From Eledone cirrhosa (Eukaryota): a stretch of 64,000 nt of DNA. The stretch covers positions 40,858,001 through 40,922,000 of the forward strand of contig OZ024747.1 of the NCBI GenBank assembly GCA_964016885.1. The letters are read 5' to 3'. Positions 1-64,000 of the stretch are shown in pieces. The notes beneath the pieces were generated by a model. It ran no database searches and was not told the DNA's origin. It saw nothing but the letters and a program-made list of their open reading frames with translations. Each line of letters begins with the position of its first letter. Within the stretch, counting starts at the first letter, position 1. The translations under genes and the position numbers were made by a program.

Positions 1-99
1 GCAGCAATATTTCATTCATATATTCATCAGATGTTTTGTAGTTAAACATAGAGCCAAAAAGGAATTTTAAGGCAATGATACATACATACATACATACAT

Positions 100-420
100 A
101 GTACCGTAACTCCTGGAGGAGTCGAAAGGGAGCACTAATGACATACGGCTTTTCTATGGCATTTCGAAATCTGGTGGAGCCCATCTCTTCCCGAGGTCTG
201 AGTAAAGCAGATTTCTTCCGGTGAAAGATAGAAAGTGAGAGAATGGAAGTGAGAAAGAGATATAGAGGAAGAATTGACCCCAGTACTTGACTGGTACTTT
301 TTTATCTCCTTCGAATAGATGAAAGATAAAGTTGACCGTGAAGGGATTTGAACACAGAGCCATAACGAATACCCCAAAGCATTCTATCCGACGTTCTAAC
401 GACTCTAATTCGCTGCCTTC
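100..420 (-). mobile_element. tRNA-derived SINE with long 3' tail ending in (TATG)n
   Basis: Minus strand has a B-box-like GTTCAAATCC and CTTTCATCT..GATAAAAAAGTACCAG shared with the main SINE family; related copy at ~37760-38090. Confidence 0.6.
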
Positions 421-790
421 GGGCAATGATACGTACATGTAAATGAAGAAATTGTCATGAAAATCACAAAGGAATGAATTACATTTTTCAATAGATCGTT
501 TGATGTAATATCTTTGAAGTAATGATATTTCATATCTTCAAATATAGGAAATATTTTATTCTAAATCGAAAACGAATAACGTTTCCGTTCAGCGATTATT
601 TTCCAATATTTTACCAATACCTAATCTAACAGATATTAACGTCCACGAAAGGAAACAATATATTTATCCAAAGCAGACAAAAGTGGGCGAAGCAATATAA
701 AAATCGATATTAATACATAAAGCATATCATAAAATACGTATACTTTTATAATTTACATTATATACATTGGACGGATCTTGTTTTGTTGTT

Positions 791-836
791 AACACAACGT
801 TTCGGCTGATGTATTCTCCAGCCTTCATCAGGTGTC
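791..836 (-). ncRNA. Minimal type-I hammerhead ribozyme (PLE-associated)
   Basis: Minus: GACAC CTGATGA A GGCTG-loop-CAGCC GAAA CG TT GTGTT; stem I GACAC/GTGTT, palindromic stem III ACGU, NUH=GUU. Confidence 0.75.
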
Positions 837-2090
837 CCGGTGATGTTATTATTAACGTTTGTTCAGGTCACTGCCTAGAATTGTACTCGGAATCAACGAC
901 CATTCAGTGAATCCCTGCATTTCTTACACCGAAAGTGACAAGGGCGTGTTTATACTTCGGTGTACAACAAATGTCGCAAGGGATTTTGTTCAAAATATAC
1001 TATTTCTCCGGTTTTCTCACCTAAAAATATTGTCAGGCTCTTGCGCGAAAACCGAAAAGAATCAAATATCTGGCCGAGTGTGTGTAGGTGTGTATTTGGA
1101 GGTATGTCGGAGGAGGGTGTCTGTGTGTGTGTGTGGATAGAAATATAGAAGAGCCGCTGTTTAAGAAAAGAAGAAATAAGTAACACAAAGCATATACAAC
1201 AAACTAAGATGATAGAATAGATTTCTAAAATCATTTAATATCCTTTCAAATGTTTCAATAAAAATAAGTTAAATATAAAGTTAAATATAAAAATAAGTTA
1301 CAATATAGTAAAAAATAGGGTGTGTATTTATCACCTTATTGTTTCACTAACCGATGAATATAACTTTCCATTTCCAAAGAATCCTTGTGATGAAGGAATT
1401 TTCTTGTATTAGTTTATTTGGTTTATTTGTATTAGTTTATTTGGTTTGCATCTTCCCCACAAGGTATGAGACACATTCCTAAGGTACAACATAGTTGTAT
1501 AGAACACAGAACCATGTGGTTGCGAAGTGATCTGCTTTAACCATAAAATCATTCTGCACTCACCTTGTTGCCATAGAGTTATTTATATACGAACATATAA
1601 TTCGTTAATTTTCAGCTTTTTCATTAAGAATATTAGATGTAAACTTTTAAATTTAATTTCATTTTACTTAGAGAAAACTGATAAACAAAATGAAGAGATT
1701 TGTGGGATGTGGCATTAGAAAGAGATCGATAAAACGTAAATATAATTAGATTATCAAATGTTGTAATATGTAAATAATACAAATATAAAATGGCAGAGCA
1801 TGTGTAAGTAGTTCTATATATTAGAAAAAACGCAAAGAAACTATAAAAATATGTTACGTGATAACGCATCTTTTTATTTATCTTTTACTTTTAATCATGA
1901 CTGTAGATATTGAAAAAGAAATCTCCACTGAATATTATTCAAATGTTTTCGAAGTTTGTTGTTTCCTTATTTTATCTTAAGATTTGATTAACAGTGTTTT
2001 TAACGACGTATATGGTTTTACTAAATGGTACGAAATGAAAATTGGATAGATTAGAAACTTAATAGAAATTTGTTTGACTTAACATTATAA

Positions 2091-2272
2091 TTGGCAGTAT
2101 CAGTAGAGGGTCGGACGCCATGCTTTGACGCAAAGAGTTACAACCCTTTCCATTCTGAGTTCAAATCCCGCCGAGGTTAACTTTGCCTTTCATCCTTACG
2201 GGGTCGATAAAATAAAGTACCAGTAATGCACTGGGTAATTGCTGGCCTTGTGCCAAACGTAGAAACAATTAT
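2091..2272 (+). mobile_element. tRNA-derived SINE, main family of the window (Meta-domain-like core)
   Basis: A-box-like TGGCAGTATCAGTAG, B-box GAGTTCAAATCCC, core GCCTTTCATCCTTACGGGGTCGATAAAATAAAGTACCAG, tail GTAGAAACAATTATT; more than 12 copies in window. Confidence 0.85.
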
Positions 2273-2375
2273 TTTAATGAAAGAATTAATAATGCTTAAA
2301 ATTACTACCAATCTAGTTGTAATTATGTACATTGAAATGATCTCGTTTAATAGTAAAAATAATTTAATAATATAT

Positions 2376-2525
2376 ATGTTTCTTTATTAGCCACAAAAGA
2401 AGGCGACAAATGCAAAGGGGGAAGTTTACATACAATAAAAACGTGTAAAATACTATCACAAATGCAATTTAAAAATTAATCGATTTTCCCCAATAGGGGG
2501 AGACATTACATATGGGTAATATATA
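2376..2525 (-). mobile_element. 3' UTR fragment of the Tx1/L1 element found at 56-64 kb
   Basis: Matches 56486-56640 and 63650-63800 (GTTTCTTTATTAGCCAC...GATTTTCCCCAATA). Confidence 0.8.
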
Positions 2526-4272
2526 AAAACTTTGTATCACACTAAAGAAACATATTGTCTTATATAGTTAAAGTTTGATTCTGACATTAGTTAAAGCCTG
2601 GATATATTTGCTTCCACACATCAACAACTTCTCAAATATCTCCACATCTTATGAGACATAACGGTTATAGCCCAGACTATTTACAATGCTATCCGCACAG
2701 ATGATCACCCTGGTGGCCATACAAAAGGAAGGTGCAGAAGAACCACATCTTCATAAATAAGGAATACTAGTGGAACATTCTAGTAAACAGAACGATCCAG
2801 TGCAAACACAATGTATGTGATATTATTCTATGGAACAAGGAACAAATACGATGTACCATTGTTGCGGTTAAGGGTCCAGCAGCTGTGACTACTGTGTCTA
2901 AGTTTGTAGAAAATGAGAAAAATGATGCGGAACTTCCAGTTCACTTGTTCTAGATATAGATTCTCATTTATAATTATTATAGTTGGTTTAACTATGACAA
3001 ACTTACATGTTTGAAATACTTGAAACCACTTACTGATCTTTTCCACGAAGGTACAATGACAGCTGAATTACATCTTCTAAATCTAATTGAATGATGCTCC
3101 AAGAATGATTTATAAAACAATCCTGTGAATTTCCATTTGAGTAGCATGAAAATGGACACATACAATCACATTTGCACATGGCATAGACGCATATATACGT
3201 AAAGAGTAATCACACACACACACATGCCACCCCCCCCCCTTATACACACACACATGCCCCCACGCAGACAGATATTTGCCTCTTGGTGCATAAATATCCC
3301 GACGTTTAACGGATCCTGGCTAAGATTTTACCAAGATTTCGAGGAGCTAACCAAAAAGGAACCAAGGAACTAGAGGAATTATCAAAGACTTTCTTTACAT
3401 ATAATGCAAGAGACTCTCAATAGGCTATGATTGGTGGAACAACAGGGTTAATATTTTTATTTAAAAAAACACTGAGTTGTAGTTATAAACAGTGTCAAAT
3501 ATAAATGGAAACCAACATGAAACAGGAATATATCATCGCAGTAATATCCCTTCAGTTATATCCCTGACTAAGTACTAAGCTAAGCCGATATTATCCCCAA
3601 CATTTGTATTTCAAACTCAACCATAAAATATTCCTCACGACAAGCATCAAAATCATAGAACCTGAATCCCTTGCACGCGCTAGAAAACTAAAGTTTGCTG
3701 AATAATCACTACCACATGATATTAGTTAAAATATATAATCACTAGCACGTGTTGTCAGTTACAATATATCAATGTTAATCGATGTCATTGATAGATTCCG
3801 AGATATTCTTGGAATTAGTATTCAAGAATATTGCAGATTATATTTTTTTCTTTTTCACAGACACACTATTTATTTCACACAACTCAACTCCATTTTCTTT
3901 GTTTAGCATTCACTGGACATGTTTTATTACTGTCGTTAAATCAATGAGCAAATAATATTGAAGACGTTCTTACCGTATGATATGAGATCTCGGGGATTAT
4001 TGTATTCGTTTTTACAAATCACCAAGACAAAAAGATGAATGGAAGAACCGGACTGGATCATTTTCGTATATTGAATACGTTATATTCTGTGATCATTCAA
4101 CTCAAATGGTGACAATGGTAGATAATATAGGGTAACTAAGAGAAACTAACGCATACAGGTATTAGAAGAGATTATTCAAAACCATTGTAATCTTTATTAT
4201 ATATATGTTTTTATATGTGTGTGTGTGTGTGTTTGTGAGCGTGTGTGTGTGTGTGTGCGTGTGCGTGTGCGT

Positions 4273-4330
<58 letters not shown>

Positions 4331-4497
4331 TCTCGAGTTGTGTCGGGAGTAACAACAGTAAAAGAGCTTCTCAGTACATAGGTAGAATATATGCATTTTA
4401 ATTTTATATAAAAATGACTTCTACAGGACTAAAGCTGTTTTGTTTGTACAAATGGAATAGTTCTAGTCCTGTAGAAGTAATTTCTAAACAAAATAAA

Positions 4498-4630
<133 letters not shown>

Positions 4631-4699
4631 CTTAAATGTAATGTACATACATGTATACATACATACATTTTCTTTCCTTCCATAAGATCTGATACTTTT

Positions 4700-4935
4700 T
4701 GATATATCAAAAAAGTATCAGATCTTATGGAAAGAAACAAATTACATGTTTAGTGAGGTTTAGTTTAGTAATCCCCTTCAAAGTAGGCCCCTTTTGTCTG
4801 AACACACTTATCTCAGTGACCCTGAAGCACCACTGGTATACTTCTTCCCGAATGCCTCTCAGCTCCACTGTCGTTGTCCTTTTGATGTCCTCTCAGCTCT
4901 CAAAGTGGAAGCCCTTCAGTAACATCTTCATTTTG
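4700..4935 (-). mobile_element. Mariner transposase 3' fragment with terminal palindrome
   Basis: Minus translation LKGFHFES*EDIKRTTTVELRGI...KGAYFEG resembles the C-terminus of the mariner at 41 kb; palindrome AAGATCTGATACTTTTTGATATATCAAAAAAGTATCAGATCTT. Confidence 0.6.
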
Positions 4936-5180
4936 ATATTAGTAAAGCCTCCAAAATTACCTTCTTTGTACTAGATTCATTATAGAATTATATTATTATC
5001 AACTAATGTTTTTTCTATATAGTGTTATTGGATGTGAAGCATTATAATGATTATCCATTTTTGTATGTACATAGTTAAGTGATGAAGAAAGTGTCACGCA
5101 TACGTGACCACCGTAGTAATTTTGGTCATGAAGTTTTTTACACCTTTCATGTTTACTTTTAAAGTACACTTGTCTGCTCG

Positions 5181-5303
<123 letters not shown>

Positions 5304-6476
5304 ATGTATAGCTTTACAATATTGACTTGGGGAATATACTGTAGTTAAGACTCACTGGGTGCATGTTCTGCAAATATTAAGAGAAACTACTTCAAATTAA
5401 AGCCGAAGATATTTTCTTGATCTCTGTATCTGACTACATTTTAGAAGCTCCCTTAAGGTTTCAAGTTTCATTTACCTGTCAAGTAAGTGTAACCCAAGAA
5501 AATTTAATTATCGACAATGCTTTTGTTTTATTTTTTTCATACTTCTATAATCAATAAAAAAATCTAATTTTGTATCATCCGATATTCTGGCTTCATTTTG
5601 CTTTTTAAAATAATTACACAGGTTCAGTGAAACAACATAGCTGCTCTTCTATCAGTGATATATTTTTATTCGATAGGTCTCTACACCAGCTGTGTGGTAT
5701 TATACTTCGTTTAGCGGCATCATTGAAAGCTGAACCATTTTATTGATTAGATGTTTGGCCTGCCAGTAAAATATTAAATATTCTGTTTCAAGACTTATAA
5801 TGAAATTCTATGCACTTTGACGTTGATGTACAACAGAAAGTGTCTAGAAAGTTAATTGAATTCAAAAAAATAAAATAACATTCTGAAAATAATTGTTTGT
5901 TGAGCTAATGTATCAAGATAGTTAGTGTACACAGTTATCCTATCATCTTACAGACGCTGAGTGTTGAATTCTCGTTCAAAAAAATTAATGTTCATTCACT
6001 TAATCAACCTAACTTTGTATAATCAACCTAACTTTGTATAAATCCCACAGTAAATTAAAGGATAACAATGTATGGAGCAGAGATATTATTTAATTGGCAC
6101 ATGTCTTCTTACATTCCAGTGCAATAGTGTTGCAGAGTCATTAAAACGTCAGACAAAATATATCGTATTTAGTTCCAACACTTAAGGTTCTAGGTTAAAA
6201 TTCTGCTCTAATCAATTTTGCCTTTTATTCTCCCGAGATCGATATAGTGTCCAAATAAAGTGATGATGATACTGCTGACTTCCACGTTTGATTTAGCAAG
6301 AGACTACGACTGAGACTCTTGAATGAATCTCCTTGGTGCTGACTACGCATTCAAGCTGGATAAACGTATATATAGAATTGCTGTGAGAAGTAGCAACAGA
6401 AGCATTATTAGGTGTGAAATACTCATGAAACAATGCTATACAGTTCTTTAGTTATATATATACACACACACGCATA

Positions 6477-6600
<124 letters not shown>

Positions 6601-6882
6601 AAAAGAGAGAGAGACCGGTAGAGAGACAGAGGGAGGTATGCATGTATGTGTGTATGTATATATGTAACCTTAAAGAAGCTTGCAGAGATTAAATGTGAAA
6701 CCACATAACCTTACGGTCGGAACTCTACTTTCAATATATGCATAACGTTGAGTGCTTTACCTTATTACATCATGATTTCTAACCGGAATGAGCAGATCGA
6801 TCTACCCATTGAAAATAATGTTATATATATATATATTTAAAAGTTAAACAAGGTTCAATGAATACATCAATGAATAAGTTTT

Positions 6883-6928
<46 letters not shown>

Positions 6929-7022
6929 CGTCTCTAATAGTATTTTACCTGATTTTCTAAAGCTATTATTTATAGCGATCGATTGTTACAGCTATTTTCT
7001 GCGTGTTTGGATTTCCACATTT

Positions 7023-7084
<62 letters not shown>

Positions 7085-7582
7085 TTTTATTTTATTTGAA
7101 TCTTCATTTTTATTTTTCACTTTTCATTTTCATTTTTCATTTTCCATTTTCATTTTTCATTACTTTTTCATTAATTTTTAATTTATACTGTATTTATTAT
7201 TTATTTTCTGTTTTCTTCAATTTTTTCTTCATTTTATTGCCTTCTATTCCTTCATATACATGGCAGAACCTATAGCTGAATCCAACAACAACACCACTAC
7301 CAACATAAGAATAGAGGTCAGATGTACCTAACAATAACAAGAACAACAACTACAGATTGGCTTGCCTCAGAACGAATTTCTATAGACTTTTGACTGAGGA
7401 ATGTTCTAACTGACCAATGAGAGGAGAAGAGGCCCTTTGACGCTGAAATTCGTTTGTTTAAATTCATATGATTCCAGTTCCTCAGTGAAATAACAACCCA
7501 ACCAGGAACTGGGCATATCAGAGTATTGACAAAGTTAAAAGCCTCAACAACATGTGTACTCGTCTCTACCACACTAATTCGG

Positions 7583-7637
7583 ACTGCCTGAAGATGTCAC
7601 AGCCAAAGATGGCTGTCACCGAAATATATATAGCAGT
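7583..7637 (+). ncRNA. Minimal type-I hammerhead ribozyme
   Basis: ACTGC CTGAAGA TGTCACAGCC-AAAGAT-GGCTGTCACC GAAA TATATA TA GCAGT; stem I ACTGC/GCAGT; stem II has 2 basal mismatches. Confidence 0.75.
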
Positions 7638-7687
7638 AATAAACGTAGCCAAATTTAAACATTTGACTTATTTATTTTATTTTATAT

Positions 7688-7763
<76 letters not shown>

Positions 7764-7764
<1 letters not shown>

Positions 7765-8502
7765 AAGAATTAATATATCTAGTAACATATATATACACAG
7801 ATGCATACTTATGCTAGCAAATACATAGGTTTTGTCTTAGTAACTTTGTGGTTCAATGCATGGGGATGCAGAACAATAATATGAGAGACGTAAAATAAGA
7901 AAATTATAAAATGAACTTACTTACTAAAATTTCACTCCAACTAATTAGTTTCTGAAAGGGAATAAACATAGCTTCCGAAGAAACTTACGGAGAAGCCTTT
8001 CATCATCAGGGAAGTCTATTCTCAGCTAAGTTTCCAGGCAATACGTGGACACAGGGAACTTATACAAAAATAATTCAGTGGATGGAAAAAAGCAAAGCGT
8101 GGACTAAATTCCAAGCCATTGAAAAAATCACTGCCTACTGCTTCGGTGGCAAATTCAAAAGAATCAGTCACGTGACATCGAGGTCAATCAGTGAAGAGTG
8201 GTTTGTTAAGAAGACAGCAGCCGGACTGTTACTATAGTAGCAGTTTTGGCCAATTTTTGCTCGACAAAATAATTTGGAGATAATTATAAAGAATTAATAT
8301 ATCTAGTAACATATATATACACAGATGCATACTTATGCTAGCAAATACATAGGTTTTGTCTTAGTAACTTTGTGGTTCAATGCATGGGGATGCAGAACAA
8401 TAATATGGGAGACGTAAAATAAGAAAATTATAAAATTAACTTACTTACTAAAATTAGTAAGTAAGTTAATTTTATAATTTTCTTATTTTACGTCTCTCAT
8501 AT
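7764..8502. mobile_element. ORF-less PLE-like element: 524-bp unit + partial tandem copy + short inverted arm, in (TA)n
   Basis: 7764-7930 repeated at 8288-8455; 8456-8502 is the reverse complement of the preceding sequence; second family member at 35478-36356. Confidence 0.7.
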
Positions 8503-8555
8503 ATATATATATATATATTAAAATACAAATATTAATAGAATAGATGTTCTTTTGA

Positions 8556-8623
8556 TCAATCACATTTTATTATACATATTTCGGATGTACAACAGTACGT
8601 CCTCATCAGACAAAATATAATGA
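8556..8623 (-). ncRNA. Hammerhead ribozyme in 3' pLTR
   Basis: Minus: ATATTTTGT CTGATGA GGA C GTAC-TGTT-GTAC A TCC GAAA TATGTA TA ATAAAATGT. Confidence 0.85.
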
Positions 8624-10063
8624 TACAGGACATACCCTGAGATGTTAAATGGTTAAGATTTAATCAAGGTAGTGATTAACCTAACAGAAAGTTTAACATT
8701 TATACCCTAATAATGAGAAAATGCGAAAGCGTAATAAATTCAATAGAGAATGTGTGAGTAAGTAAAATGTTGCTTAATGTAACAGTTATAGAGATTTTAA
8801 AATGTATGATACTACAATTTATTTTTATCTGGGAAAACAGTCAATGAGAGCCACTGAAATAGGATATATATAGAGGGAAAGATAAAGGGTAATATATGTA
8901 GAAGGAGATTTTCCGAAAGTTAAACGGTTAAGTTTGAAAATATTTAATTTATGCTATTTTAGGGTGAAGAATCAAGATTTTAGGTTGTTGTTTTTTTAAA
9001 TTGCTGGTTATTTATATTTATTAGTTTTGTAAATTCTATAAGTGTGTTAACATTTCTAAACTTCGGAATTTTATGAGGATAACATTTAAAGGAAAGTTTA
9101 CACTGTTGAATATTTTCCTAAATGTAAACTTTACCGAAGATAATCATTGTCAACAAGTTAGGTATGTAAATCTTATGAAGTACTTATTGTTAGAAATATT
9201 TAAATAACGATTATGTATATATATATATATTAATGAACCAGTATATTTCAGGTAAATGATAACGAAAATAAAAATAAAATAATAGATTGAGGCATGCTAA
9301 AGTTAAATATATACCTATATATAACAGGGTGTAAATGCATTAATTATTCATAGTTCGAAATAAATAATAATCAAGAAATTTAGAAGTTAACTAAAAATGA
9401 TGTATAGAAAGATACAGGGAGGTATATATGGATCTAAATTAGGTATTATTGATACAGTATACTTTAGGTAAATGATGACGGTTATAATTTTATATAATAA
9501 AGTTCGAACGTGTTATAGTTAAATACATATACATTTAAGAAAAGCAATAATAAATGCATGGATAATTCAGAGTTCAAAATAAGGTCTATAATAATTTATA
9601 GTTTGTATATTTGCTCTATATTTGAATCATGGATATAAAAATGCAGTAGGTATATTTAAAAAAACGTAGAAAATATAATTACATACATATTATAAATAAG
9701 ACATCAAAAACACATGAAAGATTCACAGTTAGAAATAAGTTCCGTAAAAATGTAAGGGTTGGATATTAAACTAAAATTTAAAACTTAGATTGGAAGATAA
9801 AGATAGAGAAATAAAGAAATAATGATATGGATCAAAGTTAATAATATTATGTTATGTATATCAATGTTCCGGCATGTTATTGAACATGTGTCTTTCATTC
9901 GAGCGTTATTTCTTCTATAGATAGTTATAAGATAATGCAATATTAAAGGCCATTAATGTTTTTCCCTGTTGATTATATACAACCAAGTTTTTAATGGTTA
10001 AGTGTTTCTCTCTCTTTTTTTTCTCGTTTTGTGGGAGGCAACTAGAGAATAATTCACTTTTTT

Positions 10064-10430
10064 TTAAATTAGGGTCTCATAGTTATTAATAATCAACAGG
10101 GTCTCCATTGTACAGAGCGCGCAGTTATTTGATATACTAGAGTTGCGGTAAACTCCACAGTTCCGAAGTTTAGTCCAAAGAATGGAGTATTTTAAATTCC
10201 TCTCTTTTAATAACCATATGAGCTGTGATAAAGACGTGGATGATTTCCTCTTGGAGTTCGAGAAAGAGCATTTATGGTTCTCAAATCTGGCTTTAAATGT
10301 AGAAGAAGTCGATCCTATGTAGTTGTATGTGTTGTGATCAGTTTTTACGGTGCATTTATAAACCAAATTACTATCTAGACAATTATTTTGCAAAGGGCAA
10401 TCAGTTTTATTTCTACAATTACATTTTGGT
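10064..10430 (-). pseudogene. PLE GIY-YIG endonuclease remnant (Naiad-like)
   Basis: CNCRNKTDCPLQNNCL..LVYKCTV..YIGSTSSTFKARFENHKCSF..TSLSQLIWLLK..CALC. Confidence 0.85.
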
Positions 10431-10670
10431 TTAGTATCATTTATGTTAACTCTATTATTAAGATGATTATGCTGGTTTTATTTTGGGATTTTAGTGTTTA
10501 ATTTGACAATGTTTTAGGCCATGTTCATAGTTGTAGAATACGAGAATTTATTGAATTTATTACGTTTTCGCATTTTCTCATTATTAGGGTATAAATGTTA
10601 AACTATCTGTTAGGTTAATCACTACCTTGATTACATCTTAACCATTTAACATCTCAGGGTATGTTATGTA

Positions 10671-10738
10671 TCATTATATTTTGTCTGATGAGGACATACT
10701 GTTGTCCATCCGAAATATGTATAATAAAATGTAATTGA
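10671..10738 (+). ncRNA. Hammerhead ribozyme in inverted 5' pLTR
   Basis: TCATTATATTTTGT CTGATGA GGA...TCC GAAA TATGTA TA ATAAAATGTAATTGA; inverted copy of 8556-8623. Confidence 0.8.
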
Positions 10739-10916
10739 CCCAAAGAACATCTATTTTATTAATATTTGTATTTTAATATTAATAACTCTGGAAAATTATT
10801 TTCTCGTAGAGTGCTTCCAATCTACTGTAAAACTCATTCTTTGATATACTCATTGAATCTTGTTTAACTCTTTAATATATATATATACACACACAGACAT
10901 ATATATATATATATAT

Positions 10917-10973
<57 letters not shown>

Positions 10974-11153
10974 TATCCACGGTAAGTTGTGGGGTCTAGT
11001 CTGTATGAAGAACTCAATGTAATCCATATGTTGAAAATGTTGTATGTTAAAATAAATCCCGGAAAACAATAAAACATTAAAAGGAAAACAGAGTCATGAT
11101 ATAAGTTAAAACAATGAAATAAAAAATCAAGTCATTAGAAATATACTTCACTG

Positions 11154-11243
11154 CTTTACGATCGTTTCTATGTGATGATAATACATCGTAACTATATTTC
11201 CATGTCGATCTATGTAAGGCTAGTTACAAAATATCAGATAAAG
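11154..11243 (-). ncRNA. Degenerate hammerhead-like motif with long stem II
   Basis: Minus: CTTTAT CTGATAT ... GAAA CGATCG TA AAG; palindromic stem III and GUA present, 5' core mutated. Confidence 0.35.
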
Positions 11244-11677
11244 AGAATATTTACTTACATGCATATCACCAGCTGTTGTCAAAAGCAATAATAATTTTAT
11301 TCAAAATTAGTAGTAAATTAGTATTATGTTTGGAGGTAGTTGAAGATCTAACCAATCAGATTGTTTTTTTCCATATGATGTTAAGATGAAAAATAATTCA
11401 TTTTAGTTGAGGTCATGACCCTTTGAAAGGAATGGTTGGATGGTGTTAATAATAGAATTGTCATGAAAAATCTATTAGGAAGAAAGGGATTGTCAAATTG
11501 ATAGTTGAATGTATATGGTATAGTGAAGTTTAAAACGAATGTAAAAATTAAATGTTGAGTTGTGTTGTATGGAGTTTTTAGGTGAATATAAATTAAGATC
11601 ATGGCTAGGAAAGATAATATATTAAAAGATGAAAATTATAATAAGATAATGAAATACAGTAATACAATAATATAATA

Positions 11678-11862
11678 TAATTATTTCTACTTTAGGCACA
11701 AGGCCAGCAATTACCCAGTGCATTACTGGTACTTTATTTTATCGACCCCGTAAGGATGAATGGCAAAGTTAACCTCGGCGGGATTTGAACTCAGAATGTA
11801 AAGGGATGTAACTATGCTAGAAAGCATGGCGTCCAACCCTCTACCGATACTGCCAATTCACC
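11678..11862 (-). mobile_element. tRNA-derived SINE, main family
   Basis: Reverse complement of 2091-2272. Confidence 0.85.
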
Positions 11863-12274
11863 ATCCTTAATATAATATAATATAATGTAACACAATATAG
11901 TACGGTGTGGTAAATTGTACTTAGTATAATACAGGGAGATACGCTTTAAAATATTTTCAAGTATGTCTATGTATAAATAATCAAACTCAGATAAATACAT
12001 GTTGACATAGTCAAAACGCATAAATTTCATAGATCACAAAGTACATATACCCACATTATAGATAGAGGTATAGTTATATTGATACTCAACTAAAAATATA
12101 CATACGCATAAATAGATGCAAACATATACATACATCTACACATGTGCACACAATCTTATACACATATATTTATATATATATATGTTTTCATATACACACC
12201 TATACACACATATATATATGTACACACACATACATGTACACACACACATATAAACACTCATACACATATACTCG

Positions 12275-12353
<79 letters not shown>

Positions 12354-12429
12354 TTCCATATCATACATACATAGATACATATTTACTCATGCAATTACGG
12401 GTGGTTGTGTACCTTGTTGCCCTTAGTCA

Positions 12430-14520
12430 TTAACGCATAAATCTAAGGAAGGTAAAACATTAAAAGGTAAGAAATAAGTATGAATGTGTATAATTAGGGG
12501 AAAGGGATACTAACAAATATTACGCTATATAGAATTATAGTGAGTTGCTATTTAGAATATTTAATTAGGTTTATAGTATTTAAATGTTTTTCGTATATGG
12601 TGATTACAAACTATAATCAGTTCCTGTCTTTTATTCAATAAATCGTCCTTAGATTTAGTAATTTCCAAGATCTCCCCTGAACATAACCTGCATTCTCTCC
12701 TGTTCCCAAGATATGGAGTTCTTTGTAGAATGGTGTTCCACGATAGCTTGAAATCTATTTTTTCTTTTTATAGTTATTTACTGCTTCAGCTAAAGATATG
12801 GTGTTAGCTAGTTTAGTATTGTTAAAACTACTAGGGTATGCGTAAAATCTTTTCTTAAATGTGTTTGATGTAGATCCTATATATGTTTTGTTGGAGTCAG
12901 TAATAGACACAGTGCATTTATATATTACATTATTAATCAAACAGTTGCCATTTAAGGGACAAATGCTTCTATTTCTGCAATTACAACCATACGTAAGATG
13001 GTTGTTGGGGGTACCTATACCATTCTCATTATTCCTTGAGCTATTCCTATTGTAATTAATGTTAGCGGGAGAATGAAGGTTGCTTTGCGGGTGGTTTAGT
13101 GCTAGGGTTGGATTGTGACTTTGTGTTCTGTGGTTTTTGTGTTGATGATTTGGGTGGTTGTGTTTTCCAGGTTGAAGGATTGTATTATTTGTCCTTTTAA
13201 AAGGTGCAGTCCTATTTAAATTATGTTGTGGTGGTGTGGTCATATTATTTTTAAATTTATAAATGCCGTAGTTGCTTATTTTTTGCTGGAGATTGTTTGA
13301 TGTAGAGTATGAGAATTTAACAGTATATCTGTTAAATATTTGGTGGTATCTGTGGTTTGGTGGAAAATGTTTATGTAGAATTTCGAAGAATTTTGGGGGG
13401 ATTTGTCCAATAGTTTGCAGGTTGAAGGGTGCGTTGTACCATGTTATGTTTCTTTTGCGGTTTTTAGTTAAGTTCTTATTACCACTTATGTTATTGTGCT
13501 GTGTTCTAGAAGAATTCCTATGGTCAGTATTCGTATTTGTGGAATTTGGTAAACTACCGTGGTTGTATTTGGTTTTATTATTGGGTAGATTATGAGATTT
13601 TGAATGCTTGGTATTCATATGTGAGTTGATAACATTGGTCATAGATCGTGTAGTAATAGTTGTTGTGGTTTTTCGGTTGTTTGATGTAATAGAAATAACC
13701 CCTTTAGGTATTTGTTTCAATGGTATTTTTCAATGGTGTTTGTAGGTTTTGCTAGGTTTTATATTTTGGTCCATAGTAGTGTTGGTGATATATGGGGGGA
13801 TTTGTCCAATGGTGATATATTGGTGATATATTGGGGGGATTTGTCCAATAGTTTGCAGGTTGAAGGGTGCGTTGTACCATGTTATGTTTCTTTTGCGGTT
13901 TTTAGTTAAGTTCTTATTACCACTTATATTATTGTGCTGTGTTCTAGAAGAATTCCTATGGTCAGTATTCGTATTTGTGGAATTTGGTAAACTACTGTGG
14001 TTGTATTTGGTTTTATTATTGGGTAGATTATGAGATTTTGAATGCTTGGTATCATATGTGAGTTGATAACATTGGTCATAGATCGTGTAGTAATAGTTGT
14101 TGTGGTTTTTCGGTTGTTTGATGTAATAGAAATAACCCTTTTAGGTATTTGTTTCAATGGTTTTTTTCAATGGTCTTTGTAGGTTTTGCTAGGTTTTATA
14201 TTTTGGTCCATAGTAGTGTTGGTGATATATGAGATTTTTTCTTTATATCCACTTCTAGTTAAGGCCTCGTTGTAGAAGGGTGTATTATTATAAAATGTAT
14301 CTTCATTGGAAGATAATTTAAAAAGTCTAAGAGATATGTTATATACTAAGTTTTTGAGTATAGATCCAGGGTGGTTAGAGCGTGAATGTACATAGTATAG
14401 ATTCTGGTAGGGTTTGTGGTAAGGTTGATAAATATTCGCAGAGAGGTCTAAGGTAACGTCAAGGAAATTAGCTACTTTTGAAGTGTTTTCAAAGGTGATG
14501 TTAAGGTTGTAGTAGTCCTT
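12430..14520 (-). mobile_element. 5'-truncated Naiad-type Penelope-like element (RT thumb + linker + GIY-YIG), decayed
   Basis: Minus from 14520: NFLDVTLDL..YQPYHKP..YVHSRSNHPGSILKNL..SSNEDTF..YNEALTRSGY; ORF 12755-13720 RKRNITWYNAPF..HFPPNHRYHQIFNRYTVKFSYS..CNCRNRSICPLNGNCL..VIYKCTV..YIGST; after frameshift CRLC..LLNKRQEL..CNH. Confidence 0.9.
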
Positions 14521-14534
14521 GATATATATATATA

Positions 14535-14801
14535 TTAGAAAGTGAGGGTTTTTTTACAAAATGAAAAATAACCGAGGTGTCCTACACGAGTGAAAGTATA
14601 AATAAAAAAAGATGAAATCGAAAATGCAACTGGAGTCTTATTTTTTTTTAAATATATATATTTATTTGGTTCCTTTACAGACCCTCCATCTCAACACTAC
14701 TTTTGAAAAGCTGAAGAACTGCGAAACCAGTAAAGGAACCAAATAAATTTTTTTTTTTTTCTAAAATAAGACTCGAGTTGCATTTTCGATTTCATCTTTT
14801 T

Positions 14802-14802
<1 letters not shown>
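14535..14802. mobile_element. Short palindromic PLE-like element (UUGAAAA-hammerhead family) in (TA)n
   Basis: Same sequence and same two termini as 36372-36705 and 42266-43080; degenerate hammerhead at 14699-14736. Confidence 0.75.
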
Positions 14803-14833
<31 letters not shown>

Positions 14834-14948
14834 TATATATATACACACGCATATATATATATATATACACACACGCACACACACACATATATATATATAC
14901 ACACATATATATATATACGCACATATATATATATATATATATATATTT

Positions 14949-15021
<73 letters not shown>

Positions 15022-15061
15022 ATATATTAATAAATGGAAACTATATTTATAAAACCATAAT

Positions 15062-15128
15062 TATTTTATTATATATATTTCAAGGGCAACCAAGATAAAT
15101 TATAGGTGCGCTTTCATCAGATAAAATA
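15062..15128 (-). ncRNA. Hammerhead ribozyme (left arm)
   Basis: Reverse complement of the 15264-15330 motif. Confidence 0.8.
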
Positions 15129-15263
15129 CAGATTTGTTTTATAAATAAATATTGACATACCCGGAAAAAAGACAACCTCAACGGTTGAAATCCGCTGGGA
15201 ATTTCAACCGTTGAGGTTGTCTTTTTTCCGGGTATGTCAATATTTATTTATAAAACAAATCTA

Positions 15264-15330
15264 TATTTTATCTGATGAAAGCGCACCTATAATTTACCTT
15301 GGTTGCCCTTGAAATATATATAATAAAATA
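15264..15330 (+). ncRNA. Hammerhead ribozyme (right arm)
   Basis: TATTTTAT CTGATGA AAGCGCACC-loop-GGTTGCCCTT GAAA TATATA TA ATAAAATA; 8-bp stem I. Confidence 0.8.
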
Positions 15331-15489
15331 ATTATGGTTTTATAAATATAGTTTCCATTTATTAATGTATTGTATATTTACTCCACTAAACTGTTGAGTG
15401 CTTTATATCAGTTATAAAAATTGTTAAGCTTGTTGAATCCCAACAAATTAAATATAATCTCTGCATATATATATATATATATATATATA

Positions 15490-16036
15490 TTGGTAAACGG
15501 AATAGAAAATGCTGACAAATTGTTCACAGTGTAAAATAGTTTAATTAGGAATAAGTGAGAATTAGTAATTGTATTGGTTAGTATTCAGTTTTGGTTTTAA
15601 GTTTTACCGGTTGCGCATTTCTAATGCTTTTCAAAAATAATTTTGAGATAGAGCGTCCGTGATGTTTGCTATGATCTGATTAGTTTTGGGAATTCTACCT
15701 GTTTTTATGTTAAAAAAGTGGCTCCAGCGGTATTAAAATAAGTTTTGCGCCAATTCGTGTTGCAAAAATTCTTGTGGTCAAAACAATTTTGATTGGTCGG
15801 TAGAGGTCATGTGAATGTAAAGAATTGATTTTGCTCCAAATGTAGGTTTGTGTCGGCTGACTGAGAAATGACTCTTTCACAACAAATATGTGTGTGTGTG
15901 TGTAGTAGTAGTAGTAGTAGTAAAGTGTTCGTTGTTGTGATAATGGTCAGCAGGGATGTGTGTGCGAACCGCAGCCTGTTGACAGTTCAAATGCCTATTA
16001 AGACAAGTGAGTGTCTCTGTGTGTGTGTGTGTGTGT

Positions 16037-16094
<58 letters not shown>

Positions 16095-16200
16095 CAGAGT
16101 AATTCGTGGTAGAGGGATGGTCAGTAGGAATGTGTCTGTAAGTGAGTGGGGATATTTTAACATGTTAAAAGATATTTTTCAGCTCTTGTCTTATACGGAG

Positions 16201-16240
<40 letters not shown>

Positions 16241-16269
16241 CTCCTTGTATGTTAATGTACGCGTGTGTA

Positions 16270-16314
<45 letters not shown>

Positions 16315-16343
16315 CTCCTTGTATGTTAATGTACGCGTGTGTA

Positions 16344-16375
<32 letters not shown>

Positions 16376-16500
16376 AGAATGTGTGTGTGTGTGGGTGGAC
16401 CAGTATTTTTTCCTGGTGAAATGGTGTACATTATTCGATATTTTCAGTAAAATCGATTCTCTCAATAGAACATCAAAAACCTTAATAATAAAAGGTGTGA
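15490..16500 (-). mobile_element. Decayed PLE-like 3' region interrupted by (GT)n, with degenerate hammerhead at 15601-15637
   Basis: Homologous to 17765-18045; minus TTGAAAA GCATT-AGA-AATGC GCAA CCGG TA. Confidence 0.5.
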
Positions 16501-16565
16501 AATGATATATAGTATTGGTATAATACCAAGGTGTGTGTGTGTCCAGATTGTATATATATATATAT

Positions 16566-17300
16566 TAAATGGAATAGAATGAAACGAAATTTCATTTCTC
16601 ACTCTTAGTACGGCATTTACTTAAATGTAAGTATGTATGTATGTATACGTACATACATATATGTATACAGACGTACAGTAGTATGTATATATATATACAT
16701 ACATGTACACATATATACATGCACGTATCGGTTTACCGAACATTTATTATAATGCTCGGTTTGTTTGTAAACAAACAGCCCGAATTACGCCGTACAGTGT
16801 TTAGGCAACCACGTCACCTTTTTTGTTCAACACTGACACAGGAACGATGTACTAGTTTCAAGCTTATTAGCTATCGTCAGCATCGTATACCTTCCTGCCA
16901 GATGGTTGAACGTCTGAAAGTATATACTTTCCTCATGCATATTAACGGCTGAGCAGCCTAATTTGCATATCGAGTGAGTTCAGTCGGTTGGGCGCACCGA
17001 AAACGATAAATGGAATAGAATGAAACGAAATTTCATTTCTCACTCTTAGTACGGCAGTTACTTAAATGTAAGTATGTATGTATGTGTACGTACATACATA
17101 TATGTATACAGACGTACAGTTTACAAACAAATATATGTATACAGACGTACAGTTTACAAACAAACAAACCGAGCATTATAATAAATGTTCGGTAAACCGA
17201 TACGTGCATGTATATATGTGTACATGTATGTATATATATACATACTACTGTACGTCTGTATACATATATGTATGTACGTATACATACATACATTCTTACA
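16566..17300 (-). mobile_element. ORF-less retrozyme/PLE-like element: 441-bp unit + partial tandem repeat + inverted arm
   Basis: 16566-16679 repeated at 17007-17120; ~17150-17295 is the reverse complement of ~16625-16770; contains a hammerhead; flanked by (TA)n. Confidence 0.8.
16844..16886 (-). ncRNA. Minimal type-I hammerhead ribozyme (43 nt)
   Basis: Minus: ACGATG CTGACGA T AGCT-AATA-AGCT T GAAA CTAG TA CATCGT; perfect 6-bp stem I, palindromic stem III ACUAGU, GUA site. Confidence 0.9.
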
Positions 17301-17317
17301 TATATATATATTTATAT

Positions 17318-17434
<117 letters not shown>

Positions 17435-17446
17435 TATATATATATG

Positions 17447-17705
17447 TGAAGGTGCATGGCTTAGTAGTTAAAGCATTGGGCTTGCAATCGAAAGGTTGTG
17501 AGTTCAATTCTCAGACCGGGTGATGTGTTGTTTCCTTGAGCAAGACACTTTATTTCACATTGCTCCAGTTTACTCAGCTGTAGAAATGAGTACCGGCCTG
17601 CCCGCCCAGCCAGTGAAATGGCGTTATCTTATGGCTAAAACAGCACGACGTGCTGTGACCAGCGGCGCCGATCTGCGCCCGACAGACTGGTCGGTCAAGG
17701 TGACA
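17447..17705 (+). mobile_element. tRNA-derived SINE with CORE-like domain
   Basis: TGGCTTAGTAGTTAAAG A box, GAGTTCAATTCT B box, CCTTGAGCAAGACACTTTA resembling the CORE domain. Confidence 0.7.
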
Positions 17706-17764
17706 TATATATATATATATATATATAGTTAAAAGAATAGAGGTGCAACACACAAGTTATCATA

Positions 17765-18037
17765 TATTGGCAAACGGAACAGAAAATGCTGACAAACCGT
17801 TCACAGTTGAAAAACGGTTCAATTAGAAATAAAAGAGCAAACAACACGGAGCAAACAACACGGACACTCTATCTCAAAGTTGTTTTTGAGGAGCATTTGG
17901 AAGTGCACAACCGGTAGAGGCTTTAAAACTTGGAACCGCAACTGAATGCTAACCCATACAATTGCTAATACTCTTTTATTTCTAATTGAACCGTTTTTCA
18001 ACTGTGAACGGTTTGTCAGCAATTTCTGTTCCGTTTG

Positions 18038-18045
<8 letters not shown>
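17765..18045. mobile_element. Short inverted-repeat PLE-like element in (TA)n
   Basis: 17765-17837 inverted at 17971-18045; degenerate hammerhead 17882-17921 (TTGAGGA GCATTT-GG-AAGTGC ACAA CCGG TA). Confidence 0.65.
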
Positions 18046-18095
<50 letters not shown>

Positions 18096-18336
18096 AATAA
18101 TAGACAAACATGCTTTTTAAGCTTATCTGCCTTGTTCGCCCTCTACTACCCAACCAATGCAGCTTAAAAGATCTCGCAGAATTTAATAATAATGCAAAGG
18201 ACTGTGTAAAGAAATGGGAAAATGTCATATAACCACATGCTTCGAAGATACGAAAAGAAGAAGAAGCTTATTTTACCGATACACCTTAAAAGGACACAAC
18301 TCTAGCCGGGTTTCCGGAAGCTTATTTTATCGCTAA

Positions 18337-18509
18337 ATAATTGTTTCTACTTTTGGCACAAGGCAAGCAATTATCCAGTGTATTACTGGTACTTTATTTT
18401 ATCGACCCCGTAACGATGAAAGACAAAGTTAATCTCGACGGGATTCGAACTCAGAATGGAAAGGGTCGCAACTCTTTGCGTCAAAGCATGGCGTCCGACC
18501 CTCTACCGC
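18337..18509 (-). mobile_element. tRNA-derived SINE, main family (further partial copy 18668-18745)
   Basis: Reverse complement of the family consensus. Confidence 0.8.
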
Positions 18510-18767
18510 TAAATAATAAATAGTGTTTTAGAACCGAGGTAGTGACTACTATCTTTAATCCAGGTCGTGACTTTCTGATAAAATATTTAATTTCGAAAAT
18601 ATTTGACTTTCTGCTAAGATTCTTAATTTTGAAGAAAACATTACAGCAATAAAACGGGAGGAAACACAATAACTGTTTCTACTTTTGGCACAAGGCCAGC
18701 AAATCCGCCAGTGCATTATTTGTACTTTATTTTATCGACCTCGTAATAGGGAGGAAACATAATAACA

Positions 18768-18807
18768 TCACTGATGATGTCACAGGTTTGTGATGAAAGG
18801 AGTCTGA
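18768..18807 (+). ncRNA. Hammerhead-like motif
   Basis: TCA CTGATGA T GTCACA-GGTT-TGTGAT GAAA GGAG TC TGA; core intact, stems I and III weak. Confidence 0.55.
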
Positions 18808-19689
18808 GAAACTATATTTATATCTATATGTTTAACTGTTGGACAATCAATGATAAACATTGATTGCCAGCTGAATTAATTATAGAAATATAAAATATAC
18901 TGAAGCGAAAATCAACTCAAACCAAACAGTGAGTGTGTTTTAATATATAATTCTGGCAACATGACCCTCCCCAAATATAACAATATTTGTTTCAACACGA
19001 TTTCATACCAAAAACCTTTCAAAACAAATATATATATATATACGCGTGTATGGGAGTGCACGTGTCGTTTGGTGTGTGCGAACGTGCAAGTATATACTTC
19101 GGTTTACAGATGGATAATTAAGATGAATTAGTGATAATATTTTCTTAATACCTTATACATTATTACCAAGCATACACAAATCCTACGTTGCTATTGACTT
19201 TTGTTTGTTATGAGTTGCGTTAATCCCATATCATGCATATATTATTCAAAATATTCTATTCTCTCCTTCTTTTTAAATGAATAAACCTTTTATGAAAATA
19301 AATGGATCTTTTTAAAGAGCATCTTAATGTCTTAGCGAATGGATTTGTTGCCATGCCAACCACTATGTAATCTCTTTAATGGAATTATAGTTATGTTCTC
19401 CCCTCTACTTCTTTATTATTTATGCAAATATCCTATTGTTCAATCGGAATCTGATGCAAGTTAAATATCTAAATATCTTAGATTAAACTAATAAATATTT
19501 ACGTTTTTGTGTGTCTTAACTTAAAATCAAATATACAATTTATCGAAAAGAAATCTTATGATGGCAGTTCTTTTCAACGTTCCTGCAGACATCCTAAAAC
19601 TTGCAATAATACAAATTTAATCACAGTTAACAAAATTGCAGACATAGTGGAAATTATAAGAGAAAATCCATATTTTATTTATACAATAA

Positions 19690-22600
19690 CTAGCAGATTT
19701 ACCCGGCGTTGCTCGGGGTTTGAAATTATGCTAAGAATATACAGCTAGGAAGTAAAAGAAGAACATTATTTGTCCCCAACCTGTCAAAATAAGCAGAAGT
19801 CTTCAATAATTAATGCAAACGAATATTGAGTGCAATCTTTGTACACATAAAATTATGTTGATAATGAAGGAAAACACTGAACAGGATGTAGTTATACAAA
19901 TAATTAAAGACTATACATGTTGCAAATCTGTAAAAAAAACAGGCAGTTTTGCTAAAGTACAAAAAGTTGTAATGAAAGCAGAGTTGTATACAAACAAAAA
20001 AATAATGAGAGTAGAATAAAAGAAAATCTATTCTTTGAGAGCATCCTTTGCTGCGTATGGTTAAATTTTTAACTTATAATCCAAAATATCCTGCATGACA
20101 TATTCATTGGTATGTTTTGTAATGAGTAAGGTGAAGTCAAGGCAGAGCTGTAATAAGTTTTTTTTGTTAACACTAAAGCACTTCACGATAGACGATATTC
20201 TTTGATTTTCTTTTCGGAACAAACGCAAAGAGATTATCTCGACTGCCAACTACTCGTGAGCAGGCAACGTGGAATTGTCCGTGGGAAAAGCAAGGTTCAT
20301 CCAAGTGAATTCCAGCGACGGAGAGAGTTTGACCTTGCGACTTGTTTATGGACATCGGAAAGGCAACACGAATGGGAAATTGGGTTCGGCGAAAGGAGAA
20401 GGGAGTATCCACGCCTGATGTAGTCAGGCTAATTTTTGTTATTATCACATCCTCGCCTTTTCCACATCCGGATAGAATGGTAGCGTCAATACTAAGTGGA
20501 GACAGTTTCTTAACCACAAGGCGTGTACCATTGCATAGTTTTGGAGGAGTGATATTTCTCAGCAAATTAAACTGGCGTTCCCTCTTTCAGAACCAATGTA
20601 TTAGGAGGTAAACCAGGAGGACTTAAAGAATTTAGAAATTCAACTGGATAATTGACCGCATCCTGTGGATCACATACAGTATCAATAGATTTATATATCC
20701 GTGGACATCCAGGAAGAAGCTGAAGAATCTGATCGTTAATACAGCTAATAGTGATATTTTTGGGTGCAATAATGGCTCTTTCGCATAGCCAATCAAGATT
20801 CGTATAGTTATCACGCAAGTTCGGGAATACACTCGCCTTTAGATCATCGACAGTTTCAACTACATTTCAAATGTGATCAATTACTATGTCTCCATCTGTA
20901 TCCGGAGGTAGGTTACCATCTCCTATTGTAAGAATGTCTCCAGAAAATGTTGATGACAGAGGGTCCCCATGCAACCTTTCACGCATGTTGGTAGTTAGTC
21001 TTAATGATGTCACTTGTCGCCACAATGGTGAAGTCTTAAGACATGCATTTACCGCATCTGCTCTTGTTCCTTTCGGTATTATAGGAAGAGACTGTCTGAA
21101 GTCTCCTGATAGCAGAAGGGTGACACCCCCCATAACATCACTGCAATCCCGTATGTCTTGCAAAGACCTGTCTAGTGCCTCAAGAGCACTTTTGTGCGCC
21201 ATTGTACACTCATCCCAAACAATAAGGTGACACCTTCGCAGCAGATGAGCCCTTTCGGAGTCTTTGGTGATATGACAAGTAGGAGTTTCCAATTTTGCCA
21301 AATCAAGGGGCAATTTAAAAACTGAATGTGCCGTCCTTCCACCAGGGAGAAAATTTGCTGTGATTCCAGAGGACGCAACTGCTATTGCTATGTCCTTATT
21401 CTGTCTAACCTTTGCAAGAAGTTTAGTAACGAAAGTTTTTCCTGTACCTCTGGAGCATCGAGGAAAAATATGCCATCTCTTCTTTGATATACCAATTCAG
21501 TAATGATGGTATAAGCCAGTCGCTGATCAGCTAGAAGTTTTGGCTCATTATCTGTGACGTAGAGGCCGAGATCATGGATGTCATAAGAAGTCTCCTGTAT
21601 GATATATGTTGGAAGTTTGTTTGAGTCTGTGCGATCAATTTCTGGTAAACCGTAGTAACGTAAAACCTTTCCTCCAATCAGAGTTAACTTGTCCTCAATA
21701 TCAATGAGAGCTCTGTTGTATAATTCATTAATAAAGACGACCTCTATTTCTGTAAGCAACAATTGTGCTTGGTGCCTGTAGTCGTCTGTTAGTTCATCCC
21801 TATACTTCATCCACAAGAACAGAGGATCAGATAAGTTGCACGAGTGCAAAAGTACCGCAAATAAATTTCTTAGGCTGGCAGGTGAATGTGAAAGAGCAAC
21901 TTCCGCCATCGTTGCATCCCACTGCGAACCATCTTCCAGCAATCCACGCCTCAAACATGCCTTTGTGTATGTTGGAATAACTTGTCCGTCTAACGTTCGG
22001 AGATCATCAAAGTAGGTAGGTCCTCTGACCTCAGGTAGTAGCATGCGAAGATGGAAGCACTCGTGTTGGTTTGGGGGCACAGTATAAACTCTGCCCAAGC
22101 ACTCGTTGAACTTGATTCCTGGATAACCTTCGACACACTGTCCTGTTTTTCTTCGCTTCCATGTATTTTTGTCCCAGGTATAGTAAGATGGGACTTGTGG
22201 ATATAGTAAGGTTTTAGCAAATGGATCTTCTTGACATAGTTTAAAGAAAGCGGTAAGAGTAGTATCTTTTGGTTCTTGTGCTAACTGAGCAGCTGATGCA
22301 TTCGTAAAATATACTCTCTGACCGTTCTCCAGGTGCACTTGCAGTTTTTGAACAGCAGGATGCCGTTGATGTATAAAAAATCCGAAAATCCGTCAGAACG
22401 CTTCATTAGAGTTAATGTATCTTCCAGTTTGGTACTGGGCCACTTCATCTCGGCTGTTTTCCCGAAGTAATCCAAACGTAGCAGCATCAGAGCCTTTATT
22501 AATGTACTTACAAATGTATTTTATAGATTTAATCGAATTACAGTATTCTACGTTTATGTGTGCATCAAAAATCTTTATAAGAAGTGGATTATATGGAACA

Positions 22601-24412
22601 ACCCATCTGTTTTCAACCTCATGTTTGCCAATCTTTTCCGGCGATATAGTGGGTATCCGTCATGACCTGCCTGAGTGTCCTTAGGGAACTGTCGGGGAAA
22701 TTTCTTTGAGCACCTTGACTTCTCCTTAACAAACGGTAGGTTGTTGTGAAATCCATGTCGACATGGGCCATGAACCATGTGTGCTTTACTTTTGGTAAAG
22801 GTCCCTGTCGATTGTCGGATCCGGAAACTCAGCATAAATGACATTGTCAATTTCATCTGATCTAAGTTTTGTCTTTAACCAGATCAGAATGTGGGCATGT
22901 GGCAGGCCTCGTTTTTGCCACTCAATTGTAAGCATGTCACATTGTACTGGGCCAAAGATTTCACATGTTTTGATAAGTTCCATGAGCTTAATTAACTTAA
23001 GATGGAAAACTCTGGCAATAAGATCCTGCCTGGCTGTGGCTTTTTGACCTGGAAAGAGTTCTTTCTGAATCTCTTCCCATTTTGGGTTTGAAGTGAAAGT
23101 AATAAACAAATCTGGTTTACCGAAAAGGCGCACAATAGTTAAAGCGTCTTGGACAAAAGTTAAAGAACCGAGGACTTCCTGTGAAAGATGAAGGCAGGAT
23201 GCACAACAGTCCAATACTATCAGGATCTGCATCATTGTTCATTCCATCACCAAGGTGAATGTAAGTGTCACAGCGAAGTTGTTTCTGATTAAGACGAATG
23301 AAGCCTAATCACTCGGACTCCATTTTGCGAACATGTCAACTGCCAATTGATTGAAGAGGTCTTGTGATCGGTGCAGCTGGTTGAAGCAGTTGTCGCGGAT
23401 CATGAACCGGAAAGCGTAAAAATCCATGCACGTGACAATTTTCGTGGTATGCTCATCTTGGTTTGTGGAATTAATTTGATGAATTCCGAACTGGTATCCA
23501 TCCTCACCATATACAAATAATAGCGGATACTGGAGTGCGTCGTAAGATCGATGGGTTTCACTTATTCTGTTAAGGCTGTTGTCTCGTCGCTTGAGAATAA
23601 TGTCTGTCTTGTTGTGCTGCTCTCCACTAATAACAATGGCTACCTCATTACAAGTAGGTGCATTATACCAGCCCGCATGCTCCCCAGATAGTCTCTCATC
23701 AGCGAAAATGACGATATCGTAATGTGGCGAAGGTGCTTCTTCTAAAGCATATTTGAAGCTTTGAATGTAGCTATTGTTAGAGTGAAGCATGTCTTGGAGG
23801 TCAATCAAGAGTTCCAGTTTAGTGTCTGAAGTGTACGATTGCCGTCGATCCGCTTGCTGATGACAGTTAACAACAAAGTAAACCTGTAAAAATTGTGGCT
23901 CTTCAGTAGGCAGCGATTGCAGTGATCCAATGAGATGATACACCTGGCCCTGTACTTTGTAAGTCGGTATAAATCCATCTTCCTTCAGAGGTTTTGCACC
24001 GAAAGAGGTCATTTGAAACGCAATGTTGTACTGTCGGATATGCTTCAGAAAATCACGTGATTGTGAATGCTTACCTGTTAGAAGCATCTGGAGAGGTTGC
24101 GGTGGTTCCCTAAGGGCTCGTCAATCAAATGAATGTGATGTTTATATTGAAAAGTATGTTATCTCCCTTTTTTATAAGGATTGTCAATAAAGTTTGTTAT
24201 CTCCCTTACATCAATTTTTCTACCGATAATTTTGATATCGATTTTTTATTGCTCAACGTGGGTCGATTTGAAAAATGTTTGTAATGTAACAATCTTAGCG
24301 ACCCGTGCAACGTGCACAGAAAATTTGGTCAAATTCAGTTGGTAATTGTGAAAGCCTTATGCATGCCAAGTTGTACACAGTACACACATATCCTCGCTTT
24401 TATATATAAGTA
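19690..24412 (-). mobile_element. Helitron (decayed, internally deleted)
   Basis: Minus 3' end CCCGAGCAACGCCGGG hairpin..CTAG|T at 19690; 5' end near CTTATATATAAAAG ~24410; RepHel coding remnants inside. Confidence 0.9.
20173..24110 (-). pseudogene. Helitron RepHel (HUH Rep + Pif1 helicase), multiple frameshifts
   Basis: FQMTSFGA..KVQGQVYH; GKPDLFITFTSNPKWEEI; EWQKRGLPHAHIL; KYICKYINKG; IVWDECTM; GDFRQ; LCNGTRL; INKSQGQTL; FSHGQ. Confidence 0.93.
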
Positions 24413-24724
24413 TTCTAATATATGTGTAAGAGATAGTATAATTCATACATTGCGTAATCGGAGAGATTTTTATTCATATAGTTTATTCAAAAATTCACCT
24501 AGCCAAATGATTTCTTGTGTTCTTCAATTGAAAGTGAATAATTTAAGATTCACCTATAAAACAGTGATATGGGTTAAACTCTCCAATATAATACATATAT
24601 GAATGTTGGTGTGCGTGAGATAGGGGGGCATTTAATTCTAAGAACATTATCAGTTTCCAATAATTCTTTCCATGATATAAAGTGAGAGACAGACCAATAA
24701 TTTTCAGCATTTTCTCTCTCTCTC

Positions 24725-24768
<44 letters not shown>

Positions 24769-24833
24769 CCTCTCTCTCTCCCTCTCCCTCTCTCTCTCTC
24801 TCTCTCTGCTTCCTCCGTTATAGACAAAGCATA

Positions 24834-25080
24834 TTAGCATATTATGTATTCTTTTAACTTTGCAGGGAATTTAACATTTGCATGTGTGATTTGGAAAACC
24901 ATTTGAAATTGGCTTTCTAAATCCTGTGCACATGCTGTGAAGAGAACTATTAGAGCCCTATCAGAGACTCTTGCTGCGTTTAAGTTAATTTTGTGGATGG
25001 CTGATATTATATCTTCCTCCTTTATATCGATGTAATTGTTGGTTTCCGCTTCTCTTTGTAATAACCAATCTCTCAAATTC
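24834..25080 (-). pseudogene. Highly degenerate non-LTR RT N-terminal fragment
   Basis: IKEEDIISAIHKINLNAARVSDR..ACAQDL..FQ..KFPAKLKEYII resembles the LINE RT0 region. Confidence 0.45.
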
Positions 25081-26050
25081 CTGTGTTTTCTGCATGTTTC
25101 CTTTTCCTACATTCCTTTGTTCTGTAGAGAATAGTTAGATTTAGTTTAACTTTGACCGAGCTTGAGATGAGTAAACTGTAGGTTTATAACATTTCTCTTT
25201 GACTCCAGCAAGTATTTTTAAGACATCCTTTGCAGGTAATTTGGGCTCTTCCATGTATTTATAAAGTGTCTTGGGTGTTATTCTGTATTATGACATGTGG
25301 CTCCTGCATGCCAGTTTACTTGTTTCTACTTTCCACTATTTTGCCGTTGGCCACGTACTTCATTTTTTTCCTTTTACCTCCTCCTCTGCAATTTTTACCA
25401 GTAATGTACGTGTTGTCTTTCTTAACATTATGTTCATTCATTGATTCAATTTCTCTTTTCCGGACCTCTCCGGTAAGAATGGAACCTGTGGATCGTTAAA
25501 GAGTATATTTGGTTACTTAGTCATTTGTCTGTCTATGTTGAACAATAAAGCGAAACAAAGAAACACGGAAAAAAACAGTTTGAGAAAGATAAATTTATCT
25601 CTTTCGTTAGCAAATATATGTTTACTTATTTATTTCGTTATAGTATAAATTCATCCATTTATAGATCAATTAAAGAGAATATTTATTTTATCTAATTTAT
25701 CTCACTCTAAAGTAAAAGAGAGATAAAAAAAAAAGGCCAATGTCAGAACTCTTGATTCATTTTGGAACGCTTATTCTAGCTAACACAGACGTACATAAAT
25801 GGTTTCCAGTATTAAGATAAAACTAAAATATTATAGACTTATATCAGTTACGTTAAAGGATAAATTGAAGAATATACTTCTGTAAGAAAAATAGATAATT
25901 ATTTCGCTACGAAATACAAAGATAACATAGATACAAAGATAACATAGATTTATATATATATATATATATATAGCGAGGGAAAAGTGGTAAGGAACCAGGT
26001 GGACCATAACGCACCAAAGTACTCAATACTTAGGGTAGTAGAGTGGGTAA

Positions 26051-26128
26051 TAGGAGTAAGTAAGACCCCGACGGCTGAGCTCAAGCCGTTTCGACGGCTT
26101 GAGCTCAGCCGTCGGGGTCTTACTTACT

Positions 26129-26132
<4 letters not shown>
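26051..26132. repeat. Perfect ~39-bp-arm palindrome at the end of a short element in (TA)n
   Basis: TAGGAGTAAGTAAGACCCCGACGGCTGAGCTCAAGCCGT-TTCG-reverse complement; related sequence at 56076-56142. Confidence 0.85.
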
Positions 26133-26175
<43 letters not shown>

Positions 26176-26249
26176 TGGAGTAAAAGTTAAGTGGAATCTG
26201 AAGCCCTCGACCGTACGGATGCTCATATAGAAGAACTTATACATGTCCA

Positions 26250-26985
26250 CTAAACCAACAGTGCAACACTCCGGCAGTGATATACGAAGCAGAGGTTACC
26301 CCCACTAACCAGAACCACCAAACTGAAGCCTGGACCTATGATGGTATGTTCGAGAGCCGGTTTAAAAACTGGTTCCGGAATCATGAAACAACATTCAGAT
26401 ATCCTGATAAAAAAAACATACCACCCAGCTCGCAACCCATCAAATGGCGTATTTTGGAAAGATCTACCGCCTATGTAAATGGGTTGAAATTTTATCGGCT
26501 TTGCAATTCCGAAAAATGGTGGATACTCTCACAATTAGCTTCGGATAAGCACTGCCTCTACACACGATTCGATTGCTCTGGCGGTTGTCCCCATGTGAAG
26601 AAATATACTTTGGATAAATGGCTTAGGCCTGACTAACATGTCCAGAAGAATCTTTCGAGTTACTGACTATATTGTATTTCAGTGAAATGTGATCCCTGGA
26701 GTCAACTAGAAGAAATTATTGTGTTTCTATTTCCATTCTGAATTGACTGTCGTCTCTCAAGCGTTACCTCCCTTATATCTTACCCTATTTTTTAAAATAA
26801 CCCCTTTTTTCTATACCTTTTCTAAATTACCTGCCACTGCGTGAACTCTTTTGTTATATCCTCATAGGGAAAGTTCAATCAACCATAAGGGGACATCTTT
26901 GTTTTTTTATTTTTCTCATGACAGACTGAGAGAAATTGGGGCCCAGAATACAATGAAACTTGAGTACCTGTTTATGTCACTGTTG

Positions 26986-26990
<5 letters not shown>
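26250..26990 (+). mobile_element. 5'-truncated PLE (Naiad-like GIY-YIG remnant 26277-26636) with degenerate hammerhead at 26921-26971
   Basis: VIYEAEV..YDGMFESRFKNWFRNHETTF..IKWRILERSTAY..RLCNSEKWWI..CPH; ACAGA CTGAGAGA AATTG..CAAT GAAA CTTGAG TA CCTGT. Confidence 0.75.
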
Positions 26991-27061
<71 letters not shown>

Positions 27062-27062
<1 letters not shown>

Positions 27063-27502
27063 CTATCTATCTAAGGCGGGTAAAATTCCCGAGATCCATG
27101 GACGAGTTCTCTCCAGCGGTCTCCGTCCCTCATTATCGCTGCCATATTCTGCATCTCCAACAGACCAGTGTCTGTCCTTAGGGCATCAACATATGTTAAC
27201 CTTGGTCTTCCTCTTCTAGTGTGTCCATGTAGGGGCTCCCAAAGGAGCACTGAGTGCAATGTCAACTCTGGATGTCGGTGAGCATGTCCAGCCAACCTCA
27301 GTCTCCTCTGTGTCACTTTTGAGCTGACATTTGGGATGCTCCCATACAGCTCTGAGTTTTTCATCCTCAGTTTAATGTTCAGAGCCATCCTCAGCATTCT
27401 CGTGTAGCACCCATCCACCATCTGAGTAAGTCTCTTGGTCAGTGTCCAAGTCTCAAACCCATACAGCAGCACAGACTCCACTACAGCAATGAAGAGGCGG
27501 AT
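27062..27502 (-). mobile_element. RTE-clade LINE 3' fragment
   Basis: VESVLLYG.ETWTLTK..YTRMLRMALNI..QRRLRLAGH..RRGRPRLTYVD; ends in a TAGA/TA tail. Confidence 0.85.
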
Positions 27503-29070
27503 TATGTATATATGTATGTATGTTCTTCTGGTTTTATAATTTTACAAATTTTTTTCCCAATAAAGAGAGAGTCGGTTTCTAACATAAATACAGGACTCTC
27601 ACTGGAATTTACACATCAACTAGGTAGATTATGTAAGCATGCATGTGTAGATATGGATGTTATTGTATGTGTGGATGTGGATGTTTTGAGTTGTATGTGT
27701 GCATGTGTATATGCTTTGCATCTGTACATGTGTATATGCAGTTATTAGATGCAACATTTTTGGAATGTTTTACATATTTTTTACTGTTCCATTAATGGAT
27801 TGTACTTGTAATTTCCTAACTAATTGTGTTCTTTCTGTTCCTGTGAAGCCCAGCTTCTCAATATTTGTATTGAGGCAGTTACTAACATACCCCAGTGCCC
27901 CAATAATCACAGGCATAAATCTGAAGGTGTAATCAGGGTGGAGTATCTGCAGATTTCTCATCAGTTCTACATAAATATTCTCCTTTTCGTTAATCTTTGA
28001 TATTATATTGGCATCTGTTGGGCAGCTAATTTCCACTACAGTGCATTCTTTCTTATCCCTGTTCCATATCATAATATCTGGTCTGTTATGCCTGAATTTT
28101 ATTGGGTTTTATACTGGAACATTCCACCAGTACTCTTTCATATTATGAACGTGGATGTCTTTTAAAGTGTTTATTTACGGACTGAATTGCACAGTGTTTT
28201 GGCCACTACATCATACCTCTTAGGTAGATAGTACCGCGATGACATCTTTGGACAGCTACTGATGACATGGGTGATATCCTCGATGTTAGTTCTGCAGAGT
28301 CTGCACTTGTTATCATATCTAGGTGTTTTGCCTGCATTCCTATCTCTTTTGTGAATCAGGTATTTCGTGTTAATCTCCTGTTCTTAGACTGCAAAAGCGT
28401 ATCCTTCAAAGTGGGAGTATGACCTTATCTGTTTCATGCAGATAGACTTGCTCGCGAGACGGGCTCCTACGCTTCGAGGTTCGTAGATGTTGTGGGAGAG
28501 ATATGATGCGACATTCAAATGCTGTCTGGACTAATGTTAGGTCTCTGCCTCCCTGCTTACGTTTCAAGTAAAGGCGGTCTATGTCACTGTTGATGTGGAA
28601 GTTTCCGGTGTTGTTTAGTATTTTTCGAGTTCCAACATAAACTGCTCGGATTTAGTCTAGCGTCCAATTGAGTATTCCAAACGTTGGTGTTAGGACAGGC
28701 ACAGCAAACACATTGTGACCCACTGTTTTGTTTTGCGCAGAGAGTTCCGATGACCAAATCTGTCTTAATCGGGTGTAGCATTCCCTGGTTACGCGTTCCT
28801 TATTACACATACCATTATAGGATATGTTCTCATCTATCCCCAGGTATCTGTAGCAGTCCTCATCAGATATCGGTGAAACAGTAAGGCCATTGATGACAAT
28901 GTTGCTAGATTGGATTGTTGTTTTTCCCCGCTTTACAGTCATGTATGAGCATTTATCTTGGCCAAACTCCCTTCCTATATCTTTTGAGAACGTTTTGACC
29001 AGGTCAAGATTTTTCTTCATCCCATCCATGTTCTTGGCATAGAGTTTCAGATCGTCCACAAAGTATTCCA
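27503..29070 (-). mobile_element. R4/Dong-like non-LTR element 3' part (RT C-terminus, CCHC knuckle, RLE endonuclease)
   Basis: FVDDLKLY; YRYLGI; DIDRLYLKRKQGG; CRLCRTNIEDITHVISSC; RHNRPDIMIWNRDKKECTVVEISCP; PVIIGALG; flanked by (TATG)n. Confidence 0.85.
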
Positions 29071-29216
29071 TGTATGTATGTATGTCAGGTCACCTGTTGG
29101 TGCTACTGGTAACATGTACAACCTGTCTCATGGTCGGATCGTTGGCGACTAAACTGGAGTGAAAGCAACTGACGCATGTGTTTCTTATTGGCAACATGAC
29201 CCTCCCAAAGTATAAC

Positions 29217-29267
<51 letters not shown>

Positions 29268-29766
29268 ATGTCAACTCTGGATGTCGGTGAGCATGTCCAG
29301 CCAACCTCAGTCTCCTCTGTGTCACTTTTGAGCTGACTTTTGGGATGCTCCCATACAGCTCTGAGTTTTTCATCCTCAGTGTATACTGATTAATGTTCAG
29401 AGCCATCCTCAGCATTCTCGTGTAGCACCCATCCACCATCTGAGTGAGTCTCTTGGTCAGTGTCCAAGTCTCAGACCCATACAGCAGCACAGACTCCACT
29501 ACAGCAATGAAGAGGCGGATTTTCAGGTCTCTACGAAGGTCCGACTTCCACACCGTGTGTCCATGTAGTGTGTCCATGTAGGGGCTCCTTTGGGAGCCCC
29601 TACATGGACACACTAGAAGAGGAAGACCAAGGTTAACATATGTTGATGCCCTAAGGACAGACACTGGTCTGTTGGAGATGCAGGATATGGCAGCGATAAT
29701 GAGGGACAGAGACCGCTGGAGAGAACTCGTCCATGGATCTCGGGAATTTTACCCGCCTTAGATAGA

Positions 29767-29768
<2 letters not shown>
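29268..29768. mobile_element. RTE 3' fragment with 5' inversion
   Basis: 29268-29556 on minus, 29590-29768 on plus; palindromic junction GTGTCCATGTAGGGGCTCC-TTTG-GGAGCCCCTACATGGACAC. Confidence 0.8.
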
Positions 29769-29841
<73 letters not shown>

Positions 29842-29846
<5 letters not shown>

Positions 29847-30120
29847 AGGTCACCACTTGGTGCTACTGGTAACATGTATCCCAGTACAATCTGTCCCATG
29901 GTCGGGCCGTTGGCGACTAAACTGGCAACCCCACCAAGGTTTCTTGGTGAGTAGGGTGACTTTGGACATACTGCAGGACTAAAAACAAAACCTGTCAAAG
30001 GGCAAAGGAGCTCTTAAGAGTCAATGGCCATCCAAAATCACCGGGGGAGATGACCCCTTAGCCTTTGTCAAGGCAGAATTCCAGGAGAAGGAAAACTCTG
30101 ATATAACACCTGCAACCCTG
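29842..30120 (+). mobile_element. RTE-like 5' UTR / non-autonomous element (second copy 29082-29160)
   Basis: Both copies begin ATGTCAGGTCACC after a microsatellite; contains GGAGAAGGAAAACTCTGA, which resembles RTE 5' UTR motifs. Confidence 0.5.
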
Positions 30121-30451
30121 ATGGTATCCAATGATGTTTACTTGCTCTTCTTTTTGGTAAATATCATCTTGGTTAAGAGAGTGGGACTGGCTTTGTGCAG
30201 TGCCTTTGCTCACTATAAAAGCTTCACGGCACAGGCATTGCTTTATATCTGGAGATCTCTCTGCACTTGTCATCACATGGTACCATGGGCCCAGCAATAT
30301 GGATCAATAATTGTCACAAGTGTAGTGTTTGTACCAGAGTTTTCAAGTTGCTGGCTGGACTAAAAAGTCACACTCGTTCAGCGCATTGGTAGGGGTTCTC
30401 CTACATGGATATAAAGTAGTGGCCGTACTCGAAAACGAGTTGGCAGCCACC

Positions 30452-30527
<76 letters not shown>

Positions 30528-30542
30528 CTGTATGTATAAAAT

Positions 30543-30700
30543 GGTGCTGGCTGTTTTCAAAGACACGTTGTTTGGACCCGCCATGAGTTCAAATCCCGCC
30601 AAGTTTAACTTTACCTTTCATCCTTACGGGGTCGATAAAATAAAGTACCAGTAATGCACTGGGATAATGGCTGGCCTTGTGCTAAGAGTAGAAATAATTA
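30543..30700 (+). mobile_element. tRNA-derived SINE, main family (divergent head)
   Basis: GAGTTCAAATCCCGCC..CCTTTCATCCTTACGGGGTCGATAAAATAAAGTACCAG. Confidence 0.75.
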
Positions 30701-31850
30701 TATATTATGCCGATGGTCAAGTTTAAAACGTTTCGATAGAACAAATGAACTATCGAAACGGCTTAAACTTAACCGTTTGGTTTACATGTAATGAATAAGA
30801 TCTACACTCGGCTTGTATTAAAGTATAGAGCGAGTACCCTATTGAATAATGGTTTTACTCAGCGTGTGTGATCGATACAACGTGTATGATCGATATAATT
30901 AAATTCCACCCTCACTTGCATTGGATATAATTTGAATTAATATACGTTAATGCCACTTCATTTAATTTATTAGAGGTGGGTATAGCAAACACACATTTAA
31001 TACCATGTTAAAGTGTTCAAGTAATACTCCGCTATGTTAATTATAATTAGAAATAGAAATATAATAGAAGGGATAATTTATTAAACGCATCCCACTAATT
31101 TTAACATAATTCATAGTATTTTGAGAGATTTTGATGTAATTATAGATGAGTGTAATCGATTGAATTAGAATATATCATATTTCTGTAAATATAATTAGCT
31201 TAATATATAATATTTTAATCGAATATAATTTAATACAGTTTACAATGAGTGGATTCATATCGTGCTAACTGAAACAACGAATATCGACATACGAAGGTAG
31301 GTTGACAAGTTCATAGGCTTATTATGAAGGAAGATGCTAGAACTGCATGCATTAATTTCAATTCTTCGTATTAATAACTGCATTGTCTCCTTCCAGAAAC
31401 TATGTTGAAAAATAAATCTCATTTAGTCATTGAATGAGAGTAGCTTTTGAGCCGACCTTCCTAAACCATCGACGTCGTGGTTTCTTCAAATTAAAATGTG
31501 TGAAGCTTGATTTCTGTGATAAAAAATATTTTTGGCGACACAAAACAGCTAACCTCTCGAACTAAATGAATATTATGCGGTTAATCTATTATTTGTTCAT
31601 TTAATTATATAATTATTTATTTTCCTAATCTATTCATTTTATAATTTTGCTGGTGTCTGCCCATCCAGACATATCAAATTATCATTTGGTAAAAGAAACG
31701 AGGTGTAAATAAATAAACCAGACTTCCGAAGATCTCTAAGGATGGAGTGAAATAAATACATGAATACAACAGACTAATTTTAATTAATATGAATCGAATA
31801 TTTGGACTTCTGTTTTATTTATAGGTAGGGGCACCAGAAAAAAATATATA

Positions 31851-32036
31851 TGGATTGGCAGTATTGGTAGAGGGTCGGACGCCATGCTTTGACGCATAAA
31901 GTTACGGCCCTTGCCATTCTGAGTTCAAATCCCACCGAGGTTAACTTAGCCTTTTATCCTTACGGGGTCGATAAAATAAAGTACTTGTAATGCACTGGGT
32001 AATTACTGGCCTTCTGCCAAAAGTAGAAACAATTAT
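31851..32036 (+). mobile_element. tRNA-derived SINE, main family
   Basis: Full-length match to 2091-2272. Confidence 0.85.
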
Positions 32037-32233
32037 ATTATATTATATTATATTATATATATCATATTATATTATTTATGTTCATACACGGAACAAAAGC
32101 GCTAACTAAGGTTTTAAGACCCAATATTGACCACATCTGAATTTAAGAGGGATCAAATCTTTAGGCGCTTATGCGATTGAGCACTGTTTTCTTTTATCCT
32201 TTTTCACACCAATGGATATTACTACATACATAG

Positions 32234-33388
32234 AACCTTATGCTATCTCCACCAGATTCAGTAAATAAAAAAGTGTCTATAATTGTATAGATAAAAAAAT
32301 TGCAGCCTACTTTGTTAGGTACACAGTGCACCGATTTTTCTCCGCTATTGACAACATACACACACACACGCATGCATACAGAAACACACACACACACACA
32401 CGCACACACACACACACACACACATACACATACATATACATATATATATATATATATATATATGTATATGTTTATACGAGGTAACTTCAAAGTCACTGCC
32501 ACCTTTACACTCTATGTATACGTATTGATTACGAATTCTGTTAATGTATGAACATTTTAATTTAAGTGCTATGGTATGTTAAACTTCCATTCTATTCTAT
32601 CATATATATATACAATGTTAAGTTATAAGAAGATTTAATATATTTGATTACTATGTTTCTCATTAAATAAGCTCAATTAATCTTAGTTCAGAGTATCAGT
32701 AATTCAAATTTAAAAGATATATTTAGAGAGAGAGAGAGAAAGAATCATATATCATTTGTGAAACAGATATTATTTTGTACACATAAATAATACAAATAAT
32801 ATTTAGGAAAAAATACATGATTTAAGGTGGCAAAAGTTTATATTTTCCTTACAGTACTGTTACATAGTCCAAAACACCAAGGCGAAAACAAAATCGATCT
32901 AAGCAATCCACTATCGATTCCCAACTATCAATTCCGATAAAGCCAACGGAAGACGAGGAACTCTCGAAGTTCACTTACATACACGTGAATAAGATTAAAA
33001 TGAGAAAATCTTTGAGAAAATTTTGTTGAAATCTTTGGGAAATAGTTTTAATGAATATTTAATGAAATTTTGTAAGTGAAGTTGAATAAAAATTTGGTGA
33101 AATTTGTTTTGGAAATTTACGGTCAAACGTTTCTGAAACATTTTTATAGTAATTTTGGGAAAACATTTTTGTGAAATTTTTGTGAAACTTAGATGAATAG
33201 ATGAAATGGTTTAAGTATTTTTTTTTTATTTATGTGTGTATTTCAACAATGTATATTAGCGTATGTTGTCAATAGCGGAGAAAAATCGGTGCACTGTGTA
33301 CTTTGAACAAAGTAGGTTGCAATTTTTTTATCTATACAATTATAGGCACTTTTTTATTTACTGAATCTGGTGGAGATAGCATAAGGTT
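32234..33388. repeat. ~125-bp inverted repeats enclosing ~900 bp (possible MITE/foldback element)
   Basis: 32234-32358 is the near-exact reverse complement of 33261-33388. Confidence 0.7.
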
Positions 33389-33461
33389 AGTCAATTTCGA
33401 GGACACTTGTATTTGTGTGTGTCAGTCAATCTAACTATCTATCTGTCTATATATATATCAA

Positions 33462-33586
<125 letters not shown>

Positions 33587-34273
33587 GTATTGATTATATA
33601 TATATATGATGAATTTCGTATTTCTTTAGAAATACGGTATGTTTATAAATAAACATTTAGAAAGCGATAGCTATCAATAACACACTGATAGCTAACGCCA
33701 CCAGGCGGTGACCGGCAGAAGCAAGGGAGACACTCGTAGATGGTTCTCGTCAAGACGATCTCTCCCGCCTTGCAACTGCCGGACTTTGAAAACAGGCGAA
33801 AATATATAGTTTTTTCGTCTGTGTAAATGAGGTGATTAACCTCATTTGCATATGAAGCTGTATAAGTTGTCTAAACTTATAATACAATAGAATTAGAATT
33901 TAGCTTCGAACATAGCTGTATACAAATATGTATTTGAATTTCTCTCTTTTTTCTCTTTCTTCCTCTCTCCTCACCACCTTTCCCTCTTTGTTCTTCTTCC
34001 TCTTTTCCTTCTTTTTCCTTCCTTTTTCTTTTCTTTCCCTCCTGGCCTTTTGATTAGGAAAAGGCCTTGGGCGCACCGCTGATCGCTATAGATGTCCTGT
34101 AAATAAGCGCCGAAACATCTTGATCGCGGATTACAGTTGATGAACGATTCTTTTCTTCTTTTCTTTTCTTCTTTTCTTTTCTTCTCTTGTTTGGTCTATA
34201 CCACCATCCTAAACTTTGTTTATAGTAACCACACAGCTCGTTTCGTTTCTTATTAATTCATACATATATATAT

Positions 34274-34670
34274 ATTGTTCAAAATGTTAACAAATGAAAA
34301 ATATTCGCATAATCAAAATATATACTTTATTATATATATTTCAAATGTACTGTGTTGTTTTTTCAGTACGTCCTCATCAGACAAAATATATGATTTGATA
34401 CATGACATACCGCTACGGTCTTGATTATTCAATTCCAGTATTGGCAGTCAATACTGGAATTGAATAATAATAAAGTATATAATAATAAAGTATATATTTT
34501 GATTATGCGACTATCTTTCATTTGTTAGTATTTTTCATTTGTTAACGTGTTTCATTTGTTAACATTTTGAATAATATTAAAAACTCCAGGAAAAATTTCC
34601 AGTTGGGGGCTTCTAATCTATTGTAAAACTGTATTCGTTGAGTAATCAACGAACCATATTAATCTTTGGT
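34274..34670. mobile_element. ORF-less inverted-pLTR element related to the 8.5-10.9 kb PLE
   Basis: Central hairpin 34424-34468, inverted arm 34480-34575, tail homologous to 10785-10870. Confidence 0.75.
34320..34391 (-). ncRNA. Hammerhead ribozyme
   Basis: Minus: ATATATTTTGT CTGATGA GGAC GTACTG-loop-CAGTAC ATTT GAAA TATATA TA ATAAAGTATAT. Confidence 0.8.
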
Positions 34671-34742
34671 TATATATATAAATATATATATATACACACA
34701 CGTACATAGATGTATATTACATACATATACATATATGTATAT

Positions 34743-34776
<34 letters not shown>

Positions 34777-34778
<2 letters not shown>

Positions 34779-35460
34779 AAAGAAAATTTCGCTCTACATG
34801 GCTGAATACAATAAATGTAATCTGAGTTTTTCGAATATTAATAATAACATTCGATTCGTTTGCAATTATGCAAACATGCCTCAATTTTATAGCCATGCCA
34901 GTAGAATGAACACTTCATTCTTGTTATTGTGTTGGCATGCGAACAGAACTGCAGACACTAATGTTTCTGGGTATCACCCTTCATCAGTACAGCTCACTAT
35001 TCACCTGCCAAACTGTCGCATGCCAACACAATAGCAACAATGAAGTGTTCATTCAACTGACATGGCTATAAAATTGAGGCTTTTTTGCATAATTGCAAAC
35101 GAATCGAATGTTATTATTAATATTCGAAAAACTCAGATTACATTTATTGTATTCAGCCATGTAGAGCGAAATTTTCTTTTTTATTTGAATTTGGCAAAGC
35201 CGGCCATTTATCGTTCATGTACAGGAAACTGACTGGCTAGTCTGCTGATATGCAAATCTGGCTGATCAGTGGATCTGCTAATATGCAGTTCTGACTGATC
35301 AGCCAGTCTGCTAATATGCAAATCAGGCCGATCACTCACTGTGTATTTTTGAAAATAGCATATATTTTCACTAGCTCTGACAGTTTGGCAGGTGAACAGT
35401 GAGCTGTACTGATGAAACGTGATACCAATAAACATTAGTGTCTGCAGTTCTGTTCGCATA
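34777..35460. mobile_element. ORF-less inverted/partially tandem PLE-like element in (TA)n
   Basis: 34777-34940 inverted at 35017-35180; 34935-35015 inverted at 35380-35460; short internal ~27-bp repeats at 35230-35335. Confidence 0.75.
34946..34995 (-). ncRNA. Type-I hammerhead ribozyme with GUC site (mutated copy at 35401-35450 +)
   Basis: Minus: GAGCTGTA CTGATGA A GGGT-GAT-ACCC A GAAA CA-TTAG-TG TC TGCAGTTC. Confidence 0.88.
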
Positions 35461-35477
35461 TATATATATATATATAT

Positions 35478-36356
35478 AAAGAATTAGTATATCTACCAAC
35501 ATATATATACAGATGCATACCTATGCTAGCAAATATATAGGTTTTGTCTTAGTAACTTTGTGGTTCAATGCAAGGGGATGCAGAACAATTATATGAATGA
35601 CGTAAAATAAGAAAATTATAAAAATTAACTTAATAAAATTTCACTCCAACTAATTAGTTTCTGAAATGGAATAAACATGGTTTCCAAATGGAAAGCATGG
35701 AGAAGCCGTTTCGTCATCAGGAAGTTGAAACCATGTTTATTCCCTTTCAGAAACTAATTAGTTGGAGTGAAATTTTAGTAAGTAAGTTAATTTTTATAAT
35801 TTTCTTATTTTACGTCATTCATATAATTGTTCTGCATCCCTTTGCATTGAACCACAAAGTTACTAAGACAAAACCTATATATTTGCTAGCATAGGTACGC
35901 ATCTGTATATATATGTTGGTAGATATACTAATTCTTTATAATTATCTCCAAATTATTTTGTTGAGCAAAAATTTGCCAAAACTGCTACTATAGTTCATAG
36001 TAATGGCTTGGCTACTGTCTTTTTAACACCCCACTCCTCACTGATTAACCTTGATGTCACGTGATTGATTCTTTTGAATTTGCCACCGACCAAGTAGGCA
36101 GTGATTTTTTTTCAATGTCTTGGAATTTAGTCCACGCTTGCTTTTTTCCATCCACTGAATTATTTTTGTATAAGTTCCCTGTGTCCACGCATCGCCAGGT
36201 ATCTTAGCTGAGAACAGACTTCTTGATGACGAAACGGCTTCTCCATGCTTTCAATTTGGAAACCATGTTTATTCCCTTTCAGAAACTAATTAGTTGGAGT
36301 GAAATTTTAGTAAGTAAGTTAATTTTTATAATTTTCTTATTTTACGTCATTCATAT
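35478..36356. mobile_element. Second copy of the ~525-530-bp-unit element family
   Basis: 35478-35725 colinear with 7764-8015; 35728-36356 inverted, with a unit repeat of ~531 bp. Confidence 0.75.
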
Positions 36357-36371
36357 ATATATATATATATA

Positions 36372-37440
<1,069 letters not shown>

Positions 37441-38090
37441 CTTGTCCAATTCTTACTTACTACTGGTCCTTTTCTGTGAGCTGTTCGTCTATTTTGTGAG
37501 GAAATTGTTGTCTGGGTAGGATTGAAAGGGTATTTTCAGTCACAAGATCAATATTAATGCGAAACTCTTCCGAGGTCGAAAGTATCAGTCAAACAGTGGG
37601 TCGATAATATCGACTTTCCCTTCAAAAAATTAGAAACCAATATTAATGCTAAACTATGCAAGCATATTCATGCTTCTTATCACAGTCACTCACGCACATT
37701 TCCTCATATAATTTATTATGCATTCCTTCATATATATTCTTAAATAAATACACTATTCTAGCTCTAATAAACGGATTTCGAAATGTTGGTTTTATGGTGA
37801 TATGGTATTGTCCCATAACTCTGGTGGAAATACGGTGTTTCTTGGGCATTTTACGCCTAGCAGAGCCCATCACTCCCCAAGTTTGAGTACAGTATATTTC
37901 TTCTAGAGAAGGATAGAATGTGAGAGAGAAGTGAGAGATAATAAGAAGAAAAATCTACCCCAGTAATAGAATTATACTTTTGTTATTGACCTTGAAAGGC
38001 AAAGTTGACCATGGCGGGATTTGAACTCAGAGAGCAGAGAACCTAAACAAATACCGCAACACATTCTATCCGACGTTTTAACGACTCTCG

Positions 38091-38836
38091 GTGGATTGGC
38101 AGTATCGGTAGAGGGTCGGACGCCATGCTTTGAGGCATAGTTACAGCCCTTGCCATTCTGCGTTCGAATCCCACCGAGGTTAACTTTGCCTTTCATCCTT
38201 ACGGGGTCGATCAAATAAAGTACCAGTAATGTACTGGGGTAATTTCTGGCCTTGTGCCAAAAGTAGAAACAATTATTTTATTTTATTAAGGTTGTTAGGA
38301 GTGCCCATTAGATTACCAACGGTTTTATATAATGCAGTCATTTGGGTAGCGAGGGTATGGAGTACTGATAACTACGAGCCGTTGGCTGTTAAATTGTAAG
38401 GTATTTCAGAGTTAGCAGCGTAAATTATATCAAATTATAGTTTCTGATTCAAGCACAAGGCCAGCAATTTTGAGTGGGGGAGAAAGTTGATTAAATCGAC
38501 CCCAGTACGTTACTGGTGCATTGGTGGATTGGCAGTATCAGTAGAGGGTCGGACACCATGCTTTGACGCATAGAGTTACGGTCCTTGCCATTCTGAGTTC
38601 AAATCCCGCCAAGGTTAACTTTGCCTTTCATCCTTACGGGGTCGATAAAATAAAGTACCAGTAATGCACTGGGGTAATTGCCGGCCTTGTGTCAAAAGTA
38701 GAAACAATTATTTTATCGACCCCGTAAGGATGAAAGGCAAAGCTAACCTAGGCGAGATTTGAACTCAGAACTTAAAGGGCCATAACTCTATACCACAAAG
38801 CATGGTGTCCAACGCTCTACAGACACTGCCAATCCC
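38091..38836. mobile_element. Cluster of main-family SINEs (38091-38277 +, 38440-38520 -, 38523-38712 +, 38710-38836 -)
   Basis: Matches to the family consensus in both orientations; nested arrangement. Confidence 0.85.
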
Positions 38837-39101
38837 AAATAATAAAACCGTGATTTTTCATACGCGTTCGTGATACCTTTCGGTATCTCTTATAAAACAG
38901 TAATGTAGAAAGATCTGGATGGATATTCAAACACAATAGAGTTAACATGACATATCTTCAATACCTACATTTAAAGAGATCTATATCCTATACTCTAATT
39001 AATAATCGACTATTGATATTAATGCGAATTCACTTGACAGCTCAAGAATCAAAGATGATTTTGAAAGAATAATTAATTTACACATTTTATTAATCATTAT
39101 T

Positions 39102-39660
39102 ATGGATTGTCAGTATCGGTAGAGAGTCGGACGCCATGCTTTCCAACATAGTTACGTCCCTTTACGATCTGAGTTCAAATCCCGCCGAGGTTGACTTTGC
39201 CTTTCATCCTTACGGGGTCGATAAAATAAAGTACCAGTAATGCACTGGATAATTGCTGGCCTTGTGCCTAAAGTAGAAACAATTATTATGGATTGGCAGT
39301 ATAGGTAGAGAGTCGGACGCCATGCTTTCCAGCATAGTTACGTCCCTTTACGATCTGAGTTCAAATCCCGCCGAGGTTGACTTTGCCTTTCATCCTTACG
39401 GGGTCGATAAAATAAAGTACCAGTAATGCACTGGATAATTGCTGGCCTTGTGCCTAAAGTAGAAACAATTATTATGGATTGGCAGTATAGGTAGAGAGTC
39501 GGACGCCATGCTTTCCAGCATAGTTACGTCCCTTTACGATCTGAGTTCAAATCCCGCCGAGGTTGACTTTGCCTTTCATCCTTACGGGGTCGATAAAATA
39601 AAGTACCAGTAATGCACTGGGTAATTGCTGGCCTTGTGCCTAAAGTAGAAACAATTATTA
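39102..39660 (+). repeat. Three head-to-tail, near-identical 186-bp SINE copies
   Basis: Units start near 39102, 39288 and 39474. Confidence 0.92.
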
Positions 39661-40815
39661 TGTCTATATCCTTTGCAACAATTCATCAAATGAGATTCTC
39701 CTGGACATAGAAAGTATTTAGATATTTATATTATTGAGGACTATAAAACCATCTACGTAACCATGTGGCTTGGTATGGGATTTAAATAATGCTTTATTAA
39801 CGAACAAGTGTCTGAAAAATCGAGCTTTATATATATAAAATTGGAACGCAATTATATAACCTTCTGTTCTGATGAAAAGCAGATTAACATTTTATGAGCA
39901 TCCATTTTGAATTTATGAGGTTATATTTCTGACAGTAGAATACAGCGTGCAGATATTTTATTGTCTGAAGATAAAAATCATTGTTTTTCCTCACAAACAA
40001 AGGTAGCATACAAAAAATAAACAGCCGTATCTATTCAAGTGTTACGCAGAATTAGGGGGCAGCGATGTTTGTTTGCAGTGGTTAATATTCATGCATATTA
40101 GGTTACATAGGCTAGCGTTAATAGTAATGTTAAGCTGTGACTTTTCTTCTAGCTTAAATGCTTTCTTTTGCTGCTGGATGAAGGGTAAAATATCATCCAT
40201 TATATTTGTTGCTTAAAATCTACAAATACTTTACATAAATAAGGAATAAGACGATTTTCAATAAATAAATTTATAAAAAATAGAAAGAAAAGGCACATTA
40301 GATAGATAATGAGGTTATAACTAGTGTAGTCATAAATTGATGTCTTTTTTTTTTTTTTTTTAAATAATTTTTGGAGAGGTGTTATATAAGGAATTAACAA
40401 TAGTTTTCCCATTCTCCGCTTTGCATGCATCTTTGTTTCCATGTGTTTACATTGTTATGCTATTGCCTCTTCTACGGCACCCCTATTTTTATTTAATACG
40501 TATACCAAGTATATTTCAGTTATGTTCATGATCCCTTCTTTATATATATATATTTATTTATATTTGTTTAGATTTAGTTCATTCACTATAAGACACATTC
40601 TTGGAAACATGCCCTGCACAGTGCAACTGATTCCACCACACCTTGGTATATCGTACATATATATTATGTGAATGTGTTTGTATTTCTGGATGTGTGTGTG
40701 AGCGCGCGCAGACGCACGCGTGTGTGTTGGCTTCGTGCAAATATGGCTTCGATAAATACTCTCTATACACACATGCAAGCACACACACGCACACATACAC
40801 ACATACACGCATATA

Positions 40816-42093
40816 CGAGGTGTGTCAGAAACGTTCCAGGACTGATGTCACAAAAGATTTATTTCAAACCCAAACTTCACACTAAGAGTTTTCTCCTTCA
40901 AAGTAATCCCCTTGGAGTATGTAACTGTAATCTTAGCTCTCTGCAGTGATCAAACTTTTTTCTTCTTAATTTTATATACATGTCCGTCAAGCAATGAGCA
41001 CAGAGCAGCGAACAAACTTGAAGTTTCTGGTACGGTTGGGGAAAACTCCGTCAGAAGCACTGGGATTGCTGCAGCAAGTGTATGGAAATGAGACGATGTC
41101 ACGCTCATGTGTTTTTGAGTGGTGCAAGAGGTTTAAAAAAGGACGCGAGGACGTGGAATATGACCCCCAGGAGCGGAAGGCCCTCAACAACCAGGACTGA
41201 GGTCAACGTCGAGCGCGTCAGGGAGATGGTGCGTAGCGATCGTCGGCTGACTGTTCGAGCTGGGCATTAATCGGGACAGCGTCTGGAAGATTCTCACTGA
41301 AGATTTGGACATGCGGAAAGTCTGCGCGAAGATGGTGCCAAAACTGCTGAACGATTACCAGAACGGTCGACGCATGCAAGTGTGTCAGGACATCCTCGAG
41401 CGTCTTGAAACCGAACCAGACTTGCTAGGGACAGTCATCACCGGTGATGAGTCATGGATCATCGAGTACGACCCGGAAACCAAACGCCAGAGCCTTCAGT
41501 GGAAGAGTACGTCGTCGCCAAGGCCGAAGAAAGCACGACAGTCGAAGTCCAAAGTCAAGGTCATGTTGATCACATTCTTCGATGCGAGGGGGATCGTCCA
41601 CTGCGAGTTCTTGCCACAGGGCCAGACGATCAAGCAACATGTCTACAAATGGATACTGCAACGTTTGCTTCGTTCAGTGCGTGAGAAGTTGTGGCAGGAC
41701 AATTCGTGGCTGCTTCACCATGACAACGCAGCTGCTCACAATGCCCTGAGCATCGGACAGTTCCTGGCCGAGAAGAACATCGCCGTGCTGGAGCAACCTC
41801 CCTATTCTCCCGACCTGGCTCCGTATGATGTTTTCCTATTCCCCAAGCTCATAGGGGTCATCAAGGAGACCCGTTTTGAAGACGTGGATGACATCAAAAA
41901 GGGCGTGACGACGGAACTGCGGAGGATCCCGGAAGAATCCTTACAGGAGTGCATGCAAGCGTGGCAGAAAAGGATGGAAAAGTGCATTAGACTCCAGGGG
42001 GATTACTTTGAAGGAGAAAACTCCTAGTGTGAATTTTGGGTTTGAAATAAATCTTTTGTGACATCAGTCCTGGAACTTTTCTGACACACCTCG
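40816..42093 (+). mobile_element. Mariner (DD34D) transposon, full length, TA TSD, ~103-bp TIRs
   Basis: TA|CGAGGTGTGTCAGAAA...TTTCTGACACACCTCG|TA; TIRs 40816-40918 and 41991-42093. Confidence 0.95.
40994..42027 (+). pseudogene. Mariner transposase with two frameshifts
   Basis: MSTEQRTNLKFLVRLGK HTH; PRSGRPST; MVPKLL; TGDESW; HHDNA; YSPDLAPYD (D34D spacing counted). Confidence 0.93.
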
Positions 42094-42271
<178 letters not shown>

Positions 42272-42335
42272 GAGATGAAATCGAAAATGCAACTGGAGTC
42301 TTATTTTTTAAAAAAATATATATATTTATTTGGTT

Positions 42336-42373
42336 CCTTTACCGGTTTCGCAGTTCTTCTGCTTTTCAAAAGG
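42336..42373 (-). ncRNA. Hammerhead, U3-A8 core variant (left arm)
   Basis: Reverse complement of 42903-42940. Confidence 0.72.
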
Positions 42374-42902
42374 TGAGTTGAGATGGAGGGTCTGCGGTAT
42401 TTCTCACATCTGGTTGGTCTCTGAATGTTACTTGTTTTATATGGAAAAAGTGGCTCGAAATGCCAGGTTTTTCGAGAAGTAATTTGATTGGTTTGTCAAT
42501 AATTATAATAAATCTCGCGCCAGTTCGCGTTACAATAGTTCTTCAAATAAGAGAGGCGGGGGGTTGTCACAGGTTGTTTTTTCATATATGAGTGTTTGAA
42601 TTTCTTTTTACTTGAAAAAAGGAGGCTCACGAAGAAAAAGCCTTCGTGAGCCTCCTTTTTTCAAGTAAAAAGAAATTCAAACACTCATATATGAAAAAAC
42701 AACCTGTGACAATCCCCCGCCTCTCTTATTTGAAGAACTATTGTAACGCGAACTGGCGCGAAATTTATTATAATTATTGACAAACCAATCAAATTACTTC
42801 TCGAAAAACCTGGCATTTCGAGCCACTTTTTCCATATAAAACAAGTAACATTCAGAGACCAACCAGATGTGAGAAATACCGCAGACCCTCCATCTCAACT
42901 CA

Positions 42903-42940
42903 CCTTTTGAAAAGCAGAAGAACTGCGAAACCGGTAAAGG
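42903..42940 (+). ncRNA. Hammerhead, U3-A8 core variant (38 nt)
   Basis: CCTT TTGAAAA GCAG-AAGAA-CTGC GAAA CCGG TA AAGG. Confidence 0.72.
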
Positions 42941-43072
42941 AACCAAATAAATATATATATATTTTTTTTAAAATAAGACTCCAGTTGCATTTTCGATTTC
43001 ATCTCTTTTTCTTTATACTTTCACTCGTGTAGGACACCTCGGTTATTTTTCATTTTGTAAAAAAAACCTCAC

Positions 43073-43122
<50 letters not shown>

Positions 43123-43129
<7 letters not shown>

Positions 43130-44245
43130 GAATATAAAATGAAAGTGCTTTTATAAAGGAATTTATTAGGTATTGACATGTTTCTGTAACAGACGGAATA
43201 CCTATGTATCGCTGCTTGCGTAATCATATAATGTTAGCAAGTATTCGATAGCAAATGTATAATCAGTTGTCACTTATTCAGAGATATTGGATAAATTGGA
43301 AAAAATCAGAAAAATTGAAGTATTTATATTAGTTGTAAGAAAGGAAGAAGAGAGGGGATAGTATATGACAGATGGCAATTCAATTTGCTGGTAAACAAGC
43401 ATATAAAAGGTTTCTAATGAGAATACAATGAGTATATGGTTTATTTTATCTAAATAAGAATTTTTGGGAGTGCCTATTTTAATCTATACTTGACCAATTG
43501 AACAATGGACAGGGCTGGTCGTTTGGTGTAGTAGTGTTAATAGATATAAAGTGTCAATTAAGGAAGGGGGAGATTTTCACTGCTACTGAATAACAACAAT
43601 GCTGGTAGCCTGCTGGTATATGCATTAGGGAATTGAATTAAGAAATCTCATTTTATCTATAACAGTTTATATTAAATGGTAAAGAATAGAAGAGTTGATA
43701 GAATTAAGACTAATAGAGAATGTTAATATGTATTTTGACAATCAAACGGAGATGGAGACAGGCGTTCAATTCTGGTAGTGTTTGTAATATGAAAATGTAG
43801 ATTTCAAGCGATGGTTTTCATAGTGTGTATATGTGGGGATGCGCACGTGTGTGTTTGTGTTTATACGTGGTGTGGATATAGGTGGCGGGATTCGAAAAAA
43901 AATGTGAGTATTTGTTCGTGGGTAAAATCCTAAGGTAGTTCCGTGGAGAGTGCGATGAGGTGTTGGATATTTTTCATGTTATAGAGTGGATAGCTGGAAC
44001 GATGACCACTGGTGTGGAATCCATTAGTTGTGGTGGTCAGAAGTGGAGAGATGTGGGGTGCGCGCGCAACAGGAAGGGGTCAGAGGGTCAAAGCAAGGTG
44101 AAGAGATAGCAGTGGAGGAGGATGACAGGTGGAGAAATGGTATGTATGTGGTGAGGACTCTGTGTCTGTGTGTGTGGAGGTGCCGTGGACAGGGGAGAGG
44201 ATGGGTAGGTGTGAAAGGTGGAGGGGAAATGTGGTGATGTGGGTA
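43123..44245 (-). mobile_element. Old decayed PLE 3' part
   Basis: Minus remnants GHRSS and LEIYIFILQTLPELN resemble a GIY-YIG C-terminus; half hammerhead GAAACATGTC at ~43170-43185. Confidence 0.4.
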
Positions 44246-44438
44246 TATATATATATATATATATATTTAATTATAAAGTGAACAACAATATATAACTACT
44301 CCATTACCAAAGGTTTCAGGACCCTTCACAATATTAATGTAGTAGTTATATATTGTGTTGTTCACTTTCTAATTAAATAGCTCTGTTATATACATAGAGC
44401 ACTCTTTTTTCCTTTGTTTTTTTCTTCGGAATTAACTA

Positions 44439-44479
<41 letters not shown>

Positions 44480-44487
44480 GGTATATA

Positions 44488-45040
44488 TATCTATCTAGGG
44501 CGGGTAAAATTCCCGAGATCCATGGACGAGTTCTCTCCAGCGGTCTCTGTCCCTCATTATCGCTGCCATATCCTGCGTCTCCAACAGACCAGTATATCCT
44601 TAGGGCATCAACATACGTTAACCTTGGTCTTCCTCTTCCAGTGTGTCCATGCAGTGGCTCCGACAGGAGCAGTGAGTGCAGTGTCAACTCAGGATGTCGG
44701 TGAGCATGTCCAGCTAACGTCAGTCTCCTCTGTGTCACTTTTGAGCTGACCTTTGGGGGACTCCCATACAGCTCTGAGTTTTTCCTCCTCAGTGTATACT
44801 GATTAATGTTCAGAGCCATCCTTAGCATTCTCATGTAGCACCCATCCACCATCTGAGTGAGTTTCTTGGTCAGTGCCCAAGTCTCAGACCCGTACAGCAG
44901 CACAGACTCCACTACAGCAACCAAGAGGCCGATTTTCAGGTCTTTACGAAAGTCCAACTTCCACACCGATCTCAAGCTGTGGCACGCTTTGCTCTTCCTC
45001 TCGACCACATCATCTTCCGTATTCCCAATCTTTGCTCCCA
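44488..45040 (-). mobile_element. RTE-clade LINE 3' fragment
   Basis: Same family as 27062-27502. Confidence 0.85.
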
Positions 45041-45911
45041 TATATATGTGTGTGTGCGTGTGGGTGTGAATGTGGGTGAGTGTGTGTGAATGTATGTGTG
45101 TGTGTATGGATGGATGGGGTTACATATGTGTATATATACATGTTTGATGAAATGAAGAAGGGGCAGATCACACTCCAATGAGGAACACAACACACATTAA
45201 AGTTAGATTATATATTTATTCATATATATCCCGACCTTACAGTTGGTCAAGTGTTTTATGATGTCACAACAATGCCGTTAGCTTTAGAGATCAAAGTATT
45301 GGAATAAACAGATTTCACCATATTGATTCAGGTCATAATTGTAAGCAACAAATGAAAAAACAAAAACATACAAAGAAAATATAACAAATAATACCGCCTG
45401 GATAAAAACATTCCACGTCCTTTTGGGTATATGTGGCATGTGTAATGCCGAATGATAAAAGATTGAAGAAAACAGGAATAAACTTTTAACCTAAGTTACC
45501 GTTTAAAAATGTATTATTTGAATTTTGTCTTAAAATATAGATCAGTTTCATTTCTTAATCAAGAGATATTGCTTTCAACCTAGTAACTTGTGTATAGCTT
45601 CTATATATTTGTTACTACCAGTCGAAATAAATATTAAAAATATTGGTTACATCTATCTTATGTAAAATATCATTTTATCCACACACAAAATTAATATTAA
45701 AGAAGAAGTCACAATGATTCATTATCATTGTTTTATATTATCATCTACAAAAGATAATGGTTTTCACAATCTTAATACATATGAGGTGGAATTTGGAAAT
45801 GAAACCAGTTTAAACTTGACTAAGTACATTTTCGCAGTACTTCCTTCGAGAATATACATTCATACGACAATTCAAGGAAATACCTTTATATATAAATAAC
45901 CTCTCTCTCTT

Positions 45912-45994
<83 letters not shown>

Positions 45995-46226
45995 ATGTAC
46001 GTCAAACTAAATAAATTGAAACTTAGATGAGGTTATAAGTAAATGTTCCTTCTTTTTAATGGGTTCAAATATAATCCACACCCTTAAACTATAGAAATAT
46101 GTTATAAAAATATACTATAGTCAATATCAGAATATTACTTATTGTATTTCCTTACTTATGAATTAGTTGGCAATAACCGGTTCAATCTTCAGTAGAGGTT
46201 TCAAGAGTATAAATATGAGATATATA

Positions 46227-46587
46227 CTCTCGAATCCCAAATAATAGGTGCGGTGGGGGTTGGAAAATCGCTAATTTTTGTAAGATGTCTCCCTTGATTT
46301 AAAAAAAAAAAACAGAATTAGTCGTTTATTTTACATATTGAGACCCCAACCATCCTATTTATTTTATAACGTATAAAATTTCTTTTTATAACATTTTTCT
46401 TTTTTTCTTGTATAGTGTTTTTTAATGTCTAAAGAAAATTAATTATCACAGGAATAAAATAAAATTTCGCCGGAGATAGATTAGCAAAATTTAATAAGCG
46501 GGTGAGGGGTTGGAATAAAAATGGTGGGTGGAAACAATCTGAGGTGGGGGTGTGGTGGGGTGAGTATAATTATTCGAGACCCGAGAG
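46227..46587. mobile_element. MITE with TA TSD (Tc1/mariner superfamily-like)
   Basis: TA|CTCTCGAATCCCAAATAAT ... ATTATTCGAGACCCGAGAG|TA imperfect TIRs. Confidence 0.6.
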
Positions 46588-46973
46588 TATATATATATAT
46601 ATAATTCATATTGAGATTACCAGGGCTAGACATGGATAGATCACAGAATATCTTTCATATTATAATTTACGTTTCAGAAACATTTACATATTGGCCTTAT
46701 TTGAAAGATTTTAGTAAATGTAACAAATTACAGATAATATAGATAGATAGATGGATAACCACTATCAAAGTGTTATATGGTGGATATAGTTTCAACTATT
46801 TTAAATATGCCAGAAAAATATATATAAAGTGGGTTGAAATTGTATAATGTTTTATTTTTAGATTGAAGGATTGAAGGATGAGAATCTCTCAGATGTCCTG
46901 AGAACGGATATTTGGCAAATAAAGTACTAGTAATGAACTGGGTAATTGCTGGCCTTGTGCCCAAAGTAGAAAC

Positions 46974-47033
<60 letters not shown>

Positions 47034-47143
47034 TTATTTATATATATATTATTTAAGTACATATGCAGACTTATTAACAAATGCATTCATGTGAAGTTGT
47101 GTCAAAACATACATAACCAAATTCCAGCATGTCGCATATTTAT

Positions 47144-47372
47144 TCACTGTACACTTTTGTCTTTCAGATCAATACACAGCGTTTCTTCTGCATCCCACTG
47201 TGGAGAAACACTATCCCGATTTCCTGGAGATACTCTCGCCATTCGGAGTGAGACTAGGTGATAGTCTTCGTGGGAAGACTTCTGAAGACTTGGGGATCCG
47301 TGAGTACATTTCGTCGTCATACTTCTTGTCTCCATGTGGTCTCGAACTTTCTTGGCTAATGCTGCACGTACC
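47144..47372 (-). other. Candidate terminal coding exon of an unidentified host gene
   Basis: Minus: TTTTCAG acceptor, ~75 open codons (VRAALAKKVRDHME...KDKSVQ*), AATAAA overlapping the stop; non-repetitive and GC-richer than flanks; no recognisable homology. Confidence 0.25.
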
Positions 47373-48699
47373 TGAAAATTTTTCAGCATAATTTCATTAT
47401 TTATTTTTGTGAAATGTTTGATAATCAAGGCGTGTGTATGCGTGGGATTTTAGTCAGTTCGAAAGAGATACAGAAAACAAAAACATAATCGTGTGAGTCA
47501 TGGAACAACAACAACAATTATAATAGTAACAAGTAGAAGAAGATTACTTACATCACTATTCATGAAGCAATAAAGGATGGCCAGAAATAGACCCTGAAAT
47601 TTAAAATGAAAGTTCAACATACGTGATTAGCTTATATGTGACATTTTACAAAGTGTTAAATCATAATGCTTTCCACTAGATTTATTAAAATAGAATAGTT
47701 TGTGCTCTAGAGAATAGTAAGGAAGATTCAACTATATATCATTAATAGTGGAGTGCATTCTCAATCGGATTAAAATATTGGAATTGAGGAAACATATACG
47801 AACGCGCTATGTTAATATTTGTTTGCTTTTTTTGCTTGCTAATCCTCTAGAAGAACTGTATGTTTAGATGATGCAAGTCTCATATATATATATGCGTAAA
47901 AAGTCTTTAAAGATATCCTGTTAAATGCCAGGCTAGCATTTTATTAACCCCATCAGTAATTCTATTGAAGAAATCTACGTAGGATAGTGTTATTGGTACC
48001 AGAATATGATGCAATGCTAAGCAACAGTTTTGAATGTCCCTCTTGAACGGTGGTTTAAGGCTGATGGAAATATATCACCTACTGAGCTGGCTCCATTTTG
48101 TACAAGAGTCTTAGTATTCTTGTGGTAGGACCTATCATCGAACACAGGACAGTTTTTATCGAAGAGTCTTTTCATCGAAGCGACAATTTTCAGAGCCATG
48201 CTTTAGTGAAACTACTTTTCCTAGAATACTGCCATGAACATATTTTCAACGATCTGATATGTAATAAAACTAATATGCATACGAGATTTATTTAGAGATA
48301 GTATTTTGTAAGATAATCACAGAATAATTACAGAATAATTTTGAATATAGAATAATTTTTAATATGAAAAATAATTAGAATTAGCATCCAAAAATATATT
48401 CTAAAGAATGGTAACAGAAAACGTTTAACTAATATCAGATTCGTAATTTAAGTGCTACTGATAACAACTAATTAATTATCAAACCATTGACAAATTATTT
48501 CTCGTTAGAGTATACTTTAGTTGCTTGTTTACAGCATAATAATATCTTTTACTTTCTGAACCAACAGAAAATAATAAGTCACATAACTGTTGACAAAAAT
48601 ATGTTCTACGAAATAATGTATCTACAAACCTATGATGTAAAAAGTTGTTTCAACGGAAGATAATTCGATATAAGGTTGGCTGGACGAACATTCATTCGT

Positions 48700-50195
48700 T
48701 GAAAAGTTGTGGTAGCTGGAGTTCTATCCCCACTGCTTATACTGTTGGTTTTCACTTCAATTTATTATAAATTTCCGGTTGGTTAGTTGGTTCGATAACC
48801 GGATGGTTGTTTATATATAGACTACTCAACTAAACACCCCAACCATAGATTACCCGTACTAGACACAGAACTCTGGTTGGAAACTATCTGTAATAGAATG
48901 CAAATCCTCTATTCGCATTATGCTAAACACATGATCTCCAAATACCTGATCCACCGCAACTCAGCTGTTTCTGATCACATAAAAATCAATATACCGATTG
49001 CAGACTTAGTAAGTGTGATGAGGAACATCTCCTGCATGTGCAACCCTAAAGAATTAGAGAGACAAATACAAAACTTCATCCACCGCATGCAGTTCTCTGG
49101 TTACAATCAGAGAGACAAGATCATGGTATATAAAGGAGCCAGAACCAAATGGGCAAAGATTGTAGAAAATTATGCAAATGGGACTTGCCCCATGTATAGG
49201 AGCAAATTTTGGAACAGAATAGAAAGGATTGGGAATAAGGCAAATAAAATCAGCTCATGGTATAATAGCAATAAATACCAGAGTGTATTGTTCGCCAATA
49301 CATCCTCTAGAGAACAAGCTTACAGATTTAGAAGGGCCCAAGATAAGCTCAAATTAAATATTAAGATAGTTGAAAGACTAGGTATTCCCATAAAACCCTA
49401 ATTAGTAAAACATACCCATTTCAAAAAAACACCTTCGCTCATAGGAAATGCATAGTCTGCAAGCTAATCCCGAAAACTAACTGCAAAACTAGGAACGTAG
49501 TATATAGCATAAGATGTACTGAGGGACAGTGTAGGAATAAGAATATGACATAGATAGGTGAAACAGCCCGTAGCATAGGGGAAAGGGTAGGTGAACACTG
49601 GTGAGAACTCCAGGATGGGTAAAACTCATCAGTATTCCACCAACATGCCAAAATAGAACATAGGGGCATATTAAAGAACATAGAGATGAAAATTATATCC
49701 ACATACAGAAATGATGCAATGCTCAGACAAATCACAGAGGCGACAAACATAAAAGAACTCCAACCAAAAGTAAACAGAAAACAGGAATGGAATAGCAACA
49801 TCACAACTAGTAATTAAGAACAAAATGAAGACAAACACAAAAACCAAACTAACAAAACAAATAAGACACACACAGATAGATCAAACAACCAACTAGTGAC
49901 AAGTAAATAAACACATAAATAAATAAATAAAAACACACACATCCGGCTGTAACGCATATGCAAACTAAGCACACAACACACAACAGACAAAAAACAAGAT
50001 GGTGTAGGACAGACAAAGGAGGGACACAAAATAAAAACCAAGTCACTGAGGAGGTCACAGAATGCGTGATGAAAGAGCTTTGACAATATATAAACAGCCA
50101 TCCGGTTATCGAACCAACTAACCAACCGGAAATTTATAATAAATTGAAATGAAAACCAACAGGTGCGTATGTTTTTATTGGCAACATGATCCTCC
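48700..50195 (+). mobile_element. 5'-truncated Penelope-like element (RT thumb + GIY-YIG) with inverted pLTR
   Basis: RLPVLDTELW..YAKHMISK..SA..RMQFSGY (48877-49401); CKTRNVVYSIRC..IGETARSIGERVGEH; 48743-48818 inverted at 50087-50162. Confidence 0.85.
50042..50084 (+). ncRNA. Minimal hammerhead ribozyme in PLE 3' UTR
   Basis: GTCA CTGAGGA G GTCAC-AGAATGC-GTGAT GAAA GAGC TT TGAC. Confidence 0.8.
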
Positions 50196-50206
50196 ATATA
50201 TATATA

Positions 50207-50557
50207 AGTTTCTACTTTCGGCACAAGGCCAGTGATTACCCCAGTGCATTACTGGTACTTTATTTTATCGACCTCGTAAGGATGAAAGGCAAAGTTAACC
50301 TCGGCGGATTTGAACTCAGTACGCAAAGGGCCATAACTATGCTACAAAGCATGGTCTCTGCCGCCCTAAGATAATTGTTTCTACTTTTTGGCACAAGGCC
50401 AGCAATTACCCAGTGCATTACTGGTACTTTATGTTATCGACCCCGTAAGGATGAAAAGCAAAGTTAACCACGCCGGGATTTGAACTCAGAAAGGTAAGGG
50501 CCGTAACTCTATGCGTCAAAGCATGGCGTCCGACCCTCTACCGATCCTGCCAATCCA
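50207..50557 (-). mobile_element. Two tandem main-family SINEs
   Basis: 50207-50366 and 50371-50557 match the reverse complement of the consensus. Confidence 0.85.
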
Positions 50558-51209
50558 TATATATGTAGTAAAAAAGAGAGACTTGAAATTATCCACATAC
50601 CTGGGTTGCTTGAAGAAAAACAATAATATAGCCGAACACCTCTTTAGATGTAGTAGTGGAACCAGGGTTTACAATAAAAAGAAGGTAGTTTATACCCAGC
50701 AAGGGAATCAAAATTCCAGATGCCCTGAAGGCTTTCCTTCAGAAAGAAAAACAGGAGATATTTAAGCTTGATTTAATACAAAGACATATGTTTATAGCAT
50801 AATAAAAAGATTAGCTTTTCATACATTCAAAAGAAATCATTTCATTTAACATTTGGAAGAATGTTAGGAGATATTGAATTCGGGATATAGTTTACCAGCT
50901 TAAAATTCGTATGTTTAAGCTCAGATTTTGTAGTCTGTTAGTACATTATTATTATTATTATTTTGTTTCTCATTTTCGACGAACGTATTCATATCGGCTC
51001 TGGATTGTTATTTGTGGACAATTGTTGTTGTTAACTGTTGATAAGTTCATATATTACCAACACTACAGCATTACCAATACTACAGCATCACTGTTTTTAT
51101 ATTGTCGATTCGATTTTTGTGTAAAAGGCCCCCACTGTCCCCGTCTACTGTATTGTGCCCTATATGTAGGCTCTTTTGGCCAATAAATGAAACAATTATT
51201 ATTATTATT

Positions 51210-54200
51210 AAAACGAAAAAACACCACAGCTCCTCTCTCCAAAAGCGAAGGCAAAGAAAGAAGGATAAAGACTGCACGGAGACTTGCAGCAACACCACCA
51301 AAATCACCATCACCACCACAAGCATCACCACCATCAACAACCACACCACCACCAGCATCACCAAAAACCCCAACATCACAAACACAACAAAGCACACATA
51401 CCCAACACCAACAACAAGAAAACAGCAACAAAACCACCACTCCCCGCAAAGTACACAGCCATAAAAATTGCACACCAAGGACTAATGGAACACATAAAAT
51501 AGCACACAGATATTTCAGACGTAAATTACCACACACCACCAACACCAAGAAAATTACCAAAAAACATTAACATTGCAGAAATTGAACTCGAAAACTACAA
51601 ACAATTAAAACAAAAATTCCCCAACTGCGTTGGGGATTTCAGGGGGTCATTCTCCAAGAGAATCTACAAAGATATCGTCTTGGAGACACCCATAACCAGC
51701 CGAGTGGACGATTCAACTGTCCCTTCCCCACACGATCAAGGTAAGTGATTCTTTCTCATTTTCCCCGTTCCTCATCCAACATGGCCGTACTTAGAATAGG
51801 CAGCATAAATGTACGTGGCCTAGGGTTATCTTGGAAGCAGGTTCACCTGCTCAACGACCTTGGGTCACTAAATATAGATGTGGTGGCCATCAGCGAGATC
51901 AGAATCGCCGAAGCACGAGCTTTTGCACCGATCTTCGGCGGCTACGATGTATACGCATCTCCCAGCCGTCCAGGATCGGGGGTAGAAGTTGCTGTGCTTT
52001 TTCGGAGAGGCTTGGATCTCACCACACGGGCCATCTTCGTAGACCCAGAGGGTAAGTCGGTGGTGCTGGACGTGACCGGCAGCGAAGGCAATGCTTCCAG
52101 ACTAGTAGCGGTCTACGCTCCAACAGGGGCAGGACGACCAGATTTCTTCAGACGTCTAGAGACCTTTCTTGGAACGTCCCGCTGTTTAGTGTTAGTGGGC
52201 GACTGGAACAGTATCTTAGATGCACGCTGGGATTATGTGGGGCTAGTAGACAGGGTTGGAGAATGTAAACGCCTCAAGAACCTGCTCAGACGTTTTGAAC
52301 TGTCTGACAGTTATTGACTGGATTCTCCGAATGTGCCAATGTGAACATGGGCAAACCGCATCGGCAAACCGCATCGGGTCATCCAGATCGTATTTAGATA
52401 GGTATTCTGTAGGGAAACAGATAAGGCTAGTGTAGGTTGTCCACAATTTAAAGTACCGATGGTCGACTCTATCACATGTATAGATTGATCCAAGTTGATC
52501 AGGGCCCCACCCGTGCCAGGTTCCTTAATCACCCTCTCTATGATGTATCGCATGAGATGGAGGTTGTCGTGGATGGATCTGTCCGGAATGGCGCATGTAT
52601 GCGCCTCTCCCACCAAATCACAAATTAGTGACCTGTGAAGTTGACTTAGATAGACTCCATAGGCAAGGGCCCGGCTACTGGAAGCTGAACGCGTCTTTCC
52701 CGGCGCGCAAAGATTACAGAGAAGGGATTAGTGAATTAGTTAAGCGTGCGTTGACGGGTGCGATCGTCAACAACAGGTGGTGGTTTACCCTGAAAAGGGC
52801 TATTAGAGTAGAATCGATAAGGTTTAGTAAAGGCGTAAGTGATAGAGGAAAATAGAGTAGAGGGAGAGCTAATTAGAAAATTAGAAGAGGCGTTTAGGAC
52901 AGGCATCGCAACCGACATGCTTGCGGCGAGATTGACACTCGACCAATTCTTCAACGCAAAGCATGAAGGATGCGTTATCAAAGCTAGAGCGCGTCCTCTG
53001 AGACGAGGGGACGAAAGCCGTTCAATAGGCCCGGGTGGTGAAGGCGCGACGTGGCAACAAGTCCACAATACGGTCTTTGCCTGATCAAAACGGGCGCATA
53101 TTGCTCGAATCCGAGCAAATGTGTGCAGCTTTTCAACAGCACTTTGCTCGAATGTTCGGGAGCGGCGGCGAGTGCATACCTCGATGGACTGCCGCGGCTC
53201 TCGACGACCACAGCCCAGTGCTGCGAAAGGCCGATAACAGCAGGTGAAATACGGTAAGCGATGTCTACCTGCACGAGGGGTAAATCGCCAGGTTTGGATG
53301 GTCTACCCTACGAGCTTTATGCGTACATGCCATACTTGTTCGGCGACCTCTTGGCAGATGTCTACTGCAACTGTCAGCAGAACTGGAATATTCCCAGTTT
53401 TGTGAGCCGGGGAGCGGTGGCGCTGTTGAGAAAAGACCCGAACAAAGGGGACGTTATAGACAACTTCAGGCCCATAACTCTGCTAAACACAGGGTTCAAG
53501 ATTTTGGCCAAGGTGTTAGCAAAGAGATTGGCGCTTGTCGTCGGTGATTTGGTGGGAGAGGCGCATACATGCGCCATTCCGGACAGATCCATCCACGACA
53601 ACCTCCATCTCATGCGATACATCATAGAGAGGGTGATTAAGGAACCTGGCACGGGTGGGGCCCTGATCAACTTGGATCAATCTATACATGTGATAGAGTC
53701 GACCATTGGTAGCTGGCTGCGGGTTTCGAGGCGACCGGCTTCGGGCCCGTTTTTAGGGGCTGGATCGCTGCGATGCACAGCGACATCTACTCTATTGTGA
53801 GGGTGAATGGTCACCTGTCGCAGCCGTTCAGCATCATGCGCTCGGTCCCCCATGGTTGTCCCCTCTCGTCCCTCTTGTACGTACTGGCCCTCGAGCCATT
53901 ACTGTACAAATTGGAGACCATGATGGGGGTCCCTCGCGAACTGAGATGCGGGAGATCCATGTCGGCTCAAGTTGACAATGTCACCGTGGTGGTGTCGAGT
54001 ACCAAACCCGTCCAGATGCTCGGGACAGCTCTCAAGCAATACGAAGTGGTGACAGGAGCAAAGATAAACCAGAAAAAGTCGGTGGGCTTGCAACTCAGCA
54101 CCTGGGGAGGCAGGTCTATGTCGTCAGACAGCGTCGTGGGGAGCTGGACGGAAGGACCGGTTATATTGCTCGGGGTCTGGTTCGGTCCGGACCTCCAGTT

Positions 54201-55437
54201 GGAGAAAAACTGGAGCGGGTGACGAGCAGGCTGGCTTCTCTCGCCGAGAAATTGCCTGAGAGGAGGTTGTCTCTGAAAGGTCGGGTGGAGGTGGCGAATA
54301 CGTACATCGCGTCCGTCATCTGCTACCCCCTGACCGTCGTACCTTGCCCCCGTCCAACTCTGACCAAAATGGAGCGCCTTCTCTTCCGCACTTTGTGGAA
54401 GGGATGTGCTCCCATGGTCAGACGATCCATCTGCTGTCAGCACCCGTTGCGTGGAGAACTGGGCATGCCGTGGCTGATGATGCGTAAACATGCACTGAGG
54501 CTGCGACATGTCTGGTGCTTCGTGACGGTGAACAGATGTGGTCGCCGTTTGCCAGACGTGCTTTTCCCCAGCTCGTCTCCTTGACGGAGCTGCAGTCCTG
54601 GATCAGAAAAAGACGGAGGGATAGCGCTTGGAAGGTGGAATGTCTCCAAGCGCTCACCGCCCTCTACCAGCTAGGCACTGATATCGGTGGAACATCCACC
54701 TTGATGTTCTATAGAGGGCTAGTGGAGGGGAAGAGCGACGACGTTCTCGAGGAGACCCTGGGCGTCGTAGACGATCAGCTGTTTGCTCTCTTCAAGAGAA
54801 CTTTCTGCCCGGAGCCTATGGACAACTTCCATAGCTATGTCGAACAGCTGCTGTCGCGTGTAGGGCGGATCCGGTTATCGACTGAATCCATCGTGCAGAT
54901 AACCCCGCCATCCTCCTTTAAAGAGGAGGAAGGGCAGGCAGTTTTCATCTGCCTGGTGGCCATGGCGAAAGAGATTGTGTGGTGGACAAGGTTGAAAGGG
55001 TTAAAGACAGACACTTTCCTCTTCGGCCAATCCCTGATTAACTTTTTCAAGTTTCACTTGAAGAGGAAAATCAGGGTGAAGAGGCAAGTGCTGTCTTCTA
55101 GTAAGTTTGTTGAAAGGTGGGTGAAAGTGGCGAGTCTGGTCCGAGTGAACGTGCTCGCTGTGAGTATGCGCCTGTTGACTGAGGAGTGGGAAAACTGAGA
55201 GAGGGCGCTTGCCCTGGTGGTCAGGGGGGCCGTGGTCTTTTGTGTGGTTTTCGCCACGAGTGACCCTCGGAAGTTCCCCCCCCTATTGAGGAATTTTTTG
55301 TTGTTTGATTTTTTTGATATTTCTATCTTGTTATAACCTTTTTTACACGGCCAAAACCCACTTTGTATCGTCCTGTACTGTTCTGTGCCGTCTCTAGTGT
55401 TTTTCTTCGTGTCAGCCCTTGTGGCCAATAAAGAAAC

Positions 55438-55469
<32 letters not shown>

Positions 55470-55470
55470 G
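51210..55470 (+). mobile_element. L1/Tx1-clade LINE, 5'-truncated in ORF1, decayed ORF2, (TTA)n tail
   Basis: APE: GSINVRGL..VYAP..GDWN; GPGYWKLN; KSPGLDGLPYE; NFRPITLLN; HGCPLSSLLY; GELGMP; AATAAAGAAAC+(TTA)n; preceded by another 3'-end fragment at 51100-51210. Confidence 0.92.
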
Positions 55471-55473
55471 TAA

Positions 55474-55509
<36 letters not shown>

Positions 55510-55983
55510 CAGTAGTAGTAGTAGTAAAAGGATCGTTAGAACACCTTTACCTGTCATCCTTCCAAGGTAGATACAAAGTAAAATACCAATCAAGTACTGG
55601 AAGTCCATGTATCCGTCTTTCCTCTATCCCTACAATTTGCTGGTCTTGTGCCTAAACTACAATTATTATTTTTACTACCGTTGTTATGTGACAGAATGTA
55701 AATATTGATTTTTTTTCCCTAATTAGCACAATAAGGAAGAATCTCATATATAAACCAGATATGCCTTGAAGTAAAGCTACATTCTTGCAATAGCTATTAT
55801 AAGCTAAGAAATGTGCTGCATGTCTAATCAGGTTTCACTTGCTTGTACAAGTTATTAGCCGTAGTTTAATTGACATCTTGCACGATATATTTTCTCGTGT
55901 GTTACATTTGAAGGTGTCGGAATATTATCGACGCTTTGCATGGTCTCAAATGTATATGTATAAATACATACACATACACATGT

Positions 55984-56034
<51 letters not shown>

Positions 56035-56141
56035 TGCATACATACATGCATAAATATATATATAGGAAAATGTTTGACCCCGACGGCAGAGCTCAAGCTG
56101 TTTCGATGGCTATCATCTGGTTCCTTACCACACGTCCTTCG

Positions 56142-56193
<52 letters not shown>

Positions 56194-56433
56194 CTGTCTG
56201 TGCGTTTATACTCATATACTTCTAGGCAGCATGGTCGAATGTTTCACATATTCCTTTCACCATCACACGATTCTTCATTGCATTTTAGTCACGTATCTCT
56301 TCCCATAGTATCGGGTCTAAGCAAGACTTTCGATTGAAATCCGTTTGATGAAAACAGTACGAAAGTTAATACATGTATGTAGATGTTTATATTTTATATT
56401 TCACAGTTTGGTTACTCCAGTTTCATGCTGATT

Positions 56434-56487
<54 letters not shown>

Positions 56488-56726
56488 TGTTTCTTTATTA
56501 AACACAGGGGCACAAAAGAAGGGGACAAATACAAAGGGGGAAGTTTACATACAATAAAAACGTGTAAAATGTTATCACAAATGCAATTTAAAAAGTTAGT
56601 CGATTTTCCCCAATAGAGGGAGACAGTTTATATGGGTAACACATACCCCCGAAAAAATGTGCAACCCTCATCTCCAGGAGTACGAAGAATTTGTACTCCC
56701 TTCCTCTCCTCCTCCTTTTCCTCAAC

Positions 56727-59700
56727 CTACAGGCTGATATAGAGAGAAGGCCCATTCACTCGGGCCATTCTCGCCACTTTCACCCACCTTTCATAAAACT
56801 TGCTGGGGTACAGCACCTCTCTCTCCATCCTGATTCTTCTTCCAAATTGGTATTTGAAAAAAAGAATCAGTTGTTTGCCGGAGAGAAACGTGTCTGACCT
56901 CAGCCCTTTCAACCTTGTCCACCATACAACCTCTTTCGCCATAGCTATCACACAAAGGAAAACCGCCTCTCCTTCGTTTTTGAAGGAGGGTGGCGGTTTG
57001 ATCATGACAATGGACTCGGTGGTCAACCGGATTGGTCCCACCCGCGACAATAGTCGTTCTACATAGCCCCACAGGTCAGTGACGCCCGGGCAGTGTATGA
57101 ATGCGTGCGCGACGGTTTCTTCGTCTCGCACGCACATCGGACAGATCTTTTTTGCCGGGTCCCTGTCTGGGCGCCCATGTCTGTAGAGCTTCTCTCGAAC
57201 TGGTAGAGCTCCTCGGTAGCACTGCCAGGCCAGGGACTTTTGGAAGTTGTCCATCGGTCCCGGGCGCAAGGTCCTACCGAACAGACTGGCCAGTTCATCT
57301 TCCTCTACGCCTAGAGTTTCACCGAGCGCGTCGTCGCACTTGCTGCGGACCAACCCTCTATACAATGACGAAGTGGAGTCTCCACTGATCGCCGGGTCCG
57401 CCTGCCAGAGGGCTGTGAGCGCCTGAGCACATTCGATGTGCCAGTCGCCCATTTTCCTCGGTCTTTGCTTGACCAGGACTGCAGCTCGGTCAGCGAGACG
57501 AGTCGTGGGAAGGCTCGCCTCACGAACGGGGCCCACACCGGTTGTCCGGTGAGGAATACGTAGAGATGCCGCAGCCTGAGCGCGTGTTTGCGCATCGTCA
57601 GCCACGGCATCCCCAGCCCTACGTTAGAAGGGTGTTGGCATCAGATAGATCTTCTCACCAAAGGAGCCCGCCTCTTCCAAAGGAATCGGAAGAGCGCGCG
57701 CTCCATTTTGGCGAGCGTTTTGGCTGGACAAGGCACGACGGTCAAGCGGTAGTAGATGGCGGACGCTATAAAAGTGTTCGCCACCTCCGCTCGACCTTTC
57801 AAGGATAGTTTGCACTCGGCCCACTTCTGGGTGAGTGCAAACACCTTGGCCGTCACTTCATTCCAGTTCTTCTCTACCTGGAGGTCCGGACCAAACCAGA
57901 CCCGAGCAGCTTTACCGGTCCTTCCGTCCAGCATCCGACGACGCCATCGGAAGGCATCGGTTTGCCTCTCCACGATCCGAGTTGCAAACCGATGGACTTG
58001 TCCCGGTTCAGCTTCGCTTCTGTGAAACTTTCGTATTCCTTCAGTAAGGTGCCGACTTCCTCGATTTGCGAGGCGCTCGACACCATTACTGTCACGTCGT
58101 CGGCGTAGGCCGACGCCGCTTTCCGCAGTCCCGGTTCCAGAGGGATGCCCTGCAATAGCTCCAACTTCCGCAGTAGTGGCTCGAGAGTCAGTACGTACAG
58201 AAGGGAGGAGAGAGGGCATCCCTGTCTAATGGATCGCGTAATATGGAACGGCTCCGAGAGGTAGCCGTTCACCTTGACCCTTGAGCAGATGTTGCTATTG
58301 TGCATTGCAGCAATCCAGCCCCTGAACACGGGTCCGAAGCCTGCCGCCTCGAGCACCGCATCCAGGTAACGATGGTCAACCCTGTCGAAAGCCTTAGACT
58401 GATCCAAGTTGATCAGGGCCCCACCGAAGCCGGGTTTACACCCTACCCTCTCTATGATGTATCGCATGAGGTGGAGGTTGTCGTGTATGGACCTGATCGG
58501 GATTGCGCATGTCTGCGCTTCTTCCACCAGGTTCTCGACGACAAGCGCCAGCCTCTTTTCCAACACCTTGGCCAAAATCTGTATCTCTGTGTTTAGCAGA
58601 GTTATGGGCCGGAAGTTGCCTATGTCATTCTCGTCCTTCCTGATTAGTGTGACCACGCCCCCTGTTACAGAACTGGGAATTCTCCTGTTCTGTTGCCAGT
58701 TGCAGTAGACCGCTTCCAGGAGACCGGAGAATAAGTCCGGCATTGCTACGTAAAATTCGTAGGGTAGACCGTCGAGACCTGGAGATTTGCGTTTGCCGCA
58801 TTGGCTCAGCGCGTCCCCTATCTCAGCTGCTGAAATCGGCTTTTCGCAGAACTTTGCCTCGCTGTCCGAGAGTCGCGGTAGGCCGTCGAGGTATGGACCG
58901 AAATCCATAGCCCCTCCCGGCGCGCCGCCCCTCCCGAACAGTTGAACAAAGTGCCGCTGAAAGGCCGCACACATCTGCTTCGGCTCACGTATCACGCGTC
59001 CGTTTTGGTCCTTCAAAGACCGAATCGTGGACTTTTTGCCACTTTTTGCCTCCGTCACTCGGGCCCAGCTAACAGCTTTGGCTCCCTCGTTTCCCAGAGC
59101 ACGTATTCTGCTTCTGACAACGCAGCCCTCGTGCTTTGCGTCGAAGAACTCGTCCAAGGCCGTTCTCGTTGCTAGCACGCTGGCTACGTTGCCACTTCTA
59201 ATTGCCTCTTCTACTTTATCTACCAGTTCCTTCTCGGTTCTATTTCTATCTAACGCTAATTATTTACTAAAAACTATCGAGTCTAATCTAACTGCCCTCT
59301 TGAGAGAGTACCACCATCTGTTGTTGACAATGGCCCCTGTCAAGTGCTGTTTAACCAAAGTGCTAATCCGTCTACTGTAGGCTTTCCTTGTCGGTAACGA
59401 CAAGTTCAGCTTCCAGTAGCCTGGTCCTTGTCTATGGGTTCTATCAAGGTTGGCCATGCAGGTCACTAGTTTGTGATCTGAATAGGCAACCATGAACATT
59501 TGTGGACAGCTTAACATGTCCCTATCCTTATTTCTAACTAGAACCCTATCTAGGTACGATCTAGATGTTCCGCTACGATTACTCCACGTCCACAGTGGTG
59601 CAGTCGGAAAATCTAGTCAATATCTATGGGCCAGGTCAAATCGGTCGATTAACTGTTTGAGGCTGTTACACCCCCCTTTGTCGGGACATGCTCCCACATA

Positions 59701-60153
59701 GTCCCAACGTGCATCTAGGATACCATTCCAGTCCCCCACTAAAAGCAAGGAGCGGGACGTTCCCAGAAAAGTCTCTAGACGTTTGAAGAAGTCTGGCCGC
59801 GGTGTCCCGGATGGGGCATATGCGGCCACCAGCCTGAAGGCTCCACCTTCACTACCGTCAACGTCTAGGACCACCAGTCGACCCTCCGGGTCCAGATGTA
59901 CCGTCTGTGTTACGAGGCCCAGGTGTTTCCGCAGCAAAACGGCAACTCCGCCTCCACCCCCCGGTTGACAGAGAGATACGTAGATCTCAAAGTCATCGAA
60001 GATGGGGGCCAGCTGTCGCTCGCTGTGGATCCTGGACTCGCAAATGGCTACCACATCCATACTGTGCGACCTGAGGTCGTTTAAGAGTTTGCCCTGTTTC
60101 CAGGGCATCCCCAGGCCGCGTACGTTCACACATCCAACTCTTATATTGGCCAT
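56727..60153 (-). pseudogene. Tx1/L1 ORF2 (APE endonuclease, RT, CCHC), few stops/frameshifts
   Basis: MANIRVGCVNVRGL; YSDHK; KSPGLDGLPYEFY; DQSKAFDRVDH; RQGCPLS; YADDVT; CPMCVRDEETVAHAFIHC. Confidence 0.93.
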
Positions 60154-60186
60154 GTTGGTGCTGAAAAGTTAAAAGAGGAAAAGAGA

Positions 60187-62113
60187 TCACTCACCCTTCG
60201 TCTCCTGGGGACCAGGCCGCACGATTTCCATGGGGGTGTTGGAGGGATTGTCTGGATAGGTGGTGGTTTTCGGCGGGATGGGGACGGAGATGTTTGGTGG
60301 GGTGGGGTCTGGTGGGATGGGGGTGTCTGGGGTGGGGAGACATTTGAGAAGGACGCGGTTAAGTGGTTTCACGCAGGAATTCTCCACATCCTTCTCAAAT
60401 GTTTCTTTTAGGGACATATAAGTTTGTATAGGGACCCTAATCAGTTTTAGGTTCAGTTTTTTGTTATTTTTAATAGAGTGGGCGAAAGTTTTCCCTTCGG
60501 TTTTAACCGAAGGGTCGTTCGTGATGGTCTACATTAGTGTCTTGTTTTCAGTGTTTATGTAAGTGTAAGTGTAATTTTCTAGTGTTGTATTTGTTTTTGT
60601 CTGTAGTTCTTGTGTGTGCTTTCGTTTTCTTGTAGGTATTTTGTTTTCAGGAGGTGGGGGTTTTGTTTGTGATGTTTTTGTTGTTTGTGTTGGTGGTTGT
60701 ATGTTTGTGGTAGTGTTTGCTTTTTTTTTTGCTTTTGTGATGTCTTTTCTTTCTTTTCGAGCGATGGGGTTCTCCCTCGTCTTCACTGGGTGATGGCGAG
60801 ATAGCCTCATCTGTTGTATCGTCTGTGTGATTGGGGAGGGGTATGTCTTGGGGAGCTGTTGTGTCTGTATGTGATTTTGCAGTGGTTTTAGGTGGAGTGG
60901 GGTTGGGTGGGACTGTGTTTGTTGTGGTTATTTTTGTGTGTTGGTGTTGTTGTGGTGGTGTTGGTGGTTGTGTTGTTTTGATGGGTGTCGGCAGAAGAGC
61001 CTTTTTTTTATTCATTAATTTAGGACAGGAAGCCCTCAGGTGACCCCTGCTAAAGCAATGGTAACATGAAGGCCGCCTATCCTCAACCGAAAAGTTTATG
61101 TAGGTGAGTCCGTCCAGGAGTACACGTTGTGGGATCATAGCTATTCGCTCTGGGCTCATTTGCACCAGAACTTCAATGCTAGTCCCATTGAATACATCTC
61201 TGGGGGACTTTCCTACTGACAGTATTCTGTCTTCATCAAAATTGATGAAGCCGCACAGTATCCACCATATGTTCACCTTTGGTGTGACACTCGTGATTTT
61301 GATCTTTTGTGTCCTTTTCCCCATTTATGTTGGGAAAAAGGTGTACAGGTTGGATACAATTGGCGACACAGAGTAATTTTGGGCCGTCAATTGATCCTTC
61401 ATGAGTACCGAAATACTCCCCAAAAGTTTGCTTCTTTGAATGAATGCAATATCATTCATTGAATTTTTGAAAACCAGTTCAATTTCTTTCTGTGACAATT
61501 GGACTGGTTTTCGGGTAGAATTGGAAACTGTCCTAAAAACTATCGTTTTGAGAGCAGTTTCCTTGCGAATTTCTACCGGAGAATTGATGCTGAAAGCACC
61601 ATTTTTTTCGAAAGTGACATATCTCCTAGCGTCCTTTAAAAGTTGTTCGGCATTTGTTATGTCGAGATATATCAGTACCTCCTTTTTTTGAACTGTCTGT
61701 GCAAAGGCGATTTTTGGTTTCTTTGTGGAATTATCCGTGTTGGTGGTGTTGTCATTATTGTTGTTATTGTTGTTGGTATTCTTGTTGTCACCGATGTTGA
61801 TATTATTCGTATTTTCCTTGGTGTTGTTGTTGTCTTTGATGCTGGTGTTATTGGTGTTGTCTTTATTTTTTTCTTTGTTGTTGTTATCATTGTTGTTTTT
61901 ATCATCATTATTGGTGTTGCTGTTATTTTTGTTGTCATTGAACTGTTTGGTGTCATTTGTGTTGTTTGGATATGAATTTTTTTTTGCATTTTCATTTCGT
62001 CTTTCCATCTCTATAGTATCTATTGAGAAGGAAAGGGGAGAAGACGATGTTGACTGCGAGCTTTGTAGTCTTACCGCCTCTCCACCACCATTATCGTTGG
62101 ACGCAGCATTCAT
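60187..62113 (-). pseudogene. Tx1/L1 ORF1 (gag-like, zinc knuckle), frameshifted
   Basis: Asn-rich N-terminus (61325-62113); CYHCFSRGHLRASC CCHC knuckle (60647-61324); Pro/Thr-rich C-terminus abutting ORF2. Confidence 0.85.
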
Positions 62114-62324
62114 AACGTAATCAAACTTTTACAATATTTTTTCCAAGATTCGATGGAGAAAAAATTTTTCAAACGAATATTTCGAAAATGAGTTGACCCA
62201 CCACCTGAAGGTCCAGACGGGGAGTCAAGTTACACAATAATATAAAATTTAACTGAAAACTCACGTTTTTTTCTTACATAAATTAACGGAAACTTCTCCG
62301 CGAAGTTACACACGTCTGATAGAG

Positions 62325-62389
<65 letters not shown>

Positions 62390-62395
62390 TATAGA

Positions 62396-63580
62396 TATGT
62401 TTCTTTTATTTGCCACTAGGGCATCAAAAGTGGGACAAGTACAAAGGGGGGAGTTTACACAAAAAGGCGTCCTCAATAAGGAGGAGGCAATAACAAAATA
62501 TAAAAATAAAATAAGATATAACAAAAAATAAAATTTTTAACAAAATCCTCAATAGAGAGGAGGCGCCTTGGGGGGTCGCACACACCCCCGAAAAAAGTGT
62601 GCAACCCTTTTCCTCAGGAGCACAGAGAGGGGGTGCTCCCTCGTTCCTTCCTCTTTTCCACCTACAGGCTTATGTAAAGAGAAGGCCCATTCACACGGGC
62701 CATTCTCGCCACTTTCACCCACCTTTCATAAAAACGACTGGGGTGCAGCACCTCTCTCTCCATCCTGATCCTTCTTCCGAAATGATATCGGAAGAAACGG
62801 ACCAGTTGTTGGCCAGAGAGAAAGGTGCCTGACCTCAGTCCTTTCAGACGCGTCCACCATACAACCTCTTTCGCCATGGCTATTACGCACAGAAACACCG
62901 CCTCTGCTTCATCTTTGAAGGGGGGAGGCGGCTTGATCATTACAATAGACTCGGTGGTCAACGGGATCGGTCCCACCCTTGACAGCAGTTGTTCGACATA
63001 GCCCCACAGATCGGCTACGCCCGAGCAGTGTACCAATGCGTGTGCAACGGTTTCCTCGTCGCACACGCATCTGGGACAGATCTTTTTAGCGGGGTACCTA
63101 CCCGGGCGCCCGTGTCTGTAGAGCCTTTCTCGAACGGGTAAAGCCCCTCGGTAGCACTGCCAGGCCAGGGACTTCTGGAAGTTGTCCATAGGTCCCGGGC
63201 TGAATGTCCTACCGAACAGGCTGGCCAGTTCGTCCTCCTCCATGTCTAGGGCTTCTCCGAGGGCGTCGTCGCACCTGCTGCGTACCAGCCCTCTATAGAA
63301 TGTTGCGGTGGAGTCTCCACTGATAACCGGATCCGCCTGCCAGAGGGCGGTAAGCGCCTGGGCACACTCAGTGTGCCAGGCGCCCAGTTTTCTCGGTCTT
63401 TGCTTGACCCAGGATTGCAGCTCGGTGAGTGAGACGAGTCTGGGAAAGGTTCGTCTCACAAACGAGGCCCACACCGGTTGTCCGGTGAGGAATACGTAGA
63501 GGTGCCGTAGCCTTAATGCGTGTTTACGCATCATTAGCCACGGCATCCCCAGCCCTCCTTTCGAAGGGTGTTGACAGCAG
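62396..63580 (-). mobile_element. 5'-truncated Tx1/L1 copy between (GATA)n tracts
   Basis: CCQHPSKGGLGMPWL...CPRCVCDEETVAH...SLYISL; homologous to 56727-57640 but with a different 3' UTR. Confidence 0.92.
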
Positions 63581-63647
<67 letters not shown>

Positions 63648-63649
<2 letters not shown>

Positions 63650-63902
63650 TGTTTCTTTATTAGCCACAGGGGCACAAAAGAAGGGCCAAATATAAATGGG
63701 GAAGTGTACATACAATAAAAACGTGTAAAATACTATCACAAATGCAATTTAAAAATCAATCGATTTTCCCCAATAAAGGGAGACATTTAATATGGGTAAC
63801 ACATACCCCCGAAAAAATGTGCAACCCTCATCTCCAGGAGTACGAAAAGTGAGTACCCCCTTCCTCTCTTCCTCTTTTTCTTCAACCTACAGGCTGATAT
63901 AT

Positions 63903-63936
<34 letters not shown>

Positions 63937-64000
63937 TTCTTTATTAGCCACAGGGGCACAAAAGAAGGGGACAAATACAAAGGGGGAAGTTTACATACAA
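63648..64000 (-). mobile_element. Two further Tx1 3'-end fragments separated by (GATA)n
   Basis: 63648-63900 and 63935-64000 match 56486-56740. Confidence 0.9.

What the first reader, a model, noticed from the sequence alone, without database searches (positions are those of the whole stretch)
16566..17300. Candidate retrozyme: 441-bp monomer with partial tandem repeat and a near-ideal hammerhead
Seen: about 1.25 units in tandem plus an inverted arm, no ORF, and a 43-nt hammerhead with palindromic stem III. Established: non-LTR retrozymes are short hammerhead-bearing tandem repeats that give circular RNAs. Inference: the partial tandem came from reverse transcription around a ~441-nt circular or multimeric RNA by a PLE RT.
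Basis: partly seen in the sequence, partly recalled or inferred. Interest (0 to 1): 0.75.

Follow-up and report, generated by a model that had tools for sequence, protein, structure and literature searches.

The report
Penelope-pasted hammerhead retrozyme with U6-like promoter
This is one likely dead-end copy of a 441-base non-coding repeat, present in thousands of places in this animal genome, that carries a predicted self-cutting RNA and a likely built-in promoter and bears the same insertion marks as the genome's Penelope jumping genes, which likely copy it, possibly from a small RNA circle.

Summary
Observation confirmed. The minus strand holds a 441-bp unit, 114 bp of a second unit, an inverted arm and a type I hammerhead. 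The hammerhead is less ideal than claimed: family-wide U·U at 10.1-11.1 and a 2-bp stem III. The family is large (4,002 exact hammerhead matches) and head-to-tail; no sampled copy joined an ORF, so it is not just a pLTR. It inserts into (TA)n, with ragged 5' ends and two fixed 3' ends. Two-armed copies pair one long with one short end (52 of 54), as do a sister family (25 of 25) and an autonomous Neptune-like PLE here (10 of 10). Each unit carries two conserved boxes matching those upstream of this genome's U6 genes. Units within short insertions look copied from one sequence, which fits a circle. An uncut linear tandem RNA is not excluded, long arrays show local recombination, and no RNA data were available. 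This copy has one hammerhead and probably cannot release a monomer. Verdict: new member of the animal non-LTR retrozymes (non-autonomous PLEs). The scan noted sister families, two-armed ends and the promoter earlier on other DNA.

The parts
16566..17006 (-). Full 441-bp unit (unit position p = 17007 - coordinate); outer end is the 'long' 3' end
   Evidence: family search
17007..17120 (-). Upstream partial unit (positions 328-441), 5'-truncated
   Evidence: 114 nt, 2 mismatches
17121..17159 (.). Inversion junction with a 33-nt local duplication
   Evidence: (D8)
17160..17304 (+). Inverted arm (unit positions 239-385); outer end is the 'short' 3' end
16844..16886 (-). Type I hammerhead: complete core, U·U at 10.1-11.1, loop II AAUA, 2-bp palindromic stem III, predicted cut 16850|16849; bulged distal stem I reaches 16892/16840
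16958..16969 (-). Octamer-containing box matching the box 76-78 nt upstream of this genome's U6 genes
   Evidence: 1.5% divergence against 4.5-6.3% in flanks
16919..16928 (-). TATA box, 42 nt after the octamer box (46-48 nt in the U6 genes)
   Evidence: 1.9% divergence
16566..16621 (-). Optional ~56-nt 3' 'tail' with a hairpin between the two inferred reverse-transcription start sites
   Evidence: analogy to PMC11167929
16550..16565 (.). (TA)n at the long end, inferred target
   Evidence: family pattern
17301..17445 (.). (TA)n-rich tract at the short end, inferred target; no TSD can be discerned

Best explanation
This is a 5'-truncated, two-armed insertion of a high-copy non-coding hammerhead repeat that is likely a non-autonomous Penelope-like element (animal non-LTR retrozyme), likely transcribed from its own U6-type promoter and likely pasted into (TA)n by a borrowed PLE protein copying one unit-length, probably circular, RNA from both ends of the DNA break. 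Steps: (1) Shown: tandem non-coding units, dispersed in thousands, at (TA)n, with two fixed 3' ends about 56 nt apart and ragged 5' ends. (2) Inferred: loci with two or more units are transcribed from the internal box+TATA and read through into the next unit. (3) Inferred: two adjacent hammerheads pair through the palindromic stem III and cut at GUA to release a cut-to-cut monomer. A host ligase would circularise it, and a lone hammerhead would cut the circle poorly. (4) Inferred: a PLE RT-endonuclease, probably Neptune-type and dimeric, nicks both strands of (TA)n; one strand primes at the long site and the other at the short site. Copying runs through the cut site and the unit junction, and the two cDNAs are joined head to head. 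(5) Shown for long arrays: later local duplication or conversion. The window copy, with one hammerhead, is likely a dead end.
For: 4,002 exact 31-nt hammerhead matches, control 0; 26,042 box+hammerhead units for the wider superfamily, control 3. Position 1 follows the unit's own tail in 69 of 80 segments; the other 11 are inversion junctions, decayed tails or truncations with no shared foreign sequence. 3' ends lie at 370-399 (57 of 130) or 430-441 (56 of 130), mostly followed by (TA)n. One long plus one short outer end in 52 of 54 classifiable two-armed insertions (p 1.6e-13; 18 of 72 unclassifiable), 25 of 25 in the 466-bp sister family and 10 of 10 in an autonomous RT+GIY-YIG element with a 784-aa ORF. 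The optional tail is the stretch between two internal RT start sites in vitro (PMC11167929). Adjacent units differ at 12% of subfamily-diagnostic sites against 41% for random pairs, share rare variants (22 of 449 against 93 of 29,408), show no upstream/downstream bias at 43 sites, and differ 4.8% against 5.6% at other sites. Variants mirrored between arm termini: 1 in 20 insertions of this family and 0 in 19 of the sister family. No pile-up of 5' ends at the cut site (7 of 228 within 6 nt). Hammerhead stems I and II change on both sides between families while the core is fixed (6 of 17 pairs). Promoter boxes match U6, not U2, upstream regions and are about 3-4 times more conserved than their flanks.
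Against: No RNA, cleavage or circle was observed. In vitro, hammerhead cleavage was not needed for PLE insertion and uncut RNA was the main substrate (PMC11167929). U·U at 10.1-11.1 departs from the conserved G-C (PMC4209133), and 8 of 9 predicted Xenopus retrozyme dimers did not cleave in vitro (bioRxiv 10.64898/2026.07.22.740005). Long arrays share variants between non-adjacent units (31-mer of the sister family; L286, L180, L246), so arrays also grow locally. In L286 one unit of each arm shares a 5-variant tract, which fits a mixed multimer template or gene conversion. Inverted arms share rare variants slightly more than tandem neighbours (15 of 166 against 22 of 449, p 0.08). T4-T5 runs in the units should stop Pol III, and box-TATA spacing is 4-6 nt shorter than in U6, so the polymerase is unsettled. 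The covariation reflects essentially one family split, not many events. No autonomous partner with shared sequence was found.
Confidence: 0.6

Rival explanations
1. Same non-autonomous PLE, but the template is an uncut linear read-through RNA from multi-unit loci. The hammerhead is weak or a passenger, and arrays are renewed by local duplication, with no circle.
For: Uncut RNA is the dominant PLE substrate in vitro (PMC11167929). U·U in stem II. Local expansion of long arrays. Cross-arm shared tract in L286. cDNAs cross the cut site intact, which an uncut RNA also explains.
Against: No position-specific differences between upstream and downstream units and no mirrored variants between arm termini in short insertions. 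The core is kept, with compensatory stem changes, across clearly diverged but alignable families. A homogeneous source array would hide these signals, so this is not excluded.
Confidence: 0.32
2. The unit is only the pLTR or 3' remnant of an ORF-bearing PLE, and the copies are ordinary 5'-truncated insertions.
For: All insertion marks are those of PLEs, and ORF-bearing PLEs with hammerhead ends abound in the window and the loci. Only the first 100 of 4,002 and 100 of 5,042 matches were listed, so a rare long version could be missed.
Against: Period is 441 bp with tail joined directly to position 1 (69 of 80); arrays of 2 to 9 units in one arm have no ORF between units; no shared foreign sequence upstream in 86 hammerhead-anchored and 35 tail-anchored loci; internal U6-type boxes.
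Confidence: 0.05
3. DNA-level element (foldback/MITE or satellite) whose hammerhead look is incidental.
For: Long inverted arms; TA-rich self-complementary segments; local tandem growth in long arrays.
Against: Polarised structure (fixed 3' ends, ragged 5' ends), arms of unequal length and content, long/short rule shared with an RT-bearing PLE, motif in 1 of 5,000 shuffles, covariation.
Confidence: 0.03

Closest known systems
Metazoan non-LTR retrozymes (Cervera and de la Pena 2020, PMC7229834; Li, Clavereau and Pollet 2026, bioRxiv 10.64898/2026.07.22.740005)
   Same: Non-coding tandem units with a type I hammerhead, low GC (36-37%), monomers to multimers, proposed PLE mobilisation.
   Different: Unit is above the 170-400 nt of the 2020 paper but within the 51-972 bp range of the preprint. 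U·U at 10.1-11.1. Circular RNA not shown here. Two fixed 3' ends, coupled arms and a (TA)n target are not described in the passages read.
EN+ Penelope-like elements (Neptune/Poseidon; PMC8557442, PMC3846280, PMC11167929)
   Same: Partial tandem, 5' inverted arm, optional 3' tail at one end, microsatellite target, hammerhead.
   Different: No ORF; tail about 56 nt rather than 30-40; internal U6-type boxes. No sequence match to the Neptune-like element of this genome beyond a short 3' motif.
Non-autonomous Chlamys PLEs such as MRC1 (PMC8557442)
   Same: Non-coding, multicopy head-to-tail, PLE-type insertions.
   Different: Those resemble their autonomous partner at the 3' end, and most Chlamys lack a hammerhead; no such partner was found here.
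Newt satellite 2 and axolotl retrozymes
   Same: Short stem III needing a hammerhead dimer (PMC7229834, PMC4209133); internal snRNA-type promoter (Coats 1994, seen only as cited in PMC2220036).
   Different: Newt promoter is reported as Pol II; here the boxes match U6, not U2, upstream regions, with shorter spacing.

Membership tests
Non-LTR retrozyme | Short non-coding unit in head-to-tail tandem | tested here: met
Non-LTR retrozyme | Type I hammerhead in each unit | tested here: met
   Core complete and stems covary; 10.1-11.1 is U·U
Non-LTR retrozyme | Two or more consecutive hammerheads ('active' copy, Li et al.), at family level | tested here: met
   12 of 86 positionally sampled loci have 2-6 tandem hammerheads
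Non-LTR retrozyme | Two or more consecutive hammerheads at this locus | tested here: not met
   One hammerhead only; this copy is an offspring, not a source
Non-LTR retrozyme | Self-cleavage in vitro | not testable with these tools
   No bench data
Non-LTR retrozyme | Monomeric linear and circular RNA in vivo | not testable with these tools
   Only contig runs of unknown kind were offered
Non-autonomous PLE | Partial tandem, 5' truncation or inversion, optional 3' tail, microsatellite target | tested here: met
   same pattern in an autonomous PLE
Non-autonomous PLE | Sequence shared with an autonomous partner | tested here: inconclusive
   Only a short 3' motif shared with the Neptune-like element; other PLE families were not surveyed in full
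Autonomous PLE (pLTR remnant) | RT + GIY-YIG ORF between the repeats | tested here: not met
U6-type (type 3) Pol III unit | Upstream box and TATA as in host U6 genes | tested here: inconclusive
   Both boxes present and conserved, but spacing is 42-43 against 46-48 nt, whole-region alignments are not significant, and T4-T5 runs lie inside the units

The most novel reading that the evidence does not exclude
A self-transcribing viroid-sized RNA circle carries its own U6-type promoter and a dimer-only hammerhead. It is copied by one dimeric PLE protein whose two RT sites are obliged to start at the two different tail sites of the same circle and run round it from both strands of the break. The 52/54, 25/25 and 10/10 long-plus-short rule would then be the genomic record of a general two-strand PLE insertion mechanism.
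Probability: 0.35. Interest if true: 0.75.

Novelty: new member of a known kind. Interest (0 to 1): 0.5.

Why it matters
PLE mobilisation of animal retrozymes, and copying from a circle, are proposed but not shown in the papers read. Here a retrozyme family and an intact autonomous PLE in one genome leave the same insertion footprint, and the strict pairing of one long with one short end constrains how the two strands are primed. A small template with defined start sites and a candidate enzyme make the step directly testable in the existing in vitro PLE assay. The superfamily has about 26,000 promoter-plus-ribozyme units, so it may also be a large unannotated RNA source. This particular copy is an ordinary dead-end product.

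Tried and rejected
Rfam scan gave no hammerhead, only hairpin look-alikes. No RNA holder was listed; contigs of 4 runs of unknown kind cover the unit in three organisms but cannot show ends, strand or circles. RNA-editing scars: a raw A>G over T>C excess (1.46, p 0.002) vanished once CpG-decay contexts were removed (0.84-1.04), so it is not used. The 31-unit array of the sister family looked like rolling-circle proof but shows recurring shared variants, i.e. local duplication, so it is not used as support. Circular MFE z of -5 to -9.5 is inflated by TA-rich palindromes and given little weight. Partner search: 35 tail-only sites, 13 of 30 hammerhead-like hits with other stem II lengths (mostly unpaired chance hits) and the Neptune-like element (no hammerhead, no box, best match E 0.03) gave no partner. 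U2 upstream regions lack the box. Whole-promoter local alignments of U6 upstream regions to the units were not significant against shuffles; the match rests on the two boxes. A paper search on 10.1-11.1 mismatches returned nothing relevant. Coats 1994 was not held. A look-up of earlier notes by sequence found none.

Full report
Observation. The window lies in a 3.0-Gb animal genome. Earlier scan notes call it a cephalopod; I did not test that. A 441-bp unit (17006 to 16566, minus strand) is preceded by 114 bp of the same unit with 2 mismatches. An inverted arm at 17160-17304 equals unit positions 239-385, behind a 33-nt junction duplication. (TA)n flanks both ends. A 43-nt type I hammerhead lies at 16844-16886, with a predicted cut between 16850 and 16849, after unit position 157. 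My motif scan fired in 1 of 5,000 shuffles. It is not ideal: 10.1-11.1 is U·U (137 and 139 loci carry T at these two columns), stem III has 2 bp and a 2-nt loop, Rfam missed it, and its fold alone is ordinary (z -0.97).

Family. An exact 31-nt hammerhead pattern has 4,002 matches (control 0) and a tail pattern 5,042. I fetched all distinct sites among the first 100 hammerhead matches (86 loci on contig 1), 35 tail-only sites and the 30 best BLAST loci. Unit position 1 follows the unit's own tail in 69 of 80 segments. The other 11 are inversion junctions, decayed tails or truncations with no shared foreign DNA. Of the 86 loci, 74 have one hammerhead and 12 have 2-6 in tandem; the window copy has one. 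A 466-bp sister family aligns over the whole unit, and box-plus-hammerhead units total 26,042 (control 3). Across 11 variants, 6 of 17 pairs change on both sides while the core and the stem III palindrome stay fixed; this is essentially one family split, not six independent events.

Insertion marks. Of 130 terminal segments, 57 end at positions 370-399 and 56 at 430-441, mostly followed by (TA)n; 5' ends are ragged. Prompted by an earlier scan note, I tested whether the two ends are coupled. Of 72 two-armed insertions, 54 could be classified, and 52 have one long and one short end (p 1.6e-13). The window copy follows the rule. The sister family gives 25 of 25 (1 unclassifiable). An autonomous element with RT and GIY-YIG domains, a 784-aa ORF and (TA)n targets gives 10 of 10, counted by eye. 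I call it Neptune-like from recalled motifs, not from a tree. The optional tail at one end is known for PLEs (PMC3846280, passages; PMC8557442, passages and section 15). In vitro it is the stretch between two internal RT start sites, and both DNA strands are cut and extended (PMC11167929, parts 1-2 of 4). That paper saw no strand difference in start site; it reports no test of coupling in the parts read.

Template. In 128 adjacent unit pairs from 94 loci, subfamily-diagnostic sites differ at 12% against 41% for random pairs. Rare variants are shared in 22 of 449 cases against 93 of 29,408, and none of 43 sites shows an upstream/downstream bias. Other sites differ 4.8% against 5.6%, so most differences arose after insertion. 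Variants mirrored between the two arm termini number 1 in 20 insertions of this family and 0 in 19 of the sister family. Only 7 of 228 5' ends fall within 6 nt of the cut site, so a cut linear monomer is not the main template. This fits repeated copying of one sequence, as from a circle, the route proposed in PMC4209133 (passages) and PMC7229834 (passages and Discussion). Against it: long arrays share variants between non-adjacent units, and in L286 one unit of each arm shares a 5-variant tract. Uncut RNA was the main substrate in vitro (PMC11167929), and 8 of 9 predicted Xenopus dimers did not cleave (bioRxiv 10.64898/2026.07.22.740005, parts 1-3 of 5). A homogeneous linear multimer is not excluded. 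I put circle use at about 0.6 and linear at about 0.3.

Promoter. The best-conserved non-ribozyme stretch between the families is an octamer-containing box (16958-16969) with a TATA box 42 nt later (16919-16928). I fetched 30 U6 loci; 11 distinct upstream sequences were printed. Nine carry this box, exactly or with one or two changes, at about -76 to -78 and a TATA box at -30; two do not. The nine come from three separate sites, one being a tandem array. The 9 distinct U2 upstream sequences lack it. The boxes diverge 1.5% and 1.9% against 4.5-6.3% in their flanks. A start near unit position 111, at the 5' edge of the ribozyme, is predicted. Spacing is 4-6 nt shorter than in U6, and T4-T5 runs occur in the units, so Pol III read-through is doubtful and the polymerase is open. 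Newt satellite 2 has an snRNA-type promoter (seen only as cited in PMC2220036, passages).

Mechanism. Shown: non-coding tandem unit, high copy number, PLE-type ends, long/short coupling, single-subfamily insertions, conserved boxes. Inferred: transcription from multi-unit loci, dimer cleavage through the palindromic stem III (established for such hammerheads, PMC4209133), circularisation, and two-strand priming by a PLE protein. The partner is unidentified; the Neptune-like element shares target, tail logic and a short 3' motif only. Expression could not be tested with the runs offered.

Novelty. It works like, and meets the testable sequence criteria of, an animal non-LTR retrozyme (non-autonomous PLE); the RNA criteria are untested. 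Paper searches returned no listing that describes this family or the long/short coupling. A 2026 Octopus repeat annotation has no occurrence of 'ribozyme' or 'retrozyme' in its main text (PMC13282606, passages). Its repeat library and the preprint's supplements were not seen and may list the unit under another name. The scan has already noted sister families, two-armed ends and the promoter on other DNA of this genome. Verdict: real; new member of a known kind; interest 0.5, mainly for the testable insertion rule.

Noticed in passing
window 15012-15460: Two-armed insertion of another hammerhead element (hammerheads at 15062-15128 minus and 15264-15330 plus). One arm ends about 56 nt and the other about 147 nt after the cut, again short plus long; relatives are common in the loci.
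   Followed up: partly
window 15485-16550: 3' untranslated end of the autonomous Neptune-like PLE (short end at 15485), abutting the finding; many identical copies with intact 784-aa ORFs exist.
   Followed up: partly
window 17725-18042: Small two-armed insertion of a related Neptune-like 3' end, long end left and short end right.
   Followed up: no
window 8559-8621, 10673-10735, 34320-34391, 34946-34995: Four further type I hammerhead motifs of other families.
   Followed up: no
window 13390-14231: Near-identical 438-bp tandem duplication (98-99%) unrelated to the unit, without a hammerhead; it overlaps minus-strand open frames with no Pfam hit for the one tested.
   Followed up: no
window 17446-17700: tRNA-headed SINE-like element between (TA)n tracts (tRNA match 17457-17514).
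   Followed up: no
window 20870-21496, 41251-42024, 56730-63732: PIF1 helicase fragment (Helitron-like), mariner-type transposase fragment and LINE RT/zf-RVT fragments.
   Followed up: no
G000:C1:5738327-5752443 (L207-L235): 31-unit array of the 466-bp sister family with a 5' inverted arm; units are 99.5% alike with recurring shared variants.
   Followed up: yes
G000:C1:95646608-95680466 (L261-L268): Higher-order repeat of 2,817 bp, about six sister-family units.
   Followed up: no
L236-L244: Older subfamily with C·A (one locus, L206, C-G) at 10.1-11.1 and a GUU cleavage triplet; this position varies (U·U, C·A, G-C) while the core is fixed.
   Followed up: partly
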